From Steroidobacteraceae bacterium (GTDB lineage Bacteria; Pseudomonadota; Gammaproteobacteria; Steroidobacterales; Steroidobacteraceae): DNA of 35,075 bases. Both the position numbers and the translations under genes were made by a program. Location of the stretch: contig DATBCZ010000102.1 of the NCBI GenBank assembly GCA_036270175.1, positions 1 through 35,075 on the forward strand, written 5' to 3'. Under the pieces are notes generated by a model. It did not search any database and was not told the DNA's origin. It was given only the letters and a program-made list of their open reading frames with translations. Of this stretch, positions 1 through 35,075 are shown piece by piece; the stretch's first letter is position 1; every line of letters starts with the position of its first letter.

Positions 1-79
1 CTCTCCGGGCGCGCCATTAAATCAAGCACTTAGATGACCACCCAAGCGGGTCGTTGCGCGGGCCACGGACTCGGGTGAT

Positions 80-2482
80 TTACCGCTGAGGACGTCGCGC
101 AACCGACGCGAGAAACTCTTGGAACGGGCCCATGGCCGACCGATCGTCGAATAATCGCGGGCGGCGCTGCTCGATCTCGTGCCGGATGTGCGTTCGGTAA
201 TCTCGATCGGTTGCCAGCTTGACAACCAGATTCACGTACTCCGCTTCGCTTGGGGCGATCAACTCCTGCAGATCCATGCGCCGCAAAACGCCGCTCGCGA
301 GGCGCCCCCGCAAGAAGCGTCCCTCACGCGTCACCAGCGGCAGGCCGCATTCCATCGCTTGCACCGCGGTGTTGTAGCCCGAAAATCCAATCGTATCGAG
401 CATTACATCAGCGCGTCTCAGGAGTGCGTGAAAATCGGGGAACGCCAGCCAGGGAAGAAACCGGACACGGTCCTTCACCTCGAGACCGGCCGCCTCGAAC
501 TCTTTGACAATTCGAGCCCGAAGAATGTTGGATAACGCCTCTCCGGGACGCATGAAGAAAATCAACTGCACATCCGGGATGCGTCGCGCAATGTCTGTAA
601 AAACGTGGTCATAGGTGGGTTGGTACTTGTAGGGAGTACCGGGACACACCAGAATGGGTCTCTCGAGATCGATGTTCAGCTTTGCAAAGTCAGGATTGCC
701 GTTAGTGAAGTTCAACGGCTGCACGCGATTGCCGAGGTGCGGCAGGAGAATGAGCCGCTCAGAGTAGTAATCCTGTGCAGCGGCGGGCTCGAAGCACTCC
801 GCCGACACATAGTAGTCGAGTGTCGGTAAACCCGACGTGTCAGGATGACCCCAACTGTTGATCTGGACGGGCGCCAGGCGCAGGCTCGCTAACTTGAGCG
901 CCATCGTATCGAGTCCTACCGCCGGATGGATCAGGATTTCACAATTCTGTTCGCGCAGCGCGGCCACCCACTCCGCCAGGCTCTTGGGACCGCCGAAGAA
1001 AACATCTGACTGCGCGCGCGCCTTGGCCGTCTCTGTATCGTCGCGCTCCGATAGCGAGAAGACCACGAGCTCAAACCGCTCGCGATCGAACGACCGGAAC
1101 CAACCATCGAGGATCGCCACCCAATTCGAGTGGGACCGAATGTCCGCGGAGACGATGCCCAGCCTGATCCGCTTTCCCGGCGGCCTGATGGACGCTGGCG
1201 CTTGCTCGCGGTCGAGCCAACGCTGCATCGTTTTTGCACACAACCGGCCATAATGCTCGAGCAGCGTCCGGTTGTTTTCTTCCTGATAGGTCAGGAAGAA
1301 GGGCTGCAGCACTCCGACGAACTCCGAGCCATCACTCTCACTCGTGGCCCACCACTGTTCGAACCTGGCGAGCTCGAGCGCGAAGCCGGAGCGGTCTGGC
1401 GAATCCTTGGCATCTTTCGACGCAAACGCTGGCGCCCAAAGCATTACGCGCGCCCAGCGGGGAATCGCGGCGTTGGTATCAGTCTCGATAGCTTTGTCAA
1501 AGCTTGCTAAGGCGCGATCGAGCTGCGCCATGCGCCAGTAGCCAAGCCCGAGGTTGCAATGGCACTCGGAGTTGCCCGGATCCAGAGCAACCGCCTTTTC
1601 GAAGTTCAGTTGGACGAGCAGACGATTTTGTTCCGAGCCCGCGTCTAAACCGAGATAGGCCCCGCCCAGACTGTAGTAGGACTTGCTGGAGTTGGGATTC
1701 AGCCGTATGGCGGTCTCGAAGAGCTCTATCGCCTCGGCATACCTTGCCATACGGTGCAGGACCACCCCCAGCATGTGATATGGACCGAAATGTTCCGGGG
1801 TCAGCTCGATCTCGCGGCGACAGGAGGCTTCAGCCTGCTGGAACTGGCCGGTCTCCAGTGAGAGTCGCGACAGGGTCTGTTGCGCTGGGACCAACTGGGG
1901 ATTGAGAGCCAAGGCGCGCCGGCAGCTCGCAATCGCCCCGGCTTTGTCATCCACCTGCAGATAGAGGTTGCCGCGATAAAAGTGCAGCTCGGCCGATTTG
2001 GGTAACACCTCTATGCTTTGTTCGCAAAGTGCCGTGGCCTCCGTGCTCCGGCCCGCCTTGACCAACGCGACGATCAACTGGCGGCGCGCGAGCTCGAAGT
2101 TGGGGCGCAGAGCGACGGCCTTCTGCAGATGCGAAATCTCCAAGTCACGCGGCCCGGATGTCTCGAGGATGCCGGCCAGGAGGTAGTGACCGTCAGCGTC
2201 ATCGGCCGCAACGAACACGGCGCGTTCCAGAGCCTTGCGCGCTTCGTCGAGGCGACCTTGCGCCTTGAGGACAAAGCCCAGCATGACGAGCGCCCCGGGA
2301 TATTGCGCATCGGATTCCGTCACCTGCCGGTAACAGCGCTCGGCATCGGCGTAACGGCCGGCCTTGACGTGCTCGTCACCCTGGCTCTTGATGGTCAGTG
2401 GCGGTGGTGCGGCGGGAGCGGCGGCCGGGAGCACAGTGTCCGGCGCTTTGTTGTCAGCTTTTCCCTTGAACCACTTCAACAT
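80..2482 (-). CDS. TPR-repeat protein fused to a GT41 (OGT/SPINDLY-like) glycosyltransferase domain
   Basis: 800-aa ORF with ATG at 2482. The N-terminal ~350 aa is a run of TPR-like 34-residue repeats (e.g. AERCYRQVTESDAQYPGALVMLGFVLKAQGRLDEARKALERAV; AIELFETAIRLNPNSSKSYYSLGGAY). The C-terminal half carries motifs I recognise from SPY/OGT GT41 catalytic domains (INSWGHPDTSGLPTLDYYVS; MLDTIGFSGYNTAVQAMECGLPLVT). Confidence 0.85.
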   Translation of the reverse strand: MLKWFKGKADNKAPDTVLPAAAPAAPPPLTIKSQGDEHVKAGRYADAERCYRQVTESDAQYPGALVMLGFVLKAQGRLDEARKALERAVFVAADDADGHYLLAGILETSGPRDLEISHLQKAVALRPNFELARRQLIVALVKAGRSTEATALCEQSIEVLPKSAELHFYRGNLYLQVDDKAGAIASCRRALALNPQLVPAQQTLSRLSLETGQFQQAEASCRREIELTPEHFGPYHMLGVVLHRMARYAEAIELFETAIRLNPNSSKSYYSLGGAYLGLDAGSEQNRLLVQLNFEKAVALDPGNSECHCNLGLGYWRMAQLDRALASFDKAIETDTNAAIPRWARVMLWAPAFASKDAKDSPDRSGFALELARFEQWWATSESDGSEFVGVLQPFFLTYQEENNRTLLEHYGRLCAKTMQRWLDREQAPASIRPPGKRIRLGIVSADIRSHSNWVAILDGWFRSFDRERFELVVFSLSERDDTETAKARAQSDVFFGGPKSLAEWVAALREQNCEILIHPAVGLDTMALKLASLRLAPVQINSWGHPDTSGLPTLDYYVSAECFEPAAAQDYYSERLILLPHLGNRVQPLNFTNGNPDFAKLNIDLERPILVCPGTPYKYQPTYDHVFTDIARRIPDVQLIFFMRPGEALSNILRARIVKEFEAAGLEVKDRVRFLPWLAFPDFHALLRRADVMLDTIGFSGYNTAVQAMECGLPLVTREGRFLRGRLASGVLRRMDLQELIAPSEAEYVNLVVKLATDRDYRTHIRHEIEQRRPRLFDDRSAMGPFQEFLASVARRPQR

Positions 2483-2568
2483 TCGACTTCCGTCCCGGAA
2501 AGCAGCATTCTCCGCGATATTAGATCATGCACTCGGGCAATCGTCCAAGCGGCCTCCCGTCGTTAGCT

Positions 2569-4167
2569 TCAGGCCTGCTCGTGGTACTGGTATGACCACG
2601 TCTCCGACAGCGTCTGATCATCACTCTTCAAAAACAGCCGCATCTCCACCACGCCGAGGCCGGAGGCTGTGTAGTCGAATGAGGCGCGCCAGTGGCCGGG
2701 TACGCTGTCGGGCACTGCCTCGGTGAACACGTAGGAGAATGCGCCCGACGCCGCCCAGAGAATCGGCTGTGGTTTGGTGCCGAAGGGGAGACCTGCAAGG
2801 GGTCCGCCGAGGAATTCAACGACAAACTTACGGACCCCCTTCGGGCGCGGCTTGCCGGGCTCCCCGCCGCGGCCCATGCGTGTGGCAACGCACCGCGCGA
2901 GCGAGCTCGGATGGGGCTCGTCGGCGCTCCAGGAGAGGCGGTAGCGAAGTTGTAAGTTAGTGCCGGCCCTGGCCGGTTGCTTTGGGACCCACATGGCTAC
3001 GACGTTGTCATGGAACTCGTCGTCGGTCGGGATCTCGACCAGTTGTACCGCGCCATCGCCCCAGTCATCCAAGGGCTCGACCCACAGGCTCGGGCGACGC
3101 TCGTAGCGGACCCCATCGAGATAGTGGTCGAATACACGGTCGCGTTGTAACAGGCCGAAGCCCTTCGGCGACTTGTCGACGAAGGCGGACGTCGAGGGAT
3201 GCTCGGTGTCGTTGAGTGGGCGCCAGATGTGCTCACCGGTACCGGTCCACAGCGCCAGTCCGTCCGAATCGTGAACTTCGGGTCGCCAGTCCGTGGCGGT
3301 TGGTTTGGTCGTCTCCGAGAACCAATACATCGACGTCATGGGTGCGATCCCGAGTTGGTTGACGTCCTGACGCAGGAACAGACGCGCCTCGATCTCCATC
3401 ACTACTGCCTTGTCCCGCTTCATGATGAATCGGTACGCGCCGGTAATGCTGGGCCCTTCCAACGCGGCATAGAGAGTCACGTCATGTGAGCCCTCTGCCG
3501 GTGGCTCGAAATAAAAGCGGGTGAAATCTGGAAACTCCTCGGGGTGATCGGCCGAGGACACATTCAGCGCGACGCCGCGCGCCGAGAGACCGTACTGATA
3601 GAGTTCTCCGATACCACGAAAGTAGGAAGCGCCGAGAAAGGCCGCCCAATCGTTGTTGTGCCAATCGAGTTTCTGCTGATCGCCGCTGCGGCTTTCCTGA
3701 AAACGGAAGCCGGCGAAGCCCGCGCCCTTGGGCAATTGTTTCGCGGGACTGTCCGCGGGCATGCTGAAGTAACCCGGGTCGTAAAGAATCTCACTGGCGG
3801 CGGGTTGGCCGCCGGCAGCCGCGAGTACATACATGTGCACGGGGGTGCGGAAGAATTTCCCAAGGTGGAAGAACGTTACGGGAAATATGCCGGGGCCGTC
3901 GCGGAACAGCGCGTAATCAGTATTGAATTTAATTTTACCGTGCGCTTCGTAATCAATGTTATCGAGAACCTGCTGCGGTAACGAGTTCTCGCGCGCATAG
4001 GGATGCGCTGCGCGCGCCTGCATTTCTTTGCTGAGTGCGTCGAATGAGAACGGTTGGGGCTTACCGAGCTTGAGGCCGGAAGCCGCGAAGGCTCGTGGCA
4101 CGAGCCCGAGCGCGGACAGGGCCATGGAGGCGCTCGCAGCCGCGAGCACGGAACGACGATCGATCAT
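2569..4167 (-). CDS. opgD: Periplasmic glucan biosynthesis protein OpgD (MdoD; OpgG/OpgD family, Tat-exported)
   Basis: ORF 2569..4260 trimmed to the internal ATG at 4167, which opens a twin-arginine signal (MIDRRSVLAAASASMALSALGLVPRAFAA). The body matches the MdoG/OpgG-OpgD family along its whole length (FRFQESR, GASYFRGIG, GIAPMTSMYWFSE, VHDSDGL, LLQRDR). The extra 31 N-terminal codons in the track overlap the upstream gene and look non-coding. Confidence 0.9.
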   Translation of the reverse strand: MIDRRSVLAAASASMALSALGLVPRAFAASGLKLGKPQPFSFDALSKEMQARAAHPYARENSLPQQVLDNIDYEAHGKIKFNTDYALFRDGPGIFPVTFFHLGKFFRTPVHMYVLAAAGGQPAASEILYDPGYFSMPADSPAKQLPKGAGFAGFRFQESRSGDQQKLDWHNNDWAAFLGASYFRGIGELYQYGLSARGVALNVSSADHPEEFPDFTRFYFEPPAEGSHDVTLYAALEGPSITGAYRFIMKRDKAVVMEIEARLFLRQDVNQLGIAPMTSMYWFSETTKPTATDWRPEVHDSDGLALWTGTGEHIWRPLNDTEHPSTSAFVDKSPKGFGLLQRDRVFDHYLDGVRYERRPSLWVEPLDDWGDGAVQLVEIPTDDEFHDNVVAMWVPKQPARAGTNLQLRYRLSWSADEPHPSSLARCVATRMGRGGEPGKPRPKGVRKFVVEFLGGPLAGLPFGTKPQPILWAASGAFSYVFTEAVPDSVPGHWRASFDYTASGLGVVEMRLFLKSDDQTLSETWSYQYHEQA

Positions 4168-4249
4168 GTTGTAGGGAGCGAAAAGCGCTTGGTTTCTTAG
4201 GCTTCGCTGAGCCCAGCAAGGAGGGTGCCCGCCACCTGAGGCTCGGGCC

Positions 4250-5068
4250 TCATGCACCAAACCAGTACGCTATGGCGCGCATCTCGATGCTCGCGCGAGG
4301 TGCAACGCCAACGGGGCAGGTCGGGTCATTGAATGCCGTATGCGGCACGTGGTGAGGCTGTCTCGGATCGGAATCATTCGTTTTGAACACCAATGCCTCC
4401 TCGCGCGTCATGTTCGAGAAGTACGACCACCGATGTCGTGGGTTGTAGCGAACGACCAGCCCTTCGAATGACCATTCCGGTTTTCCGGGAACATCGAATA
4501 CCGCATCCGCTTCCATCAGATCTTCCTGCGACACACTGCGCGCGTCACAAACCGCAAGCGGCACATCTTGTGGCGGTGGGGAGAGAACTCGCCAGACGTT
4601 GTAATGCGCAAAGCGCCGGATCGGCACGCCTGCGTTCTGAGGACAGGAGCGGTGCGCGAATATCCTGGCGGTTGGATCGCTGACGTCGATGTGGATGAAG
4701 CGGGCCGGGCGCGAGTTGTTGAGACGGCCCGAGTCGGGTGAGCTCTCGCTGAAGCGCAGCACGCCCGGCGAACTCACTACCGCACGGTCGGCCCCGGAAA
4801 GCTCGGTCACGAGCCGCTCGATTTCGGCGGGATGAAGTTTCGCTACTTCCTGCGCATTGCGGAAATCCTCGACTGCGCTGCTGTGTTTGATGAGTGCAAA
4901 TCCCTCTGTCTCGAGAGTGGGCCAGACAGCCTGCGCGCGCGCATCGTCGATCAGAATCGTCCGCTCCTCCAGTGCAAGAACATCTCGGGAGTGATCATTC
5001 GCGTAGAAACGCGGTCGCTCGGCCATCGGGCCGGTGTAGTGGACTCGCCCTTCGACTGTGCGCTTCAT
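4250..5068 (-). CDS. CmcJ/NvfI-family protein (7-alpha-cephem methoxylase P8-chain-like oxidoreductase)
   Basis: ORF 4250..5158 trimmed to the ATG at 5068 (MKRTVEGRVHYTG...). From memory it resembles the CmcJ/NvfI family (ERPRFYAND..., ARFIHIDVSD, HYNVWRVL, PLAVCDARSV, RHRWSYFSNMTREEALVFK). The family name is recalled, not searched. Confidence 0.7.
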   Translation of the reverse strand: MKRTVEGRVHYTGPMAERPRFYANDHSRDVLALEERTILIDDARAQAVWPTLETEGFALIKHSSAVEDFRNAQEVAKLHPAEIERLVTELSGADRAVVSSPGVLRFSESSPDSGRLNNSRPARFIHIDVSDPTARIFAHRSCPQNAGVPIRRFAHYNVWRVLSPPPQDVPLAVCDARSVSQEDLMEADAVFDVPGKPEWSFEGLVVRYNPRHRWSYFSNMTREEALVFKTNDSDPRQPHHVPHTAFNDPTCPVGVAPRASIEMRAIAYWFGA

Positions 5069-5090
5069 GGACCTCAGCCCTCGCGGACGC

Positions 5091-5462
5091 TCAGAATAAT
5101 CGCGCACCGTTCGGAACGACCTGATCGGGTGAGAACAGCACAACCTCGCCGCTCTCATCCGGGAACCCCAGGGTCAATACTTCGGAGATGAATTTGCCGA
5201 TCTGGCGGGGCGGGAAATTCACCACCGCCGCGACCTGCCGTCCAAGGAGTGTCGCCGTTTCATAGTGGCGCGTGATCTGGGCGCTCGACTGCTTCACGCC
5301 GACGCCGGCGCCAAAGTCGATCCGCAGTTTCAGTGCAGGCTTGCGCGCCTCGGGGAAAGGTTCGGCAGCAACGATCGTCCCGACGCGAATGTCGACTGCC
5401 AGGAACTGATCGAATTTGATTTCTTGCGCCGCCGGCGCACGGGGGTCGTGTGTGAGGTGCAT
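5091..5462 (-). CDS. csaA: tRNA-binding protein (CsaA/YgjH, EMAP-type OB fold)
   Basis: ORF trimmed to the ATG at 5462 (MHLTHDPRAP...). Diagnostic stretch: FLAVDIRVGTIVAAEPFPEARKPALKLRIDFG...GVKQSSAQIT...LLGRQVAAVVNFPPRQIGKFISEVLTLG...PNGARLF. Confidence 0.85.
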   Translation of the reverse strand: MHLTHDPRAPAAQEIKFDQFLAVDIRVGTIVAAEPFPEARKPALKLRIDFGAGVGVKQSSAQITRHYETATLLGRQVAAVVNFPPRQIGKFISEVLTLGFPDESGEVVLFSPDQVVPNGARLF

Positions 5463-5610
5463 CGCGCGATTGTACGACACCCTCGAACGAGCGCCCCGGC
5501 CTGCACCGTAACCGTGCCGGCACGTGGCAGGGCGCACCCTTCGCAGTCATCAGCCTGGCTGGCCCACGCGTAAGTGCTTGTTTCATGGTTGCCAGGGTGC
5601 GCCGCAGCCC

Positions 5611-5626
5611 TGGCACGCCCGTTGCA
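5611..5626 (+). promoter_or_regulatory. Sigma-54 (RpoN) -24/-12 promoter, consensus-perfect
   Basis: cTGGCACGcccgTTGCAa matches YTGGCACG-N4-TTGCW at every conserved position. GG is at 5612-5613 and GC at 5624-5625, which is the obligatory spacing. It lies in the 257-bp spacer between csaA and the small ORF. Predicted +1 is about 5637. Confidence 0.55.
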
Positions 5627-5636
5627 AATATACCTG

Positions 5637-5721
5637 CACGGACACTGACTCGACGTCCGAACGCCGCCTGGCATAGCTCGTGACCCCCTCGCGATAGCTG
5701 TGTCCGGCGGCGTGTTTTTTT
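5637..5721 (+). ncRNA. Candidate RpoN-dependent small RNA (~85 nt), uncharacterised
   Basis: The stretch between the predicted sigma-54 start and the T7 tract has no ATG. It has a 5' stem-loop (CGGAC 5639-5643 / GTCCG 5655-5659), then a long terminator-type hairpin with a CCCCC apical loop. No + strand CDS is available to own this promoter or terminator. Confidence 0.4.
5661..5721 (+). terminator. Intrinsic-terminator-like long hairpin followed by G+T7
   Basis: Hand-paired: 5661-5683 with 5689-5713, 22 pairs (2 G-U), three 1-2 nt bulges, loop CCCCC (5684-5688), then gTTTTTTT (5714-5721). The T-run is only on the + strand. On the - strand the hairpin is followed by ttcggacg, so the orientation is +. 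It abuts the stop codon of the - strand small ORF. Confidence 0.6.
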
Positions 5722-5893
5722 ACAGCGGTGGTCCGCGTCGGCCCCGATACCCGTACAGCAGATAGACGACCACCAGTACCAGGACGATGAGCCCGATCGG
5801 CCCGAGTCCCCAGCCCGCGCCGAATCCCCAGTAGAGGCCGCCGCCGCCGCCGAACAACAGCAGCAGCAAAATCAGAACCAGTAGCAGATCCAT
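5720..5893 (-). CDS. Small hydrophobic membrane protein (57 aa), not in the ORF track
   Basis: Hand translation: MDLLLVLILLLLLFGGGGGLYWGFGAGWGLGPIGLIVLVLVVVYLLYGYRGRRGPPL*. ATG at 5893, TAA at 5720-5722. GGAG lies about 9 nt upstream of the ATG (ggggagattcacgctATG). Two predicted TM segments flank a Gly/Trp-rich linker, and the third codon position is GC-rich. The style is like DUF3309-type mini-proteins, but I cannot assert membership. Confidence 0.45.
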   Translation of the reverse strand: MDLLLVLILLLLLFGGGGGLYWGFGAGWGLGPIGLIVLVLVVVYLLYGYRGRRGPPL

Positions 5894-6039
5894 AGCGTGA
5901 ATCTCCCCAAGCAGTGTGGATTGTTTGATGCAAGTACCTGGTGTTAGTTAGAGCAAGGGGTGTGCCGCCGGTTTCTGGCGCCATACACGGACGTAACCGC
6001 TACAATGGCGTCCTCCGGCCACGCTTCAGCGAACCGAGG

Positions 6040-7206
6040 ATGACGGCCATGACTCCATCAGATACACCAGCGACAGAACCGACGGCGGCATCGCCCAGAT
6101 ACATGGCGCGCGCGTCGCGGGCATTGCTCGTACTTGCCACGGTGACGGTAGCGGCCCTCCTGTACTTCGGGCATGAGGTGTTCATTCCCGTCGCGCTGGC
6201 GCTTCTATTCGCCATGGTGCTCTCGAACGCGGTGGAGGGTTTGCACCGGCTGGGCCTGCCACGTGCCGTCGGCGCCTTCCTCATGTTGCTGCTTCTCGTC
6301 ACGGGTATCGGTGCCGCCACGGACGCGCTGATAGAGCCGGCGCAGAAATGGCTCGCCAGCGCGCCGACTACACTCCAGATGGTCGAACGCAAAATCCGCC
6401 CGGCCCAGCGTTGGATGCATCGCCTCGAGGGGCTTACCCACCGGGCGGGTGAGATGGGAGGACAGCGTTCGCCGACGCCCGGTGCGGGTGGCCCGACCCC
6501 GGCTCCGATAAGCGGCTCCGAGGTCCTGTCGGCGACGGGCGCAACGCTCGCGTCCATTGTCACGATCGTCATACTGACGTTATTTCTGCTGTCCGGTGGA
6601 CCGCCCATGTTGGCTCGCATGGCCGCGTCGCTGGGCTCGGATCTGCAGGCGGTGCACTACCTTCGGGCTATCGATGCCATACGCAGCGAGCTGGGTCGCT
6701 ATTACGGCATCATTGCGCTCATCAACGTCGGCTTGGGAGCGGCAACCGCCGTCGTGATGTTGTTCCTCGGCGTTCCGAATCCCTATCTCTGGGGAGCCGT
6801 CGCGGCGGTCCTGAACTTCATTCCCTATGTAGGCTCGGCAACAACTCTTCTGTTGCTCGCGGTGGTCGCGTTGGTGTCATTTGACGATCTCGGACGCGTC
6901 TTCGCCGTGGTCGGCAGCTATCTTGCCCTGGCTACGATCGAGGGCCAGGTGGTGCAGCCTCTCCTGGTCGGGAGGCGGCTCGACCTGAATCCCATTCTGG
7001 TCTTTCTCGCGGTGTGGTTTGGCGGTTGGTTCTGGGGCGTTGCCGGCATTGTCGTTGCCGTGCCCAGTCTGGTTGCCCTGAAGGTGGCCGCCACTCATAG
7101 CGCGCACGGCGGGACTGTCGTTGCTTTTCTCAGCCCGAGCGGCTCGAAGGCGTTGGAGTCGCTGCAGGGTCGGGTAACAGGAGTCCGCGCGCGCCTGCGA
7201 GCGTGA
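6040..7206 (+). CDS. AI-2E family transporter (PerM/UPF0118)
   Basis: ORF 5941..7206. The plausible start is ATG 6040 (MTAMTPSD) or ATG 6049, which has GAGGA 8 nt upstream. Multi-TM protein with family-typical features (FIPVALALLFAMVL..., NFIPYVGS, EGQVVQPLLVGRRLDLNPILVFLAVWFGGWFWGVAGIVVAVP). Confidence 0.85.
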   Translation: MTAMTPSDTPATEPTAASPRYMARASRALLVLATVTVAALLYFGHEVFIPVALALLFAMVLSNAVEGLHRLGLPRAVGAFLMLLLLVTGIGAATDALIEPAQKWLASAPTTLQMVERKIRPAQRWMHRLEGLTHRAGEMGGQRSPTPGAGGPTPAPISGSEVLSATGATLASIVTIVILTLFLLSGGPPMLARMAASLGSDLQAVHYLRAIDAIRSELGRYYGIIALINVGLGAATAVVMLFLGVPNPYLWGAVAAVLNFIPYVGSATTLLLLAVVALVSFDDLGRVFAVVGSYLALATIEGQVVQPLLVGRRLDLNPILVFLAVWFGGWFWGVAGIVVAVPSLVALKVAATHSAHGGTVVAFLSPSGSKALESLQGRVTGVRARLRA

Positions 7207-7219
7207 GGCCGTCACCCTG

Positions 7220-7948
7220 TCACGGCTTGGCCAGCAGCAGGGCCTTTATCTCGAGGGTTTTGCTATCAAACACCGCCAATAGCGGAACATCACGCCCCGT
7301 CATGGGCATGGTGGCCGCGTAGTCCGCCCCGAATCCCTGCTCCGCCAGGCGCTTTTTCAGCACGTTTCGCTGCGCCAGGGAGAAGTATCGCCACTCGTCC
7401 ACCCGCTTCAATTTGCTGCGCAGGTCGGGCAGGCCGTTTGACCAGGCTTGGTAATAACGCGGCATCGAGGTGGCATCGGTACTCCCGGGAGCACCGGCAG
7501 GCAGGTTGGGCGCATAGATCCAGCGCGGCAGGCTATACCAGTGCGGTGCCAGGTCAGGATTCTTTTCCTGCCCCAGTGCGATTTCGGCGGGGTTCATATC
7601 TGTCGGTTGCACAATCGACAACTCGCGTCCGGAGTAGGCGTAGTACAGGGGCCGTCCATGCCACAGTGTGATGCTGCCGTAGACGAGCGCCACCAACTGC
7701 ACGATGACGATAAAGGAGACGTCGCGCGCGAGCAATCGCAGGGGCTTACCCGGGTTCGCAATGATGAATGTCAGGAGCGGGCCCAGTGCCGCATCCACAC
7801 CCACGGTGATCGGAAGTACCTTGAACATTCCGGCCAGATACCAACCGGGCCAGCGATACCATCCGAGGTAGAGGGTCCCCACGATCAATAGAAGCAGGCA
7901 GGTGCTGCCACCGAAATGCCAACCGAGTGCCTTGAGCCGATATTTCAT
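7220..7948 (-). CDS. TfpX/TfpZ (FimB)-family type IV pilin accessory membrane protein
   Basis: 242 aa. The N-terminal pattern matches my recollection of this family (LLLIVGTLYLGWYRWPGWY...VGVDAALGPLLTFIIANPGKP...RDVSFIVIVQLVALVYGSITLWHGRP). Family assignment is from memory, not from a search. Confidence 0.6.
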   Translation of the reverse strand: MKYRLKALGWHFGGSTCLLLLIVGTLYLGWYRWPGWYLAGMFKVLPITVGVDAALGPLLTFIIANPGKPLRLLARDVSFIVIVQLVALVYGSITLWHGRPLYYAYSGRELSIVQPTDMNPAEIALGQEKNPDLAPHWYSLPRWIYAPNLPAGAPGSTDATSMPRYYQAWSNGLPDLRSKLKRVDEWRYFSLAQRNVLKKRLAEQGFGADYAATMPMTGRDVPLLAVFDSKTLEIKALLLAKP

Positions 7949-8109
7949 GAAAGGATCGTCATACCGCCAGAGATATCGGGGGCGAATTATCTTGCATAAA
8001 GCCCGCGCCTTGTAAATCCGCTGCCCGCTTCAATCAGCTGTTTTGTGGCTGCCGTCACAAAGCTCTCGTAATATCGCTCGCCCCGACCCCAAGGATAAGA
8101 AGGCTCATC

Positions 8110-9939
8110 GTGCACATGCGTGACTCCGCCCACAGTTCAAGGTCCGCGCACCCCTCGCAGCGCGCGTATGTGAAATGGCTGCCTGCATTGCTGTTGGGTA
8201 GCGCCGCGCTCCTGGCGGCCGTGCCTTCTTTTGCGCAGGACTCCAAGTCCGCGCCCGCGGCACCCGGACAGTGCCCGGGTGGCAAAGCAGGTTTGCAGCT
8301 GCCGCCCGGCTTCTGCGCCACCGTGTTTGCCGACCAGATCGGGCATGCACGGCACCTGGTGGTCGCGCCGAACGGCGTGGTTTATATCAACACCTGGAGC
8401 GGCCGTTACTATGGCAATGACAAGCCGCATGACGGCGGCTTCCTCGTCGCTCTCCAGGATACGACCGGAAGCGGTCACGCCAACATCAACGAGCGCTTCG
8501 GCGACACGGTGCAGAGCGGCAGTGCCGGGGGCACCGGTATCTGGATCTACAAAGGTGCGCTGTATGTCGAGATGAATGATCGTATCCTGCGCTATGCGAT
8601 GAGCGACGGATCGATCGTGCCGACCGGCAAGCCCGACGTCATTGTCTCGGGGATGCCGCTCACCGGCGATCACCCGATGCATCCTTTCGCGATCGATGCG
8701 CAGGGGTCGCTGTTTGTCGATCTCGGCACGGCGACCAACTCGTGCCAGAAAGAGAATCGCACGGCGAACACCCCGGGCGATAAGCCTTGCACTGAGCTCG
8801 AGACGCGCGGTGGCATCTGGCGTTACGACGCGAACGAGACGGGGCAGGTGTTTTCGCCGGCGGAACGGTACGCCACCGGCATCCGCAATGCGGACGGTAT
8901 CACGCTCGCTCCGGACGGCACGCTGTACGCAACCCAACACGGCCGTGACCAGTTGGGTGACAACTGGTCACGTTTCTATAAGCCGGAACAGGGCGCGGAA
9001 CTGCCGGCCGAAGAGCTTCTGAAGGTAGTGCAGGGCGGCGATTACGGCTGGCCGGAGTGTTATTTCGATCCGTTCCAGCACGAGCTGGTGCTCGCGCCCG
9101 AATACGGTGGTGACGGTGGTAAGAAGGTCGGCGAGTGCGCCGGCAAACTGGCGCCGGTCGCGGCCTTTCCCGCTCACTGGGCCCCGAACGATGTGGCCAT
9201 CTATACGGGCAGTCAGTTTCCCAAGGTCTACCAGGGCGGAGCCTTCCTGGCGTTTCACGGCTCGTGGAATCGCGCACCATTCCCGCAAAGCGGTTACAAC
9301 CTGGCGTTCCAACCGCTGGCCGGCGGCAAGGCCTCCGGCAAGTTCGTGGTGTTTGCCGACGGGTTCGCGGGTCCGAAGAAGGAGCCCGGCACGGCGGAGC
9401 ATCGGCCTTCGGGTGTTGCCGTGGGCCCGGACGGCGCGCTGTATGTGACCGACGACCAGAAAGGTCGTGTCTGGCGCATTACCTACATCGGTGGCGATCC
9501 GGAGGCAAAGCTGCATAGCGTCGCTACAACATCGCCGCCGGTGGGTACCCCCGCCGCCGCCAAGGCCCTCCCGCCGGAGGGACTGCACAAGGACGCGGGC
9601 GCCCCATCGACGGCGTCTCTCCCGGTGCCCCCGGGCTCGACTGCCGCGGCAGTAGCACTCGGCCAGCAGGTCTTCACAGGCCAGGTGGGCGGTGCTCCGT
9701 GCACGGGCTGCCATGGCTCGGACGCCAAGGGCAGCCCGCTCGGACCGAATCTCACCGCGGGCAAGTGGACCTGGAGCGACGGCAGCCTCGCCGGGATCCA
9801 GAAGTCCATCACGACTGGAGTGCCGACCCCGAAGAACTACCGCAGCCCGATGCCGCCGCTGGGCGGCGCGCAGCTCTCGCCTGACCAGGTGTCCGCTGTG
9901 GCCGCTTACGTGTGGGCTCTGGGCCACCCCGCCCGATAG
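8110..9939 (+). CDS. PQQ-dependent sugar/sorbosone dehydrogenase-like beta-propeller fused to a C-terminal c-type cytochrome domain
   Basis: Signal peptide (KWLPALLLGSAALLAAVPSFAQD). The start is GTG 8110 or ATG 8116, or a later GTG. The propeller body is typical of sorbosone/glucose dehydrogenase-like proteins (LPPGFCATVFAD, HLVVAPNGVVYIN, RNADGITLAPDGTLYATQHGRD, PSGVAVGPDGALYVTDD). A Pro/Ala linker follows, then a CTGCHG heme-c motif with a distal Met (RSPMPP). Confidence 0.75.
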   Translation: MHMRDSAHSSRSAHPSQRAYVKWLPALLLGSAALLAAVPSFAQDSKSAPAAPGQCPGGKAGLQLPPGFCATVFADQIGHARHLVVAPNGVVYINTWSGRYYGNDKPHDGGFLVALQDTTGSGHANINERFGDTVQSGSAGGTGIWIYKGALYVEMNDRILRYAMSDGSIVPTGKPDVIVSGMPLTGDHPMHPFAIDAQGSLFVDLGTATNSCQKENRTANTPGDKPCTELETRGGIWRYDANETGQVFSPAERYATGIRNADGITLAPDGTLYATQHGRDQLGDNWSRFYKPEQGAELPAEELLKVVQGGDYGWPECYFDPFQHELVLAPEYGGDGGKKVGECAGKLAPVAAFPAHWAPNDVAIYTGSQFPKVYQGGAFLAFHGSWNRAPFPQSGYNLAFQPLAGGKASGKFVVFADGFAGPKKEPGTAEHRPSGVAVGPDGALYVTDDQKGRVWRITYIGGDPEAKLHSVATTSPPVGTPAAAKALPPEGLHKDAGAPSTASLPVPPGSTAAAVALGQQVFTGQVGGAPCTGCHGSDAKGSPLGPNLTAGKWTWSDGSLAGIQKSITTGVPTPKNYRSPMPPLGGAQLSPDQVSAVAAYVWALGHPAR

Positions 9940-9954
9940 TTTCAATTGAAACTA
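9937..9954. promoter_or_regulatory. 18-bp perfect palindrome TAGTTTCAATTGAAACTA (candidate operator)
   Basis: Its reverse complement is identical to itself (checked by hand). It is AT-rich within GC-rich DNA. It spans the TAG stop of the upstream gene and overlaps the -35 of the predicted hppD promoter. Confidence 0.5.
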
Positions 9955-9974
9955 CATGCCGCGGGGTCTACCAT
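9946..9974 (+). promoter_or_regulatory. Sigma-70-type promoter for hppD-marR-glcF
   Basis: TTGAAA (9946-9951), 17 nt, TACCAT (9969-9974). It sits about 40 nt upstream of the hppD ATG (10015), which has GAGGAG at 10002-10007. Confidence 0.4.
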
Positions 9975-10014
9975 GACTCCTTGGCGCGTATTGTCGCGCT
10001 CGAGGAGTCATACG

Positions 10015-11097
10015 ATGAGCCGCGATCTACTGGACAATCCCCTGGGCACCGATGGTTTCGAGTTCGTGGAGTTCACGGGCCCGGATCCGCAGGCCATTGC
10101 GCGCCAGTTCGTTGCCATGGGTTTTACAGCCGTGGCGCAGCACCGCTCCAAGAACGTCGTGCGCTATCGCCAGGGCGACATCAACTTCATCCTGAACATG
10201 GAGCCTCGCGGACCGGCGGCGCAGTTCCGCGAAGCGCACGGGCCATCCGCCAATGCGATGGCTTTTCGCGTCCGCGACGCGGGCAAGGCGCTGAAGCTCG
10301 CGCTCGAGCGGGGTGCGAGGGAAGTGAAGGGACCTGTCGGGCCGATGGAGCTCAACATCCCGGCCATTGAAGGCATCGGCGGCTCCTACCTCTATCTCGT
10401 CGACCGTTACGGCGCACACGAGATCTACGAGATCGACTTCGTGCCCATCGAGGGCGCGGCCGCTCTCGAGCAGACCAACAGCGTAGGTCTCACTTATCTC
10501 GATCACCTCACCCACAACGTGGCTCGCGGCAACATGAGCACCTGGGCCGATTTCTACGAACGGGTGTTCAACTTCCGCGAGATCCGTTATTTCGACATCG
10601 AAGGCAAGATGACCGGCCTGTTCTCCAAGGCCATGACCAGCCCCTGCGGGAAAATCCGCATTCCGTTGAACGAGAGCCAGGACGACAAGTCGCAGATCGA
10701 GGAATTCCTGCACACCTACCGCGGCGAGGGCATTCAGCATCTCGCTCTTGGCACCAACGATATTTACGAGACGGTCCAGCGAATGCGCGCACGTGGCATG
10801 CGCTTTCAGGACACGGTGGATACTTACTTCGATGGCATCGACGCACGAGTCCCCGGTCACGGCGAGAATGTGCAGCGCCTGCGCGAGAATCGGATTCTCA
10901 TCGACGGCGCGCCCACCGAAGGCCAGGGCCTGCTGTTGCAGATCTTCACCGAAAACGCCATCGGTCCGATCTTCTTCGAGATCATCCAGCGCAAGGGCAA
11001 TGAAGGCTTCGGCGAAGGCAACTTCAAGGCGCTGTTCGAATCGCTGGAGCTCGATCAGATCCGCCGCGGCGTCCTGACAGAAGGCCGCAATGCCTGA
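10015..11097 (+). CDS. hppD: 4-hydroxyphenylpyruvate dioxygenase
   Basis: ORF trimmed to ATG 10015, with SD GAGGAG 8 nt upstream. MSRDLLDNPLGTDGFEFVEFTGPDP..., HLTHNV..GNM..W..FYE..FNFREIRYFDIEGK.TGL.S.AM..P.GKIRIPLNES, EFL....GEGIQHLAL and FFEIIQRKG..GFGEGNFKALFES.E.DQ..RGVL are classic Pseudomonas-type HPPD signatures. Confidence 0.95.
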   Translation: MSRDLLDNPLGTDGFEFVEFTGPDPQAIARQFVAMGFTAVAQHRSKNVVRYRQGDINFILNMEPRGPAAQFREAHGPSANAMAFRVRDAGKALKLALERGAREVKGPVGPMELNIPAIEGIGGSYLYLVDRYGAHEIYEIDFVPIEGAAALEQTNSVGLTYLDHLTHNVARGNMSTWADFYERVFNFREIRYFDIEGKMTGLFSKAMTSPCGKIRIPLNESQDDKSQIEEFLHTYRGEGIQHLALGTNDIYETVQRMRARGMRFQDTVDTYFDGIDARVPGHGENVQRLRENRILIDGAPTEGQGLLLQIFTENAIGPIFFEIIQRKGNEGFGEGNFKALFESLELDQIRRGVLTEGRNA

Positions 11098-11551
11098 TTC
11101 CGCGCTACGGCTCGATGGCTATCTGCCGTACCGGTTGTCAGTAGCGTCGAACGCCGTCTCGCGCCTCATCGCGCGCGCCTACGAGGATCGTTTCGGGCTC
11201 ACGATTCCGCAGTGGCGGCTCATTGCGGTGTTGGCGGAGGATGGCCCGCTCACCCAACAGGCGATTGGCGCGCGGACGGTCATGGACAAAGTGACGGTCA
11301 GCCGCGCGACACAGGGGTTGGTGAAACGCAGGCTGGTACAGCGTGCTCCGCATGACGCTGACGGCCGGTCCCATCACCTCGCTCTCTCGAAGGCCGGAGA
11401 GCGTCTTTACAGTGAAGTATCGCCGGTCGCATTGGAGTACGAAGCACGGCTTCTGCAGCAGTTCGATCCTGCCGCGGTCGAAGAGCTGAAACGGGTCCTG
11501 CGGCATCTCGAACGCGCAGCCGAGGTGCTGTCGGGCTCTGAGGCCGGCTAG
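11090..11551 (+). CDS. MarR-family transcriptional regulator
   Basis: 153 aa. Its ATG overlaps the hppD stop (ATGCCTGA). It has a winged-HTH core typical of MarR (LTIPQWRLIAVLAEDGPLTQQAIGARTVMDKVTVSRATQGLVKRRLVQR...DGRSHHLALSKAGE). Confidence 0.9.
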   Translation: MPDSALRLDGYLPYRLSVASNAVSRLIARAYEDRFGLTIPQWRLIAVLAEDGPLTQQAIGARTVMDKVTVSRATQGLVKRRLVQRAPHDADGRSHHLALSKAGERLYSEVSPVALEYEARLLQQFDPAAVEELKRVLRHLERAAEVLSGSEAG

Positions 11552-11562
11552 AATGCAAGGTC

Positions 11563-12831
11563 ATGCAGACCACCCTCGCCGAAAGCTTCAAGGACACGCC
11601 GCAAGGGCGGGAAGCGGACACCATCCTGCGCTCCTGCGTGCATTGTGGGTTCTGCCTCGCCACGTGCCCCACATACCAGTTGCTGGGAGACGAGCTCGAT
11701 AGCCCGCGGGGCCGCATCTACCTCATGAAGCAGATGCTCGAGGGAGAGCCGGTTACCGCCGACACACAGTTGCACCTCGATCGCTGCCTCACCTGCCGCT
11801 CCTGCGAGACCACCTGTCCGTCGGGGGTCCGCTACTCCAGGCTCCTGGATATCGGGCGCGCGGTGACCGAGGAGCGGGTCGAGCGGCCGCCACTGACAGC
11901 CCTGAAGCGCTACGCGCTCCGTAAGGTGTTACCTCACAGGCGACGTTTCGCGGTGTTGCTCGGGCTCGCGCGACTGGTGCGCGGCATTCTGCCACCCGAG
12001 CTGCGCGCGAAGCTCCCCCCAAAGCCCCGCTCGCCAACATTGCCATGGCCGCCGGTGCGCCATGCGCGCAGAGTTCTCATGCTCGAAGGCTGCGTGCAAC
12101 CCACGCTGGCGCCGGAAGTCAACATCGCCGCGGCGCGCGTGTTGGATCGGCTCGGAATCTCCGTAGTTCGGGTCACCGCCGCCGGCTGTTGCGGAGCCGT
12201 GGCGCATCACATGTCGGCTCACGAAGAAACGTTGCAACAGCTGAGAAGCAACATCGATGCGCTCTGGACACAGGTCCGGTCCGGTGCCGAAGCGATCATC
12301 ATGACCGCCAGCGCCTGTACCGCCATGCTGACCGACTACGGTCACCTGTTGCGGGAGGATCCTGTTTACGCCGAGCGGGCTGCGCGGGTGAGCGAGCTCA
12401 CGCGGGATATCAGTGAAGTTGTCCTAGCTCAGGGACAGGCTCTCCAGGACGCCTTGCGGCTGTCGGGCGCCAATGTGAAGCCCGGGGCCAAGATCGCCTT
12501 CCAGTCCCCATGCACGCTGCAGCATGCCCTGCAGGTTCGCGGCCCCGTGGAGGCCCTGCTGGGGCAGGCCGGTTTCACCCTCACGCACGTGCCCGACAGT
12601 CACCTCTGTTGCGGTTCCGCCGGGACCTACTCGATCCTGCAGCCGGAGTTGTCCGCGCGCCTGCTGAGCGCCAAGGTGGCCGCGTTGGAGCAGGGGCAAC
12701 CTGCCTGCATTGCCACCGCCAACATCGGCTGCCATACCCATATCCGGGGTGGCACCGAGCTTCCCGTGCGACACTGGATCGAATTGATCGCGGCGCGTCT
12801 GCAGGGGTCTGGGGCCGATTTGCGCGGTTAA
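11563..12831 (+). CDS. glcF: Glycolate oxidase iron-sulfur subunit GlcF
   Basis: It starts 11 nt after the marR stop. The N-terminus is near-canonical for GlcF (DTPQGREADTILRSCVHCGFCLATCPTYQLLGDELDSPRGRIYLMKQMLEG). There is a second 4Fe-4S motif (CLTCRSCETTCP) and two C-terminal CCG-type Cys-rich repeats. Confidence 0.9.
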   Translation: MQTTLAESFKDTPQGREADTILRSCVHCGFCLATCPTYQLLGDELDSPRGRIYLMKQMLEGEPVTADTQLHLDRCLTCRSCETTCPSGVRYSRLLDIGRAVTEERVERPPLTALKRYALRKVLPHRRRFAVLLGLARLVRGILPPELRAKLPPKPRSPTLPWPPVRHARRVLMLEGCVQPTLAPEVNIAAARVLDRLGISVVRVTAAGCCGAVAHHMSAHEETLQQLRSNIDALWTQVRSGAEAIIMTASACTAMLTDYGHLLREDPVYAERAARVSELTRDISEVVLAQGQALQDALRLSGANVKPGAKIAFQSPCTLQHALQVRGPVEALLGQAGFTLTHVPDSHLCCGSAGTYSILQPELSARLLSAKVAALEQGQPACIATANIGCHTHIRGGTELPVRHWIELIAARLQGSGADLRG

Positions 12832-12942
12832 ACCAGTCTTTGGTCGCAATTAGCACTTCCCGTCCGTGCCGCTTGCGGGATAATGGGAATACTTTAAAAG
12901 ACTCCCAGGACGCACGCCTCCTCCAGCACGGGCGTGCGCTAA

Positions 12943-14922
12943 ATGACCCAACGAGCCAAACCTGCCGTCCGCCGATGGAATGCGATTGTCCGGATATCGG
13001 CGGCGTTGGTGTTGCTCGCCTGGCTGCCGCTACTGCCGGCACGCGCGCAGGATCCCGGGGCCGGAACGGCCGCCACGGCTACCACCCCCAATCCGGTCGA
13101 GGCGCTCATCGAGCGGGGCACGATGGCCATGTGGACCGATCCGGATGCGAGCAAGCGCGAGGCCGATGAAGCGCTCGAGCTGCTGAAGAAGAATCCGGAC
13201 CCCGATCGCGAGATCCGCGCGCGGCTCCTCATCTGCGACTACCAGTCCGAGCGCGATACAGCCGCCGCGCAGCGGGAAATCGCCGCCGCCACAGCCTTGC
13301 TGTCGCAGGCGACGCGGCAGGGACTGCGCGCCGGGATTCTCGACTGCGAGGGCGAGAGCCTGGAGAACTCGGGCGACAATACCAAGGCGATGGCGCAATA
13401 CACCGAGGCCGCGTCCGTCGCGACGAGCGAGCACGACGATGAGATGCTTGCGCTCAGCTTGTATTCCCGGGGCTACCTGTTGGGAGTCATGGGCGACTAT
13501 GCCACCGGGTTGATCGAGTTGCGGCGTGCCGATGCCCTGTTCGAGAAGCTCAAGAAGCCACTGCACGAGCTCGTGACTCTCAACAGTATCGCCACCATCT
13601 ACAATCGCATGGGCGATTATGTCCAGGCGCGCCACATCTATACGCGTGCCCTGGCGGCGCAGCGGCAGGCCGGGCTGCAGCGGGAACAGGTGGTCACGCT
13701 CTATAACCTGGGACGGGCGAACGAGAACCTGCACGACTGGGACGCCTCGCGCACGGCTTTTGCCGAAACACTCGAGATCAGCCGCAAGATCAACTACCTG
13801 CGTGGCGAGGCGTACGGCATGCGCGGCCTGGCGGCGGTCGCCAATGCGCTGGGCGATCCCGAGGGGGCGCTCGACACGCTCAAGAGCGCGGAAGTCATAC
13901 AGAAGCAGGTCCCGGATTCGCGCTTGCGCGCGCAGATTCAACTCGCGCGCGGCATCGCGCTCCACAAACTCCAACGTCTGCCCGAGAGCACCCAGGCACT
14001 CGAAAGCGCCCTGGTGGACTTTCGTCAGGCCGATGCGCTCTACGAGCTCAACCAGGTGTATTCCGAGCTCGCGGCCGTATATGCCGAAACGGGTAACTGG
14101 CGGGATGCCTACGCTCGCCAGGTCGATGCGAAGACGACCTCGGACAAGCTTCTCAAGAACCAGCTCGATCAGGGTTTCGCCACGTTGAAAGTCGAGTTCG
14201 ACACGGCGACCCAGGACAAAGAGAATGCGGCGCTCAAAAAGCAGAACGAGGCGAACCAGCGCGCACTCGCCCAGGCCCGCAGCGTGCGGCGCCTGCAGGC
14301 CACCGTCATCATTCTGACCATATCGCTCGTCTTGTTGTTGACACTACTGGCGGTATTCCAACATCGCAGCACCCTGCGAATGCACTTGCTCGCGATGACG
14401 GATGAGCTCACCGGCGTGCCGAATCGCCGCGCCGTGCTGGGCCGCCTCGACCCGCTGCTGCGCCGTGACGATCCCGCGGCGTGCTCCATTCTCATCGTCG
14501 ATATCGACTACTTCAAAGCCATCAACGATCAGCTCGGCCACTCCACCGGCGACGAGGTGTTGAAGGTGGTTGCCGCGACAGTGCGCGCCGCCGTGAGCGA
14601 GCCCGCCTTTTTCGGGCGTCTGGGCGGCGAGGAGTTCCTCATCGTGCTGCCGGCCACGGGCCTCAGCCAGGCGCGTGCTACCGCGCAGAGCTTTTGCGAG
14701 AAGATCGAAGCCATCGATACCTCACGTTGGTTTGGCGAGCGGCGCCACATCACGTGCAGTATCGGTGTGTCTACTTCCGTGCCTGGCAGGGATACGCCCA
14801 GCACCATGCTTCAGCGTGCCGACGCCGCTCTATACGCAGCCAAGCGCGGCGGCCGCAACTGCGTGAGGACGGAGCCGGCCCCCGAGCCCGACGTGGGCGC
14901 GGCGGCGGTGGTCGATGCCTGA
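12943..14922 (+). CDS. Periplasmic TPR sensor - TM - GGDEF diguanylate cyclase
   Basis: It has a signal/anchor (ISAALVLLAWLPLLPARAQD) and about 350 aa of TPR-like repeats. A coiled coil (FDTATQDKENAALKKQNEANQRAL) and a TM segment (VIILTISLVLLLTLLAVF) follow. The GGDEF domain is intact (DELTGVPNRR, DIDYFKAINDQLGH, RLGGEEFLIVLP, ADAALYAAKRGGRN). Confidence 0.9.
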   Translation: MTQRAKPAVRRWNAIVRISAALVLLAWLPLLPARAQDPGAGTAATATTPNPVEALIERGTMAMWTDPDASKREADEALELLKKNPDPDREIRARLLICDYQSERDTAAAQREIAAATALLSQATRQGLRAGILDCEGESLENSGDNTKAMAQYTEAASVATSEHDDEMLALSLYSRGYLLGVMGDYATGLIELRRADALFEKLKKPLHELVTLNSIATIYNRMGDYVQARHIYTRALAAQRQAGLQREQVVTLYNLGRANENLHDWDASRTAFAETLEISRKINYLRGEAYGMRGLAAVANALGDPEGALDTLKSAEVIQKQVPDSRLRAQIQLARGIALHKLQRLPESTQALESALVDFRQADALYELNQVYSELAAVYAETGNWRDAYARQVDAKTTSDKLLKNQLDQGFATLKVEFDTATQDKENAALKKQNEANQRALAQARSVRRLQATVIILTISLVLLLTLLAVFQHRSTLRMHLLAMTDELTGVPNRRAVLGRLDPLLRRDDPAACSILIVDIDYFKAINDQLGHSTGDEVLKVVAATVRAAVSEPAFFGRLGGEEFLIVLPATGLSQARATAQSFCEKIEAIDTSRWFGERRHITCSIGVSTSVPGRDTPSTMLQRADAALYAAKRGGRNCVRTEPAPEPDVGAAAVVDA

Positions 14923-16264
14923 GGGCAGCGCTGCCGTGAAGGCCGATCAGTGGGGCGAGCGCATGCCGCGCTCGGTGGGCCTGGTCGATTCCATAGCGGT
15001 GCTCGTCGGCGTCACCATTGGAAGCGGGATCTTCCGCGTGCCGGCCACGGTGGCGGCGCAATTGCATACTCCGGGTGCCGTCCTCCTCTGTTGGGTGTTG
15101 GGTGGTGTGTTTGCGCTGTCCGGCGCGCTTACGATTGCCGAGCTCGCGGGTGCAATGCCACGCTCCGGAGGAATCTTCGCGTGGCTGCTGGAAAGCTTCG
15201 GGCCCATGCCGGCATTCCTGTTCGGGTGGAGTGAGTTCGCCGTCATCCGGGCGTCGGCCCTCGGCGCCACATCGACCATCTTCGCGGAGTACCTCGGATA
15301 CTTCATACCCCTCACGCCCATGCAGGTGCGCTATGTCGCCGCCGCCCTGATCATCTTCGTCGGCGCGATGAACTACCTTGGCGTGCGCAAGGCCGCTGCC
15401 GTCATGAGCGTGGCGACGATCGCGAAGTATGCAGCCGTGATGGGTCTGGGGCTGCTGGCGTTCACAGCCCCCCACGGGAGCATGTCCCACTTCACACCTA
15501 CCTGGGGCGACGGAGTGCATCTATCGCTTCTGGCGACGGCGCTCATCCCCGTCATGTGGACCTATGACGGCTGGGCCGACCTGTCTTTCATGGGCGGCGA
15601 GGTGAAAAATCCGCAGCGAACTTTGCCGCTGGCGCTGATTCTGGGTACTGCCTGCGTGCTGCTGGTATATCTCGTCGTCAATGTCGGCTTCATGTACGTG
15701 TTGACGCTGCCGGAGATGGCGCAGTCACACCTCATCGCCACCTCCGTGGCGGAGCGCATTCCGGTGTTTGGTGGAATCGGGGCGGCCGTGATTTCCGCGG
15801 TGGTGTTGCTCTCCACGTTCAGCGGACTGAACGGCTCCGTGATGACCGGGCCCCGGATCTTTTTCGCGATGGCCGAGCGGGGGCTGTTCTTCCAGGCCGT
15901 GGCGCGAGTCTCGCCGCGATTTCACAGTCCCTCGGTGGCGATCTGGCTGGCCACGGCGCTCGGGGTTTTCTATGTGCTGCAGAACAATTTCGCCGAGCTC
16001 GCCGACAAATTCGTGCTGGGCCTGTGGCCGTTTTACTCGCTGGCGGTAGCGGGTGTGTTCGTCCTCAGGCGTAAGCGCCCGGACCTGCCGCGGCCCTATC
16101 GGGTCTGGGGCTATCCGTGGGTGCCGCTCGTGTTCCTGTTCGCATCCCTCGGCATGGTCGCGAACGCTCTGTGGACCGAGCCCTGGAAGACGGGAGTCAC
16201 GCTGCTGATCATTCTGGCCGGAGTGCCTTTGTTCTATCTTTGGAAACGGCTCACCCGCGGTTAA
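14915..16264 (+). CDS. APC-superfamily amino acid permease
   Basis: 449 aa and about 12 TM segments, with the IGSGIF motif near the N-terminus. ATG 14915 overlaps the cyclase stop (ATGCCTGA). The alternative start is ATG 14963 (MPRSVGLVD). Confidence 0.85.
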   Translation: MPEGSAAVKADQWGERMPRSVGLVDSIAVLVGVTIGSGIFRVPATVAAQLHTPGAVLLCWVLGGVFALSGALTIAELAGAMPRSGGIFAWLLESFGPMPAFLFGWSEFAVIRASALGATSTIFAEYLGYFIPLTPMQVRYVAAALIIFVGAMNYLGVRKAAAVMSVATIAKYAAVMGLGLLAFTAPHGSMSHFTPTWGDGVHLSLLATALIPVMWTYDGWADLSFMGGEVKNPQRTLPLALILGTACVLLVYLVVNVGFMYVLTLPEMAQSHLIATSVAERIPVFGGIGAAVISAVVLLSTFSGLNGSVMTGPRIFFAMAERGLFFQAVARVSPRFHSPSVAIWLATALGVFYVLQNNFAELADKFVLGLWPFYSLAVAGVFVLRRKRPDLPRPYRVWGYPWVPLVFLFASLGMVANALWTEPWKTGVTLLIILAGVPLFYLWKRLTRG

Positions 16265-16274
16265 CATGCGTGCA

Positions 16275-16313
16275 GTGCCGAATCGGCACCTTACCAATGC
16301 GAACACAGTTCGC
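16275..16313 (+). other. Two short GC hairpins/palindromes between permease and peptidase
   Basis: GTGCCGA-a-TCGGCAC (16275-16289; a 7-1-7 palindrome) and GCGAAC-aca-GTTCGC (16299-16313). Neither is followed by a T-run. Confidence 0.3.
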
Positions 16314-16330
16314 GAAAGGCTCGGCGTAGC

Positions 16331-18634
16331 ATGGACTACCGGTTAGGACGGTCGTGGGTTCTCGTTGCCTCCTCGTTGCTGCCCCTGCTGGCTGCCACAG
16401 CCGCAGCGCCGCCACCCCCGGCGGGAACCACGATGTTTGGGTTCACCTCCGACGAGGCCGCCACCGAGCAGGCACTGGAGCATCGCTTCGACGCCGACCT
16501 CAATGCGTCCGATCTGCGGGGCTGGTTAAAAACGCTTTCATCCGAGCCGAACAACGTCGGCTCACCCCACGACAAGGCGAACGCCGAGGCGGTGCGGGAC
16601 CTGTTCAAGCAGTGGGGCTGGGACGCGCAGATTGAGACGTTCGAGGTTCTCTATCCCACCCTCAAGCAGCACACGCTGGAACTGGTGGGCCCCACCAAGT
16701 TCGTCGCCAGCCTGAAGGAGCCACCTGTCGCGGGTGACGAGAGCTCGGCGCGGACGGACGCCATGCCCGCTTACAACATCTACGGCGGCGATGGCGATGT
16801 GACCGGAGATCTCGTCTATCTCAACTACGGCATGCCGGATGACTACAAGGACCTCGCTCGCCGCGGCATCGATGTCAAAGGGAAAATCGTCATCACCCGC
16901 TACGGCGGCGGCTGGCGCGGACTGAAGCCCAAGCTCGCGCAGGAGCATGGCGCGCTCGGCTGCATCATTTACTCGGATCCGCAGAATGACGGCTATGGGC
17001 CTGGCGACGTCTACCCGAAGGGCGGCTTTCGTCCGGCTGAGGGTCTGCAGCGCGGCTCCGTGCAGGACATGACGCTGTACTCCGGTGATCCTTTGACACC
17101 CGGGGTGGGTGCGACCAAGAACGCCAAGCGGCTACCGCTCGACAAGGCGAAAACGATTCTGAAGATTCCGGTTCTGCCCATTTCCTATGCAGATGCGCAG
17201 CCTCTGCTCGCCGCTCTCGACGGCCCCGTGGTTCCCGCGAGCTGGCGTGGCTCGTTGCCCATCACCTATCACTTCGGTCCCGGGCCCGCCAAGGTGCACC
17301 TGGCGATCAGCTCCGACTGGGGCATGAAAACGCTGTACGACGTCATCGCCAGGATTCCGGGCGCGCAAAGTCCGGACCAGTGGATCGTGCGCGGCAATCA
17401 TCGCGACGGGTGGGTGTTCGGTGCCTGGGATCCGCTGTCGGGACACGTGGCGATGCTGGCCGAAGCGAAGGCAATCGGCGCGTTGCTGAAGAGCGGTTGG
17501 AAGCCGAAACGTACACTGGTCTACGCCAGTTGGGACGGCGAGGAGCCCGGCCTGCTGGGCTCGACCGAGTGGGCGGAAACGCACGCCGATGAGCTCCAGC
17601 GTAAGGCCGTCCTGTATCTCAACTCCGATGAGAACTCGCGTGGCTTCCTGGGGGCCGGCGGCAGCCATTCGCTGCAGCATCTGCTCAACGACGCGAGCGC
17701 TACGGTGAAAGATCCGGAAACCGGAGTGAGTGTGGCCGCACGGTTGCGGGCGAGGATGTTGGTCGACGGTTATGGCGCCGCGGGTGAAGCCAGGAAAGAT
17801 GCGCGGATCGCCGCATCGGGCGCCGACCTTCCCATCGAGGCGCTCGGCTCGGGATCGGACTTCACCCCCTTCATGCAGCACCTCGGGATCACCTCGCTCA
17901 ACATCGAATACGGCGGCGAAAGTGATCAGAGCGGTGTCTACCATTCCAGCTACGACACATTCGAGCACTACGTTCGCTTCGGCGATCCGCAGTTTGCGTA
18001 TGGAGTCGCCGAGGCGCAGACCGCCGGCCACATCGTTCTGCGAGTGGCCGACGCGGAAGTGTTGCCGCTCCAGTTCACCGGGTTCGCCGAGACCGTCGAG
18101 GGCTATGTCGAGGAATTGCACAAGCTCACCGACGACAAGCGCAAGAGCGCCGAGGAGTTGGGCAAGCTTCTCGACCAGAATGCCTTTACTCTGGCGGCGG
18201 ATCCCACCCGGGTCGTGTTGCCTCCCGCGCGTGAGCCCGCGGTTCCCTACCTGAATTTCGCGGCGCTCGACAACATCGTGTTGCAGCTGAAAACGAGCGC
18301 CAAAGCCTACGATGCCGTGTACGCGAAGCTCGAGGCGGGTGAAGTGAAGCTGACGGCGGCGCAGATCGATGAGTTGAATGGCCTGCTGCAGGGAATGGAG
18401 CAGACGCTGACCGCGGCGCGCGGCCTGCCAGGCCGCGATTGGTTCAAACATCTGATCTATGCGCCGGGCATGCTGACGGGGTATGGGGTAAAGACCCTGC
18501 CTGGTGTGCGCGAGTCGATCGAGTCGAACCAATGGGCCGTTGCGAACGAGTACTCCGCCGTGACGGCGTCGGCGCTGACCGCCTATTGCGTCCGGCTCGA
18601 TCGGGCCACTGCCGTTCTCAAGAAAGGACTCTGA
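16331..18634 (+). CDS. M28-family metallopeptidase with PA and transferrin-receptor-like dimerisation domains (glutamate carboxypeptidase II / NAALADase-like)
   Basis: Signal peptide. GKIVITRYGGGWRGLKPKLAQEHGALGCIIYSDP and WDGEEPGLLGSTEWAE closely parallel the GCPII PA-domain and zinc-site motifs as I remember them. The C-terminal helical region ends in ...RDWFKHLIYAPG.... Confidence 0.9.
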   Translation: MDYRLGRSWVLVASSLLPLLAATAAAPPPPAGTTMFGFTSDEAATEQALEHRFDADLNASDLRGWLKTLSSEPNNVGSPHDKANAEAVRDLFKQWGWDAQIETFEVLYPTLKQHTLELVGPTKFVASLKEPPVAGDESSARTDAMPAYNIYGGDGDVTGDLVYLNYGMPDDYKDLARRGIDVKGKIVITRYGGGWRGLKPKLAQEHGALGCIIYSDPQNDGYGPGDVYPKGGFRPAEGLQRGSVQDMTLYSGDPLTPGVGATKNAKRLPLDKAKTILKIPVLPISYADAQPLLAALDGPVVPASWRGSLPITYHFGPGPAKVHLAISSDWGMKTLYDVIARIPGAQSPDQWIVRGNHRDGWVFGAWDPLSGHVAMLAEAKAIGALLKSGWKPKRTLVYASWDGEEPGLLGSTEWAETHADELQRKAVLYLNSDENSRGFLGAGGSHSLQHLLNDASATVKDPETGVSVAARLRARMLVDGYGAAGEARKDARIAASGADLPIEALGSGSDFTPFMQHLGITSLNIEYGGESDQSGVYHSSYDTFEHYVRFGDPQFAYGVAEAQTAGHIVLRVADAEVLPLQFTGFAETVEGYVEELHKLTDDKRKSAEELGKLLDQNAFTLAADPTRVVLPPAREPAVPYLNFAALDNIVLQLKTSAKAYDAVYAKLEAGEVKLTAAQIDELNGLLQGMEQTLTAARGLPGRDWFKHLIYAPGMLTGYGVKTLPGVRESIESNQWAVANEYSAVTASALTAYCVRLDRATAVLKKGL

Positions 18635-18637
18635 AGC

Positions 18638-19762
18638 ATGCGCGGCCGCTCGCTGCAATGCCTCGCCGCGGGGCTGGGTCTGTGGGTCTGTGCCTGTCTC
18701 GAGGGAGTTCACGCCACGGAGGTGGCGCCGATCCGGCACGTGTTCGTCCTGATGTTGGAGAACCAGAACGCCGCGGTGTCATTCTCGGGCCGGCCTCCCT
18801 CGCCGTATCTCGCGCAGACTTTGCCGGCACGCGGGGCGCTGTTGCCCAACTACTATGGCATTGGCCATGCCAGCCTGGACAACTACATCGCACTCATCAG
18901 CGGCCAGGCGCCGAATGAGAAAACGCAGCTCGACTGCCCGCTGTTTTCCGACTTCCTCCTGCAGCAGCCCGGGTTGGATGCTCATGGACAGTTGCTGGGC
19001 CTGGGCTGCGTCTACCCCAACACGGTGAAGACGTTACCGGATCAGCTGGAGGCGGCGGGACATACGTGGAAGGGTTACATGGAGGACATGGGCAAGGACC
19101 CGCGGCGGGAGCGCGCCACCTGCGGGCATCCGGCTATCGGCAAGCCGGACGAGACACTGATTGCGACCGCCAGGGACAAGTACGCGGCCAAACACAACCC
19201 GTTCGTCTACTTCCATACCATCATCGACGACCCGGCCCGTTGCGATACGCACGTCGTCAATCTCGATGCGTTGCCGAAGGATCTGCAGAGCGCGGCTACG
19301 ACAGCTGACTACACCTTCATCACGCCGAATCTGTGCAACGACGGTCATGATCCGCTGTGCATTGATGGCGCTGCGGGAGGGTTCCAGGCGATCGACGCTT
19401 TTCTGCGCAAATGGGTGCCCCTCATCACCACATCGCCCGCATTCAAACGGGACGGCCTGCTCATCGTGACCTTTGACGAGTCGGAGGGTAACGGGCCCGA
19501 GGGGTCCACGGCGTGTTGTGGTGAGATGCCCCTGGCGAGCGCGCGGCGGCCCGCCGGCGTTCTCGGCCCGGGCGGTGGCAGGATCGGGGCGGTGCTGCTG
19601 TCACCGTTTATCAAGCCGGGGACGATCTCCACCGTGCCGTACAATCACTATTCGCTGCTACGGACAGTCGAGGATATTTTCGGACTCGGGCACCTCGGTT
19701 ATGCCGCCGAGCCGGACCTGAAGTCGCTCGGCGCGGATGTGTTCACGCAGTCGGCGTACTAG
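18638..19762 (+). CDS. Phosphoesterase-family protein (AcpA-like acid phosphatase / non-haemolytic phospholipase C family)
   Basis: It starts 3 nt after the peptidase stop and has a signal peptide. HVFVLMLENQN, ITPNLCNDGHD and LLIVTFDES motifs are typical of the PF04185-type phosphoesterase family. Confidence 0.8.
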   Translation: MRGRSLQCLAAGLGLWVCACLEGVHATEVAPIRHVFVLMLENQNAAVSFSGRPPSPYLAQTLPARGALLPNYYGIGHASLDNYIALISGQAPNEKTQLDCPLFSDFLLQQPGLDAHGQLLGLGCVYPNTVKTLPDQLEAAGHTWKGYMEDMGKDPRRERATCGHPAIGKPDETLIATARDKYAAKHNPFVYFHTIIDDPARCDTHVVNLDALPKDLQSAATTADYTFITPNLCNDGHDPLCIDGAAGGFQAIDAFLRKWVPLITTSPAFKRDGLLIVTFDESEGNGPEGSTACCGEMPLASARRPAGVLGPGGGRIGAVLLSPFIKPGTISTVPYNHYSLLRTVEDIFGLGHLGYAAEPDLKSLGADVFTQSAY

Positions 19763-21098
19763 CATCCGCCACCGGCGCGGGAGCCACCACGGCTGAGCGA
19801 TTCACCGCCAGGCGTAACAGCGTGACCGCTACCGCGCAGACGAGTGTTGGAATGATCGCCAACCAGAACAGGTGTCCGAGGGGAATGCCCGCCGCCATCA
19901 GGGAGCCGGCTGCGAACGGACCCACTATGGCGCCGAATCTCCCCACGCCCAGCGCCCAGCCGACGCCGGTGGCGCGCGCGGCTGTTGGATATAACGTCGC
20001 GGACACGGCGTTGAGCGCGACCTGCCCGCCGTTGATGCCATTGCCGGTAATCAGAATCAGCACCACGAGCAGTGCCGGCGTAGTGATGTGTGTACCGAGA
20101 AACGCCAGGGCACCGGCAGTCAACGTGTAGCTGACGGCGAGCACCAGGAACGGTCCCCAGCGCTGCATGAGCCATGCGAGTCCGAAGCCGCCCACCACGC
20201 CGCCGATCTGGAACATGGCGGCGATCCGCAAGGCCTGTGGCAGCGGCAGGCCTCCCTGGTTCAGCAACGTCGATAGCCAGGTGGACATCAGATAGAGCAG
20301 GCCGAGGTTGAGAAAGAACACCAACCAGAGGAGCAGTGTCGCCGGCGCCAGTCGTGGCGTCAGCAGGTAGGCGACCGACAATTTTCCGGAGCTTTTTTCG
20401 GACAGCGTGTACTCGTTGCCGGGCGTGTAGCAATGGCTGGTGTTCAGCCGCTCGAGCAGGCGGCCAATCCGCTCCGGGTCGCGCCCGCGCGCGGTCATGA
20501 AGCGCAGTGACTCAGGCAAGGCAAACAAGGGGAGCCAGGCGAGGAGCGCGATGCATCCGCCCGTGACGAACAGCGCGTGCCAGCCGCCCAACTCCAGAAT
20601 AGGCGGTGCTACCAGGCCTGACGTGGCGGATCCCAGGGAAATTCCGCAGGCGAGCAGCGCCACCAGCGCGGTCCGGCTTTTCGCCGGGGCATACTCGGCT
20701 CCGAGTGCCAGTGCGTTGGGAAGGCTCGCCCCAAGGCCGATACCGGTCAGAAGGCGCCACGCGAAGAGCTCGTTCGGTGTGCTGGCCGTAGATCCCAGCA
20801 GGGTAGAGATGCCAACGACCGCGAACGAAGTCAGCAAGACCGCGCGCCGCCCGACGTAGTCTCCGAGCGGACTCACGATGAGCGCGGATGCCGCGATTCC
20901 AATCACTGCCGCAGTGACGATCCAGCGTAGCTCTCCCGGATTCACGTGCCAGGCTGCCGCGATGCTGGGGGTGGCGGAGGCCATGACGGCCACGTCATAG
21001 CCGTCCAGGAATGCGGCCAGCCCGCAAAGAATCAGCACTCGCCAGTGCAGGGGACTGAGCCGGGATCCGTCCATGAGTTGTTCGATGTCGAATCGCAT
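19743..21098 (-). CDS. MFS transporter, aromatic acid:H+ symporter (AAHS; PcaK/MhpT-like) type
   Basis: 451 aa and 12 predicted TM segments. It has an AAHS-like N-terminus (LSPLHWRVLILCGLAAFLDGYDVAVMASATPSIAAAW) and the loop 2-3 motif GDYVGRR. Its 3' end overlaps the convergent phosphoesterase gene by 20 nt. Confidence 0.8.
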   Translation of the reverse strand: MRFDIEQLMDGSRLSPLHWRVLILCGLAAFLDGYDVAVMASATPSIAAAWHVNPGELRWIVTAAVIGIAASALIVSPLGDYVGRRAVLLTSFAVVGISTLLGSTASTPNELFAWRLLTGIGLGASLPNALALGAEYAPAKSRTALVALLACGISLGSATSGLVAPPILELGGWHALFVTGGCIALLAWLPLFALPESLRFMTARGRDPERIGRLLERLNTSHCYTPGNEYTLSEKSSGKLSVAYLLTPRLAPATLLLWLVFFLNLGLLYLMSTWLSTLLNQGGLPLPQALRIAAMFQIGGVVGGFGLAWLMQRWGPFLVLAVSYTLTAGALAFLGTHITTPALLVVLILITGNGINGGQVALNAVSATLYPTAARATGVGWALGVGRFGAIVGPFAAGSLMAAGIPLGHLFWLAIIPTLVCAVAVTLLRLAVNRSAVVAPAPVADASTPTA

Positions 21099-21189
21099 GC
21101 GCCGCCGTCCGCTAAGAGGGAATGCTGCACCGCAAGGGTGCGCTCAACGGGAAATTATTCACGATCCTAAGGCCCCCCGGCTTTAGTTC

Positions 21190-21217
21190 TTGACAATCAG
21201 GCCATTCGGCGGAGAAT
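21190..21217 (+). promoter_or_regulatory. Sigma-70-type promoter for the marR-OMF-MFP operon
   Basis: TTGACA (21190-21195), 16 nt, GAGAAT (21212-21217), about 40 nt upstream of ATG 21257. Confidence 0.4.
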
Positions 21218-21252
21218 TAGTTGCCCAGGCAGTAGTCGTGCAGGCAGTAATT
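21215..21252. promoter_or_regulatory. Repeat-rich operator-like region (9-mer direct repeat inside an imperfect inverted repeat)
   Basis: CAGGCAGTA occurs at 21226-21234 and again at 21241-21249. These are flanked by AATTAGTTGCC (21215-21225) and GGCAGTAATT (21243-21252), which are near reverse complements. The region sits between the -10 and the marR start. Confidence 0.35.
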
Positions 21253-21256
21253 CTAC

Positions 21257-21739
21257 ATGAATCATGGCACAGCAGCGGAAGTCGTTCGTGTGACTCCGGA
21301 TGGGATTCCCGAGGACGAGATGGTGGTCGGCCACCTCATTGGTCGCGCGCGATCGGCACTGCTCACCGGACTCGACGGCGAGCTCGAGCCATTCGGCGTG
21401 ACGGGGGCGCAGTTTGCGGTTCTGAAGAATGTCGCGGATGGCGTTGCCGAGACTGCCGCCGACTTGTGCCGGACCATGCACTACGACACGGGATCGATGA
21501 CTCGAATGCTCGACCGGCTCGAAGAGAAGGCCGTGCTGCGCCGTGAGCGTTGTACCCAGGATCGTCGCGTGGTGTACCTGCGGATTACCGACACGGGCAA
21601 CGAGTTGTTGCCGCAATTGCGCGCTGCCGCGGTTCACGTGCTCTCGCGCCACCTGGCCGGATTCAGTCCCGAGGAAGTCGAGAAACTCAAACAATACCTG
21701 GTCCGGATGATCCACAACGGGCAACCGGTGAGTTCATGA
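21257..21739 (+). CDS. MarR-family transcriptional regulator (EmrR-like position)
   Basis: 160 aa with a wHTH core (GVTGAQFAVLKNVADGVAETAADLCRTMHYDTGSMTRMLDRLEEKAVLRRERCTQDRRVVYLRITDTGNE). The alternative start is ATG 21320, which has a better SD (GAGGAcgag). Its stop overlaps the next start (ATGA). Confidence 0.85.
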   Translation: MNHGTAAEVVRVTPDGIPEDEMVVGHLIGRARSALLTGLDGELEPFGVTGAQFAVLKNVADGVAETAADLCRTMHYDTGSMTRMLDRLEEKAVLRRERCTQDRRVVYLRITDTGNELLPQLRAAAVHVLSRHLAGFSPEEVEKLKQYLVRMIHNGQPVSS

Positions 21740-23166
21740 AAACCTCCATTCCACTGTCCGTCGCGCTGGGCGCGATGTTATACGCCGTCCTGGCGGGGTG
21801 TGTCTCGCGCGGTGACTGGCATGCGACACCCGCGATTGCACCACAGAATCTCATCGCCAACCGCACGCTCGCCAACGCAACGGTCGTTGCCGAGGCATGG
21901 CCTACCGACGCCTGGTGGACCGGTTACGGTGATCCGCAGCTCGATGCGCTGATCGCCGAGTCTTTCGAGGGCAGTCCGTCTCTCGAGATCGCGCAGGCTC
22001 GTCTGCGCTCGGCTCAATCACAGGCGACCCGGGCGAAGGCGGCGCGCGAGCCCACCACGACGGTGGACGCCCAGGTGACCAAGCAACGTTTCCCCGAGAA
22101 CGGCTTGTACCCGCCGCCATATGCGGGAAGCTTCGTGACCCAGGGGCAGCTCGCGCTGGACTTCAGCTACGAGATCGACTTCTGGGGCCGCAATCGCGAG
22201 GCGCTGGCCTCCGCACGCGCTACCGTGCAGGCCGCCGAAGCCGACAAAGCCGCTGCGCGGCTCGCGCTCGCCGTTGCCGTGGCAAGGGCTTATTTTCAAC
22301 TCAACCTGTCGTATGCCTTTCTGGATGTCACGCAGTCCAATCTCGCGCAGCAGTTGTCCATTCTCGATCTGACCCGGCAACGGGTGGCCGCGGGGCTCGA
22401 GAACACTGCCCGCGTAAAACAGTCGGAAGGGCAGGTGGCCCTGGTCCGCGCCAGTGTTGACGCAACCCAGGCGAACATCGACACGTCACGTAACGCAATA
22501 GCCGCGCTCGTGGGTGTGGGTCCGGACCGCGGACTCGACCTGCAACGTCCGCGCCTCACCGCGCCTGCCAACATCGTGCTGCCGTCGACCTTGCCGGTGG
22601 ACCTCCTCGGTCGGCGCCCTGATGTGACCGCCGCCCGGTGGCGTGTTGAAGCGGCAGCGCGCGGCGTGGCGGCCAGCGAGGCAGCCTTCTATCCAAACGT
22701 GAACCTCGTCGCTTTCGCCGGCCTACAGGCCGTGGGCCTGTCGAAACTCTTCGACGCGAATGACGCCGTCGTCGGCGGTGGTCCCGCGTTCAGCCTGCCG
22801 GTATTCAATCGCGGCGAGTTGCGCGGTGCCCTGGAGGCCCAGCAGGCGCAATACGATCTCTCCGTCGGGCAGTACAACCAGAGTCTGATCGACGCCATCC
22901 ATGATGTGGCGGATGTCATGACGAACTGGGCGGCGATCGACAAGGTGACCGCGGACGCCCGGGTCGCACTCGAGGCAGCGCAAAACTCCTACGATCTCAC
23001 GCGTGAGCGCTACAGCGCAGGCCTCGATAATTACCTCAGCGTGCTGTCGGCCGAGAACCAGGTGTTTCTGGCGCAGGCATTGATCGCGGAAGTTCAGTCG
23101 CGCCGTCTCACGACCAGTACTGATCTCATCCGAGCGTTGGGTGGCGGTTACAAGAGCACGAACTAG
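21736..23166 (+). CDS. Efflux transporter outer-membrane factor lipoprotein (NodT/OprM family)
   Basis: ORF 21550..23166 trimmed to ATG 21736, which gives the lipobox signal MKTSIPLSVALGAMLYAVLAGC. The protein shows the typical two-repeat OMF architecture (WWTGYGDPQLDALI, FWGRNREAL, AFYPNVNL, YLSVLSAENQ..., LIRALGGGY). Confidence 0.9.
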   Translation: MKTSIPLSVALGAMLYAVLAGCVSRGDWHATPAIAPQNLIANRTLANATVVAEAWPTDAWWTGYGDPQLDALIAESFEGSPSLEIAQARLRSAQSQATRAKAAREPTTTVDAQVTKQRFPENGLYPPPYAGSFVTQGQLALDFSYEIDFWGRNREALASARATVQAAEADKAAARLALAVAVARAYFQLNLSYAFLDVTQSNLAQQLSILDLTRQRVAAGLENTARVKQSEGQVALVRASVDATQANIDTSRNAIAALVGVGPDRGLDLQRPRLTAPANIVLPSTLPVDLLGRRPDVTAARWRVEAAARGVAASEAAFYPNVNLVAFAGLQAVGLSKLFDANDAVVGGGPAFSLPVFNRGELRGALEAQQAQYDLSVGQYNQSLIDAIHDVADVMTNWAAIDKVTADARVALEAAQNSYDLTRERYSAGLDNYLSVLSAENQVFLAQALIAEVQSRRLTTSTDLIRALGGGYKSTN

Positions 23167-23167
23167 T

Positions 23168-24424
23168 ATGGACGCAAGTGTCGCTTCTTCCTCACCGGCG
23201 CAGGTGATGCAGCGCCGCCGTACCCGTTGGCTACTCATCGCGGTGGCGGGATTCGTGATCGTCGGCGTCGGCGCGACGGCCTACTGGTGGCTGTACGCCC
23301 GCAATTACGAGGACACCGACGATTCGTACGTCGCCGGCGACATGGTCAACGTCAGCTCGCAGATCAGTGGCACGGTCGTGTCCATTGACGCGGACGAGAC
23401 CGACTATGTTCAGGTGGGACAAGAGCTCGTGAGGCTCGACGATACGGACGCGCGCATTGCCCTGCAGGAGGCGGAGGATCAACTCGCCAAGGCGGTCAGG
23501 CAGGTCCACACCGTGTTTACCAGCCGCGACGAGTTGAGCGCGGTTCTCGCCCAGAGACGCGCCGACCTCAATCGGGCGCGATCGGACCTCGATCGGCGCG
23601 AGAGCCTCGGCAAGTCGGGTGCGGTTTCCGCCGAGGAAATTTCGCACGCCCAGGAAGCCGTGAACGAGGCTCAACAGGCGTTGATTGCGGCGGAGAAGAA
23701 TCTAGCGGGTGGCACGGCGCTGCTCGGCAGGACCGGGGTATCCGATAACCCCGATGTGCAGACTGCCGCGACCGCAGTGGAGCGTGCCTGGCTGGCGTTG
23801 CGACGGACGAGCATTCACGCGCCGGTTTCCGGTTATATCGCCAAACGACCCGCGCAGCTCGGCGAGCGCACGGTCTCGGGCAACCCCTTGCTGTCGATCG
23901 TGCCGCTCGAGCGCATGCGCGTCGAAGCCAACTTCAAGGAGGTTCAGCTCACTCGCATGCGGATCGGACAGCCGGTGAAAATCGTAGCCGACCTCTACGG
24001 CGGCCACGTCGAGTATCGGGGCACCATCGCCGGCCTCGGTCTAGGTACCGGCGCGGCGTTCGCGCTGTTGCCAGCGCAAAATGCCACCGGCAATTGGATC
24101 AAGGTCGTACAGCGCGTGCCGGTGCGCATCGCCCTCGACCCCCAGCAGGTCGCCGCGCATCCGTTACGCATCGGCCTGTCGACACACGCGATCGTGGACG
24201 TGCGCGACGCTTCGGGTTCGCAACTCGCGCAGGCGCCCCGCAAGGAGCCGGTACTAAACACGGACATCTACGCCATCGACATGAGTGAGATCGGCGCGCG
24301 CATCGCGCAGATCGTCGCGGATAACGCTCCGGCGGAGGCCGAGCCGGGCGCGCCCAAAGTCGGTCATGCCGGGCCCAAGGTCTCCCCGGTCGCTACGCGC
24401 CTGACTTCCAACGGCAGCCGGTGA
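23168..24424 (+). CDS. HlyD-family periplasmic adaptor (EmrA-like membrane fusion protein)
   Basis: ORF trimmed to ATG 23168, 1 nt after the OMF stop. It has an N-terminal TM segment (WLLIAVAGFVIVGVGATAYWW). The EmrA-like motifs are EDTDDSYVAGDMVNVSSQISGTVVSI..., a coiled-coil hairpin, IHAPVSGYIAKR, and NATGNWIKVVQRVPVRI. Confidence 0.9.
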   Translation: MDASVASSSPAQVMQRRRTRWLLIAVAGFVIVGVGATAYWWLYARNYEDTDDSYVAGDMVNVSSQISGTVVSIDADETDYVQVGQELVRLDDTDARIALQEAEDQLAKAVRQVHTVFTSRDELSAVLAQRRADLNRARSDLDRRESLGKSGAVSAEEISHAQEAVNEAQQALIAAEKNLAGGTALLGRTGVSDNPDVQTAATAVERAWLALRRTSIHAPVSGYIAKRPAQLGERTVSGNPLLSIVPLERMRVEANFKEVQLTRMRIGQPVKIVADLYGGHVEYRGTIAGLGLGTGAAFALLPAQNATGNWIKVVQRVPVRIALDPQQVAAHPLRIGLSTHAIVDVRDASGSQLAQAPRKEPVLNTDIYAIDMSEIGARIAQIVADNAPAEAEPGAPKVGHAGPKVSPVATRLTSNGSR

Positions 24425-24510
24425 ACAGTCTCGTCGGCTGACCAAGACAACACGAAGTTGGTTCTGTCAGCGGCCGCGGGGGAGGTCAGGTTGGGTGGAC
24501 GGGCGGCGCC

Positions 24511-24540
24511 CTGGGTGAGGCGCCCCCGGCTACGCGCCCC
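24511..24540. repeat. GC-rich REP-like element, single copy (related to 27048-27094)
   Basis: ctgggtgaggcgcccccggctacgcgcccc matches ccgggctaggcgcccccgcctacgcggccc (27050-27079) at 25 of 30 positions by hand alignment. It overlaps the last 3 codons and the stop of the Lrp-family gene. Confidence 0.45.
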
Positions 24541-25006
24541 CATCCAGCTTCATATAGCCCAGGGGCAGGGCAGTCGTGTACTTGATGGTCTCGAGCGCGA
24601 AACTCGCGCTCACATCGAGAAATTCCACCGCCGAGATGAGCCGCTTGTAGACGACGTCATACGCATCGATGTCGGGGACTACGATGCGCATGAGGTAATC
24701 GACGTCGCCGCTCATCCGGTGGATCTCGGTGACCTCCGGGATGTCGTGCACGGCACCCACGAATTTATCGAACCACGCCTGGTTGTGTTTCGCCGTCTTC
24801 AGCATCACGAACACGGTGGTGCCGACGTTCAGTGTGCGCGCATCGAGCAGGGCGACGGTCCGCTTGATGACGCCTTCCTCCTGCAGCTTCTTGATTCGCC
24901 GCCAGCAGGGCGCCTTGGAGAGGCCAACGCGATCCGCGACATCCGCCGCCGTGAGCTCGCCGTTCTGCTGCAGCAGCTCCAAAATCTTGCGATCAAGCTT
25001 ATCCAT
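24530..25006 (-). CDS. Lrp/AsnC-family transcriptional regulator
   Basis: ORF 24530..25312 trimmed to ATG 25006. MDKLDRKILELLQQNGELTAADVADRVGLSKAPCWRRIKKLQEEGVIKRTVALLD... is followed by the RAM/ACT-like domain (VFVMLKT..., VTEIHRMSGDVDYLMRIVVPDIDAYD). Confidence 0.9.
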   Translation of the reverse strand: MDKLDRKILELLQQNGELTAADVADRVGLSKAPCWRRIKKLQEEGVIKRTVALLDARTLNVGTTVFVMLKTAKHNQAWFDKFVGAVHDIPEVTEIHRMSGDVDYLMRIVVPDIDAYDVVYKRLISAVEFLDVSASFALETIKYTTALPLGYMKLDGGA

Positions 25007-25036
25007 GGAACGGTGTTCTCCCGGCACGGCCTCAGA

Positions 25037-25054
25037 CGCAACATTGTTGCGCAA
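25037..25054. promoter_or_regulatory. Overlapping palindromes in the lrp / small-protein divergent spacer
   Basis: CGCAAC-att-GTTGCG (25037-25051) overlaps TTGCGCAA (25047-25054). It sits in the 102-bp divergent intergenic region. Confidence 0.3.
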
Positions 25055-25108
25055 GGGCGGCCTTTTTGCCATACCTTCGCAACCGGGTAGCTCACCCATG
25101 GGGCTAGG

Positions 25109-25384
25109 ATGTTCAGCATGAGCTTCCACCGACTGTTCACCGAGCATCCCGAATCCGTAGGCGAGAGCTACGGGGAGCACTTGGGGCGCGCGTGGTGGTT
25201 CGGTGGACGCATGGTGATGGCCGGCCTGGCCTGCATGCTGCACGCCCTGCTGCCATTCCTCTTTGTCCACACCGGCAGCGAGGCGATCGACGAGCTCCAC
25301 GCCCGTATGCAAGCCACCCGACGCCGGGCAGCGGCGTCAAAACCGCCTGTGGGCGCCTCTCAGCTGGCGTCCGCCGGCGAGTGA
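25109..25384 (+). CDS. Small conserved membrane protein (I recall this family as DUF6356)
   Basis: 91 aa. FHRLFTEHPESVGESYGEHLGRAWWFGGRMVMAGLACMLHALLPFLFVHTGSEAIDELHARM matches a conserved small family seen in proteobacteria. The DUF number is from memory. The alternative start is ATG 25118. Confidence 0.65.
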   Translation: MFSMSFHRLFTEHPESVGESYGEHLGRAWWFGGRMVMAGLACMLHALLPFLFVHTGSEAIDELHARMQATRRRAAASKPPVGASQLASAGE

Positions 25385-26205
25385 ATCACGTAGCCGCCTG
25401 ACTTATCGTCGCGCTCCAGCCCGATGAGGCGGCGCTTCGCGGCTTCTTCCAGCAAGGTATTGAAGGAGCGGAAGCCGTAGTAGCTTTCGTTGAACCCGGG
25501 GCTGCGCCGCTTCAGGGTCTGCTTCACCATCGAGCCCCAGATCTTGTCCTCCGCACCGCGCTCGGCGAGCAGAGCGTCAATGGTGGCCATGACGAGATCG
25601 AAAGCCTCCTGCTTCTTGTCCTCGTCCTTCGACTCTTCCTTGCTGTCGCTGGCGGCGTGGGCCGGCTGTGCGGCCGCGGCGGCTTGCGCCGAGGCGCGTT
25701 TGCGGGGGGTGCGCCGTGTTTTCATCTGCTCGCGGACGAGGTCGTCGTAGTAGATGAATTCGTCGCAATTGGCGATCAGCAGATCGGAGGTCGAATTCTT
25801 CACACCGACGCCGATGACTCCCTTGTTGTTCTCGCGCAGCTTGCTGACGAGTGGAGAGAAATCCGATTCGCCGCTGATGACGACGAATGTGTCGACGTGC
25901 GGTTTTGTATAACAGAGATCCAGAGCGTCGACGACCATGCGGATGTCGGCCGAATTCTTACCGGACTGCTTCACGTGGGGGATCTCGATGAGCTCGAAAC
26001 CCGCGTGGTGCATGCCGGCCTTGAATTCCTTGTAGCGCTCCCAGTCGCAGTAGGCCTTCTTTACGACTATGGAACCCTTGAGTAGCAGTCGCTCGAGTAC
26101 CCGGGTGATGTCGAATTGCGCGTAGCGTGCATCGCGCACGCCCAGGGCGATGTTCTCGAAGTCGCAGAACAGCGCGAGGTTGGTGGTCTCGGCCCCCGAG
26201 GGCAT
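25360..26205 (-). CDS. NYN-domain (PIN-like RNase, LabA-like) protein with C-terminal OST-HTH/LOTUS domain
   Basis: 281 aa. NYN core: LALFCDFENI..., AYCDWERY..., GKNSADIRMVVDALDL..., VDTFVVISGESDFSPLVSKLRENNK.VIGVG. An acidic/Ala linker follows, then a LOTUS-like region (WGSMVKQTLKRRSPGFNESYYGFRSFNTLLEEAAKRRLIGLERD). It overlaps the convergent upstream gene by 25 nt. Confidence 0.85.
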   Translation of the reverse strand: MPSGAETTNLALFCDFENIALGVRDARYAQFDITRVLERLLLKGSIVVKKAYCDWERYKEFKAGMHHAGFELIEIPHVKQSGKNSADIRMVVDALDLCYTKPHVDTFVVISGESDFSPLVSKLRENNKGVIGVGVKNSTSDLLIANCDEFIYYDDLVREQMKTRRTPRKRASAQAAAAAQPAHAASDSKEESKDEDKKQEAFDLVMATIDALLAERGAEDKIWGSMVKQTLKRRSPGFNESYYGFRSFNTLLEEAAKRRLIGLERDDKSGGYVIHSPADAS

Positions 26206-26212
26206 GGGTTTG

Positions 26213-26246
26213 CTCCGCAGCTTCGGCGGTTGCCGAAGCTGCGGAG
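26213..26246 (-). promoter_or_regulatory. Perfect 15-bp inverted repeat with 4-nt loop that contains the NYN gene Shine-Dalgarno
   Basis: ctccgcagcttcggc (26213-26227) / ggtt / gccgaagctgcggag (26232-26246). All 15 pairs are Watson-Crick (11 G-C), checked by hand. On the - strand mRNA it reads CUCCGCAGCUUCGGC-AACC-GCCGAAGCUGCGGAG-CAAACCC-AUG. The only GGAG, at ideal 7-nt spacing, is therefore the last 4 nt of the 3' arm. Confidence 0.6.
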
Positions 26247-26279
26247 TCTGACAGGAGTGCGTCGGCGTGGGGTGGAGTT

Positions 26280-26612
26280 TTAAGGCTCGGTGTCCTGCGG
26301 TCCGGAGGTGCCGCCCGGCGGGGTTTCGTCGGTCTCCTGCGAGGTTGCCTCGGTCTCGGGCTGTGCGGGCTTGCCCGGAAACGCCGAGCTTTCGATGTTC
26401 TCGATGAGCCGCTGCGCCCGGCGCGCATCGCAGATCTTCCTGAGCATGAGCACCTTCAGCGCCGAGCCCAGGTGCTCTGTCAGGGCGCTCATGATGACCG
26501 TCATGTCATAGCGCCGGCCGAGTTTCTCCAGCAGCTTGTTGATGTCCTCGACACACGCCAGCAGGTTTTCGTCGAAGGTGCCACGTCCCGCCGCGCTAGA
26601 ATTTCCCGTCAT
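26280..26612 (-). CDS. Hypothetical 110-aa protein (helical core plus acidic/Pro-rich tail), no family recognised
   Basis: ORF 26280..26858 trimmed to ATG 26612, with agaagagg upstream. Sequence: MTGNSSAAGRGTFDENLLACVEDINKLLEKLGRRYDMTVIMSALTEHLGSALKVLMLRKICDARRAQRLIENIESSAF... followed by PETEATSQETDETPPGGTSGPQDTEP. It is on the same strand as the NYN gene, 74 nt upstream of it. Confidence 0.55.
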   Translation of the reverse strand: MTGNSSAAGRGTFDENLLACVEDINKLLEKLGRRYDMTVIMSALTEHLGSALKVLMLRKICDARRAQRLIENIESSAFPGKPAQPETEATSQETDETPPGGTSGPQDTEP

Positions 26613-26746
26613 ACATCGACCTCTTCTTGGTTGTGGGTCTCGCTGTCGCGAGTCTGCAGGGGTGGATTTGTAGGATATGACCCGTGGACCAAATGCCACA
26701 AGGACGTGAATCATCTTCGGCACGCGCGAGCGATTCCGGCTGCGAT

Positions 26747-26980
26747 ATGCGTGTAGAACAGATTTCGACAGTATTCGGACAAGTGTTGCGTGAGCAGCGC
26801 ATTTCGCGTGATCTCTCGCAAGAGCAGCTCGCGCTGGCCGCCGATGTCGATCGGACATTCGTCAGCCAGATGGAGCGCGGCATCCGCCAACCCACCATCA
26901 CCACGCTCATGAAGCTCGCCGGCGCCCTGGGAATCCAACCGTCCACGCTCGTCATCCGAATGGAAAAACTGATGCGCTGA
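26747..26980 (+). CDS. XRE-family helix-turn-helix transcriptional regulator (77 aa)
   Basis: ORF trimmed to ATG 26747. FGQVLREQRISRDLSQEQLALAADVDRTFVSQMERGIRQPTITTLMKLAGALGIQPSTLV is a canonical Cro/C1 HTH_3 domain. It is divergent from the 110-aa gene, with a 134-bp spacer. Confidence 0.85.
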   Translation: MRVEQISTVFGQVLREQRISRDLSQEQLALAADVDRTFVSQMERGIRQPTITTLMKLAGALGIQPSTLVIRMEKLMR

Positions 26981-27047
26981 GTGTGCGATAGGCGCACCGC
27001 ATCATTCCATCCTGCTGCGCCGCAAAGACTGGAAGTCCACCTGCGCG

Positions 27048-27094
27048 CCCCGGGCTAGGCGCCCCCGCCTACGCGGCCCGGGCTAGGCGCCCCC
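27048..27094. repeat. Tandem GC-rich REP-like repeat (two copies, 28-bp period)
   Basis: The 17-mer cccgggctaggcgcccc occurs at 27049-27065 and 27077-27093. Internal hairpin potential: TAGGC(27056-60)/GCCTA(27067-71), nested in CCGGGC(27050-55)/GCCCGG(27076-81). It lies in the intergenic spacer between the XRE gene and the GGDEF-EAL gene. Confidence 0.55.
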
Positions 27095-27171
27095 TCAATT
27101 CTCCCGAAGAGTGACCTCGATCACGTTCTGCTAGTGCGCTGCCGCGGGCTTCTGCCGAAACAGCTCAAAGC

Positions 27172-29481
27172 ATGCGCAAAAAAATACTATGGGCTGCCTG
27201 CCTGGCCGCAATGGTGCTGATTGTCGGGGTGTTCTATGCGGCCCGAACCGTACTGAGCCACAGCTTCGCCAGTATCGAGGCCGATGAGGCCCGGCAGAGC
27301 AGCGAGCGGGTCCGGCAGGCGTTGCAGGCGGATCTGCACCAGCTCGATGTGGCAGTCGAGGACTATGCCCTTTGGGACGATTTCTACGACTTCGTGAAGT
27401 CCGGCGCACGAGAGCATATCGATCATTACTTCTCACGGCGGGGCCTGGACAACATTCACGTGGATGTCGTGTGGGTAGTCGACGATCAGGGCCGAACGCT
27501 CTTGCAGCTCGACACCGACGCCCCGGCCGGAGGGCTGACACAACTCAGCCCGGCTACGTTGGCGAGCCTGCGGAGTTATACCTCGCTGCTGCGGGCAACG
27601 CCGGATACCTTGAAACGGCCCGCGCAATTGGTGCGCATGCCGCTGGGCGCCATGGCTGTCGCGGTCCGCCCAATCAACCGCGATCTGCGGCCGGCCGCGA
27701 GCGCCGGCACCTTGGTGTTTGGACGTTATTTCCGCACCGGCCTCATTGAACGCCTGGAGCAGACCAGTCAGTCCCCGGTGCGGGCCACCTTGCTGGATGA
27801 GCGAGGCAGGCCGTTACTGAGCGTGCCCCCGGCAGTCGGCGAGTGGCTCGCCTCGGTCGGATCCGGCCCGGACCTGCTCATCCAGACGGGCGATCCCGCG
27901 ACTTTGCGCACTCACGCCCTGCTCCGTGACGTCGAGGGCCGGCCGCTGGTCGTACTCTCCACAACCGTCGCGCGCGCGGCGCTCCAGATCGGCAAGCGGA
28001 CCATCACCTGGGTGGTGGCGGCACTGCTGTGCGGTTTTGCCCTGGTGGTCGCGCTGTTGGTCTCATTGCTCAACAGGAGCTGGCGCAGTCGCGCGGCCGC
28101 CCAACGGCAGTGGCTCGATCACCAGCGCAAGATGTCGCGGCTCGCGCGTCGTGATGCGCTCACCGGTCTGCCTAACAGGCTGCACCTGCAGAGACTGCTG
28201 CCGCGCCTGTTGGCACGAGCCGCCCGCGACGGCTCACGCCTCGCGCTGTTGAATCTGGATCTCGATCACTTCAAAAACGTCAATGACTCGCTCGGTCATG
28301 GCAGCGGCGACCGGTTGCTGGCGGCCGTCGCGCAGCGTCTGCGCTCAGTGGTTGCGGCTCACGACATCGTGGTGCGGATGGGCGGTGACGAGTTCGTCAT
28401 CGTGGCGACCCTGCTGCCCGATGCAGTAATCGTTGACTCGATCGCGGAGCGCGTCCGCAGTGCCATCGCGGTGCCGCTCGACATCGATGGCGTTACTTTA
28501 TCGGTGGTGCCGAGCATCGGGATCAGTGTCTATCCCGAGGATGGTACCGATCCCGAGCAACTGCTCAAACACGCGGACATTGCGCTCTACACGGCGAAGG
28601 ACCGGGGTCGCGGTAATCATCAGTTCTACACACCGGAGATGAACGCGCGCCTGCGCGAGCGACTCGGACTCGAGCGCGCCCTGCGGCAGGCGCTCGACAA
28701 CAACGAACTGTTTGTCGAGTACCAGCCGTGCGTCGACCTGCAGACGTTGCGGACGGTGAGTCTCGAAGCGCTCATCCGCTGGCGCACCGATGACGGCACC
28801 TACATTCCGCCGTCGCGTTTCATCCCGATCGCGGAGCAGAGCAACCTCATCGTGGAGATCGGCGCTTATGTCCTCAGGCGAGTATGTTTGCAACTGAGCG
28901 AGTGGCAGCGTGAGCGCCTGCCGCTCGTGCCCGTGTCGGTCAATATCTCGGTGCGCCAGTTCGAGACGACCCCCCTGGCGAGTGTCGTTTCGGGACTGGC
29001 ACAGGAACTCGGCATCGACGCGAGCCTGCTGCATTTCGAGATTACCGAAAGCGCCGCCATGCAGAATTCGCAGCAACAGCTGGGCTCGCTCCAGGCGCTG
29101 CGTAACCTCGGCTCGCGGATCCTGATCGACGACTTCGGTACCGGGTATTCGAGCCTCAGCTATCTCAAGCACTTGCCCATCGATACGCTGAAGATCGACC
29201 GCGCGTTCGTGCGCGATATGGCTTCTGACGCCAACGACGCGGCGATCGTGCGTGCCATTGTCGGAGTGGCCAAGAGCCTTGGCCTCATGCTCGTGGCGGA
29301 AGGCATCGAGTCCGCGGAGCAGCTCGATTGTCTGCGCCGGCTGGGGTGCGAGTGCGGGCAGGGGTTTTTCTTCAGTCCGTCGGTATCCGCCGAGGATTGC
29401 CGCAATATGCTGTGGCAGTTGCGCGGCCCGCGCGCGTCGTTGGAGGCGCCCAAACTGCGTCTGTTGAACCCAGTGAACTAA
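27172..29481 (+). CDS. CHASE4 sensor - TM - GGDEF - EAL protein (bifunctional-type c-di-GMP cyclase/phosphodiesterase)
   Basis: 769 aa. An N-terminal TM segment is followed by a periplasmic domain with the CHASE4-typical EDYALWDDFYDFV, then a second TM. The GGDEF domain is RDALTGLPNR, DLDHFKNVNDSLGH, RMGGDEFVIV. The EAL domain is EALIRW, RFIPIAE, NIS, EITES, DDFGTGYSSLSYL, LKIDRAFV, EGIE, GQGFFF. Confidence 0.9.
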   Translation: MRKKILWAACLAAMVLIVGVFYAARTVLSHSFASIEADEARQSSERVRQALQADLHQLDVAVEDYALWDDFYDFVKSGAREHIDHYFSRRGLDNIHVDVVWVVDDQGRTLLQLDTDAPAGGLTQLSPATLASLRSYTSLLRATPDTLKRPAQLVRMPLGAMAVAVRPINRDLRPAASAGTLVFGRYFRTGLIERLEQTSQSPVRATLLDERGRPLLSVPPAVGEWLASVGSGPDLLIQTGDPATLRTHALLRDVEGRPLVVLSTTVARAALQIGKRTITWVVAALLCGFALVVALLVSLLNRSWRSRAAAQRQWLDHQRKMSRLARRDALTGLPNRLHLQRLLPRLLARAARDGSRLALLNLDLDHFKNVNDSLGHGSGDRLLAAVAQRLRSVVAAHDIVVRMGGDEFVIVATLLPDAVIVDSIAERVRSAIAVPLDIDGVTLSVVPSIGISVYPEDGTDPEQLLKHADIALYTAKDRGRGNHQFYTPEMNARLRERLGLERALRQALDNNELFVEYQPCVDLQTLRTVSLEALIRWRTDDGTYIPPSRFIPIAEQSNLIVEIGAYVLRRVCLQLSEWQRERLPLVPVSVNISVRQFETTPLASVVSGLAQELGIDASLLHFEITESAAMQNSQQQLGSLQALRNLGSRILIDDFGTGYSSLSYLKHLPIDTLKIDRAFVRDMASDANDAAIVRAIVGVAKSLGLMLVAEGIESAEQLDCLRRLGCECGQGFFFSPSVSAEDCRNMLWQLRGPRASLEAPKLRLLNPVN

Positions 29482-29507
29482 AGTCCCATGCCGTGAGATA
29501 ATGGCTC

Positions 29508-30119
29508 ATGGCTGCAAAAACAAAAACCACGGTGTCTCGCGAGGACGCCGAGGACGCTGTGCGCACCCTGCTGCGCTGGGCCGGGGACGATCCAGATCGC
29601 GAAGGGTTGCTCGAGACGCCCAAGCGGGTGGTCAATGCCTATAGCGACTGGTTCTCGGGATATGAGATCGATCCCGCCGACTATCTGCGACGCACGTTCG
29701 AGGAGGTCGGCGGCTACGACGAGATGGTAGTGCTACGCGATATCTCGTTCGAGTCGCACTGTGAGCACCACATGGCACCCATCATCGGTCGGGTGCACGT
29801 AGGCTACCTGCCAACCAACAAAGTCGTCGGCATCAGCAAGCTCGCGCGGGTCGTGGACGGTTATGCGCGTCGTTTCCAGGTGCAGGAGAAGTTGACTGCG
29901 CAGATCGCCAACTGCATCACCGAGGTACTGAAACCGCGCGGCGCCGGCGTTGTCATCGACGCCGTTCACCAGTGTATGACCACCCGTGGAGTGCATAAGC
30001 GCGGCGTGTCGATGATTACGAGCCGGATGACGGGAAGTTTTCGCGAGGATGCACGCACGCGCTCGGAGTTCCTCCAGTTCATCGGCATTCACAGCGTCAG
30101 GCAGCAGTCAGGGCCCTAG
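29508..30119 (+). CDS. folE: GTP cyclohydrolase I (FolE, type 1)
   Basis: 203 aa. [33 protein letters not shown]...[23 protein letters not shown] and HQCMTTRGV are canonical FolE motifs. Confidence 0.95.
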
Positions 30120-30226
30120 CCGCAGGTCACTGGTAGGTCACCTGCTCCCGCTCGTAAGCCATGTCCGAATACACATAGAGGTAGGCTTGGGACCGCGGGC
30201 CTCATGTCTCCTATGTCATACAGCTG

Positions 30227-31363
30227 TCAGCGGCTGCGCGGCTCGGTTTTCTTGAAGTCCGCCGGCACTTCGAACAGGTCGGCGCTCACGCCCGCAGTCG
30301 AGATCGACACCAACTCCGAGTTCATGGTGATCAGCGGCACCAGGCCGTCGGGCAAGGCGGGCGCGGCCGCGGGAGTTGCCGGGTCGGTGCTGGCCGGCGC
30401 GGCCGGCGCGTCATCCTTCTTGCGATGAAAGATCGAGCCGAGCTTGCCGGCCATCTGGCCGGCGAGACCGCCGGGCGTAGTGGGTGTGCTGGCGGCGCTG
30501 TTGTCGGAGTTCTGTGACGGCGGCGGCTGTTGCGCGTTCTTGCATTGCTCGCCGCCGAAGGCGAATGCGAACGTCGTTCTGACCGGGTAGCCCTTGAGAT
30601 CCTTGGTTTTGGCGCTGATCTGGCTCCAGATGCCCTGGTAACGGCCAAACATCGCCTGGGCGCGCTGGTTGATGTCCCCGCCGCCCCCATACCCACCGTG
30701 ACCGGATGTCAGGTCCAGGCCCAACTTCTGGGCGTAGGCGCGGTGAAACTTCTCCGCCTCGGTGTTGGCGCTGAGTGACGGAGCGAGCCATTCGTCCAGG
30801 GACAGCGCCACTTCGCAGATCGCACCCGTCTCCTTGTCCTTGCAAGGCTGGGAGGCGGTGATGGTGAGCCGCTCGGCCTCGTAGCCGGCGTAGGTGGCCT
30901 TTTCGCCCGAGCGACGCACGTCGACTTTCGGATCGAGCCATTCACACTTCGAGTCGTCCATGGGCTTCTGGCCTTCCTGGGGCCCCGGGTCCTTGCTGTC
31001 CTTTTCCTGGGCCTTGTCGAGGGCTTGCTGGAGGCGCGCGCGCAGCTCCTCGAATGTCTGCTCGGTGTATTGTTTTTTGTTCAGATCCAGGCGGTCGATC
31101 TTGTCCGCATCGAGTCGGACGATTTCCGCGGTGGGCCCGACCGCGCCATGCGCCAGCATGCGGACGAGCCGCGATTGAAGTTGTATGTCACTGTCGGTGC
31201 GCAGGCGTTCGCCCGAAATCGTGGTCTTCGTCGTTCCGGACATGTTGCCGGCGCTCATGATGCCGACACCCGTGACCGCGACCCGGTTCTCGACGGTAAC
31301 ATCCGCGGACGCCACGCTCGTGGCCAAGATTAATGTGGCGGCGCCGCACAGTATTCTGGACAT
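30227..31363 (-). CDS. Secreted hypothetical protein with Gly-rich and Pro/Ala-rich low-complexity inserts (possibly DUF4412-like)
   Basis: 378 aa. It has a signal peptide (MSRILCGAATLILATSVASA|DV) and beta-rich ends (TTKTTISGERLRTDSD...; ELVSISTAGVSADLFEVPADFKK). It also has a charged coiled segment, a GHGGYGGGGD stretch and PPPSQNSDNSAASTPTTPGG. The DUF4412 resemblance is a weak recollection. Confidence 0.6.
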   Translation of the reverse strand: MSRILCGAATLILATSVASADVTVENRVAVTGVGIMSAGNMSGTTKTTISGERLRTDSDIQLQSRLVRMLAHGAVGPTAEIVRLDADKIDRLDLNKKQYTEQTFEELRARLQQALDKAQEKDSKDPGPQEGQKPMDDSKCEWLDPKVDVRRSGEKATYAGYEAERLTITASQPCKDKETGAICEVALSLDEWLAPSLSANTEAEKFHRAYAQKLGLDLTSGHGGYGGGGDINQRAQAMFGRYQGIWSQISAKTKDLKGYPVRTTFAFAFGGEQCKNAQQPPPSQNSDNSAASTPTTPGGLAGQMAGKLGSIFHRKKDDAPAAPASTDPATPAAAPALPDGLVPLITMNSELVSISTAGVSADLFEVPADFKKTEPRSR

Positions 31364-31472
31364 GGAGAATCCCCCTGTTCAATGTTTGTAAGACATCGTA
31401 ACAGAGGAAGAGCGGCGCGCCGACACACCGCTGCACGCCGCCGGCGCCGCTGCCGCGCGGGACTTCGGTCCT

Positions 31473-33299
31473 CTACGCGGTCAAAGCGGCGCTGCCCGAG
31501 CGCGAGGTGCGCTTGCGGTCGGTTTCCTTCAGGAAGCGCTTGCGGATCCGGATCGACACCGGCGTGACTTCCACGAGTTCGTCGTCCGCGATGAACTCGA
31601 CCGCGTACTCGAGCGTGAGCTGGATCGGCGGTGTCAGAAGGATGGCGTCATCCTTGCCCGCGGCCCGGATGTTGGTCAGCTTCTTGGTCTTGATAGGGTT
31701 CACCACGAGATCGTTCTCGCGGCTGTGAATGCCGATGATCATGCCCTCGTAGACCTTCTCGCCGTGGCTCACGAACATTCGCCCGCGCTCCTGCAGGTTG
31801 AATATCGAGTACGCCACGGCCTCACCCTGCTCGTTGCTGATGAGCACGCCGTTGTGACGGTCGGGAATTTCGCCTTTCACCGGCGCGAAGCCGTCGAAAA
31901 TGTGGCTCATGAGGCCGGTGCCACGGGTGAGGGTCATGAACTCGCCCTGGAATCCGATCAGTCCGCGGGCGGGCACGCGATATTCGAGGCGCGCGCGGCC
32001 GTTACCGATCGCCATGTCGCTGAGCTCTGCGCGGCGCGTGCCGAGGGCTTCCATGACGGCGCCCTGGTTCCCTTCGTCGATGTCGACCGTGAGGGCTTCG
32101 TATGGCTCATGAACTTCGCCGTCGACGATCTTCGTCAGCACCTGTGGCCGGGAGACGGCCAACTCGTAGCCCTCGCGACGCATGTTCTCGATGAGGATCG
32201 TGAGATGCAACTCGCCACGGCCGGAGACGCGCATGACGTCGGGCTCTTCGGTATCGTCCACGCGCAGCGCCACGTTGCTCTGCAGTTCGCGCAGCAGGCG
32301 CTCACGAATCTGGCGGCTGGTGACGTACTTGCCCTCGCGGCCCGCGAGGGGTGAGGTGTTCACCTGGAAGTTCATGGCGAGCGTCGGCTCATCGACGCGG
32401 ATCGGCGGCAGACCTTCGGCCGCTTCCGGATCGCAGACCGTTATGCCGATGTTGACGTCCTCGATGCCGGTGATCGCGACGATGTCTCCGGCAGAGGCTT
32501 CCTCCACCGGGACGCGAGCCAGGCCGGTGAAGGTCAGAACCTGTTGGACCTTGGCGAGTCCACGATCTTCGGCGCCGAAGCGCAGGGCGACCTGCTGTCC
32601 CGGACGGACCGAGCCGCGACGGATACGGCCGATGCCGATACGGCCGACGTAAGAGTTGTAGTCGAGGGTGGAAATCTGGAACTGCAGGGGCTTGTCGACC
32701 TGCGCGTCCGGCGGCGGGACGTACGCCAACACGGCTTCGAACAGCGCCGACATGTCCGGGCGACGCTCCGTATGGTCCGTGCTCGCCCAGCCTTGCAGGG
32801 CCGATGCGTAGATCACAGGGAAGTCGAGCTGCGCATCGGTGGCCCCGAGCTTGTCGAACAGCTCGAAGGTCTGGTCGATGACCCAACCCGGACGGGCTCC
32901 CGGGCGATCGATCTTGTTCACGACCACGATGGCCTTCAGGCCCAGCGCCAGCGCCTTGCGCGTAACGAAACGCGTCTGCGGCATCGGTCCCTCGACGGCA
33001 TCGACGAGCAGCAACACGCCGTCCACCATCGACAGCACACGCTCGACCTCACCGCCGAAATCGGCGTGGCCGGGGGTGTCGACGATATTGATACGCGTGC
33101 CGCCGTACTCGATGGCGCAGTTCTTCGCCAGAATGGTGATGCCGCGCTCTTTCTCGATGTCGTTCGAGTCCATGATCCGCTCGCCCATTTTTTCATGGGC
33201 GGCGAATGTGCCGGACTGCTTCAGCAGGCAGTCGACCAGGGTGGTCTTGCCATGGTCGACGTGCGCGATAATGGCGATGTTGCGGATCGGGCGGTTCAT
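31473..33299 (-). CDS. typA: Translational GTPase TypA/BipA
   Basis: 608 aa. [46 protein letters not shown] and VVNKIDR are present, and the full-length architecture is that of BipA. Confidence 0.97.
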
Positions 33300-33333
33300 A
33301 AATTTACTTGGGAGCCTGAAAGGTGGGTCTTAT

Positions 33334-33376
33334 CGGCGCGCAGCGCCGCAAGATGTAGCGGGTCGCTTCGACCCGC
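33334..33376 (-). other. Two tandem GC hairpins in the typA 5' leader
   Basis: In + strand coordinates: GCGGGTCG (33358-33365) / CGACCCGC (33369-33376) gives 8 bp with a 3-nt loop. CGGCGC (33334-33339) / GCGCCG (33343-33348) gives 6 bp with a 3-nt loop. They lie 35-77 nt upstream of the typA ATG, which has no obvious SD (cccaagtaaatttATG). Confidence 0.4.
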
Positions 33377-33408
33377 AGGACAGTGCGCGTAGCGCAAAAC
33401 AACCATGC

Positions 33409-33445
33409 AAAAAAGATGCGCAGGGTACAAGATCCACCCCTGGGC
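33409..33445 (-). terminator. Intrinsic-terminator-like hairpin plus U6 downstream of the DUF2721 gene
   Basis: The - strand reads gccCAGGGgTggatcttgtACCCTGcgcatcTTTTTTg. The stem is about 6-8 bp with one bulge, and the T6 corresponds to A6 at 33409-33414 on the + strand. It lies 150-185 nt past the DUF2721 stop. Confidence 0.4.
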
Positions 33446-33594
33446 TGCCGCACTTTCGGGGCGATGCAAGTCACTGATTTCGCTAAAAATCGGCGCTGGT
33501 ATGCGGTGCGCGGATGCACCACTTGAGGGCGCGGGAGCAGGACTTCAAGGGCGGGCGGCGGCTTGGCGGGGATGGGAAGTCCAGGGTAGGGGGT

Positions 33595-34053
33595 TTATGT
33601 GTCGGCTCTATGATCCGAGGCGGGGTGAGGCAGGCCTATGCGCAGGGCAGCAGTCGCCATACGCACTTCGATAAAGAACGCCACGAAGGCACCTGTCAGA
33701 AGGAGCATCGCTCCGACAAACAGCAGCGCTATGGTGAGCGCGAGGCCTGCCTCGAAGAACGCGTTCGCGAATAGAGTAACCACGACGAGCGCCACCATCA
33801 CCGCGGAGATCACGCTGAGCGAGATCGCCGTATTCAGATAACGTGCGCGGCGAGCCAGGATCTCGAGGTCGTAGAGCAGGTGCTCGGGATCGCCTGTGTG
33901 ATTTTCCAGCTTGGCTTCTATCGATCGAGCGCGATCCACCGCACGCGCCAGCCTGTTCGTCAACACCCCGAGTGTCGCCGCGACGCCGGATAGCAAGAAG
34001 ACAGGCGCCACGGACGTCTGGATCAGGTGAGCAATGTCCATACTTTGGAGCAT
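33595..34053 (-). CDS. DUF2721 domain-containing membrane protein
   Basis: 152 aa. IQTSVAPVFLLSGVAATLGVLTNRLARAVDRAR..., then LEILARRARYLNTAISLSVISAVMVALVV and a third TM segment. This matches the DUF2721 pattern. The alternative start is ATG 34041. Confidence 0.8.
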   Translation of the reverse strand: MLQSMDIAHLIQTSVAPVFLLSGVAATLGVLTNRLARAVDRARSIEAKLENHTGDPEHLLYDLEILARRARYLNTAISLSVISAVMVALVVVTLFANAFFEAGLALTIALLFVGAMLLLTGAFVAFFIEVRMATAALRIGLPHPASDHRADT

Positions 34054-34073
34054 CTCGCTATCATGCCATCTCT

Positions 34074-35075
34074 ATGCGCACTGTTTCGAGACGTCCCGAC
34101 GATAGTTTGCTCCTCGAGACCTGCCACGCGCGCTCGGTCGAGTTGCTGCGGAGGAACCTTTCACCCGGCGGAATTCTGGCAGCCACCGCAGGTCAGCGCG
34201 CCGATCTGCGCGGGTACACCGCGATCTTCGGGCGCGATGCGGCGGTGTGCGCACTCGGGATGGCGGTGTCCGGCGACAAGCTCCTGGAAAACGCGGCCGC
34301 CACCGGGCTGCACACATTGGCCGAGCACCAGGCACCCAATGGCCAGATTCCCAAGTTCGTCGACCTGCAGCGCAGCGAGGCAGACTTCTGGTATCTCGGG
34401 TGTATCGATTCGACGCTCTGGTGGCTGATCGCGTTGGCTTTTCTGGACTCGCGCGCCAGCGGTGACGCCCTGCGCCGGCGTTACCGCAAGCGCATCGAGC
34501 TTGCCGTGCAATGGCTGCTCGCGCAGGAGCACCAACGATTTTTTCTCCTGCAGCAGAACGAGGCCAGCGACTGGGCTGACATCATGCCGCGGTCGGGGTT
34601 TGTCCTCTATACCAACGCACTCTGGTATCTCGTCAAGCGGCTCTTTGGCGTGCCCCACATCGAAGCAACCTACGAGAACTTCAACGGATTATTTCACCCG
34701 TTCTCCGCGAAGCTGGCCGAGTATCGGCGCGCGCGCCTGCTGAATGAATACGTGTTGAAAAAGGGACGCGACCGGGACTTGTATCTGAGCTTCGTCAATT
34801 TCTCGTTCTGGGGCGATGAAGGCGATGTGTTTGGAAACGTGCTGGCGGTGTTGATGGGGCTGGCCGATGAACGCGCAACGCGTAGAACCTTGGATGCGCT
34901 CGCCCGGGATCGCGTGGGCGACCCGTATCCCGTCCGGGCCGTGACTCATCCGATCAGACACAAGAGCTCGCTGTGGCGGCCCTACATGGCGCGGCATCGC
35001 CAGAACCAGGTCTGGCAATACCATAACGGTGGCATTTGGCCGATGGTCGGCGGCTTCTGGGTTGCGGCCCTCGCG
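34074..35075 (+). CDS. Six-hairpin glycosidase, GH100 (neutral invertase)-like / amylo-alpha-1,6-glucosidase (GDE_C)-like; 3' end outside window
   Basis: This ORF is not in the track because it has no stop in the window. Hand translation from ATG 34074 gives 334 codons with no stop, ending exactly at 35075: MRTVSRRPDDSLLLETCHARSVELLRRNLSPGGILAATAG...YTAIFGRDAAVCALGM...NGQIPKFVD...FWYLGCIDSTLWWLIAL...QNEASDWADIMPRSGFVLYTNALWY...VWQYHNGGIWPMVGGFW. The listed ORFs 34027..34428 and 34462..34743 are off-frame. Confidence 0.75.
   Translation, partial: MRTVSRRPDDSLLLETCHARSVELLRRNLSPGGILAATAGQRADLRGYTAIFGRDAAVCALGMAVSGDKLLENAAATGLHTLAEHQAPNGQIPKFVDLQRSEADFWYLGCIDSTLWWLIALAFLDSRASGDALRRRYRKRIELAVQWLLAQEHQRFFLLQQNEASDWADIMPRSGFVLYTNALWYLVKRLFGVPHIEATYENFNGLFHPFSAKLAEYRRARLLNEYVLKKGRDRDLYLSFVNFSFWGDEGDVFGNVLAVLMGLADERATRRTLDALARDRVGDPYPVRAVTHPIRHKSSLWRPYMARHRQNQVWQYHNGGIWPMVGGFWVAALA

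What the first reader, a model, noticed from the sequence alone, without database searches (positions are those of the whole stretch)
5502..5721. Consensus-perfect sigma-54 promoter driving an ORF-free, highly structured ~85-nt unit: candidate RpoN-dependent sRNA
Seen in the sequence:
- On the + strand, cTGGCACGcccgTTGCAa (5610-5627) matches the RpoN -24/-12 consensus at every conserved base with the strict GG-N10-GC spacing. The predicted +1 is about 5637.
- Downstream there is no ATG at all. There is a 5-bp stem-loop (5639-5659), then a 53-nt hairpin (5661-5713; 22 pairs, apical loop CCCCC), then G+T7 (5714-5721).
- The T-run is only on the + strand, so the terminator is oriented for a + transcript. 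Both flanking genes (csaA, small ORF) are on the - strand, and no + CDS lies upstream.
- My rough hand estimate, using about 1/3 per G/C and 1/6 per A/T, gives well under 0.1 chance matches to the fixed promoter positions on both strands of this window.

Inference:
- This is a self-contained promoter-RNA-terminator module analogous to known sigma-54-dependent sRNAs (Qrr, GlmY, NrsZ).
- The exposed GUGACCCCCUCGC loop is complementary to G-rich Shine-Dalgarno sequences, as in anti-SD seed loops.
- Palindromic sequences lie at enhancer distance (-135 to -114): TGCACC at 5502-5507 and GTGCCGGCAC at 5514-5523. They could be bEBP sites.
- Alternative: an RpoN-dependent attenuated leader that reads antisense through the small ORF toward the AI-2E gene.
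Basis: partly seen in the sequence, partly recalled or inferred. Interest (0 to 1): 0.72.

Follow-up and report, generated by a model that had tools for sequence, protein, structure and literature searches.

The report
New sigma-54-driven small RNA gene
This gap between genes holds a real, conserved gene for a small RNA of about 85 nt in soil Steroidobacteraceae bacteria, with a sigma-54 promoter, an NtrC-type (nitrogen-stress) enhancer and its own terminator; it is a new family of a well-known kind of bacterial regulator.

Summary
TGGCACG-N4-TTGCA (5611-5626, +) is the only exact match in the window. The downstream 85 nt have no ATG and fold into a 5-bp hairpin plus a 22-bp terminator hairpin with a CCCCC apex and a U7 tail.

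It is not chance. A metagenome scan used only the loop plus a T-run and found 69 family members. All 68 with enough upstream sequence carry TGGCA[CT]-N5-TTGC at a fixed distance, and the spacer bases vary. The terminator stem covaries (11 of 17 outer pairs change on both sides; 92% of cells paired against 24-50% in slid controls).

Upstream lie:
- a conserved NtrC-type palindrome (GCAC-N7-GTGC, 5502-5518);
- a second half-site exactly 31 bp away;
- an IHF-like box at about -60.

This layout resembles glnAp2. Flanking genes differ between sub-lineages and are sometimes convergent, so this is a stand-alone sRNA gene, not a leader.

Rfam 15 has no match, and no paper describing it was found. The most likely mechanism is inferred: nitrogen limitation activates NtrC, sigma-54 transcribes the sRNA, and the invariant GUGACCCCCUC loop pairs with G-rich ribosome-binding sites. 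Expression, regulator and targets are untested.

Verdict: a new member of a known kind, of moderate interest.

The parts
5502..5518 (.). Upstream activator site 1: TGCACCGTAACCGTGCC, centred about -127. It has the NtrC-type core GCAC-N7-GTGC and matches 10 of the 14 specified bases of TGCACCAnnnTGGTGCA.
   Evidence: An exact GCAC-N7-GTGC is present in 47 of 58 family loci, against 0.3 expected from shuffles. Its position is fixed: -108 +/-1 in most short-form loci and -133 +/-1 in most long-form loci, measured from the T of TGGCAC. The inner 7 bases vary. The NtrC consensus comes from PMC8743547 and PMC4987338.
5533..5549 (.). Upstream activator site 2: CGCACCCTTCGCAGTCA, centred about -96. 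The left half-site is conserved and the right half is degenerate.
   Evidence: A second GC[AG]C lies exactly 31 nt (three helical turns) after the first GCAC in 34 of 47 loci. It is visible as a conserved block.
5571..5583 (.). IHF-like box TAAGTGCTTGTTT. Its reverse complement AAACAAGCACTTA matches WATCAANNNNTTR at 8 of 9 specified bases. It is centred about -60, between the enhancer and the promoter.
   Evidence: 26 of 60 loci have at most 1 mismatch in the scanned interval, against 0.18 expected, and 24 of those 26 sit at -40 to -43 from the T of TGGCAC. 44 of 60 have at most 2 mismatches, against about 3.2 expected. The IHF consensus is taken from general knowledge.
5611..5626 (+). Sigma-54 -24/-12 promoter TGGCACGcccgTTGCA (GG at 5612-5613, GC at 5624-5625).
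   Evidence: It is the only exact match in the window, with 0 of 100 shuffles matching. It is present in 68 of 68 evaluable metagenome members, although the search pattern did not include it, and the spacer is variable. In 692 kb of fetched loci, 72 of 77 matches to the pattern belong to this RNA.
5637..5721 (+). Predicted sRNA, about 85 nt. The predicted +1 is at 5636-5638, which is 12 nt after the -12 C. The 3' end lies in the U7 run.
   Evidence: Fold. Covariance model R1 scores it 103 bits (E = 1e-23) and finds a single copy in the window. There is no ATG. No Rfam family matches.
5639..5659 (+). 5' hairpin SL1 (CGGAC / GUCCG, 11-nt loop).
   Evidence: The stem is kept in all short forms. 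One sub-group replaces it with a different hairpin, CGGAGAUUG...CAAUAUCCG. In long forms, RNAalifold predicts 7 SL1 pairs, 4 of which show changes on both sides.
5661..5713 (+). Terminator hairpin SL2: 22 pairs with an apical CCCCC loop at 5684-5688.
   Evidence: All 54 distinct hairpins fold the same way. 92% of cells are paired, against 24-50% in slid controls. 11 of 17 outer pairs change on both sides, and 0 of 500 shuffles reach the observed values.
5679..5693 (+). Invariant block CGUGACCCCCUCGCG (inner stem plus C5 loop), the putative seed.
   Evidence: It is invariant in 8 distinct sequences found through neighbouring genes and not through this motif. L094 carries GUGACCCCCUC in both hairpin loops. 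In the metagenome set it was fixed by the search pattern, so that set cannot test it.
5715..5721 (+). T7 run of the intrinsic terminator. It overlaps the TAA stop codon (5722-5720) of the convergent DUF3309 gene.

Best explanation
Window 5502-5721 is a complete, independent gene for a trans-acting small RNA of about 85 nt in a Steroidobacteraceae-like gammaproteobacterium.

Shown by sequence comparison:
- The enhancer, IHF-like box and sigma-54 promoter are arranged like the glnAp2 promoter. There are two activator sites 31 bp apart at about -127 and -96, an IHF-like bend site at about -60, and a consensus -24/-12 promoter.
- The RNA has two hairpins, and the second is a strong intrinsic terminator.
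- A 15-nt block around the C5 apical loop does not vary.

Inferred:
- The activator is NtrC, so the RNA would be made under nitrogen limitation. Phosphorylated NtrC would bind the GCAC-N7-GTGC sites, IHF would loop the DNA, and NtrC's ATPase would open the closed sigma-54 complex.
- Transcription would start at about 5637 and stop in the U7 run.
- The RNA would act by pairing its exposed CCCCCUC loop with G-rich sequences (GAGGGGG-like) at ribosome-binding sites of target mRNAs, repressing translation. The hairpin and U-tail could serve as an Hfq handle.

My sub-probabilities:
- real sigma-54-dependent stand-alone sRNA gene: about 0.9;
- activator is NtrC and the signal is nitrogen: about 0.6;
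- C-rich loop is a base-pairing seed for G-rich ribosome-binding sites: about 0.5.
For: Promoter:
- It is a perfect and unique match in the window.
- It is conserved in 68 of 68 evaluable family members retrieved with a pattern that did not contain it. The distance to the RNA is fixed and the spacer bases vary.
- The pattern is otherwise rare: 5 other matches in 692 kb.

RNA:
- The fold is stable and specific to the + strand.
- The terminator stem covaries, and so does SL1 in the long forms.
- All 54 distinct hairpins keep the same shape.

Enhancer:
- GCAC-N7-GTGC occurs in 47 of 58 loci at a fixed position, against 0.3 expected.
- A second half-site lies exactly 31 nt away in 34 of 47 loci.
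- An IHF-like box sits at a fixed position.
- The NtrC consensus TGCACCAnnnTGGTGCA is documented.

Independence:
- Four different gene neighbourhoods were found. The downstream gene is convergent in this window and in one long-form group.
- The module is kept in L004, where csaA is reduced to a remnant.

Seed:
- The 15-nt block is invariant in sequences retrieved through neighbouring genes.
- It is duplicated in both loops of L094.
- The long-form SL1 loop also carries a conserved GCCUC.

Precedents: NrsZ is an NtrC- and RpoN-dependent sRNA. sX13 uses C-rich loops against G-rich motifs in mRNAs.
Against: - There is no expression evidence of any kind. The +1, the 3' end, RpoN dependence and NtrC dependence are all predicted.
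- Site 1 matches only 10 of 14 specified NtrC consensus bases, and the right half of site 2 is degenerate. Another NtrC-family activator could bind here.
- No nitrogen-metabolism gene lies in the window or next to the RNA in any locus.
- I could not obtain a known NtrC target from this lineage to compare sites.
- In the predicted fold only CCCCC is unpaired, and GUGA/UCGC are in a stem.
- No convincing target was found in about 700 kb of available sequence.
- In the metagenome set, loop invariance was imposed by the search pattern. The set retrieved without the motif has only 8 distinct sequences from fairly close relatives.
- The element is absent from the same locus in several close relatives (L001, L003, L005, L130, L131).
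Confidence: 0.8

Rival explanations
1. The RNA is a cis-acting 5' leader or attenuator. The sigma-54 promoter would really drive the AI-2E transporter gene, and the hairpin plus U7 would be a regulated terminator that is read through under some condition.
For: - The AI-2E gene lies downstream in the same orientation in 16 short-form loci.
- In L002, L004, L036, L039, L081 and L101 its ORF begins only about 30-55 nt after the T-run. That leaves little room for a separate promoter.
Against: - In this window, and in at least L063, L065, L071, L075 and L091, a convergent DUF3309 gene sits between the RNA and the AI-2E gene.
- The AI-2E gene has its own conserved TACAAT box, which is also present in relatives that lack the RNA.
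- Other sub-groups have unrelated downstream genes (alpha/beta-hydrolase-like, M16-peptidase-like, ankyrin-like) or a convergent LytTR regulator.
- Most AI-2E loci (28 of 31) lack the element.
- The terminator hairpin alone folds at -36.8 kcal/mol with 22 pairs and a U7 tail. The minimum-free-energy and centroid folds coincide, and I saw no competing anti-terminator pairing.
Confidence: 0.08
2. The module is a sigma-54-dependent sRNA, but the activator is another enhancer-binding protein rather than NtrC, so the inducing signal is not nitrogen limitation.
For: - Site 1 deviates from the enterobacterial NtrC consensus at 4 of 14 specified positions, and site 2 is half-degenerate.
- No gene linked to nitrogen metabolism is nearby in any locus.
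- No enhancer-binding protein gene is adjacent in any locus.
Against: - GCAC-N7-GTGC is the core of the NtrC site. As far as I recall, the sites of other enhancer-binding proteins do not share it: NifA TGT-N10-ACA, GlrR TGTC-N10-GACA, LuxO TTGCA-N3-TGCAA, CbrB TGTTAC-N14-GTAACA. This is from memory and was not tested.
- Two sites three helical turns apart at about -127 and -96 resemble the glnAp2 arrangement (general knowledge).
Confidence: 0.3
3. The hairpin is primarily the 3' end or terminator of the convergent DUF3309 mRNA, and the sigma-54 box upstream is incidental.
For: The DUF3309 stop codon overlaps the A7/T7 run, and the hairpin follows it directly on the - strand.
Against: - On the - strand the hairpin is not followed by a U-run, and it folds less well there.
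- Promoter, SL1 and hairpin occur together in loci without DUF3309 (L002, L004, L126, L132 and all long forms).
- DUF3309 occurs without the hairpin in L003 and L005.
- Promoter conservation in 68 of 68 evaluable members cannot be incidental.
Confidence: 0.02
4. The sRNA acts by binding or titrating a protein that recognises the conserved GUGA-CCCCC-UCGC hairpin, rather than by base-pairing with mRNAs.
For: - The inner stem is conserved in sequence, not merely in pairing.
- The whole hairpin unit is duplicated in L094, as in the multi-module sponges RsmZ and CrcZ.
- No target was found.
Against: - There is only one conserved module in most members.
- There are no GGA or CA-rich motifs of the known Csr/Rsm or Crc/Hfq sponges (sequence).
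- C-rich apical loops have documented base-pairing roles in sX13 and, from my own knowledge, in RNAIII and RepG.
Confidence: 0.1

Closest known systems
NrsZ (Pseudomonas nitrogen-regulated sRNA)
   Same: It is a stand-alone sRNA transcribed from a TGGCAC-N5-TTGCW RpoN promoter, activated by NtrB/C under nitrogen limitation. Its function resides in a conserved hairpin loop (PMC4253122).
   Different: - NrsZ lies directly downstream of ntrC. This RNA lies between csaA and DUF3309/AI-2E, and elsewhere in other lineages.
- NrsZ is about 226 nt with 1-6 repeated modules that are processed, and its loop motif is ACAGGCAG. It activates rhlA.
- This RNA is about 85-120 nt, with one conserved C-rich loop inside its own terminator.
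- There is no Rfam match to any family.
sX13 (Xanthomonadaceae sRNA)
   Same: It is a highly structured gammaproteobacterial sRNA whose activity depends on CCCC/CCCCC motifs in apical hairpin loops. These motifs pair with G-rich motifs near the ribosome-binding sites of mRNAs (PMC3771888).
   Different: - sX13 is always downstream of polA and is restricted to Xanthomonadaceae.
- Its level is unchanged in medium lacking nitrogen, and no sigma-54 promoter is reported in the passages I read.
- It has three C-rich loops, against one here (two in L094).
- I did not have the sX13 sequence, so homology is untested beyond the absence of any relevant Rfam hit.
Qrr, GlmY/GlmZ and CrcZ (other sigma-54-dependent sRNAs)
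   Same: Each has a -24/-12 promoter with an upstream enhancer-binding protein site and often IHF, a short non-coding transcript and an intrinsic terminator.
   Different: - The activators differ (LuxO, GlrR/QseF, CbrB), with different enhancer sequences.
- The RNA sequences, structures and mechanisms are unrelated.
- None matched in cmscan.
The E. coli glnAp2 promoter
   Same: It has two strong NtrC sites about 32 bp apart, roughly 100-140 bp upstream of a sigma-54 promoter (general knowledge). Here the sites are 31 bp apart at about -127 and -96, and the core GCAC-N7-GTGC is the same.
   Different: It drives an sRNA rather than glutamine synthetase. An IHF-like box is present here, as in glnHp2-type promoters. 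The second site is half-degenerate.
RepG (Helicobacter) and the RNAIII terminator hairpin
   Same: The seed lies in the C/U-rich loop of the sRNA's own terminator hairpin and targets G-rich stretches (my own knowledge; the HPnc5490 loop UCCCCCU is mentioned in PMC3771888).
   Different: The taxa, promoters and sequences are unrelated. For this RNA the role of the loop is only inferred.

Membership tests
Sigma-54 (RpoN) dependent promoter | GG at -24 and GC at -12 with exact spacing; consensus TGGCAC-N5-TTGCW. | tested here: met
   16 of 16 consensus positions match at 5611-5626, the only exact match in the window, with 0 of 100 shuffles matching.
Sigma-54 (RpoN) dependent promoter | Hexamers conserved and spacer free in orthologous loci. 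| tested here: met
   68 of 68 evaluable metagenome members, plus L002, L004, L105, L110, L126 and L132. The spacer varies.
Sigma-54 (RpoN) dependent promoter | Upstream enhancer for an AAA+ activator, with or without an IHF site. | tested here: met
   Conserved palindrome, second half-site and IHF-like box at fixed positions.
Sigma-54 (RpoN) dependent promoter | Transcription abolished without RpoN. | not testable with these tools
   No expression data. rpoN is not in the window.
NtrC regulon | Binding site matching TGCACCAnnnTGGTGCA. | tested here: inconclusive
   Site 1 matches 10 of 14 specified bases. The core GCAC-N7-GTGC is exact in 47 of 58 loci. Site 2 matches only in its left half. 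No reference NtrC site from this lineage was available.
NtrC regulon | Induced by nitrogen limitation and dependent on ntrC. | not testable with these tools
   No expression data. No nitrogen-metabolism gene is in the window or next to the RNA.
Intrinsic (Rho-independent) terminator | G+C-rich hairpin directly followed by a U-run on the transcribed strand. | tested here: met
   22-pair hairpin at 5661-5713, then G and U7. The U-run was part of the search pattern in the metagenome set. It is also present in all sequences retrieved through neighbouring genes.
Any Rfam 15 family (including Qrr, GlmY/Z, CrcZ, CcsR and ErsA) | cmscan score at or above the family's gathering threshold. | tested here: not met
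   There were no hits at gathering thresholds in the whole window. The best sub-threshold hits are noise: miRNA models at 18 bits against thresholds of 93 and 124, CcsR1 at 12.3 against 65.3, and ErsA at 16.4 against 50, the last two on long forms.
NrsZ | Encoded downstream of ntrC; repeated stem-loops exposing ACAGGCAG. | tested here: not met
   The neighbours are csaA, DUF3309 and AI-2E. The loop is CCCCC and there are no repeats. NrsZ features are from PMC4253122.
sX13 | Located downstream of polA in Xanthomonadaceae; three hairpins with 4C/4C/5C loops. | tested here: not met
   The locus and taxon differ. There is one 5C loop. sX13 features are from PMC3771888. Sequence homology was not tested because no sX13 sequence was at hand.
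Trans-acting base-pairing sRNA | Independent transcription unit whose flanking genes are not conserved. | tested here: met
   At least four neighbourhoods, some with convergent downstream genes.
Trans-acting base-pairing sRNA | Demonstrated seed-target pairing, with or without Hfq dependence. | not testable with these tools
   Scans for complementary ribosome-binding sites in the window and about 700 kb of loci gave nothing above background.

The most novel reading that the evidence does not exclude
This RNA could be the main nitrogen-starvation riboregulator of Steroidobacterales, an abundant and almost unstudied lineage of soil gammaproteobacteria. It would use the loop of its own terminator as an anti-Shine-Dalgarno seed. 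In genomes like this one it would form a convergent pair with a second sigma-54 unit, the DUF3309 small membrane protein gene. That gene has its own conserved GG-N10-GC element. The two transcripts would meet at one shared hairpin and could control each other through antisense overlap or transcriptional interference.
Probability: 0.15. Interest if true: 0.65.

Novelty: new member of a known kind. Interest (0 to 1): 0.55.

Why it matters
Few sigma-54-dependent sRNAs are known: Qrr, GlmY/Z, CrcZ/Y, NrsZ, NfiS and a few others. Those I know of were found in cultured model bacteria.

This one is a cleanly delimited new family. It has at least 63 distinct sequences, a short and a long architecture, and a calibrated covariance model. 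It comes from Steroidobacteraceae-like bacteria that are common in soil and rhizosphere metagenomes and have no described RNA regulators.

The promoter region carries a textbook enhancer, IHF box and -24/-12 layout, so it gives a directly testable hypothesis about the inducing signal (nitrogen limitation through NtrC). The invariant C-rich loop gives a testable seed.

The case also shows that a sigma-54 box followed by an ORF-free terminator is a productive search key for sRNAs in uncultured lineages. It does not change any concept; it adds a well-supported member to a known class.

Tried and rejected
1. Rfam. I ran gathering thresholds on the whole window, and E-value mode on 5400-6000 and on two long-form loci. 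Nothing relevant appeared.
2. Paralogues. The loop motif and model R1 found a single copy in the window. R1 found nothing credible in 28 other AI-2E loci. The weak L013 hit (14.7 bits, E = 0.6) was not pursued.
3. Plasmid collection (blastn, distant mode) and a viral-contig pattern scan found no match.
4. Short-form MAFFT alignment with RNAalifold showed little covariation, because the sequences are close and indels shift the 3' arm. A hairpin-only alignment of both forms gave clear covariation.
5. Model-fitted alignment A4 mixed strands and mis-placed SL1 of the long forms, so I did not use it.
6. Targets. I scanned for sequences complementary to the seed near start codons in the window and in all loci. 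Hits were at background level. The 7-mer GCGAGGG lies just upstream of the start of the ORF at 4250-5071, and GAGGGGG lies at the ribosome-binding site of an ankyrin-like gene next to the RNA in L086. Both are noted as leads only.
7. Reference NtrC targets. I looked for glnA, glnK or amtB with the same enhancer in the fetched loci and found none. The only other promoter with both motifs (L079, 3260) precedes a gene with no obvious link to nitrogen metabolism.
8. More distant LytTR loci (71-76% identity) lack the RNA, so they gave no extra divergent homologues.
9. A literature search for a Steroidobacter sRNA or a described sigma-54/NtrC sRNA of this type found nothing.
Full report
**1. The observation**

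The sequence is as described. On the + strand, cTGGCACGcccgTTGCAa lies at 5610-5627. TGGCACG-N4-TTGCW has one exact match in the 35-kb window on both strands, and none of 100 dinucleotide-preserving shuffles gave any match. With two mismatches allowed there are 6 matches against 7.1 expected, so only the perfect site is remarkable.

The energy is -43.1 kcal/mol, z = -5.3, and 0 of 200 shuffles fold as well. The opposite strand folds less well (-38.1 kcal/mol, z = -2.9), because several pairs are G-U on the + strand.

There is no ATG in the unit. No sigma-70-like promoter was found nearby. The neighbours are:
- csaA (5091-5462, - strand; tRNA_bind);
- a 57-aa DUF3309 ORF (5720-5893, - strand);
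- an AI-2E family transporter gene (6040-7206, + strand).

**2. Relatives found by synteny**

The AI-2E protein retrieved 31 loci from reference genomes. The closest are Steroidobacteraceae or unclassified gammaproteobacterial MAGs. Two of them, L002 and L004, carry the element between csaA and the AI-2E gene.

In the three-way alignment the surrounding intergenic DNA has diverged, but several islands are conserved:
- GCAC-N7-GTGC;
- a GTGCACC block;
- GTAAGTnnTTGTTT;
- CTGGCACG-N4-TTGCAA, with three different spacers;
- CACGGACACT;
- both arms of the long hairpin, with substitutions;
- an unchanged CGTGACCCCCTCGCG;
- the T-run.

In L004 csaA is reduced to a remnant, yet the RNA module is intact. 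L001, L003 and L005 are equally close relatives and lack the element at this locus. A covariance model finds it in none of the other 28 AI-2E loci and only once in the window.

**3. A family, and an unbiased test of the promoter**

I scanned the metagenome collection with CGTGACCCCCTCGCG-N15-32-TTTTTT. This pattern contains neither the promoter, nor SL1, nor the outer stem. It gave 73 contigs, and the same pattern gave none in 2.9 million viral contigs.

Four of the 73 hits are unrelated, which leaves 69 members. In 68 of them TGGCA[CT]-N5-TTGC[ATC] lies upstream at a fixed distance from the loop motif. The remaining one, L038, is cut by the contig end. The five spacer bases vary freely. Across all 692 kb of fetched DNA the promoter pattern occurs 77 times, and 72 of those belong to this RNA.

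There are 63 distinct sequences in two architectures:
- a short form like the window's, with two hairpins and 46-57 nt between the -12 box and the loop motif;
- a long form with three hairpins and 69-88 nt.

The long form's first loop carries a conserved CGCCUCU.

**4. Structure**

All 54 distinct terminator hairpins fold into the same shape with the C5 apex. I aligned 50 hairpins with MAFFT and named the structure myself. On that alignment:
- 92% of cells form standard pairs, against 24-50% when the partners are slid;
- 11 of the 17 outer pairs show changes on both sides;
- none of 500 shuffles reaches the observed values.

The inner five pairs and the loop were fixed by the search pattern, so the metagenome set says nothing about them.

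To test the loop without that bias, I collected the RNA through neighbouring genes instead. I used csaA homologues and a LytTR regulator next to a long form. In the 8 distinct sequences obtained this way, the 15-nt block CGUGACCCCCUCGCG is invariant, while flanking stem positions, SL1 loop bases and the promoter spacer vary. In L094 both hairpins carry GUGA-CCCCC-UC with C5 apices. In the long forms, 4 of the 7 predicted SL1 pairs show changes on both sides.

**5. The promoter region is an enhancer, IHF-like box and sigma-54 unit**

Upstream of the -24 box there are three conserved elements.

- *Site 1.* An exact GCAC-N7-GTGC occurs in 47 of 58 loci with enough sequence. It lies at -108 +/-1 in most short forms and -133 +/-1 in most long forms, measured from the T of TGGCAC. 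Shuffles predict 0.3 loci, and the inner seven bases vary. In the window this is TGCACCGTAACCGTGCC (5502-5518). The published NtrC consensus is TGCACCAnnnTGGTGCA (PMC8743547; PMC4987338). The window site matches 10 of its 14 specified bases, including the whole core.
- *Site 2.* A second GC[AG]C lies exactly 31 nt downstream in 34 of 47 loci. In the window it is at 5533-5549. Its right half is degenerate.
- *IHF-like box.* TAAGTGCTTGTTT (5571-5583) matches the reverse complement of WATCAANNNNTTR at 8 of 9 specified bases. 26 of 60 loci have at most 1 mismatch against 0.18 expected, and nearly all of these sit at -40 to -43 from the T of TGGCAC.

With +1 at about 5637, the sites are centred near -127, -96 and -60. 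This resembles the glnAp2/glnHp2 type of promoter (general knowledge). The GTGCCGGCAC palindrome is not the conserved unit.

**6. Stand-alone gene or leader?**

Gene neighbourhoods differ between sub-groups. Apart from csaA, AI-2E, LytTR and TfoX, the gene names below are my reading of the protein sequences and were not checked against Pfam.
- One short group lies between csaA and (DUF3309)/AI-2E.
- Another short group lies between a TauE-like permease and an alpha/beta-hydrolase-like gene.
- One long group lies between a DUF4097-like gene and an M16-peptidase-like gene.
- Another long group lies between TfoX and a convergent LytTR regulator.

In this window the next gene is convergent. The AI-2E gene has a TACAAT box that is also conserved in relatives without the RNA. 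I saw no competing anti-terminator pairing. This argues for an independent sRNA gene.

One caveat remains. In six relatives the AI-2E ORF starts 30-55 nt after the T-run, so some read-through into that gene cannot be excluded there.

**7. Taxonomy and novelty**

The genome-derived carriers are Steroidobacteraceae or unclassified gammaproteobacterial MAGs. The metagenome contigs' sample names are consistent with soil and rhizosphere studies, but I did not check this. Rfam 15 has no matching family for either form. There is no match in plasmids. Literature searches found no description.

The kind is known. NrsZ of Pseudomonas is an NtrC- and RpoN-dependent sRNA, but it sits next to ntrC, has repeated processed modules and a different loop motif. 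sX13 of Xanthomonadaceae works through C-rich loops against G-rich mRNA motifs, but it lies downstream of polA and is not induced by lack of nitrogen.

**8. Mechanism, with status of each step**

Shown by comparison:
- a conserved -24/-12 promoter, a tandem activator site and an IHF-like box;
- a covarying terminator hairpin;
- an invariant loop block;
- independence from the neighbouring genes.

Inferred:
- NtrC is the activator, and hence nitrogen limitation is the signal (about 0.6).
- Transcription starts at about 5637 and ends at 5715-5721.
- The CCCCCUC loop, and in long forms the GCCUC loop of SL1, pairs with GAGG(GGG)-type ribosome-binding sites to repress translation (about 0.5).
- Hfq uses the terminator and U-tail (speculative).

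I found no convincing target in the limited sequence available.

**9. Verdict**

It is a new sRNA family of a known class. It has strong comparative support but no expression data, and it is of moderate interest.

Noticed in passing
window 5952-5967 (- strand), upstream of the DUF3309 ORF at 5720-5893: The small DUF3309 membrane-protein gene has its own sigma-54-type element, CGGCAC-ACCCC-TTGCT, about 58 nt before its ATG. Most of 11 other loci with DUF3309 read GG[C/T]AC-N5-TTGC at the same place, with varying spacers; two (L113, L040) deviate in the -24 half. The sRNA and DUF3309 would then be two convergent sigma-54 units meeting at one hairpin.
   Followed up: partly
window 5714-5722: The TAA stop codon of DUF3309 (5722-5720, - strand) lies inside the T7/A7 run of the sRNA terminator. 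The hairpin may therefore also serve as the 3' end of the DUF3309 mRNA, and any read-through would produce RNA antisense to the sRNA.
   Followed up: no
window 5999-6009; L001 3971-3981; L003 and L005 about 40 nt before the AI-2E start: A conserved CGcTACAATgg block, which looks like a sigma-70 -10 box, precedes the AI-2E gene both in loci with the sRNA and in loci without it.
   Followed up: no
L004 3623-3700: In this MAG csaA is reduced to a remnant: its first few codons are joined to its last 21 codons. The adjacent sRNA module is intact.
   Followed up: partly
L094 4448-4534 (- strand): This divergent family member has both hairpins carrying GUGA-CCCCC-UC with C5 apical loops, so the putative seed module is duplicated.
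   Followed up: yes
L079 793-893 (- strand): This distant variant has a TGGCAT-N5-TTGCT promoter, a different 5' domain and a completely different 21-bp perfect stem. It keeps the same CGUGACCCCCUCGCG apex.
   Followed up: partly
window 5502-5518 relative to the csaA start at 5462: Activator site 1 lies only 40 nt upstream of the divergent csaA start codon, so activator binding could also affect csaA transcription. This is speculation.
   Followed up: no
window 5072-5090 (- strand), just upstream of the ORF at 4250-5071: The spacer between csaA and the next ORF reads GCGAGGGCUGAGGUCCAUG. GCGAGGG is complementary to CCCUCGC in the sRNA loop region. The same sequence occurs in L074. It is a 7-mer match at background frequency, so it is only a lead.
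   Followed up: partly
L052, reverse-strand offset 256 (about 13850-13865 in + coordinates); L023, reverse-strand offset 3904 (about 5098-5113): Two further perfect sigma-54 boxes are not linked to this RNA. One is followed by an A-rich stretch with no obvious ORF. The other is followed by a sequence containing ...GAUCCCCUCGAUC.... Either could be another sigma-54 sRNA.
   Followed up: no
window 12943-14922 and 27172-29481: Two c-di-GMP signalling proteins are encoded here (TPR-GGDEF and CHASE4-GGDEF-EAL). BipA, GTP cyclohydrolase I, an OpgD/MdoG glucan protein and an efflux pair are also present. There are no nitrogen-metabolism genes anywhere in the window.
   Followed up: no
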